DNA of 29,221 bases from Candidatus Hermodarchaeota archaeon (GCA_016840065.1 JAEOTB010000116.1:1-29221); one strand, 5' to 3'. Positions 1-29,221 are shown, counted from the first letter of the stretch. A program made the numbers and translations. The notes: generated by a model not told the origin, from the letters alone.

Positions 1-420
1 CCAGCTCTTGGGGAAGCGCAGGTCAAGGACTTTGACTCGTCCGCCCATGCTGATGTTGCCGACGACAGTTGATAGGAGCATGGGGATTTGTTGTCCGAAG
101 TTTATCCAGGGGTAGGCGACTTGGACTATATAGTGCCGGTGGGTGACATCCTTGGGTTGGCTATATTCGGGGTATGGGCCTTCGTATATGCCTATGACTT
201 TGGCTACGTGTTTTTTTCGCATTTGGGGTGTTTCGCCGGGGACAAGGATCCAGGTGCCGGTGGATTGTTCAACGGCAGCCATTTCGCAGATGTCTTTAAT
301 GGGGAGTAATAGGGGTGCTCCGAAATAATAGGTTGCGATCACATATTGTTCTGGGTCGATTTCGTCGGGGAGAGCATTGGGTTGGCTTTCTATGGGGAGG
401 GGTTTATCTTTTGGGGGCAT
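1..420 (-). CDS. RuBisCO-like protein (probably form IV RLP), N-terminal 140 aa, runs off window edge
   Basis: Manual translation from ATG at 420 (absent from ORF track): MPPKDKPLPIESQPNALPDEIDPEQYVIATYYF...AAVEQSTGTWILVPGET...VAYPWINFGQQIPMLLSTVVGNISMGGRVKVLDLRFPKSW. EQSTGTW, GN and DLRFP are RuBisCO large-subunit N-domain motifs. Confidence 0.88.
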   Translation of the reverse strand, partial: MPPKDKPLPIESQPNALPDEIDPEQYVIATYYFGAPLLLPIKDICEMAAVEQSTGTWILVPGETPQMRKKHVAKVIGIYEGPYPEYSQPKDVTHRHYIVQVAYPWINFGQQIPMLLSTVVGNISMGGRVKVLDLRFPKSW

Positions 421-625
421 GTTCTCTGGCTCCTTTGAAATTACTGGGGGAGGATTATACGAGGCGTTATTTTAGGCTTATTACTTATTGTTGTCGTTTT
501 CGAATTCTTTAAGTAATAGCTGTTGAGAAAGGTATTGTTGAATGGTTAGCGGCAATGATTAGCTGACGAGTAGGAGGTTATTCCTATTGTCTGTGTAATC
601 GTTGTCGGAATGGATGTGTACCTTG

Positions 626-1501
626 ATGAATAAATCTAGTGCGTTGGGTCTATTGCTCGGAGTGATGGCTGTCTGTGCGGTGCTTCCTTGGGGTGCAGGG
701 TCAGTCAGTCACGTTGATGGTATATGTGGAGCTTCGGGTGGTCGACAGAGTAGTGGTCCTGATATCTTGTTCTTTACCCAGTTTGCTGATCTCTCTTGGG
801 AGTATCCTAATACGCGAACTTCGATTGATGAGACATATGGAACGAATTACAACTCGGAGGAACTTACAGATTATACCGGACTAGGAGCTATTCTGAATTT
901 ATATGATATCCTGGTGATTCCTGAGCAAGAGGGATCTTCCTACTCGTTAATGACTACGGTGGGTAATAGCTGGTCAACCCTTTTACCAGACTTTGTGGAT
1001 GGGGGTGGAATTGTAATTGTCCTAGATTTTGCCGCGTATGGGCCACAATATGGTGTAGGTCTTTATCTCTGCCAACAAGTGGGGTTACTTACTTATGTTA
1101 CAATCACCAGTACGACGTCTGGAACTCTCACTGTTTCCGCTGGATCGGATCCTCTTGCTGATGGTGTTGCATCTTCGTTTACTTCTGTCGGTGGTACCTT
1201 GAGTTTTTCTACTTCGGAGTCGACAGTTGTGGTGAGACATTCAGGTTCTGGAAATCCCGTGGTTCTCCACAAGACAAGCGGCTCTGGACACATTGTCTAT
1301 TTAGGCTTTGATCTCTATCAACGCTCACCAAGTTACGATCGGATTCTGGCGAATGCAATATCCCTCTATCCTGGCGACCCATTTTCTGGCGGTTTACTCG
1401 CAAATCCTGGGATTGTACTTGTTGTTGTCACAACAGTGGTTATCGTTGTTGTTATCTCTACCATATTACTAGTCATGCGGAAACGTGGGATGTTGGTGTA
1501 A
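626..1501 (+). CDS. Secreted, C-terminally anchored surface protein (class I glutamine amidotransferase-like/DUF4350-type domain); paralog 1
   Basis: Signal peptide from MNKSS (ATG 626; track starts at 602). Shares TQ(F/Y)AD, YDILVIPEQE, GGxVIVLD and GHIVYLGFD blocks with 3062 and 4039. C-terminal TM followed by RKR. Confidence 0.75.
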   Translation: MNKSSALGLLLGVMAVCAVLPWGAGSVSHVDGICGASGGRQSSGPDILFFTQFADLSWEYPNTRTSIDETYGTNYNSEELTDYTGLGAILNLYDILVIPEQEGSSYSLMTTVGNSWSTLLPDFVDGGGIVIVLDFAAYGPQYGVGLYLCQQVGLLTYVTITSTTSGTLTVSAGSDPLADGVASSFTSVGGTLSFSTSESTVVVRHSGSGNPVVLHKTSGSGHIVYLGFDLYQRSPSYDRILANAISLYPGDPFSGGLLANPGIVLVVVTTVVIVVVISTILLVMRKRGMLV

Positions 1502-1553
1502 CACCTCCTATCTCCAACTATAATCCTATCAGCAGCTTCCTGGGATTTCTAAG

Positions 1554-2825
1554 CTATGAAGTAAGCACAAAGACGCGGATTATTATTTCGATGACGAGTA
1601 CAAGAATGGGCAGAATGGAAGCGAACAGAATCTTCAACGCCGCGGGCATGCGGAAACTCCAAGTGGGGCTTTCACGGTTGTCGTGAATCATTTGGCGTAG
1701 AAGTTCGATGTCTCTTCGTCGTTGTTCATGTATCTCTCGAGTTCTGCTGCTGCGGTAGGTTTGCTGTGTTTCTTCAAGGCATTCAAAGAACTCGATTGAA
1801 AGCCGGCTGTGCCCTCGTTCTAGTCCATTAAGTACTGAATCCTTCATCTCAGTAAGGAAGTTGTGGAGTGCAACTTGAGGTATTATGAAGATAAGGAAAC
1901 CAGCCAATATGATACCGAATGACAACGGCCACGATAAAGGGTTAATGAGGTAGAGGTCATTAGGGTTCAGGTAATCTACTGCAATGAGGAGGATTGCTCC
2001 AGAGACGAGAATGAGGATTAATCGGTAGGTCACGCGGTAGATAAATCGACCAATAACTGAGGCGTTATCAAAGAACTGTTCGTAGGACATGAATTCCCCC
2101 TTCACTTTCTGTCCCCGGAGACGCATGATGTAGCTCCAGATACGTAAATCATCCTTGGAATCGGATAGTAGTATGATTGCCCGCATGATGCCCAAGAAAA
2201 GGTGTAGCACACCCACTATGAAGATTATGAGGACAAGCCAGTATAGACCCCAGAAAGCACCAACGAGGAAGATGAGTGGATAGGTGAGGACTCCAAAGAA
2301 GTACATGAGATGAGGGAGGAAAAAGAATATGATGGCTGCAGCGGTCGCCGCGAACAGGATGGCCAGCGCGATAAGGACGAACTCTGTTCGGTTGAAGATG
2401 ATTCGCCGCAGATTGGTACGGTACCGTTCAAAAGCCGCCTCACCATTGAAGAGTTGTCGAAAGTCGTGTTGAGCTAGTGTGGATGGGCGGACCATGCTAG
2501 TGTAGAGGGCGAGTTCCTCCTCAATTTGCGTGTCGAACAAATCGAAGAGGTCGTCGTAACCTGCGACCGTGTCCCTTACCGTCCAGATGCCCATCACCAA
2601 CAAAAGAATTACCGCAGTGACGTAAGGGAGCTGGGCTATCATGAATGAGTAGGAACCCTCCAAGAAAAGGCAAACATACTGGATAACTGCAGCGATGATG
2701 GGGAGTGGCAGTGTTCGCCAGTAGCTGTGGAACCAACCAAAACGGAGGATAATTGGAGTATACCATTTCCTACTGTGAGCCTTGCCTGTCTTCGGTTGTG
2801 TACTCCTTTTTTCGGGGTTAATTAT
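1554..2825 (-). CDS. Multi-pass membrane protein of unknown function; start probably non-canonical (ATA 2825 or ATT 2822), otherwise TTG 2663
   Basis: Several hydrophobic segments. Frame stays open upstream of 2663 to a TAA at 2841-2843 and adds a hydrophobic segment. AAGGAGGT SD at 2838-2831. Confidence 0.7.
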   Translation of the reverse strand: MINPEKRSTQPKTGKAHSRKWYTPIILRFGWFHSYWRTLPLPIIAAVIQYVCLFLEGSYSFMIAQLPYVTAVILLLVMGIWTVRDTVAGYDDLFDLFDTQIEEELALYTSMVRPSTLAQHDFRQLFNGEAAFERYRTNLRRIIFNRTEFVLIALAILFAATAAAIIFFFLPHLMYFFGVLTYPLIFLVGAFWGLYWLVLIIFIVGVLHLFLGIMRAIILLSDSKDDLRIWSYIMRLRGQKVKGEFMSYEQFFDNASVIGRFIYRVTYRLILILVSGAILLIAVDYLNPNDLYLINPLSWPLSFGIILAGFLIFIIPQVALHNFLTEMKDSVLNGLERGHSRLSIEFFECLEETQQTYRSSRTREIHEQRRRDIELLRQMIHDNRESPTWSFRMPAALKILFASILPILVLVIEIIIRVFVLTS

Positions 2826-2937
2826 TCTAGACCTCCTTAATTATCCCGCAATCTCTTGAACTAGGTTCTATAAAAAAATGAATAACCCTCCTAATTGGGG
2901 TGCTGATTGCGCTATTCCTGGGTTTCGATGAACCATT

Positions 2938-2949
2938 AATGTTTAAGTG
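2938..2949 (+). promoter_or_regulatory. Putative TATA-containing promoter AATGTTTAAGTG of paralog 2
   Basis: Identical 12-mer upstream of paralog 3 (3968-3979); TTTAAG resembles an archaeal TATA box. Confidence 0.5.
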
Positions 2950-3061
2950 GACTAAACACTAAGGCGTGAGTATTCGGTTTGGGTATGATGTGTGATGAGC
3001 TGCCTCCCTGGTGGCTATGAATCTCGGTTCTGGTACCTAATCGAAGGATTGTGAAGAAATA

Positions 3062-3913
3062 ATGCGAAAAACAAGAATATTGAACATTCTAGTACTCGCG
3101 GTGCTCTTCTGTTCGGTATTGTCAATTGGGATGAGGTCAACGCCTGTATTGGCGCAATCCCCTACATCCATTCTAGTTTACACTCAATATGCTGATACTG
3201 ATACTGGCGGTGAGTTCGCAAACACGATGGATGCCATCAATGATACCTATGGTGCACTTGGTACGGCGTTCACTTACGAAAACCTGACAGATTACACTGC
3301 CCTAGCTACTGAGATAGAGGGGCATAACGTGTTACTCGTCGTTGAACAGGAAGACGTGACTACTACTGGGCAAATGACAACTGTTGGTACAGCGTGGAAT
3401 ACGACATTACGGAGCTTCGCCTTCCAAGGCGGCGTGATCATCGTTCTAGACTACGGTGGCTCATTCTATGGACCCGCGATCCATCTGCTCAACGCAACGG
3501 GAATGTTGCTCTTTCAAACTTCGGTTGGCTGGGCAAATCATAACTACGCGACATTGAATACTGTCAATATTGTGAACTCGACGGATTCCCTTGCCTCTGG
3601 GGTACCGAGTTCCATGACCGCAACTGATGGCACCATGAGTGTGTATACAAATGAAGGTGTTGTTGTCGCAGAAGACAACACCGGTCATGCAGTTGTAATC
3701 CACAAGCGGTGGGGTCTCGGTCATATCGTCTATTGCGGCTTTGACTTCTTCAACCCCAATAGCAATTATGCTAGAATCCTATCGAATGCGGTCGGTCTGA
3801 CACCTGAACTACCCCCTGGAATTCCTGGCTTCCCCGTTGAGGCCATTGCCATTGCCCTTGTCTCGTGCTTGGGTCTCGGTATTATTGTGCGGCGACGCCG
3901 CGAGGTGAACTAG
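3062..3913 (+). CDS. Surface protein with signal peptide and PGF/Loki-CTERM-like sorting tail; paralog 2
   Basis: N-terminal signal peptide, many N-x-S/T sequons, tail PPGIPGFPVEAIAIALVSCLGLGIIVRRRR. Confidence 0.85.
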   Translation: MRKTRILNILVLAVLFCSVLSIGMRSTPVLAQSPTSILVYTQYADTDTGGEFANTMDAINDTYGALGTAFTYENLTDYTALATEIEGHNVLLVVEQEDVTTTGQMTTVGTAWNTTLRSFAFQGGVIIVLDYGGSFYGPAIHLLNATGMLLFQTSVGWANHNYATLNTVNIVNSTDSLASGVPSSMTATDGTMSVYTNEGVVVAEDNTGHAVVIHKRWGLGHIVYCGFDFFNPNSNYARILSNAVGLTPELPPGIPGFPVEAIAIALVSCLGLGIIVRRRREVN

Positions 3914-3943
3914 TAAGAGGTTCACCTCCCCTCCTCTTTTTTC
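3902..3943 (+). terminator. Hairpin plus pyrimidine/oligo-T terminator
   Basis: GAGGTGAAC/GTTCACCTC 9-bp stem spanning the stop codon, then CCCTCCTCTTTTTTC. Confidence 0.6.
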
Positions 3944-3967
3944 TTTGAGACCTGTACGCCTGCAGTG

Positions 3968-3979
3968 AATGTTTAAGTG
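3968..3979 (+). promoter_or_regulatory. Putative TATA-containing promoter of paralog 3
   Basis: AATGTTTAAGTG, identical to 2938-2949. Confidence 0.5.
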
Positions 3980-4038
3980 CAGTGGGAGAGGTTGTGATTC
4001 TTAGTTTAGAGTCGTGAGATGCCTGAGAGTGATTCTGA

Positions 4039-4881
4039 ATGACTAAAACGAGACTGTTTGGTGTTCTACTGTTGACGCTTTTCTTCTGTTTTTCAGCGTC
4101 TTTTCCATCGACTCAAACCCAAACTGCTGCTCAGAATTCTCTCAAAATCTTGGTCTACACTCAATATGCGGATACTGTGGTTGGGGGCGAGTTTGCTAAC
4201 ACTTTGTCGGTCGTCAGCGAATCGTATGGCCCTGATTTTACTTATACGAATCTAACCGATTATAATGAGCTTGCAAATGAGATTCCAGGTTACAATGTCT
4301 TTTTGATTCTAGAACAGGAGCTTGCACCCAATGTTGCTACTTTGCAGACAATTGGCACGCTTTGGGCCTTCACTCTACAGGACTTTGTCGCTAGTGGCGG
4401 AGTCATCATTGCGACGGACTGCTACTCGTTTCCAGCTAGAATCTGGGGCCCTACAATTCATATCCTGAACGAGTCAGGGTTGATGACGATAAATGGCGTA
4501 GTTGACCAATATCCCTCGGGTACGATCTCCACCCTTTCTCTTGGAGCAGCGCTTGATCCCCTAGCTGTTGGTGTCTCCTCTTCTTGGACCCCATCTAATG
4601 GAACAATCAGCGTTGAATCGAGTGAAATCAGTGTTATCGTGAAAGATGATTTTGGCAACCCTGTTGTCATACACAAGATTCTGGGTATTGGTCATGTAGT
4701 CTACTGCGGCTTTGACTTCTTCAGTAACAACTCTAACTATGATACAATACTTGGAAATGCCCTTACACTCCAACCCCTTCTTCCACCTATACCCGGTTTC
4801 CCAATCGAAGCAATCGCTATTGCCCTTGTCTCGTGCTTGGGTCTCGGTGTGCTCCTGCGGCGACGCCGCGAGATGAACTAG
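4039..4881 (+). CDS. Surface protein with signal peptide and PGF/Loki-CTERM-like sorting tail; paralog 3
   Basis: Tandem paralog of 3062 (ILVYTQYAD..GGEFANT, NLTDY, GH.VYCGFDFF); tail PPIPGFPIEAIAIALVSCLGLGVLLRRRR. Confidence 0.85.
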   Translation: MTKTRLFGVLLLTLFFCFSASFPSTQTQTAAQNSLKILVYTQYADTVVGGEFANTLSVVSESYGPDFTYTNLTDYNELANEIPGYNVFLILEQELAPNVATLQTIGTLWAFTLQDFVASGGVIIATDCYSFPARIWGPTIHILNESGLMTINGVVDQYPSGTISTLSLGAALDPLAVGVSSSWTPSNGTISVESSEISVIVKDDFGNPVVIHKILGIGHVVYCGFDFFSNNSNYDTILGNALTLQPLLPPIPGFPIEAIAIALVSCLGLGVLLRRRREMN

Positions 4882-4908
4882 GAAAGGTTAGCCTCCTCTA
4901 ACTCTTTT

Positions 4909-5718
4909 CTAGGCGAGATCCAGCCGCATCTGAAACAGCCTGTGATGCAACTTGCATTGTCTCCCTTCAAGGAGTTTTGCGAGTTCGGGATTTTCTGTAA
5001 AGGTTACTCGGACATAGTCAAATTCGGGTAGGGAGTGGGGGCGTAGTCCCTCGATGAAGTCGTCAAAGCATTCTAGGTGTTCGATTTCAAAGGGGAAGCA
5101 GCCTGGGAACTTGGGGCTGAACCGGCAGGCTCCTACGATGCGTCCTTCTCCGTCTTTTAGGGTGAGGATGAGGTGCTCCCTTTGGAGGAAACGGCGTATC
5201 TGAGCCGCTGGCATGCTTGCTTGATACCGTTTTCCAACCGTGTCGATTTCTTCCGAAAGGATAGGATGGCAGCTACACTGGTGAAGGGGTTTGAGGGTGT
5301 TGAAGGGTACGTAGAAGTGCCAAGTTGTGCCGGTAACCTTGAAGCCGAAACGCTTGTAGAGTTGCTGTGCAGGGTAATTATCATGCTGAGTATAAAGAAG
5401 GACATGGGTGACTCCCTCCTGTTCCTTGAACCATTCAATGGCGTGTTTCATTAGTATTGTACCCAGCCCTTGGCGTTGTAGTTGTTTAGCCACTCCGATA
5501 CGACCCAGGTGGGCACCGGTTTCTCCGAACCTACTGACAATCAGTTGGCCAACGAGTTTTCCCTCTTGTTCTACGGCGAAAAATCCACCAAGCTCTACTC
5601 GATCACTAAATGTCGCCTCCTCCATCCTATCATCTGGAAAAATGGCTTGATCGATTCTTTGGAATGCATCCCAATCCTCCTTTCTCATCAGTCTGATTCT
5701 TGCCTTACTCGCTGACAT
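4909..5718 (-). CDS. GNAT family N-acetyltransferase
   Basis: Motif A IGVAKQLQRQGLGTILM and motif B NYPAQQLYKRFGF; second degenerate domain; GGAGG SD upstream. Confidence 0.88.
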   Translation of the reverse strand: MSASKARIRLMRKEDWDAFQRIDQAIFPDDRMEEATFSDRVELGGFFAVEQEGKLVGQLIVSRFGETGAHLGRIGVAKQLQRQGLGTILMKHAIEWFKEQEGVTHVLLYTQHDNYPAQQLYKRFGFKVTGTTWHFYVPFNTLKPLHQCSCHPILSEEIDTVGKRYQASMPAAQIRRFLQREHLILTLKDGEGRIVGACRFSPKFPGCFPFEIEHLECFDDFIEGLRPHSLPEFDYVRVTFTENPELAKLLEGRQCKLHHRLFQMRLDLA

Positions 5719-5849
5719 ATTGCTAACCTCCTTCTGCTTTTGTTTTCCTGTTGATAAGTAGTTGGGCAGGTAAACTTGACTTGCAACTATCGTCTTTTTA
5801 TTTGTAAAAGTTGTATTGTAATCGGCTTTCTGGTTGGTGGTTTTCTTTT

Positions 5850-7202
5850 ATGCTTTCGTTTGGGAAGAAGCTGTCATATGGTGTTGGTCGATTCGGGTCG
5901 TCATTGTTACTTGCACTCATCGAGCTATCGAGCTTTTACAGTTACTCCACACTGTTTCTGATGGACTGGTTCGTTAACGGTATAGTTCAAGCTATAGCTT
6001 TCATAGTAATTGGTTTGACTCACTGGCTTACGGGATATTACAGTGATGGGGTTGAGAGCCGCTTCGGACGGCGTAAACCCTTTGTAATCGTGGGGGCTCC
6101 AGGGCTCGCCATTGCAATCGGTTTTCTGTTTATCCCACATATCTTTCTCCCTATAGGGTCTCCTGTTCTCATATACCAAATGTTGTTGTTCGTGTATTAC
6201 TTGGTCTTTCTATGTCTTTTCAAATTCTTCTACGCCTTTCTCTTGACAGCTTTCCAGGCTTGGTTACCAGAAATCGCAGATGAGCACGAAAGACCACTCA
6301 TCTCTAGCATGCAGAACACCGCAAACTGGATGGGAAGTATTATCGGCTCGATTCTAGGGTTTCTAATGGCGGTTCCAGGGCTCTTCATCGCTGGGAATTC
6401 ACCGACTCTATTGTTACTTATTCTCGTCGCATCCTTTGCCTTAATCGAGGTCTTGTTCTATCTTCCCTCAATCGCATTCATCAAAGAAAAACCAGATCTG
6501 GTTATCCCAGAACGAAGCATACGAGCAGAAACTGTTACAGTCCTCAGAAATAGAACATATGTGGGCTGGTTCTTGATGGTGGGTTTCCTGTCTACTAGCC
6601 TTATCGCTATAAAGGGGAACTTGATAGGGTTCATCCAGAATGTTGTGGGAATCACGACCTTTCAGGATGTCATCATAGTTGCTCTCACATTGATTGTAAC
6701 CCTAATGATTTTCCTCTATCTGTGGGCCTTTCTGATGAAACGAATCGGCAAACAGCGTACAATGATTATCTCTCTACTGATACTTGCCTTCACATTACCG
6801 CTGACAGTATGGGTTGGCAGCGTACCTCTAGACCCAATAGTCAAAGGAGTTATCTATTTCATCCCAATAGCGGCTTCAATGGCAGGTTACTATATCATGA
6901 GCTATGTAGTACCTGCTGATATTACTCACGTGGATTCCTTGGTAACAGGCAGCGCAAGGGCGGGGATGTATGAGGGGTTCAAGGGTGTGCCGCTGAACAT
7001 ATTCCAAGCCTTTTCGATGTTCTTACTCGGGTTCCTGATGCAATGGTCTACCCTTCAGACAGGTTCTGAGATACTCGGATACCTCTGGTTTGGCCCCGTC
7101 TTTACAGTCTTTGTCATCATCTCTATCGTTATTCTGCTTTTCATCAATCTCGATCATGATTTTGAAGCTATAGGGCAGCGCCCCGCTGGTGACTTGGGTT
7201 AA
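5850..7202 (+). CDS. MFS transporter, GPH/MelB-like (MFS_2)
   Basis: GYYSDGVESRFGRRKPF loop motif, about 12 TM segments, ADI..D...G..RAGMY motif. ATG 5850 preferred over TTG 5811. Confidence 0.88.
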   Translation: MLSFGKKLSYGVGRFGSSLLLALIELSSFYSYSTLFLMDWFVNGIVQAIAFIVIGLTHWLTGYYSDGVESRFGRRKPFVIVGAPGLAIAIGFLFIPHIFLPIGSPVLIYQMLLFVYYLVFLCLFKFFYAFLLTAFQAWLPEIADEHERPLISSMQNTANWMGSIIGSILGFLMAVPGLFIAGNSPTLLLLILVASFALIEVLFYLPSIAFIKEKPDLVIPERSIRAETVTVLRNRTYVGWFLMVGFLSTSLIAIKGNLIGFIQNVVGITTFQDVIIVALTLIVTLMIFLYLWAFLMKRIGKQRTMIISLLILAFTLPLTVWVGSVPLDPIVKGVIYFIPIAASMAGYYIMSYVVPADITHVDSLVTGSARAGMYEGFKGVPLNIFQAFSMFLLGFLMQWSTLQTGSEILGYLWFGPVFTVFVIISIVILLFINLDHDFEAIGQRPAGDLG

Positions 7203-7231
7203 CGCTGCTCCCCCTCTTTCTAGCCTTATCA

Positions 7232-7912
7232 TTATACGGCGGCACTCAAAATGCGATAGGTGCGAGTGCTCTGTGCTTGAGGATTATCTTGAGCTATACT
7301 TAGAAAACGATGAGCTGCATCAGGGTCATCAAGGTCAAGGGCGCTTTCAAAGGCTGCAAAACAGCTCGCGGACAAGCCTGCTTCTTGAGCGGCGGCTAGG
7401 TGGCTGCTGAGGCTCCCCATTCCAAAGTGTAGTTGAAGAACTGAAGGTGGGTGGAGGTAAAGGATGTTCGTACCACTACCCCGCCAGTCTTGTGCCATCA
7501 TTAAGCAGGATTGCTGATAGCCTCCTTGTATCATCTGGTCGAGAACTTTTCCTGTGAGGAGAGGTAAATCAGCTAAAATTATAACGACGGCTTCAGCGCC
7601 TTTATCCTCAGCGTATTGTATGGCTTCTGTTAGTTCACCGTTAAGCCCTGCCACTGTTGGTGGAAACACGTCGTGTCCTCGCTGATGTGTTACTTCCTCT
7701 AGTTCAGCATCGCTGGTTACGACAATGATGTCCTTGATTGTGCTCGCGTTCTCTACAGCGTCTAGAACATCTTCCAGCATTGCTTGAACGAGTGCATGCC
7801 TTTGCGAATCCTCTAGTAGTGTGGAGAGACGATGCTTGGTTGAGGGAAAAAGTCGGACGGGAATAATCGCAGTAGTGGAGGGACTTGTCATCGATTGGCT
7901 CTCAACTCCCAT
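7232..7912 (-). CDS. cofC: 2-phospho-L-lactate/PEP guanylyltransferase (F420 biosynthesis)
   Basis: AIIPV...KHRLS, AMLEDV, GLN, ADLPLL, GSGTN, HFG..S...H and LDLDDPD motifs. Start may be ATG 7891. Confidence 0.9.
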   Translation of the reverse strand: MGVESQSMTSPSTTAIIPVRLFPSTKHRLSTLLEDSQRHALVQAMLEDVLDAVENASTIKDIIVVTSDAELEEVTHQRGHDVFPPTVAGLNGELTEAIQYAEDKGAEAVVIILADLPLLTGKVLDQMIQGGYQQSCLMMAQDWRGSGTNILYLHPPSVLQLHFGMGSLSSHLAAAQEAGLSASCFAAFESALDLDDPDAAHRFLSIAQDNPQAQSTRTYRILSAAV

Positions 7913-8274
7913 TGACCCGAATCGGACGCCTGGGCTTAGATATATGGTTCGGTACTTTTAGTATCTATCGTTATATGGAATACTATTCTTTTAGAAAAAT
8001 CCTTTTTTAATAATAAGAAATGTACTCAACGCAGGACGCTGAAATCCCATCGAAAGGCTGATAGAACCCGTCTAGGGCAGCCAGCATTTAGCTAGCCCAT
8101 TCCGAAATAGGCTCCTCCAATGGTGTATTTGTCCGCATACCCGCATTTACACAGCGAGTTCTAAGAGTGAACCTTGTACAACCGCTACGAGTCGTGGTCT
8201 CGCTTTCATACTTCTTACATTTTGAGCAGAATCGATACAGCATCCAAACTAATCAAACTACGGCATCTGGTTGA

Positions 8275-9282
8275 TTAGGGTTCGAAGCCGTGGGGGCGAC
8301 GGCGAAGATACCAGAATGCAGCAAGGGCAATCATTATGATTACAAAGCTGCCAGCAGCGAGCCAATAAAGGAAAGAGACATCCACATAGACTAGTGACTG
8401 GCGTGCTCCCGGAAATCCGTAGTGATACAGCTCGTAATACTCTAGAAAGATTATTCCAGTCTCTGGACGCGATTTAAAGAGAAACGGTCCAGTGCCTACG
8501 GGGTGGGGATTCTCAAAGAGGGCAGGTTGCATGATACCCTCCCAGATGTGCTTGGGAAGAATAGGTTGACTCGCAATATCGAAGAGGGCAAAGTATCCAG
8601 CGAGCGGTGTATGGATAGCTATGGTTACGTTATTTATCACCTCTATGGAGGTAAAATTGAGGAAGGGTCTTGACCAAGTAAAGGGCCACGGACCAGGTAG
8701 ATTGTTCACGTAATGATAGGTGAAGTTGACATCGCTTGCACTGAATGGTGTACCATCGAGCCAGGTTGCATTGGTGACTAGATGAAAGGTCAGTTTAAGC
8801 CCGTTGTCTTCGGGTTCAACACCCCAATTGCGAGCCAGATTAGGTATCGCTTCATATGTAGTTGGATGAATATCTACTAGACGGGAGTAAAGAGCATTTA
8901 TGACCAGCCAAGCGTCCTCTACGGAGGCTATTAGGGGATTAAGAGTGTCAGGGACATATGTGAGGCCGAAATCTAAGGTTCCACCAGTTCCGGAAATTTC
9001 ATTGCGGTCGGTTTGCCCTGTTTTCAGCCGCGTTCGTAGAAGAGACCAAGCATTTGCTGCTCCGATGCCAGGAGTATTAATCCACCCTTCGAAACGATCA
9101 GTCCGATGAGCTGTGTAGATATAGCGAGTAAATAACGGGATAAGAGGTTGGTTCTTGGCGATGGCGCTTTGGATATCCCAGACAACATCCTGGAGGTCAT
9201 TAAGCGCGATTGTAGTATCAAGTTCTTCAATAAGAGTATCAACAGTGTTCTGGCTTACGATGGGAAGAGAATCTTCAGAGGT
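8275..9282 (-). pseudogene. N-terminally truncated family-5 (peptide/nickel) ABC substrate-binding protein with C-terminal TM anchor
   Basis: Frame open from 9282 to 8275 (335 aa), no ATG/GTG/TTG before 8709, no signal peptide. Contains PDTLNPL, PNLARNW, WLDGTPFSASDVNFTY, PILPKHIW and PVGTGPF. Confidence 0.75.
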
Positions 9283-10929
9283 TCAGTAGAAGGTTTCGAG
9301 CACGTCGTAGGCGATGTTGTCAGCGTGGTCACTGATACGCTCTAGATTCCTGAGACTTTCAGTGAACAGCACATCTGCTGCGGGAGCACAGATTCCCTCC
9401 TTCATCCGTTTGATGTGGGCCTTCTTGAGCTGCTTCTCCAACATATCGACTTCGTCCTCCATCTCGATTGCCATCCTAGCTTTACTTCTACTCTTCTCTT
9501 TCAACGATTCGATAGCTGTGAAATAAGTCAACTCTACTGCTTCGAATAATCGCTTTATGCCCGCTCTTCCTTCATCCGAGAAGGGAACCTTATCCTTCTC
9601 CTTTCTAATGGCGAATTCAGCGAGGTTGTTGCACAGGTCTCCAACTCGCTCCACATCAGTAATTATCCTTAGCAGCCTAATCCGCCAAAGTTTGTCTCTT
9701 TCAGTCAAGTCCTCTTCACGAATTCGGTCGATGAATTTCTCGGTCTCGTCGCAGTAATCGTCTACTTCATCCTCAAGTACTAGTACTTCTTTTGCATGAT
9801 CGAGCTTCCCATCAACCATCGCGTCTTTGCTCTTGACTAGCATCTTGAGGGTTTTTTCTGCTGTCTTCACGATTTCTCGCTCAGACTCTATCAAAGCAAG
9901 CTGGGCTATTCCGAGCATCTTATCATCAAAGTAGTGACGTGGTCTGAGTTCTCCTTCTCTTACGGGAATCACCTTCTCACAGAACCAAACCAGCGCCCCC
10001 ACGAAGGGAATGAACATCACACTTACAATGACGTTGAAGATTGTGTGGGCGTTAGCGATTTGTCTTTGCAAGTCTATGTGTGTCAGCCTAACAAGTTCTG
10101 TAAAGGGTGCAAGAAATGGAAAGAAAAGTATAATTCCGATGATATTAATCATAGATTGAGCTAGAGCAGTTCTCTTGGCCGGCCTTGTTGCACCAATCCC
10201 TACAATGAGTTCGAGAATACAGGTTCCAAGATTTGCTCCAATGCATAGAGCGATTGCCGCTTCTAGACTAATGAAGGTTTCACCAAGACCAGCCATTGCA
10301 ATGACAAGGCTGGTTGTAGCTGAGCTACTCTGAGTTACACCAGCAATCAATGCTCCAATAAGAATACCGTAGAGGGGAATCATCCCCCAAGAAGCTACCA
10401 AAGATTCAAAGATTGGAAATTCTGAGAGCTTTCCGAACCCTCCGCCTAGGAGTTCCATTGCAAGGAATAATAATCCTAAGCTAAACACTACTTTTGCTGT
10501 GAGTTTTACCTTCTCGTTCTTTGTGATGTAACTTGTGAAGAAACCTATTGCGATCAATGCTAGATAAAAATCTACACTGATGTTAAAAGCTGCAATTTGG
10601 GCAGTTATTGTAGTCCCAATCTCCGAACCAAGCATTACATTGACAGATTGTCTGAAGGTCATTATTCCCGCATTTACTAGCCCAATCAAAGTCATGACAG
10701 TTACGCTAGAACTCTGGGTCATGACTGTAGTGCCCGCACCCACGAACATGCCTGTCACTGGGCTGTTGGTTGTCTTTTCCAGAATCTTGGATATCTGTCT
10801 ACCTGATATCTTTCCAAGGCTATCGCTCAAAAGCGATATACTATACAACAGGATGGCAAGCCCTCCTATGATGTTAAAAAGAAGGATTGCAGTGCCCAAG
10901 ATTAGATTCAGGAGCGATAAGGGATCCAT
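9283..10929 (-). CDS. Na/Pi cotransporter family protein with C-terminal PhoU-like domains
   Basis: Two QSSS repeats, GSEIGTT/GANLGT, IANAHTIFN; PhoU-like DVERVGD and NLERISDHADNIA. Confidence 0.93.
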   Translation of the reverse strand: MDPLSLLNLILGTAILLFNIIGGLAILLYSISLLSDSLGKISGRQISKILEKTTNSPVTGMFVGAGTTVMTQSSSVTVMTLIGLVNAGIMTFRQSVNVMLGSEIGTTITAQIAAFNISVDFYLALIAIGFFTSYITKNEKVKLTAKVVFSLGLLFLAMELLGGGFGKLSEFPIFESLVASWGMIPLYGILIGALIAGVTQSSSATTSLVIAMAGLGETFISLEAAIALCIGANLGTCILELIVGIGATRPAKRTALAQSMINIIGIILFFPFLAPFTELVRLTHIDLQRQIANAHTIFNVIVSVMFIPFVGALVWFCEKVIPVREGELRPRHYFDDKMLGIAQLALIESEREIVKTAEKTLKMLVKSKDAMVDGKLDHAKEVLVLEDEVDDYCDETEKFIDRIREEDLTERDKLWRIRLLRIITDVERVGDLCNNLAEFAIRKEKDKVPFSDEGRAGIKRLFEAVELTYFTAIESLKEKSRSKARMAIEMEDEVDMLEKQLKKAHIKRMKEGICAPAADVLFTESLRNLERISDHADNIAYDVLETFY

Positions 10930-11100
10930 AGATAACAGCTTCCAGCGCTGACGATTTTCACGGTATTCGATGGGGAGATTAACTGGGGTTAAAACAGCAT
11001 TCCTCGTTCAAAGCAATTCTAATACCGCGAGGCGGCAGAGGTAAGGAGAATAAAGAAAGAACTGAGCAAGCGCTGAACCTAGATGAAGGATTAAGATTCT

Positions 11101-11772
11101 TCATTCATAATAACCTGGAACCTCTCCAGAGCGACCCTTTTCACGCGATAGTTTGATGCGCCTGAAGAGTATTGCAAAGAGATAGCCGCCAACGAAGCCG
11201 AATACATGAGCTCCATGAGCGATACCGCCACCAAAAGAGGTTACTAGAAACATTATCTCAAGAATGAAGTAGAATATGATGAAGTTCCAGGCTGCCATAT
11301 CCCGTCCGGTATCACCGTAACCTGCCCAAGAGATGCGTCGCCGTGGTATCAAGTAGGCGAACCCTGCCATTACTCCGAAAATCGCGCCCGAAGCGCCGAG
11401 GGTTGGTATCAAGGGAGCCCAAGGGAAGAATATGCCCTCAAGGGTGTATGTGATTAGAATGTGGCCTAGGTTTCCAACTATTCCTGAGAGCAGATAGAAG
11501 GGTATGAAGATTAGGGGACCAAGCTCTTTTTCTACCATTCCGCTAAAGATGTAGAAGAAGTACATGTTGCTGAGGAGGTGGTAAGGGTCTGCGTGGAGAA
11601 ACATGCTGGTAATCAAGGTGTGGAGATTTTGGCCTTGTAGGATTTCTGCTGGAACCATTGCAAATTGCCAAAGGGGAGTCATGTATTGTAGGATGTGGAT
11701 GCTGACATTCAATAGGATTAGTGTGTAGGATACAAAGGGTCTGAACCCGATGTCGTAATCATCATAACTCAA
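11101..11772 (-). CDS. Rhomboid intramembrane serine protease
   Basis: TSMFLHA..HL..NM, catalytic GASGAI and AHGAHVFGF. Confidence 0.93.
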   Translation of the reverse strand: MSYDDYDIGFRPFVSYTLILLNVSIHILQYMTPLWQFAMVPAEILQGQNLHTLITSMFLHADPYHLLSNMYFFYIFSGMVEKELGPLIFIPFYLLSGIVGNLGHILITYTLEGIFFPWAPLIPTLGASGAIFGVMAGFAYLIPRRRISWAGYGDTGRDMAAWNFIIFYFILEIMFLVTSFGGGIAHGAHVFGFVGGYLFAILFRRIKLSREKGRSGEVPGYYE

Positions 11773-11902
11773 TGTTGATCAGCTCTCATGAATATGGGAA
11801 TCAGGTGAGACCTTGATGATTCATATTTCTTGTCCTTCTTCATCATGGAAAGGTCGGAAAGGTTATTTGTTACCACAACAATGCCGGTGGTTGGTGTTTC
11901 TT

Positions 11903-12280
11903 GTGGCCCTCCGTGAATTCCTCTACCCCACTCTTGAGCTCAAGCTTATACTTGCCCGCCGCCTTGATGCAGATACAGCTGCTGCCAAGCATGGAGTACT
12001 CTCCCCCGCTTACAGGGAGGCAGCTGCGAAGATAATACTCTCCGTCCCAGATGCGCAAAGGCTAGATGTGAAAGACGGTGATGCCGTGCAGGTCACATCG
12101 AAAACTGGAGAAGTGGTGGTTTTAGTCCATATCGATGACAAAACACCTGGAGGTTTGGCTATTATGTCCCCAGGCCCCTATGCTAATGCTCTACTCCCGG
12201 CGTCTCTACCGCACCAAGGTATTAGCATTACACTCAAATCCACCGATTCTGCAGTAACTCTAGTTGAGAAGCTTCCTTGA
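11903..12280 (+). CDS. fwdD: FwdD/FmdD-like molybdopterin dinucleotide-binding subunit (divergent)
   Basis: DAQRLDVKDGDAVQVTSKTGEVVV and PGGLAIMSPGPYANAL. Start uncertain (GTG 11903 after GGTG; track gives 11813). Confidence 0.7.
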   Translation: MALREFLYPTLELKLILARRLDADTAAAKHGVLSPAYREAAAKIILSVPDAQRLDVKDGDAVQVTSKTGEVVVLVHIDDKTPGGLAIMSPGPYANALLPASLPHQGISITLKSTDSAVTLVEKLP

Positions 12281-12283
12281 CGG

Positions 12284-13684
12284 TTAGTCTTCTTTCGGCT
12301 CTTCACGGGGTTCTTCCTTTGAGGGTTTCTCCAGTTGTCCCCTTTCGAACTTGTATCGGAGTCGCCAATCTTGGCGTAGCTGGAGCTGGATTTTCCTTAT
12401 TCGTGCTTTAGCTTCTTCGCGAACTGCATCGGCTCTTGGCCAGTCTTCGGTAGAGGTGGGTAGAGTTGTAGGTTTGGTGCGTGATTGAATCTTGATCTGT
12501 CGTTCATATTGGTTGCTGGGTGGAGCTTGCTTGCCAACGAGTATGTCGAAGAAGAGACTGGCACGGGCTCGTTCCCAGGCGCGTGCTTTCTCCAGCGAGG
12601 AAAGCCGGTAGCTTTCTCTGGTAACTCTTAGTACTTGTTCTGGGCAGGCGTTCTCACAGGCACCACAGAAGACGCAGATATCCTCCTTTACTGCGAGTTT
12701 CTGTTTGTCTCCTGTTGCATAGATTGCCTTTGTTGGGCAGATATTAAAGCAGTTAACGCAGCCTGTCGGGTCGCAGCGTTCTAGGTGTTCAATGTGGACT
12801 TTTCCTGTGAGGGGTAGAGTGACATCCAACGCCTCATAGGGACACTTCTGCGCGCAGAGAGTACAATCTACACACTTCTCGTCGTCGATGGTGAGTTTTC
12901 CCTCTACTTTGGGTTTCCGGACAGTTCGGGGGGGTGCGGATGTGCAGGTAACCTTGATGGCTTCAGAGGGGCATATCTCTTCGCAGAGCCCACAATAGTC
13001 GCATTGTTTTGTGTCGACCCTTATATCCACCGCGGGTTTGAAGTCTGGAGGTTTAGGTTCTTCATCTTCTAACCAGTAGATGGTGATACATTCGGGGCAA
13101 AGGAGTTCGCATAACCCGCACCATGTACACTTGTCTTCTGAGATTTTTATGGTCCCCTTTGCGTCTGGGCGGCCTTCTGCTACGCGTTTTGCGGCTTCAG
13201 GGTCCTTGTATTTTACTAGTTTGGTTTTCGGTTTGACCTTCACATCCACACTTAGAGCGTCTCTTGGACAGATTTTTGCGCATAGCAGGCAGGGTGCACA
13301 CTTCTCCTCATCGAGGACATGATGTCCCTTTAATCGGGCGTATTCAAGTTCAGCTGGTGTTTCATCAAAGTTAGCCTCGAGAGCGTTGAAGATACAGGCT
13401 GAGTCACATAGACCACAGAAGGTACATTTGTCCTCATCGATTAAGATCAGAGGAGCGCCCTCTAGACGTTTTGCTGCGACCTCTTGCACTGGTCCCATCG
13501 TGATGGCTTCCCAGGGGCAAGGCAGGCAGAGGCTACAACCCACGCAGCGGGCTAGGTCATATTTTAAATCCTTGGCGAGAAGGGAGGTCTTCCAATTATA
13601 GCGTATGTTGGTGTCGTCGAGGATTTCGGTGGTTACCTCTGGACGTTCACCGACAATGATGCGATCTCGCTGGGCCTTTGTCAC
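12284..13684 (-). CDS. fwdF: Polyferredoxin, FwdF/FmdF-like (about eight [4Fe-4S] motifs)
   Basis: Eight CxxCxxC..CP-type motifs; N-terminus CVGCSLC..CPWEAITMGP...IDEDKCTFCGLC resembles FwdF; overlaps hdrA stop by 4 nt. Confidence 0.8.
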   Translation of the reverse strand: MTKAQRDRIIVGERPEVTTEILDDTNIRYNWKTSLLAKDLKYDLARCVGCSLCLPCPWEAITMGPVQEVAAKRLEGAPLILIDEDKCTFCGLCDSACIFNALEANFDETPAELEYARLKGHHVLDEEKCAPCLLCAKICPRDALSVDVKVKPKTKLVKYKDPEAAKRVAEGRPDAKGTIKISEDKCTWCGLCELLCPECITIYWLEDEEPKPPDFKPAVDIRVDTKQCDYCGLCEEICPSEAIKVTCTSAPPRTVRKPKVEGKLTIDDEKCVDCTLCAQKCPYEALDVTLPLTGKVHIEHLERCDPTGCVNCFNICPTKAIYATGDKQKLAVKEDICVFCGACENACPEQVLRVTRESYRLSSLEKARAWERARASLFFDILVGKQAPPSNQYERQIKIQSRTKPTTLPTSTEDWPRADAVREEAKARIRKIQLQLRQDWRLRYKFERGQLEKPSKEEPREEPKED

Positions 13685-16137
13685 TCGTCTTCATCCTCCT
13701 TTTCCACTAGTTCGGTACCTAAGGGTCCTAGACGAGTGATTTGGTTGACAAACTTTGTGATGTGGTCAGCTAGTTGACGGCCATCAGATGCAGGTGTACT
13801 ATCTAGGAAGAGACGGCGTTGGTCTATGCTTGCCTCGGCAAGAAGCGGTACCAGATTCTCAACTCGGTTACGAGCCTTTGTGAAGCCAGTTCTGTGGTGA
13901 CAGTCCTGCTCGGGGCATCCCAGGACTGCTACACCATCCGCTCCTTGACTGAAGGCCTGAAGGATTAGAATGGGGTCAATCCGAGCTGCACAGGGTACTC
14001 GGATAGGGATTAACTGAGGTGGGAACCGGATTCGTTCTATGCCTGCAGTGTCTGCAGCAGCATAGGCACACCAATGACATAGGAAGCCGATAACTTTGGG
14101 TTGCATCGGGTTGTTCTCACATGCCGCCTTTACTGCTGCCGACAATTGGCTGTGGGTGTAGCCAAATAAATCGAGGGCACCTGTTGGACAGGCGGCAACG
14201 CAAGCCCCACATCCGGTACACGCCAGTTCGTCAATTACTGGTGTATTCTCCTTGGAGAAAGTTATTGCGTTCGCATCGCAGTTCTGTTCACAGAGTCGGC
14301 AGCCTTGACAGAAGCTGGGCTCTGCTAGAAAGGCGGAGTGGACCTCGATGGCAAGCTTCCGTTTAGCGAGGAGTGAGGAGACCTTCGCGGCTGCTAGCCC
14401 TGCATGAGCCACGGTATCTGCAATGTCCTTTGGTCCCTGAGCGGTTCCCGCAAGAAAGATACCTGCAGAATAAGTGCCTGAGGGATCAAGTTTGGGATGC
14501 TTCTCTAGGAAGAACTGATTCGTGTCTAAGGGCACTTTGAGAAGTCCAGCTAGAATGGGGTTTGTGGGTGTGGGGTCGATGCCAACACTCAGGACTGCCA
14601 GGTCCACGGATATCTCCATTGGTTGGCATAACTCGGTGTCCTCTGCTCGGATAATCAGTTGATGGGTTTGAGGGTCTTCTTCGATTTTCCCAACTCTGCC
14701 ACGGATGAATGTGATGTCGTGATCCAAGGCCGCTCGCTCGTAGAACTCTTCAAAGCCTTTCCCGAAGGTTCGCATATCCGTATAGAACACATACACCTCA
14801 GTGTCGGGTTCGGCTTGACGTAGCTGGACGGCTTCCTTCACGGCGTAGGTGCAGCAAACTCGGCTGCAATGAGGACGATTTATTCTTTGATCTCTGCTTC
14901 CAACGCATTGTACGAAAGCGACTCTTCGAGGTGTTTTTCCTGTGGAGGGACACACCACCTGGCCTTCTGTTGGACCAGCGGGGTTCAGGAACCGTTCTAG
15001 CTCGGGTGCCGTTACCACATCACGATACTTGCCATAGCCGTACTCGCCGAGTATTCGGGGGTTGAAGGGTTGGAAGCCCGTCGCCACCACGATTGCACCT
15101 ACCTTGAAAGTGTGAGTTTGTTCAGTGTCGTCAAATCGCAGAGATTCCTTTTCGCAGACACCAACGCAGGACTGGCAGCCTACACATGAATCCATGTCGA
15201 TGTGGGGTGCTAGTGGGACGGAGCTTGGATAGGGTCTGATGATGGCACGTTGATTCCCTAAGCCATAATTGTAATCGCTAACCACTTCGACTGGACAGAT
15301 TTCCAGGCAACGATTACACCCATTACATGATTCTAGGTCCACATAGCGGGGCTGCTGTTGGACGATTACCTTGTAATCGCCAGGGGTGCCTTCGACTGCT
15401 TTCACTTCGCTAAGGGTAAGAAGCTGTATCCTTGAGTGATTGTCTACTTCAGTCATGAGGGGTCCAAGGATACAGAGGCTACAGTCTAGTGTGGGGAACA
15501 GTTTGTCCCACTTTGCCATGTGGCCTCCGAGGAAACCGCTCTTCTCTACAAGCACTGTCTTGTATCCAGCATTGGCAAGGTTTAAGGCAGCTGTGATGCC
15601 AGCTACTCCACCACCGATTACCAGCACCCTCCTTGTGATTGGCACAGTAACCTTGTGGAGGGGGAGGCTGTGTTCAGCCATGAGTAGAGCCGCATCAATC
15701 ATTACTTGAGCCTTTGTTGTGGCTCCTCCGGGATCGTCCCAGTGAACCCAACTGCATTGTTCGCGAATATTCGCGATAACAAGATGCCCTCGATTGAGTT
15801 TAGCCTCCTCTACTGTTTTACTCATGAGCTCTCCGTGCAAACGTGGGGAACAAGCAGCTACAACGACTCGTTCTACCTTATGTTCTCTAATTGTATCTTT
15901 AATTAGGTTCAATCCTTGTTCTGCGCAGAAATGATCATCAGTTACCAGGAGAAGGTTGGGGAGTCCCTCATATCGTAGTTTCAAAGTGGCAAAATCTATT
16001 ATTCCATCGATGTTGCTGCCACATTGACATAAGAAAAGGGCTGTTCTGTGAGAGGGATTTTTTAGTTTGAGCTTATGGGAATCCCTCTTGACTACTTGTT
16101 TTGTAGGGGGGTTTTTCTCCTTAGCTCTTCGTGGCAC
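13681..16137 (-). CDS. hdrA: Heterodisulfide reductase subunit A fused to C-terminal MvhD [2Fe-2S] domain
   Basis: CQCG, ACSP, REQCSWVH, GGGVAG, FPTLDCSLC, QCVGSRD, CSRVCC, GPKDI, ferredoxin domains; MvhD motifs FLCHWCAY, VPCAARID, GC...DCH. Confidence 0.95.
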   Translation of the reverse strand: MPRRAKEKNPPTKQVVKRDSHKLKLKNPSHRTALFLCQCGSNIDGIIDFATLKLRYEGLPNLLLVTDDHFCAEQGLNLIKDTIREHKVERVVVAACSPRLHGELMSKTVEEAKLNRGHLVIANIREQCSWVHWDDPGGATTKAQVMIDAALLMAEHSLPLHKVTVPITRRVLVIGGGVAGITAALNLANAGYKTVLVEKSGFLGGHMAKWDKLFPTLDCSLCILGPLMTEVDNHSRIQLLTLSEVKAVEGTPGDYKVIVQQQPRYVDLESCNGCNRCLEICPVEVVSDYNYGLGNQRAIIRPYPSSVPLAPHIDMDSCVGCQSCVGVCEKESLRFDDTEQTHTFKVGAIVVATGFQPFNPRILGEYGYGKYRDVVTAPELERFLNPAGPTEGQVVCPSTGKTPRRVAFVQCVGSRDQRINRPHCSRVCCTYAVKEAVQLRQAEPDTEVYVFYTDMRTFGKGFEEFYERAALDHDITFIRGRVGKIEEDPQTHQLIIRAEDTELCQPMEISVDLAVLSVGIDPTPTNPILAGLLKVPLDTNQFFLEKHPKLDPSGTYSAGIFLAGTAQGPKDIADTVAHAGLAAAKVSSLLAKRKLAIEVHSAFLAEPSFCQGCRLCEQNCDANAITFSKENTPVIDELACTGCGACVAACPTGALDLFGYTHSQLSAAVKAACENNPMQPKVIGFLCHWCAYAAADTAGIERIRFPPQLIPIRVPCAARIDPILILQAFSQGADGVAVLGCPEQDCHHRTGFTKARNRVENLVPLLAEASIDQRRLFLDSTPASDGRQLADHITKFVNQITRLGPLGTELVEKEDEDE

Positions 16138-16293
16138 TTGTCGTCACCGTCACAATTCTCTTTCTGATGTGCACGCTGAATGTTTTAATCCTTGTTTATT
16201 TACGAAATCTTGTTACCGAGTTGTAGTTGCCGAAGAGATAAATGGGGTTCCTCTTGTGATTGTTATTTCAGCCATTGACTCGGTGTTGGCGTT

Positions 16294-16752
16294 ATGGCAA
16301 AATTGAATCCGATGCAGATATACAAGTTACTCCCGAGGACAAACTGTAAGAAGTGTGGGATGATATGTATGGCTTTTGCTACACGCCTAGCTCTCCGGGA
16401 GGTCTCACTGGAGGAGTGTACACCGTTGGCTGAACCAGGGTTTGAGGAGCAGCTAACAAAGCTTCAAGAAATGATTGCTCCCCTATTAACTGCTGAGGAG
16501 ACTGGAATCAAGCTTGACGAAGAGAAATGTTCAGGTTGTGGGAACTGTGTTGTGGTATGCCCCGTGGATGCAAAGACAGAGCATGATACAGCATTCGGTA
16601 AGGCAGCTCGTACCGGTGAAACGGTGTTCCGGGTAGAGAATGGCATAGCCTTGATTATTAACCTGAGCAAGTGCCGACGATTCCCACCTGACCGTGTGAA
16701 TTGTCGTGTCTGTGAGCAAGGCTGCTCTGCCGGTGCTATTGAGATATGGTAG
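16294..16752 (+). CDS. fwdG: FwdG-like ferredoxin with N-terminal FeS (LPxxNCxxCG) domain
   Basis: LPRTNCKKCG..CMAFA...C, then CSGCGNCVVVCP and C...CRVCEQGC; directly upstream of fwdB. Confidence 0.72.
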   Translation: MAKLNPMQIYKLLPRTNCKKCGMICMAFATRLALREVSLEECTPLAEPGFEEQLTKLQEMIAPLLTAEETGIKLDEEKCSGCGNCVVVCPVDAKTEHDTAFGKAARTGETVFRVENGIALIINLSKCRRFPPDRVNCRVCEQGCSAGAIEIW

Positions 16753-16775
16753 ACAAAAAACGGGTGAACTAGGCG

Positions 16776-18065
16776 ATGAAGGATACTGTTTGTACTGGAT
16801 GCTCACTCTTCTGTGATGATGTTTGTGTCAAGGTAGAGAAAGACAAAATAAATTCCTTAGGACTCTGCAGACTGGGTCAAAGTTATTATGAGTCACTTCT
16901 CAACCCAGATCGTCTCGTAAAACCCCTCCTACGAGTCGATGGCGGCAAGGGAAAAGAAAGTTCCTATGATGAAGCTTTGGAACATGCAGCTAACATTCTT
17001 CGAGGCAGTAAGAGGCCGCTTCTTTTTGGTTGGTCTAAAAGCCCAAATGAAGTTATCAAATTAGGGTTAAAACTTGCCCGTAATTTGAGAGGGAGTTTTG
17101 ATAGTACTGCTAGCCTTGAGTACGGTTCACTCCTTGAACACGGATTTTCAGGTGGAGAAGCGAACCTTGTCAGCTTCGATGAAGTACGCAATCATGGTGA
17201 ACATGTTATCTTTTGGGGTGCAAACCCTGCAGAGAGCCATCACCGTCTTGCCAGCCGCTTCGCTGTTTTCCCCATCGGTGACAAGGTCCCCGAGGGTAGA
17301 GAAAGCCGAACAATAACCGTCATTGATATCAGAGAAACAGAATCTATTCGCCTTGCCAATCACCAACTCGTAGTGAAAGGTGATAAGGCAGACGCTGAAT
17401 TTCTCTCAGCATTGCTAAAGGAACTTGAAGGAACAGACACCACACCACCAGATTATGTTGCTGGTATTCCTGCAATTGAGTTTCTCAGCCTTGTCAAACA
17501 GCTCAAGCTTGCAGATTATATTGCAATATTCTATGGAAACGGGTTATTACACTCACCTCATACTGATACCACGCTTCCCTTACTGGCAAAGTTAGTCTCC
17601 ATACTCAACACGGAAAAACGAAAGTGCACATCACTCCCCCTAATATCTCATAGCAACACAATAGGTGCAGTGAAAAGTTGCCTTGCAGACACCAAACTAC
17701 CCTTTGCCATTGATTTCAAATCAAATTCACCAGTATCCTTCTCACCCCTACAAAGCCTACTATCAAACGACTTTGATGCAGGACTAGTTGTTGGTGTTGA
17801 TGCACTGAGTTTTCTACCTGGGCCTGCTGCCCAGAAGCTAGCAAAAATACCTATAATCGCCTTATCCTCTCTTCCTTCTTTGACAACCCAACACGCAGAA
17901 GTTGTAATTCCAAATGCACTTACTGGTGTGGAGGCAGAGGGCACAGTTAATCGCATGGACGGAGAATCCCTTACCCTGAAACCACTCCATTCACCTCCCA
18001 AAGGTCTGTTAACTGAAGAACAGATTCTTACTCAGCTGCTACAATTTGGATCCGATTCGAGCTGA
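16776..18065 (+). CDS. fwdB: Formylmethanofuran dehydrogenase subunit B homologue, apparently catalytically degenerate
   Basis: CTGCSLFCDD...CRLG, FWGANPAESH.R..SR, DIRETES, GVEAEGTVNRMDG. Lacks the CHG metal-ligand motif and the Arg of RGHYN. Confidence 0.88.
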   Translation: MKDTVCTGCSLFCDDVCVKVEKDKINSLGLCRLGQSYYESLLNPDRLVKPLLRVDGGKGKESSYDEALEHAANILRGSKRPLLFGWSKSPNEVIKLGLKLARNLRGSFDSTASLEYGSLLEHGFSGGEANLVSFDEVRNHGEHVIFWGANPAESHHRLASRFAVFPIGDKVPEGRESRTITVIDIRETESIRLANHQLVVKGDKADAEFLSALLKELEGTDTTPPDYVAGIPAIEFLSLVKQLKLADYIAIFYGNGLLHSPHTDTTLPLLAKLVSILNTEKRKCTSLPLISHSNTIGAVKSCLADTKLPFAIDFKSNSPVSFSPLQSLLSNDFDAGLVVGVDALSFLPGPAAQKLAKIPIIALSSLPSLTTQHAEVVIPNALTGVEAEGTVNRMDGESLTLKPLHSPPKGLLTEEQILTQLLQFGSDSS

Positions 18066-18170
18066 GCACAATCGCCCCTAATTGCCTCTGTAAGATTTGA
18101 AAGGTTTTTAATGCATTCTTGAGTATCTAGCTCAGTGAGAAGGATGCTCCACCGATTGTATTGGTCCTCC

Positions 18171-18992
18171 ATGATGATTACTGACAATATCATGTCGCTT
18201 CGGGCTGGGAAGACTGTTTCACCGACATTCATTGCGCAGCTTCAACGTTTGGTCCCCGGTGTGAACCTTTCCTCTCTTGATATCGAAGGCTATGAGAAAC
18301 TCCTCGCGGACATTAAACATCAGGTGGGTGACAGAGAAAGAGCAGTTGTTGACCTAGCTGTCGCCTTGAATTACTTGAGGTTCAAGGTCGAAGGAAGAGA
18401 TGTACCCCTTAAAGGGAGCTATCCGAGGCAGATAGAGAAGGCGATAGCTATCTTGGCTCCGAGCGCAGAGGAGTTCATTCAGATTATGCTGGAGCCATCT
18501 AAAGACAAGCTTGTTATGATAGCCAGTGTAACCTATCTACACTACATTGTCGAAGGGCTTGTTTTTTCATTAGAAGAGGAACGCGTGGCTTCTTTCTCGT
18601 TGGGTGTGGAACAAGGAGTGGGATTGTTTCTGGGATTCTTGCAATCAATGGCTAGTGATTTTCCCACAGAGTTCGGACGAAGTAGCATAATCCAAAGCAC
18701 TCGTCACCTTTTCAAGAGTGAGATTTTCGAGAAACTTCTACTACTTGGCTCATCAAATCCTGAGAAAGGGCATTTGTGGGTGAGCTATCTGAAGGCAATC
18801 CTTGATAAAGACCACATCAAAGTTGAGCAATGTATCGACGAGATACTGAGATTTTATCCTCTCCTCAAAGAGTCTCTTGCCTTCTATTCGAAGGCGGCTT
18901 TGAGAGTCTCTGGTGAACACTTGAATCAAACTACAATGGTGGCGATTAGACCTCTTTGCCTGCAAATTGGAGCATCAATTGCTGGGCTATAG
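18171..18992 (+). CDS. Hypothetical, predominantly helical protein
   Basis: Long ORF filling the gap, no recognised motif. Start uncertain (18135/18171/18192). Confidence 0.65.
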   Translation: MMITDNIMSLRAGKTVSPTFIAQLQRLVPGVNLSSLDIEGYEKLLADIKHQVGDRERAVVDLAVALNYLRFKVEGRDVPLKGSYPRQIEKAIAILAPSAEEFIQIMLEPSKDKLVMIASVTYLHYIVEGLVFSLEEERVASFSLGVEQGVGLFLGFLQSMASDFPTEFGRSSIIQSTRHLFKSEIFEKLLLLGSSNPEKGHLWVSYLKAILDKDHIKVEQCIDEILRFYPLLKESLAFYSKAALRVSGEHLNQTTMVAIRPLCLQIGASIAGL

Positions 18993-19087
18993 AAGATTGA
19001 ATACGGGAGTTAGAACTAACTCTTGAAGTGGGTCTTTCGGTAATGAGAATAGTTTAAGCGATAATATGTACTGCTAGCTATCTTGTT

Positions 19088-19891
19088 GTGTTGAAAGTGA
19101 AGATTGCAGTTTGCGGTAAAGGCGGTGTCGGTAAGACCACTGTATCAGGAACTCTTGCTCGATTACTCGGCCGGGAGGGAACGAAGGTACTGGCTGTTGA
19201 TGCAGATCCTAATCACACTCTATTTCTTTCACTCGGTATTCCGCCTGAGGTTGCTGAGAAAATTGTACCCCTAACTGAAAACGATGAGCTGGTTCAGGAG
19301 AGAACGGGAATGGAGGCGGGGCGCAGCTTCGGTGGTATGTTCAAGCTTAACCCGCGTGTGGATGATTTAGCAGCCAAATTTGGTGTTCCAGCACCAGACA
19401 ATGTGACGCTCCTTGTGGCAGGAACTGTTCAGATTGGCGGGTCTGGTTGCATGTGTCCTGCTGGGGCCCTCCTGAAGGCTCTTATACGCCACCTAATCGT
19501 TGGTAGTGGTGAAGCTTTCGTGATGGATATGGAGGCTGGTATTGAGAACTTGGGACGGGGGACAACCCGAGGGATGGACGCCCTCGTCATTGTTGTTGAA
19601 CCAGGATACGGTGCGATAACTACTGTAGGGCGGATTCAGAAACTAGCTCGGGACATCGGTGTAGATCGGGTGTTAGCCGTTGCGAACAAGGTCACCAGTG
19701 AACAGGACCGCAAGACAATCGAAGCTGCCCTTGCTGAACGCGGTGTTCCTTTACTTGGTGTTATTCCTTTTGATAAGGAGATTCATGAGGCAGGTCTTCT
19801 GGGGAAGGCACCCCTTGACCACGCGCCAGATAGTCTGGCGATGCGGGCTGTACAAGAGTTCTTGGGAGAACTCCGAGTGATTCTTGGTTAA
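19088..19891 (+). CDS. cooC: CODH/ACS nickel-insertion ATPase CooC/AcsF
   Basis: KIAVCGKGGVGKTT, DADP, GCMCP (CxC), DMEAGIENLGRGT. Confidence 0.92.
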   Translation: MLKVKIAVCGKGGVGKTTVSGTLARLLGREGTKVLAVDADPNHTLFLSLGIPPEVAEKIVPLTENDELVQERTGMEAGRSFGGMFKLNPRVDDLAAKFGVPAPDNVTLLVAGTVQIGGSGCMCPAGALLKALIRHLIVGSGEAFVMDMEAGIENLGRGTTRGMDALVIVVEPGYGAITTVGRIQKLARDIGVDRVLAVANKVTSEQDRKTIEAALAERGVPLLGVIPFDKEIHEAGLLGKAPLDHAPDSLAMRAVQEFLGELRVILG

Positions 19892-20020
19892 CAGTCTCAG
19901 TCTTGCCAATTTGTAAATTTTTTCATTTTATGTCTAGTAATATATACATACAACTACGAAAAGGTAAGCTTTAAAGGAAACATGAAGGATGGTGTATTAC
20001 CGCTTTGCGGTTAACCAGAA

Positions 20021-20401
20021 ATGGAAGTAAAAACATTGGCTTCTGAACTGAAGAAATGGGGCGAACTTCTCGCTCTCATCGGTTGCATCATCTGTCTAAT
20101 CGTTGGTATCCTTGATCTCTTGTTTGCACTTATACCCGGTTGGCTGTTCATCCTCCCCAGCACCGGTATTGGTCTTGGTGTTTGGTTCCCCGGTTTTGAG
20201 ATTATTGCAGCGATTCTACTAATCATCTTCTCAATAATCGGTCTCGCAACCTGTGGTGTTATCAAGTTCCCCATCAAATTTGACAAGAACTGGATCTGGC
20301 TATTGATTCTAGGCATTCTACTCCTCGTCTTTGGCGGTATTTGGGGTGCATGGCTAGTTATCATTGGCGCAATCCTGTTACTTGTAAATGATATGAGTTA
20401 A
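20021..20401 (+). CDS. Small multi-pass membrane protein of unknown function
   Basis: About four hydrophobic helices, AT-rich upstream region, terminator-like element downstream. Confidence 0.75.
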   Translation: MEVKTLASELKKWGELLALIGCIICLIVGILDLLFALIPGWLFILPSTGIGLGVWFPGFEIIAAILLIIFSIIGLATCGVIKFPIKFDKNWIWLLILGILLLVFGGIWGAWLVIIGAILLLVNDMS

Positions 20402-20403
20402 GA

Positions 20404-20440
20404 GAGGCAGTTCTACATTGCCTCCCTCCTCCTTTTTTTC
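20404..20440 (+). terminator. Hairpin plus oligo-T terminator
   Basis: GAGGCA/TGCCTC stem then CCTCCTCCTTTTTTT. Confidence 0.55.
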
Positions 20441-20469
20441 CACTCCCACCTCTTGATAGAACGTTAATC

Positions 20470-20970
20470 CTAGTAGTTGAAGTTGTGTCCGAAAATCTCA
20501 GGACCTTGTTTCCATGAGCTTCCTGAAAAGTCCATGAAGAGTTGGATGTGTCCAAGGGTACGGAACCCTTGATTATAGAAGAAGTGAATCGCGGCTTGGT
20601 TTCGAGCAACAGGGCGTACATTCAGGAACCTGAATCCTCGCTGCTTAGCGACAGTGATGACGGTTGCTACTAGTTGTCGCCCAATACCTTTTCCTCGGTG
20701 AGATCCACTTACAATAACTGGTTCGACCTCGGCCTCATTCTCCTTGACAATCAAACCCACCAGCCCCAAGACCTTGGATTTATGAACCGCAACCCAAAGG
20801 TTGTCTGGTCCAATCTTGGTGAGGTGCTCATCAAAGGCATCCTCAGGATTTTCTCCACCAATGGTGGGCTCCTGGTATATTTCTCGGTGCCACTCGGTTA
20901 GCTCCCTCCAGAGCCCCCGGCATTGCTCTCTATCGCTTTGCAGATATTGACGAATTTCTACTTCGACCAT
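20470..20970 (-). CDS. GNAT family N-acetyltransferase
   Basis: VSGSHRGKGIGRQL and NQAAIHFFYNQGF. Confidence 0.9.
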   Translation of the reverse strand: MVEVEIRQYLQSDREQCRGLWRELTEWHREIYQEPTIGGENPEDAFDEHLTKIGPDNLWVAVHKSKVLGLVGLIVKENEAEVEPVIVSGSHRGKGIGRQLVATVITVAKQRGFRFLNVRPVARNQAAIHFFYNQGFRTLGHIQLFMDFSGSSWKQGPEIFGHNFNY

Positions 20971-21051
20971 GGAATCGACTCAATTATTGTGCGTTTACAT
21001 AACTCTAGAACTTGATGGGTTTTTATAGAATTTTCTAGAAACACAACCTTT

Positions 21052-21330
21052 GAGGGCGGCTAACTGGAGGGGTGAAAATCTTTGGAGTCAACTATTCCTT
21101 GCTCTGCCAAGTTCGTATTGAATCTGCAGCCCTAGCGCTGCTTTTGGGTTTGGTGTCCCTGAGGATTCACTTAGAAGTGGAGCCTCTAAGGGCGGCGGCT
21201 AGATCCAAGTTCATTGCCAAGGGATTATTACAGAGCCACTTTGTTTCAGTGAATTTTACGAGGCAGAGGCTTGGAACGCAATCTACTAATTAACTAGTTT
21301 CGGCCGCCGCCAGACCACCCACCCCCCTAC
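21052..21330 (+). ncRNA. Candidate structured non-coding RNA (family not recognised)
   Basis: TTTTATAG at 21021; nested stems GGCGGCGGC/GCCGCCGCC, TCCAAGT/GCTTGGA, TGCC/GGCA, ACAGAG/CTTTGT with plus-strand G-U pairs; no credible ORF. Confidence 0.3.
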
Positions 21331-21970
21331 TTGAAAGCCGGCGAAGGAAAAGTGGGGAGCTTAAATAGGCTTCGCTGAATAAGACATTCCCTATGATGAC
21401 CAACTCGGTGAATGACTCCACATCGGGTACAGATTTCTTTTGTCTCCCCAAAATGTGATTACCAAGGCAGATGTAATCAGTGGGTATGTTCTTCAGTTCT
21501 CTAGGGTCATCTAGGTTGTCGCCGCAGAAGTGGCTCGAGGGTGCTGCACAATCATGGTCAGCCCCTCATATCTTCTCTTGAAAGTGAAGGATTGGCAGAA
21601 AGAAGAAATGCCGCCTGAGTCTAAGCCTCAGTGGAGTTCCGATCTTTTTTTACTCTCCCAGCTTTGCTGTCTTTACCGCGACTTTTTTTACACCTTTCGG
21701 CTTGGTGTTCTATCGCTCAGCTAGCCGGTCGCCAATCAGCCTCTTCGTACAGTCTTTGGCGTTTCACCGTTTTTGATTGGGTTACGGTGTCACTCAGCAC
21801 GGTGAGGCTCAGCACATCCATTGTAAGCGTGCTCCTCAGACGGCTCGTATAATATGGATGCCGCGGTATATCAATATTGTTAATATCACACTATATTGTT
21901 ACATAAATCAAAGTGGTTAGAGTCTTTCGAATAGCGGCTTGATTGGATAATCAACCTTTCTAATTTCTAG

Positions 21971-22681
21971 CTATGGCTCGATGATACCTTTAGCTCGTAA
22001 AATAGTGTCAAGATATCTGTGAGGAGGAATTTCAATGACAACTCCTCTGTCGACTTGGACGATGTAGATAACGTCGATTTCCACTTTGGCCAAGGCTACG
22101 AAGGGGATTGGAGGGGAAGAGTAGTAATCATCGCACAGGATCTTTAGTTGCTGTATTTCCTTGGAGGTTCGTGCTGAGGGTGGACGGAGCAGAACTCGAG
22201 GGACTTGTAGAACGTGATAGCTGGGAGTGGCTAGGATGAATCTTTTCGCGTGGCCGCTGTATCTGGCGATTTTTGCGGATATCCGTGCTTGCCGGTAACG
22301 TTCAGGTAAGAGTGCGGCGTCTGGAGGCACAAATCCTGTTTCTATTTCAACGACTACTGTTTCTCCTTCAAAGGTGTCAGCGTCCTCTTGATCGGTTTCT
22401 GTTGATGGATTAGGAGGGTTTAGTTGAACAGCGAAGATATCTGCAATGAGGTTGCTTGTACCTAGCTTCTGCTCTACTGCCACTTGATAGCCCTTCTCTA
22501 GGAGGTGCCGGGCGCATAAGAGTTCGATGACTGAATGGTTGATTTTCACTAATCGCCGCTTGTTAAGGCTTACCAGAATCTTCCTTAGTTTCTTTAATTC
22601 CCGCATCACGGCTGGATTGGTTATTGGCTCTAAACGGTTTAGTAGTCGACTTAGATCTCTGGCGAATTTGCTCTGAGCCAT
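21971..22681 (-). CDS. Conserved archaeal hypothetical protein with PD-(D/E)xK-like nuclease fold
   Basis: HSVIEL...GYQVAVE...IADIFA...VEIETGFVPP...KIARYS. ATG 22681 follows GGTGA SD (track starts at 22756). Confidence 0.75.
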   Translation of the reverse strand: MAQSKFARDLSRLLNRLEPITNPAVMRELKKLRKILVSLNKRRLVKINHSVIELLCARHLLEKGYQVAVEQKLGTSNLIADIFAVQLNPPNPSTETDQEDADTFEGETVVVEIETGFVPPDAALLPERYRQARISAKIARYSGHAKRFILATPSYHVLQVPRVLLRPPSARTSKEIQQLKILCDDYYSSPPIPFVALAKVEIDVIYIVQVDRGVVIEIPPHRYLDTILRAKGIIEP

Positions 22682-22834
22682 TTCATCACCCTTGATTGCA
22701 CCTGTTCCTTTGAATCGATGAATGTTGGGAACATCTCTCTGAAAAGCGCCTCCCAATCATCAAAATGAACCCTTGTTTCAATTGAGCCACGGATTCTCTC
22801 CTCTTCTTACAATATACAAGTTGTGTATCAGGAA

Positions 22835-22871
22835 TAAAAGGAGCCGCCCCGGCTTGTAGTTACAGGGCGGC
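22835..22871 (-). terminator. GC-rich hairpin plus T-tract downstream of the disordered-protein gene
   Basis: Minus strand GCCGCCCTG-loop-CGGGGCGGC-TCCTTTT. Confidence 0.55.
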
Positions 22872-22893
22872 CAGTTGGAAAAGTAGTTCTGTA

Positions 22894-23202
22894 CTATTTG
22901 TGTTTTCCTCGCCCTCTTCCTTTGGATTTACCTCTTCCTTTGGCTTTATGTTTAGCGTGTCCCTTGGCTTTCCCGCGACCACGGGCTCCGTGACCTCTTT
23001 CTTCGTCGTCTTCGCGTTCTTCTTCTTCTTTCTCCTCTTCTTCTTTCTCCTCTTCCTCTTTCTCCTCTTCTTCTGTAGCTTCGGTTTCTGTCTCTGGTTT
23101 TGGCTTCGGTTTCGGTGGGCGACCTCGGAGTATGTCTATGATTCCGCTTACGGTAGGTCTTTCTTCTTCTCCCTCTTCATCGGAGTCTAAATCGATTGGC
23201 AT
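22894..23202 (-). CDS. Small low-complexity disordered protein (acidic tract plus RG/KG-rich basic tail)
   Basis: 102 aa with (EEEEK)n and RGHGARGRGKAKGH...GRGRGKHK; TATA about 23 nt upstream of ATG and a terminator downstream. Confidence 0.72.
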   Translation of the reverse strand: MPIDLDSDEEGEEERPTVSGIIDILRGRPPKPKPKPETETEATEEEEKEEEEKEEEEKEEEEREDDEERGHGARGRGKAKGHAKHKAKGRGKSKGRGRGKHK

Positions 23203-23223
23203 GATTTAACATTGCTAACGGAG

Positions 23224-23236
23224 CTTTATATTTCGA
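23224..23236 (-). promoter_or_regulatory. TATA box for a probable leaderless transcript
   Basis: Minus strand CGAAATATAAAG about 23 nt upstream of ATG 23202. Confidence 0.5.
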
Positions 23237-23450
23237 TTGGTTTTCCCTCCTTCATCACATAATCTTCCAGTTTAGCATGTATTCCTAAGATTGATGAATA
23301 TTTAGAAGAAAAGACCGCCCCCAGAATGTGTGGCGGAAATGGCAGGTATCTTGAGAAGCTGTTCTAGGCTATTCTAATCTTCTCATCCTATTCCTTTGAC
23401 CTCTCCTTTTCTAATGGTGTGATACAAACTCTTCCCTTTTAGCACTTCTT

Positions 23451-25601
23451 TTATTCTGCGGTGAAGCTCTCTGCTTCGATTGCATCATATTTTAGGGTCT
23501 CACCGAATTCAGCTAGGAGTTCTTCTGCCTTCTCAGAAAAACCATACTTACGCAGTGCCTTTAATGCCACATGAAGTAGTCGTTTTGCGTGCTCGAAGTG
23601 TTCATCATCCTTGAATCGTTTCCAGCACTTTATGAGGAGAGCTATAAGAGCCCAAGAAATTACGGCGCCTTCGTAATCGTAGGTTACTAGGCTTGGAACT
23701 GTTATCCTATTCAGAGCGATAACCGCCCTCGTCAATGGTTCAAGCATCTTCCCAGACAAGAAATCAGCAACCTGGCTTAGGTTGAAGGTGGCAGCGATTA
23801 TATCATCTCTGCAGAGAATTCCTTGTGAGAGGAAATACTTGTATACATGGATTTGTGCTTTAACGCACCGATTTAGAATTTGGTTTCTAGCGTCACCTTC
23901 GAGTACTTTCGAGACTAATGCTGCAAGCGTGTTGGTTAAATTTCCAATAGTGGTAGCGTACCCACGGGGATTTGTGGTTTGTTCGCTGATAGCACTCTGT
24001 GTGTGCATAGTACGAAGCAGCAGGTAAGTTAGCTGGACTTCCTCTTCTTGAAGTTCGTTATCCATAGTTAACATCGGGATGAGGGCGTTGGTTACAGCGA
24101 GGAGGGTTGAAGTATCGATTTCCTTCTTAAGCCATTCATCAGACAACACTGCTATGACATCGCGTAAGAACTCAGTTATCTGTTTCCTAAATTCCTCTCT
24201 CTCAGGAATTATTAGCATCTGGTAATACTCTGCGATGGCGACTGCAAGACTTTGAAAGGCACTGTCAATTGTAGATGTGAAAAGTGGTATTTCACTATGG
24301 AGCAACTTCCTGAAATATTCCTGATAAATTCTAATGATTTCGGAAAGCATCTCTTTCCGCTCAGAAAGGGTTAGGATGATAGACTCAGATAAAGCAGTAT
24401 GTAATGCGAAATAGGTTTGGAGATCAAGTGACCCAGTAATACCAAGTTTACGAGCTTCGAAGCCTCTGTCTCCGAGGAGCCGACGGAGAGAACCGGATTT
24501 CAGTGTTTTTGTAATTTGGTTAAGAATCGTATTGATTTTGTTCTTCCACATGCTGAGGGAAGATCGAAACTGGTCATAGCTAGTGATTGAGTAGAGTTTG
24601 TCGAAGATATGGGATCTCTCAATAATAGCATTGATGAAGGTAGCGATGATTGGAGATTTAGTCTCAAAGTATTTTTTCATCTTCGCCGCAAACTCGGGGA
24701 GCATCATGATTGTCGGTTCAACAAAGAGAAAGGCATAGATATTGCTAGTCTCGTCATCAGCGAAGTCAAATTGTTCTGCAGCCTTTTGGTATTGCTCTCT
24801 GTATTCCTCAGCAGATATTCGTCGATCCTTATACCAGACTGCAGCCTTGGCAAGCTCGATAAATGGATTATCTGTGCCCGGTAGTGTTTCAACGATTGAT
24901 TTCAAAGCAACCAAGGTGGGTGCCGTTGTTCTTGTCATAGAAAGGGCGAGTAAACCAGTTTTTATCGCTAAGATTTTGGCCACGGATATGTCATGGTCAA
25001 TGGCGACAGCGCAGGCATAGTCAAAGGCTCCAGCTAGCGCATAGTCTATTGCCTTTTGGAGTTTACCGTTCACCTTATTGTCAAAGGTTGACCACTCCTT
25101 CTGTTCTCCCTTATCAGCCAGAAGTATTTGCCTGTCAATCTCTTGAATTATCTTCGTAAAACGCTTATCTTGTTTTATGGAACGTAAAAGAGGCTCCCAA
25201 TTATCTGCTAGAATGGTTCTGAGTTCCACATCAACGCTGTCTTCTAGGTAGCGATCAAGAATCTTGTCAATCTGCTTTGCTATTGCAGCGTCACCTCTTC
25301 CCCCTGGCTGCTCAATAACTGATTTATCAATATCCTCGGCTATGATTCTGATCAAGCTCTCTAAATGCTCAGCAGCTCGTGAGACAAGGGCGACAACCGT
25401 GAACTCCTTTTCAGATTCAGTCACGATTAACTTATCGTCTTTGAACTCCAACATACGAACCTCTCCGCTCCCCATTATCATCGATAGACCCTTTACTACC
25501 TCGATCATGCCGGTCAAGAAGATATTACCCTCTTTTTCGAGAGTTGTACGCAATCGGAGAGGAATACCGCCCTTGCTTATCACTCCAATTAACTTGATCA
25601 T
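23451..25601 (-). CDS. Protein with N-terminal longin/roadblock-like domain and long alpha-helical (solenoid-like) region
   Basis: MIKLIGVISKGGIPL...LTGMIEVVKGLS....GEVRMLEFKDDKLIV....FTVVALV...helix gives a beta-beta-alpha-beta-beta-beta-alpha pattern; the rest is amphipathic helices. Start 25601-25616. Confidence 0.7.
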   Translation of the reverse strand: MIKLIGVISKGGIPLRLRTTLEKEGNIFLTGMIEVVKGLSMIMGSGEVRMLEFKDDKLIVTESEKEFTVVALVSRAAEHLESLIRIIAEDIDKSVIEQPGGRGDAAIAKQIDKILDRYLEDSVDVELRTILADNWEPLLRSIKQDKRFTKIIQEIDRQILLADKGEQKEWSTFDNKVNGKLQKAIDYALAGAFDYACAVAIDHDISVAKILAIKTGLLALSMTRTTAPTLVALKSIVETLPGTDNPFIELAKAAVWYKDRRISAEEYREQYQKAAEQFDFADDETSNIYAFLFVEPTIMMLPEFAAKMKKYFETKSPIIATFINAIIERSHIFDKLYSITSYDQFRSSLSMWKNKINTILNQITKTLKSGSLRRLLGDRGFEARKLGITGSLDLQTYFALHTALSESIILTLSERKEMLSEIIRIYQEYFRKLLHSEIPLFTSTIDSAFQSLAVAIAEYYQMLIIPEREEFRKQITEFLRDVIAVLSDEWLKKEIDTSTLLAVTNALIPMLTMDNELQEEEVQLTYLLLRTMHTQSAISEQTTNPRGYATTIGNLTNTLAALVSKVLEGDARNQILNRCVKAQIHVYKYFLSQGILCRDDIIAATFNLSQVADFLSGKMLEPLTRAVIALNRITVPSLVTYDYEGAVISWALIALLIKCWKRFKDDEHFEHAKRLLHVALKALRKYGFSEKAEELLAEFGETLKYDAIEAESFTAE

Positions 25602-25803
25602 CACAAGAACCCTCAACTAGCTGCTTTCATTCTTATCCTCTACAATAAGGATATTTTATTCTTGCCTTGTGAGAACTAAGAATCATCCCCTAAGAGCTAG
25701 TACATTACAGTTTCTGTTCCGGTAATGAAATTGCGTCAATCGAGCCGGTAATACTGGATTTTTAATAGAAAGCTTTATTTCGAGAGAGCTGTATATATGG
25801 TAT

Positions 25804-25823
25804 GAGGAGTCTATAGACTCCTC
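25804..25823. promoter_or_regulatory. Perfect 20-bp palindrome (operator or 5' UTR hairpin)
   Basis: GAGGAGTCTATAGACTCCTC equals its own reverse complement; lies between TATATA and the GGAGGTG SD. Confidence 0.55.
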
Positions 25824-25846
25824 TAGCCTCCGGGAGGTGCGCCCAA

Positions 25847-26185
25847 GTGAACGAAATTGCGATAAAAATCCGTGATTACCTCAAGGTGGCTAGACAGCGT
25901 CGCAGATCCAAGGAGTTTTTCTCTGCGGGCACCTTCTATCAACGAGCAGCCAAGGTTGCGCTCCAAGCGAGAAGATCCCCAAGCCGCTATTATAACCGAG
26001 CCTTAGAGTGCTATAGAGAAGGTCTGGAAATCTACATGAACGATGAGGCTTTTTCAGAGGCTGCTGACACTCTTGAGCGTATTGCCCAAATCCACGAGCT
26101 AAACGATGAAACTGGAATTGCTGCTGATTTCCGTCTCAGGGCAAGCTTTCTCAGGCTCAAGAACATAGAGGTCCTAATGCGTTAG
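25847..26185 (+). CDS. Small TPR/SNAP-like helical repeat protein
   Basis: AGTFYQRAA, YNRALECYREGLEIY, AADTLERIAQIHE helical-hairpin pattern; GGAGGTG SD before GTG. Confidence 0.7.
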   Translation: MNEIAIKIRDYLKVARQRRRSKEFFSAGTFYQRAAKVALQARRSPSRYYNRALECYREGLEIYMNDEAFSEAADTLERIAQIHELNDETGIAADFRLRASFLRLKNIEVLMR

Positions 26186-26295
26186 GTCCACTGGACTGGG
26201 TATTTTTACAGGGAACCTGATAGTAGGCTATTTATTGGTTCCGCCAAAACGCTTTTTCCGTAAACCAACATATAGGTAGAGAGAGGTATCTCACC

Positions 26296-26922
26296 ATGAT
26301 TGATATAATCCTACTCGTTCTGACTATGCTAGCTCCCGGCACCCTTATAGTATCCTCTATAACTGTTGGTGGCTGGTTTATCGATACTCTCCTCGGACTC
26401 TCAGATAAAGAGGGTAGAGACATCCAAAGCTGTGGACGAAACTTTATCAAGTTCCTTCAATTCTTCGGAATGGCCTTCGGCATCATCTGCTTCGCTGTCA
26501 TGGCTGGCGTCCTGGTTAAACCCTTCTACCCTCCCTTCTTTGCATTATACAACGACCCCTTTACATTGGTACTACTAGGAATACTCGGATTCGTCCTACT
26601 CATTGCACCCCTAGCGAAGTATCCCTGGAGCGCGATATTCGGTCTACTTGGCGGCTTAATTGCTGCAATCGCCGTGGCATATTTTCTACCTCCTGAAATT
26701 GTAGTTATACTACCAATCTCTCTCAAATGGATATTAATCGCTATCTTCATCATTGTAGGTCTGGTAATTTTCATAGCGTTCAAATGGATCGAGGATCTCA
26801 CCAAGGCTTTCGCTATGCTTCTGGCTTCTCGTCCAGTTACATTCATTCTGTTGATTCTCGGTATCGTCCAAGGTATAGCTCTCCTCATTCTTCCCGGCGG
26901 ACTATGGTTCTTTGTACCTTAA
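26296..26922 (+). CDS. Multi-pass membrane protein of unknown function
   Basis: About six TM segments; GAGGT SD; terminator-like element after stop. Confidence 0.8.
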   Translation: MIDIILLVLTMLAPGTLIVSSITVGGWFIDTLLGLSDKEGRDIQSCGRNFIKFLQFFGMAFGIICFAVMAGVLVKPFYPPFFALYNDPFTLVLLGILGFVLLIAPLAKYPWSAIFGLLGGLIAAIAVAYFLPPEIVVILPISLKWILIAIFIIVGLVIFIAFKWIEDLTKAFAMLLASRPVTFILLILGIVQGIALLILPGGLWFFVP

Positions 26923-26932
26923 GATCCACTTA

Positions 26933-26966
26933 TGGGGACTTGGATCCCCACCCTTCTCTTTTTTCC
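26933..26966 (+). terminator. Hairpin plus oligo-T terminator
   Basis: TGGGGA/TCCCCA stem then CCCTTCTCTTTTTT. Confidence 0.5.
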
Positions 26967-26979
26967 GTGATGAGGAGTT

Positions 26980-27642
26980 TTATCTGCGAATCATTATCGT
27001 ATAGGTTTGCCCCTTCGCAGGGTAGAGAGTTGTGACCTTCGGAGCCAGTGTAGATGTAGTTACTAGGAACTGAGTTGCTGCTGTTGTGTCTCCGCAGACA
27101 GGAAGCACGTAGTCAGGTTGTAGGGCTGCTGTGATTGTTGCTGCCTGTTGAGGGTCGAGGACACCATTCTCTTCCCCGGCAACAGGTACACAGAGGAGGT
27201 CTGGAACTTCTGCGCCAAAGTATGCGTATGTGTTTGCTCGACCGAGATGAAGAACACGTGCCTTTTCGCTTGAGATGTAAAAGGTGGAATTTCGAGAGGT
27301 AAGTGTTGTTTGGGTGCTTTCATAGGCAGTTACTGTTATGCCGGAATCACTGGTTATGGATTCTCCCGTCTCTAAAGATACTAGATTATCTCGAGAGGCA
27401 CCCTGCTCCCTGAGCAAGGAAATGACATCAGGATTACCAATCGCCTTCACTCCGAACTTCTTGACTACATCGATGGCGTTTCCTAGGTGGCTGATGTGGG
27501 GATTTGTGATGAGGAGAAGAGCAGGGTTGACTACATCGAGGTCAACAAGTGATTCTCCATCGATTATTCCTGGATCGATTAAGACCTTTTCTAAAAGATG
27601 GAGTTCGACCGCAGCGTGCCCAAAAAAGGTGAAAGTCAACAT
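26980..27642 (-). CDS. Metallo-beta-lactamase-fold protein (UPF0173-like) with degenerate metal-binding motifs
   Basis: FFGHAA, VLIDP, ITNPHISHLG (canonical ITHxHxDH), LHLGRA (canonical YHxGD). Confidence 0.8.
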   Translation of the reverse strand: MLTFTFFGHAAVELHLLEKVLIDPGIIDGESLVDLDVVNPALLLITNPHISHLGNAIDVVKKFGVKAIGNPDVISLLREQGASRDNLVSLETGESITSDSGITVTAYESTQTTLTSRNSTFYISSEKARVLHLGRANTYAYFGAEVPDLLCVPVAGEENGVLDPQQAATITAALQPDYVLPVCGDTTAATQFLVTTSTLAPKVTTLYPAKGQTYTIMIRR

Positions 27643-27924
27643 ACGTTATTTCCTCGGTGCCAGTTTCGACCGCGGTCAGATAGGATGAGTTGTTTCATTC
27701 TCTAACCTTCTTAATTAAAATGCGCTTTTTATTGTTGCTCTTTTAGGCAAGAGCTGCTTAAAAACGTAGAGAGTCGCTTGACCCAATAATTATGGTTTCT
27801 GGGTAACTTCTTTTAAATAATAGGAAAATAGGCATGTCAGTGATGTTTGTTGACTTCCCCAGCCGACTCCGATTATGTTGATGAGGCAATCGAGTTCCCA
27901 CAGGCAAGTCGAAGAAGATTGGGG

Positions 27925-29221
27925 ATGGACGAGAAGCGCTGGGTGGCATTCACTTCGGTTATCGCAGCTATTGCTTTGACCGTTGTTAAGTTGGTTGTGG
28001 GTCTTATGACGAACAGCCTTGGTATTCTCTCAGAGGCCCTCCATTCTGCTCTAGACCTTGTTGCTGCTGGAATGACTTTCTACGCTGTTAGCGCGTCTGC
28101 AAAGCCTCCCGACGAGGAACACACCTATGGTCACGGACGAATCGAGAACTTCTCTGCCTTTGTCGAAACCATTCTCCTCCTGATTACTGTTCTGTGGGTG
28201 TTTTACGAAGCTATCCGACGAATATTCTTTTGGGAACTAGAAGTCGAGACAAACATCCTTGCCTTTGGCGTCCTCATCTTTGCCATCATAATCGATTTCT
28301 CTAGGTCACGTGCATTGTCAAAGGCTGCAAAGAAGTACGACAGCCAAGCGCTTGAAGCTGACGCCCTTCACTTTAGTTCGGACATACTCAGCTCCAGCGT
28401 TGTGTTCATCGGCTTGATTTGCACGCATTTCGGATTCCCCCTTGGAGATCCCCTAGGAGCAATAGGAGTTGCCATTATTGTACTAGTGATGACAGTAAAA
28501 CTTGGAAGGGAAACAATCAATCACCTATTGGACCGGGCACCAAAAGGCTTCCGTGAATCCATATGCACAGCTGTGGAAAACTTAGAGGGAGTCATGAGTT
28601 GCGGAAGAATACGAGTTAGAAAGGCGGGTGCCATTACATTTGTTGATATCGAAATCCACATTGACCCCTCCCTTCCTGTCGAGAGAGCACAAAAAATAGG
28701 TGAACGAGTGAAGACAGCAATCGTTGAGGTTGTGGGATCTGCAGATGTAACCGTCAGTGTGCAAGCAGGATACAAAGCCTACCCCTATCTGGTTAATTCC
28801 ATCAGATATGACGCCGATAAATTTGAGCGAATAAGGAGTATCCATAACATCCATGCCTTCGAGTTTGGGGACTATGCGTGGGTCGTACTTGATATCAGTG
28901 TAAGCGAAGAGGAGACCCTCCAAGAGGCACACCGAATTGCCAGCGACTTTGAGGAACACCTTCTCAACAAGTATGCTTCGATTAAGGAAGTTATAACGCA
29001 TATAGAGCCAGCATCAGATACTCCCTCGGAGTCAATAGATATGGGGAAGGCAAAAAGGATAATCTTCTCGTTACTTAGAGAAATCGAGCTTCTCGATAAC
29101 TGCCATGACATACAATTCTTTTCCCTTGGCAGTGGAACTTTCAATGTCACCATGCATTGCACTGCAGACCCCAATCTACCGATAAAGAAGGTACATCAGG
29201 CTACGGTAGTATTGGAACACA
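27925..29221 (+). CDS. Cation diffusion facilitator with repeated C-terminal dimerisation domains, 3' partial
   Basis: Manual translation MDEKRWVAFTSV...SLGILSEALHSALD...KPPDEEHTYGHGRIEN...ALEADALHFSSD; repeated H..A...E..L...V..HIEP-type domains. Start could be TTG 27847. Confidence 0.92.
   Translation, partial: MDEKRWVAFTSVIAAIALTVVKLVVGLMTNSLGILSEALHSALDLVAAGMTFYAVSASAKPPDEEHTYGHGRIENFSAFVETILLLITVLWVFYEAIRRIFFWELEVETNILAFGVLIFAIIIDFSRSRALSKAAKKYDSQALEADALHFSSDILSSSVVFIGLICTHFGFPLGDPLGAIGVAIIVLVMTVKLGRETINHLLDRAPKGFRESICTAVENLEGVMSCGRIRVRKAGAITFVDIEIHIDPSLPVERAQKIGERVKTAIVEVVGSADVTVSVQAGYKAYPYLVNSIRYDADKFERIRSIHNIHAFEFGDYAWVVLDISVSEEETLQEAHRIASDFEEHLLNKYASIKEVITHIEPASDTPSESIDMGKAKRIIFSLLREIELLDNCHDIQFFSLGSGTFNVTMHCTADPNLPIKKVHQATVVLEH

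Follow-up and report, generated by a model that had tools for sequence, protein, structure and literature searches.

An archaeal Fwd-Hdr redox module in Hermodarchaeota combines an intact HdrA-MvhD with a FwdB-like subunit that has lost its CO2/formate-site residues

The gene cluster described here lies in a contig of 29,221 nucleotides from Candidatus Hermodarchaeota archaeon (GCA_016840065.1 JAEOTB010000116.1:1-29221; this whole stretch is hereafter the window). Judged by its sequence, it is the Hermodarchaeota version of the archaeal "Fwd-Hdr" redox module, of which named relatives already exist: five of its genes are syntenic with loci of Methanosarcina sp. Ant1, of Bathyarchaeia and of other Asgard archaea. 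The account we favour, which we place just on the probable side, is that of a Fwd-Hdr module with a disabled FwdB/FwdD pair that handles low-potential electrons mainly with CODH/ACS. The module comprises a flavin-based bifurcating HdrA fused to MvhD, an eight-cluster FwdF-type protein, a three-cluster FwdG-type protein and the FwdB/FwdD pair, and across Asgard archaea and Bathyarchaeia its genes are found within the CODH/ACS (cooC-cdh) gene cluster or next to it.

The reading frames agree with the description in an earlier sequence-only reading of this DNA. The gene for the FwdD-like subunit occupies 11903-12280 on the plus strand and encodes 125 aa from a GTG at 11903; its frame is open back to 11813, and its homologues begin with MALRDF, in agreement with the start at 11903. 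On the minus strand, the genes for the FwdF-like polyferredoxin (12284-13684, 466 aa) and for the HdrA-MvhD fusion (13681-16137, 818 aa) overlap by 4 bp. The hdrA gene is divergent from the fwdG-like gene, and both promoters are presumed, by position only, to lie in the intergenic region at 16138-16293. The plus strand then carries the fwdG-like gene (16294-16752, 152 aa), which the sequence-only reading had left unnamed and whose product is a ferredoxin extended at its N-terminus by an additional [4Fe-4S] domain, followed after a gap of 23 bp by the fwdB-like gene (16776-18065, 429 aa) and, further on, by a gene for a CooC-type nickel-insertion ATPase (19088-19891, 267 aa). Between fwdB-like and cooC sits a lineage-specific plus-strand ORF of 285 aa (18135-18992) with no match in Pfam or NCBIfam; a homologue with 79% identity occupies the same place in genome G079, whereas two further members of the genus lack the ORF here and have 107 and 144 bp between fwdB-like and cooC. 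The synteny of fwdD-like, fwdF-like, hdrA-mvhD, fwdG-like, fwdB-like and cooC extends across Hermod-, Thor- and Baldrarchaeota and Bathyarchaeia. The order of the module genes is kept in all 18 genomes of the family, and the head-to-head layout of hdrA and fwdG-like recurs in those Hermodarchaeota and Thorarchaeota relatives whose loci hold both genes.

HdrA matched the solved chains 8RVU and 5ODC over its full length (E values from 4e-181 to 2e-176) and retained, relative to them, all cluster cysteines, the Glu of ELER and the Lys of CC.Y..K, which bears out the earlier view of an intact HdrA with both flavin-near residues. It scored 898 bits with the HdrA2 model NF040770, under the cut-off of 1100, and its fused MvhD domain matched PF02662 (E = 8.5e-41). 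The polyferredoxin scored 222 bits with the FwdF model NF042909, likewise under the cut-off (375). It contains 34 cysteines, with seven motifs recognized by pattern and one atypical N-terminal motif, CVGCSLCLPC, which together suggest eight [4Fe-4S] sites, and it ends in a charged tail of about 90 aa. The FwdG-like protein has 12 cysteines and three predicted clusters. Its residues 71-127 match the FwdG chains 9SFI_U (E = 1e-11) and 5T5I_G (E = 4.5e-9), while residues 4-72 gave matches to PF04060 and to the Fe-S domain at the N-terminus of the large subunit of CFeSP (CdhE).

The FwdB-like subunit differs from solved FwdB at the catalytic residues. In an alignment with the solved chains 5T5I_B and 8RJA_B, TASVCHG corresponds to TASLEYG and PMRGHYN to PLISHSN: Cys118 is replaced by Glu115, His119 by Tyr116 and Arg288 by Ile290. 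None of the three CO2/formate-site residues remains, as the replaced motifs had led the sequence-only reading to propose. An equivalent of Arg288 was absent from every CTGCS-type FwdB examined. The four N-terminal cysteines that had been read as [4Fe-4S] ligands are all present (C6, C9, C13 and C31); they align with the ligands of 5T5I_B and are invariant in alignment A2. Since the module FwdB of Hermodarchaeota and Thorarchaeota lacks the Cys-His-Arg site, the canonical CO2/formate reaction is not expected of it. The remainder of the protein is FwdB-like in profile and predicted fold. With TIGR03129 it scored 328.3 bits, a borderline pass of the cut-off of 327.8. Among 55 columns conserved in Cys-His FwdBs, 43 are retained in the FwdB-like protein and 34 in its Thorarchaeota counterparts; about eight of the 12 that are not retained are real replacements, the Cys-His and Gly-His motif positions among them. 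An AF2 model (pLDDT 93.7) superimposed on FwdB/FmdB (5T5I_B, 8RJA_B and 7BKB_H) with TM scores of 0.90-0.93; it is a single-chain model, canonical FwdBs were part of its input alignment, and it says nothing about cofactors.

The partner subunit is also altered. The FwdD-like protein scored 41 bits with PF01568 and matched the NCBIfam FwdD model (E = 2e-10) and FwdD chains in the PDB (E values from 5e-8 to 2e-4). The erosion previously noted in it was seen again: LARR stands where the canonical FwdD of the same genome has TGRT, and the GMPxxKG loop is short of six residues. The Arg is nevertheless kept.

If the gene pair were merely decaying without a function, raised substitution rates would be its trace, and dN is indeed elevated relative to neighbouring genes. 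The non-synonymous rate of the fwdB-like gene exceeds that of hdrA, fwdF, fwdG-like and cooC of the same cluster, and at 0.192 its dN is about five times that of the canonical fwdB (0.034). With a dN/dS near 0.12, where the canonical FwdB of the same genome has 0.03, the gene is nonetheless under purifying, though relaxed, selection. Reading frames are unbroken in every Hermodarchaeota and Thorarchaeota genome examined, and synteny is kept across the two classes. The Glu-Tyr pair is invariant in 48 of 48 full-length homologues, which are 49-100% identical and Asgard-labelled wherever labelled. Because only 76 of the 429 positions (18%) are invariant in this 48-member clade, conservation of the pair indicates that the substitutions are not the product of chance or random erosion. 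Decay is disfavoured by these selection data, and we regard it as the most improbable of the readings.

The same conservation also speaks for a neofunctionalised pterin enzyme, an account to which we assign a minor but appreciable probability. Here FwdB(Glu-Tyr)/FwdD would bind a W/Mo-bis-pterin, with the Glu as ligand or in the second shell, and another two-electron reaction would feed or drain the HdrA flavin via FwdG and FwdF. Carboxylate ligation by Asp is known from Nar-type Mo-bisPGD enzymes. Few positions separate the protein from Cys-His FwdBs, and the Pfam molybdopterin-oxidoreductase model PF00384 gave 28.3 bits, equal to the 28.9 bits of the canonical paralogue; the Thorarchaeota FwdB-like proteins gave no PF00384 score. 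Fhc, which is pterin-free, lacks the FwdD pterin cap; in Hermodarchaeota the cap persists, conserved Arg included, and the full-length FwdB fold is retained in the model, with the reservation that canonical FwdBs contributed to the model and that no cofactor information went into it. Together, the Glu-Tyr invariance, the 43 retained columns, PF00384 and FwdD are no less compatible with a still-occupied pterin pocket and altered chemistry than with an empty scaffold. Because both the FwdD cap and the generic sequence signature of pterin enzymes are still present, the scaffold-only reading of FwdBD falls short of being established. Against the enzyme stand the rapid evolution of the FwdB-like protein, faster than canonical FwdB and than all its cluster partners, and the loss of the GMPxxKG loop. 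We know of no Glu-ligated member of the Mo/W-bisPGD superfamily. Moreover, the former active site is variable in the Thorarchaeota sister clade, where the Cys position is mostly Gly and the His position has no consensus; as these pairs keep FwdD and synteny despite a degenerate site, retention does not need catalysis. The most specific form of the idea, in which a W/Mo-bis-pterin with a Glu carboxylate ligand and an adjacent Tyr would carry out a new redox reaction via FwdG/FwdF to bifurcating HdrA, coupled to acetyl-CoA synthase, appears unlikely to us. Such a first shell, if true, would to our knowledge be new to the superfamily. In the reading we favour, by comparison, the Glu-Tyr site is presumably not catalytic.

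A known FwdB homologue without a catalytic metal site is FhcB, from the formyltransferase/hydrolase complex of Methylorubrum (6S6Y). The sequence-only reading had raised the alternative of an independent Fhc-like, formate-releasing complex, with a cofactor-free FwdB as scaffold for a formyl-methanofuran-hydrolysing amidohydrolase. The loss of catalytic residues does resemble that in FhcB, and a conserved amidohydrolase of 400 aa lies between cooC and cdhA in the Hermodarchaeota genus g2. The match of this enzyme to FwdA, however, is N-terminal and amounts to just 30 bits, and in the genome studied here the enzyme is encoded on contig C22. Neither the window nor the conserved cluster core contains a homologue of FwdA, FwdC or Ftr. 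Fhc is devoid of a D subunit and its loops are remodelled (PMC11656701), whereas the Hermodarchaeota pair keeps both a FwdD-like subunit and the [4Fe-4S] site. FhcB has 355 aa and the partners FhcA/C/D, with no Hdr or polyferredoxin context, and the TM score of our model to it (6S6Y_F) is 0.66. The reading would also leave HdrA, along with 11 other predicted Fe-S clusters, without a role. The alternative is thus not supported, and we consider it very improbable. The structural matches also included (TM 0.6-0.7) the C-terminal domain of NuoG/Nqo3 of respiratory complex I. This domain is a cofactor-free Mo-bisPGD fold retained for structure, in some versions with an Fe-S cluster. It is distant, fused into a larger subunit and devoid of a FwdD-type cap, and is an analogy rather than a close relative.

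A connection to CODH/ACS, which had been guessed from the adjacent cooC, was borne out by comparative synteny. The CooC protein aligned with Carboxydothermus CooC1 (3KJE; E = 4e-44), and its deviant Walker A sequence GKGGVGKT and metal-binding CxC motif (C-M-C versus C-Y-C) were both matched. It is the only close CooC1-type protein encoded in the assembly, the one weaker paralogue (33% identical) adjoining cdhE on contig C67. In Thorarchaeota and in Hermodarchaeota genus g2, cdhA and other cdh genes come after fwdG-like, fwdB-like and cooC on the same strand, and most Hermodarchaeota and Thorarchaeota loci have cdhA and more cdh genes downstream in this orientation; in Baldrarchaeota and Bathyarchaeia, cdh genes adjoin the module. 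In numbers, cooC follows fwdB-like at 17 of 17 Hermodarchaeota loci, a same-strand downstream cdhA lies within 6 kb at 9 of the 12 that are testable, and cdh genes lie within 10 kb at 10 loci; in the class without the Cys, mostly Thorarchaeota, same-strand downstream cdhA was found at 25 of 26 testable loci. On this synteny, the module is probably an electron wire towards CODH/ACS. The papers cited here describe no physical contact between module and CODH/ACS. A homologous hdrA-pfd transcript of M. acetivorans is three times higher on acetate, that is, during CODH/ACS-dependent growth (PMC2838876).

In the genome studied here, cdhABCD is on contig C2 and cdhE on C67, neither adjacent to the module. 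Compared with the other loci, the cdh genes of its own genus have moved to other contigs and cooC alone has stayed; the lack of adjacent cdh genes in this genus counts against the CODH/ACS reading.

As had been claimed, no fwdA, fwdC or hdrBC occurs in the window; it has no CCG-domain gene either, and homologues were found on other contigs. A search for canonical fwdABCD, which had been proposed as a check, recovered the full set on contig C107 (FwdB/FwdD at 29641-31518, FwdA at 15387-17042 and FwdC at 2832-3623), and HdrB-type genes lie on C27, C78, C51, C64 and C20. FwdA or FwdC was present at none of the 17 Hermodarchaeota module loci, and a FwdA-type gene lay within 10 kb at 1 of 34 loci without the Cys. 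The CO2/formate reaction would then be left to the separate canonical set. These genes raise another account, which seems to us rather doubtful: that the module is the electron input of the real Fwd (FwdABCD on C107), with nothing specific to CODH/ACS, and that the FwdB/D-like pair is an inactive paralogue for assembly or regulation. No FwdF or FwdG gene accompanies the canonical fwdBD, fwdA or fwdC loci, and the assembly yielded no FwdF-type or FwdG-type gene besides those in the window, although at 84% completeness others may be missing. Among other Asgard families, in Jordarchaeia, in f15 and at one Baldrarchaeum locus, fwdA lies within the homologous cluster, and methanogen Hdr-Fmd supercomplexes work in this manner (PMC13580544). 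The account leaves the lasting same-strand cooC/cdh link in Hermodarchaeota and Thorarchaeota unexplained, and FwdG is normally seated on a FwdB of its own, whereas here its gene is 23 bp from the disabled copy.

Among the closest known systems, fwdG2B2D2 and hdrA1-pfd of Methanosarcina, a cluster named by Rohlin and Gunsalus in 2010 (PMC2838876; HdrA2/MA2868 in other numbering), likewise encode HdrA-MvhD, a polyferredoxin, a FwdG-like protein, a CTGCS-type FwdB-like protein and FwdD, without FwdA/C. Methanosarcina sp. Ant1 (locus L126) has the five genes head-to-head exactly as in Hermodarchaeota, and its genus also lacks Arg288 in the module FwdB. The Methanosarcina and Methanothrix proteins, however, keep the Cys (Cys-Leu or Cys-Gln) where Hermodarchaeota have Glu-Tyr, and in Methanosarcina no cooC follows fwdB-like and cdh genes are rarely nearby. 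In Ca. Methanonezhaarchaeum YNP3N, a "Fwd-Hdr" cluster with a second FwdBD copy, Hdr, FwdF and FwdG stands apart from the catalytic FwdABCD, as in Hermodarchaeota, and electronic coupling has been proposed (Kohtz et al. 2025, PMC12700198). That cluster has HdrBC, and its FwdBD is a proposed formate-oxidising electron donor (PMC12700198), whereas the Hermodarchaeota cluster lacks HdrBC, its FwdB no longer has the formate/CO2 residues, and its relatives lie in a CODH/ACS neighbourhood. The Hdr-Fmd/Fwd supercomplexes of methanogens (7BKB; M. marburgensis, M. maripaludis; PMC13580544, PMC13518236) contain the same subunit families, including a full-length HdrA with all clusters, and the low-potential branch of the Hermodarchaeota module would likewise lead from HdrA via FwdF and FwdG to FwdB. 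They differ in having an active W/Mo end site, FwdA/C, HdrBC and an Mvh or Fdh donor, and Asgard-type FmdF falls outside both structurally characterised FmdF groups.

The electron-transfer chain of solved Fwd structures terminates at the cluster of FwdB, so a wire running through this subunit would call for an additional docking partner. The gene cluster encodes neither HdrBC nor an electron donor, which likewise counts against the reading we favour. In the Fwd-Hdr module with a disabled FwdB/D that we favour, the most likely role of the FwdB/D-like pair would be that of an Fe-S-bearing structural and electron-transfer subunit, which would hold FwdG and FwdF in a complex on the low-potential side of HdrA. 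We infer that the module would either give low-potential electrons to CODH/ACS, its presumed partner, or take them from it, and it may in addition serve the canonical Fwd, for which the assembly contains no dedicated FwdF/FwdG gene.

Labels of close homologues assign the window to Candidatus Hermodarchaeota (Asgard archaea). The locus comprises seven genes between positions 11903 and 19891, as delineated by ORF calls and family searches in contig C126 of an assembly of 2.59 Mb that is 84% complete. A FwdD-like gene (11903-12280, plus strand) is convergent with a minus-strand pair overlapping by 4 bp, composed of a FwdF-like polyferredoxin (12284-13684, 466 aa) and an HdrA-MvhD fusion (13681-16137). 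Head-to-head with this pair, the plus strand carries a 152-aa Fe-S protein (16294-16752), a FwdB-like gene (16776-18065, 429 aa), a 285-aa ORF (18135-18992) and a CooC-type ATPase (19088-19891). The 152-aa protein, which was omitted from the sequence-only reading, is a FwdG homologue: its residues 71-127 match FwdG in both 9SFI and 5T5I. It has an additional N-terminal [4Fe-4S] domain of the type that opens the corrinoid Fe-S protein CdhE, and three clusters are predicted from its 12 cysteines. The 34 cysteines of the FwdF-like polyferredoxin were interpreted as eight cluster motifs.

Several further features of the locus were recorded. The FwdF-like protein ends in a Lys/Glu/Arg-rich tail (12284-12560, approximately residues 376-466) that continues for about 90 residues after the last cluster motif. 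All FwdF proteins of the module in Hermodarchaeota and Thorarchaeota are 440-497 aa long, compared with 349 aa for M. wolfeii FwdF, and the charged tail may serve in docking or oligomerisation. The 285-aa ORF had no family match; two genomes of the genus lack it, and a third has it in the same spot (L021:569-1417), with 79% identity. In this assembly it is neither a repeat nor a mobile element. Beside the FwdD-like gene lie genes for a CofC-like guanylyltransferase (7232-7912) and a rhomboid protease (11101-11772). Since both genes also border the cluster at most examined loci of g2, another Hermodarchaeota genus, local synteny extends past the redox genes.

The feature described in the sequence-only reading is real, and every statement it made about the sequence was borne out. 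In alignments to the solved FwdB chains 5T5I_B and 8RJA_B, the FwdB-like protein keeps the four cluster cysteines and has lost the catalytic residues, with Glu115-Tyr116 replacing Cys118-His119 and Ile290 replacing Arg288. The FwdD-like protein is eroded as claimed: six residues of the GMPxxKG loop are missing, while the (T)GR(T) Arg is kept. HdrA, which had been called intact, aligned end-to-end with solved HdrA and has all cysteine motifs, as well as the ELER Glu and the CC.Y..K Lys. These two correspond to Glu356 and Lys409 near the flavin in the structure of M. wolfeii HdrA. The C-terminus of the protein is a fused MvhD domain.

The genes reported as missing from the window, fwdA, fwdC and hdrBC, are indeed missing there, and all were found elsewhere in the assembly. 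A canonical fwdB (with SVCHGP and PMRGHFN motifs) and fwdD are located at C107:29641-31518, on a contig that also carries fwdA and fwdC, the latter adjoining mch. Two further hdrA loci with hdrB lie on contigs C27 and C78, one of which also has mvhD and a [NiFe] hydrogenase. Several HdrB/D-type genes occur in the assembly without a neighbouring hdrA, and none of the HdrBC type was found in the module cluster. Directly upstream of the canonical fwdD-fwdB pair are genes for proteins of 343, 340 and 479 aa (G000:C107:31522-35041; L140:3523-7042), for which no NCBIfam match was obtained. Homologues of the 343- and 340-aa proteins adjoin the Fwd-Hdr module in Baldrarchaeota and a Thermoproteota genome (L049:14182-16268, L071, L088).

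The Glu-Tyr substitutions are fixed, not eroding. The motif STAS[LF]EYG is common to about 55 homologues of 50-77% identity, Asgard wherever labelled. Among the 48 full-length relatives (pairwise identity 49-100%, median 58%), Glu115 and Tyr116 are invariant in 48/48 and belong to the 76 of 429 positions that do not vary. In a maximum-likelihood tree, the Glu-Tyr clade is monophyletic (SH-aLRT 99) and sister (95) to a Thorarchaeota clade. The latter has diverged to a comparable degree, but its active site is variable, the Cys position being mostly Gly and the His position having no consensus. Both clades are nested in a larger subfamily with a CTGCSLLCDD-type N-terminus, whose other members retain Cys: Cys-His in Bathyarchaeia, Jord- and Baldrarchaeota, Cys-Gln in Methanothrix, Hodarchaeota and one Baldrarchaeum locus, and Cys-Leu in Methanosarcina. 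Arg288 is absent from every member of this subfamily, with Ala, Ser, Val, Ile and others in its place. Its absence was also observed in CTGCSLLCDD-type FwdB copies sharing an operon with fwdA in Jordarchaeia. The loci lacking Arg288 are L047, L050-L054, L071-L076, L103, L107-L109, L114 and L116-L134, with fwdB at about 10001-11280 in most.

Rates of evolution were compared with those of the canonical paralogue in the same genomes. Against G022, a genome of the same genus, the FwdB-like gene had a dN of 0.192 and a dN/dS of 0.12, while canonical FwdB had 0.034 and 0.03, and the dN/dS was 0.05 for HdrA, 0.03 for the FwdG-like gene, 0.06 for FwdF (partial) and 0.07 for CooC; because dS against the nearest relative that could be used was 1.1-1.7, near saturation, these ratios are meaningful only as a comparison between genes and not as absolute values. 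Within the genus, identity is 93-94% for canonical FwdB and 73-77% for the FwdB-like protein; between genera, it falls to 77-78% and 53-56%, respectively. Together, these patterns indicate that the FwdB-like gene is functional, yet constrained clearly less than catalytic FwdB. A pseudogene was excluded by the selection data.

Whether the FwdB/D-like pair still holds a pterin is a matter on which the evidence points both ways. Several findings favour retention. Of the 55 columns conserved in at least 90% of Cys-His FwdBs, the Glu-Tyr clade keeps 43 and the Thorarchaeota clade 34; about 8 of the 12 columns not kept in the former are true replacements, including the Cys-His and Gly-His motif positions. 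The window protein scores as well against the Pfam molybdopterin-oxidoreductase family (28.3 bits) as its canonical paralogue (28.9 bits), and the Thorarchaeota proteins give no score. In Fhc, pterin loss is attributed to a missing D subunit together with loop remodelling in B (PMC11656701, review). Here, the FwdD cap is kept, and the AF2 model of the FwdB-like protein (pLDDT 93.7) is predicted to resemble FwdB/FmdB (TM 0.90-0.93) more than FhcB (TM 0.66). Set against retention are the faster change of the FwdB-like protein, the loop deletion in the FwdD-like protein, and the Thorarchaeota, which have FwdD and the same synteny though their site is plainly degenerate. The kept D subunit and the TM values leave an Fhc-like, formate-releasing complex, one of two functions proposed earlier, unsupported.

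The strongest result of our analysis is the genomic context. The order fwdD-like / fwdF-like, hdrA / fwdG-like, fwdB-like, cooC is kept in 18/18 family genomes searched and in Thorarchaeota. At one Thorarchaeota locus, where cooC overlaps the fwdB-like gene by 4 bp, the module is followed directly by cdhA, cdhB, cdhC, cdhD, cdhE and a second cooC-like gene. In a set of 80 named loci, 25 of the 26 testable ones in the Cys-less class (mostly Thorarchaeota) had cdhA downstream on the strand of the fwdB-like gene. In Hermodarchaeota, it was so placed within 6 kb in 9 of 12 testable loci, with cdh genes within 10 kb in 10 loci and cooC after the fwdB-like gene in all 17 (17/17). The cdh genes also adjoin the module in Baldrarchaeota and in two Bathyarchaeia/Thermoproteota loci. 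In the window's own genus they are separated from it, with cdhABCD on contig C2 and cdhE and a cooC paralogue on contig C67. The window cooC is the only close CooC1-type gene of the assembly, its CxC motif aligning to 3KJE. In view of this context, it is what remains of an association with CODH/ACS at the operon level. The CODH/ACS connection, initially guessed from the adjacent cooC, is thus matched by relatives in which the locus continues into cdh genes.

In g2, one to several genes lie between cooC and cdhA, usually including an ICMT-like membrane protein and a 400-aa amidohydrolase (L057:12204-14161; same position in L058, L060, L061, L064-L070 and L073). The amidohydrolase is 72-87% identical among genomes, conserved far beyond the FwdB-like protein; it matches FwdA only at the N-terminus (30 bits), and no homologue was found in the fetched non-Hermodarchaeota loci at E 1e-20. 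Its orthologue in the window genome is G000:C22:8364-9554, where an ORF listing of the neighbourhood suggested no link. The same genus has one or two genes of 460-570 aa on the same strand between hdrA and fwdF (L033:13803-15527, L035:13653-15344, L036:4302-6005, L037:4124-5506, L038:2658-5806, L039:3080-6158), which are absent from the window. They were rejected as HdrBC, having hydrophobic, signal-peptide-like N-termini and no redox motif apparent by sequence inspection.

In solved Hdr-Fmd/Fwd assemblies, low-potential electrons pass from HdrA via FmdF, then FmdG, to the cluster of FmdB and its metal site (PMC13580544). Since all parts of this low-potential branch are present at the locus, the CO2-reducing site excepted, we interpret it as a module for low-potential electrons. 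Most likely, it would be built on a bifurcating or confurcating HdrA, the FwdB/D-like pair would serve mainly as an Fe-S-bearing structural subunit, and CODH/ACS would be the functional partner. We infer that the subunits form a complex, and likewise its partner, its donor, its high-potential acceptor and the direction in which electrons flow. The wiring proposed in the sequence-only reading is therefore supported in part: its CODH/ACS branch stands by synteny, its Fhc-like alternative does not. As a separate explanation, the module may also serve canonical FwdABCD, since no FwdF- or FwdG-type genes were detected in the assembly other than those of the window.

The module itself is known, though functionally unexplained; the Hermodarchaeota locus adds a new lineage variant. 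Methanosarcina carries the same genes under the names fwdG2B2D2 and hdrA-pfd, with hdrA-pfd expression three times higher on acetate (PMC2838876); in Methanosarcina sp. Ant1 (L126), the two sets are likewise head-to-head. In 2025, a 'Fwd-Hdr' cluster was described in Ca. Methanonezhaarchaeum, with formate oxidation on behalf of Hdr proposed for its second FwdBD (PMC12700198), and Asgard-type FmdF falls outside the two structurally characterised groups (PMC13580544). We found no description in the literature of disabled copies in Asgard archaea, of the invariant Glu-Tyr or of the link to the cdh operon, and the cluster goes unmentioned in the termite-gut Bathyarchaeia paper. New here are the invariant Glu-Tyr contrasted with the degeneracy in Thorarchaeota, the evolutionary rates set beside those of the canonical paralogue from these genomes, and a genus in which the cdh genes parted from the module and cooC remained.

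These results address two questions: what supplies or takes up the very low-potential electrons of CODH/ACS in non-methanogenic Wood-Ljungdahl archaea, and what role Hdr proteins have in such archaea without CoM-S-S-CoB. A conserved HdrA-polyferredoxin module that lies within the cdh cluster or next to it in Thor-, Hermod- and Baldrarchaeota and in Bathyarchaeia is a concrete, testable candidate. In complex I, NuoG is a Mo/W-pterin-type subunit kept as a pure Fe-S scaffold. The Glu-Tyr of Hermodarchaeota and the degenerate site of Thorarchaeota form a natural experiment on whether such a subunit becomes a pure Fe-S scaffold or acquires new chemistry. The module is relevant, too, to fwdG2B2D2 and hdrA-pfd, its unexplained counterparts in the genetically accessible Methanosarcina.
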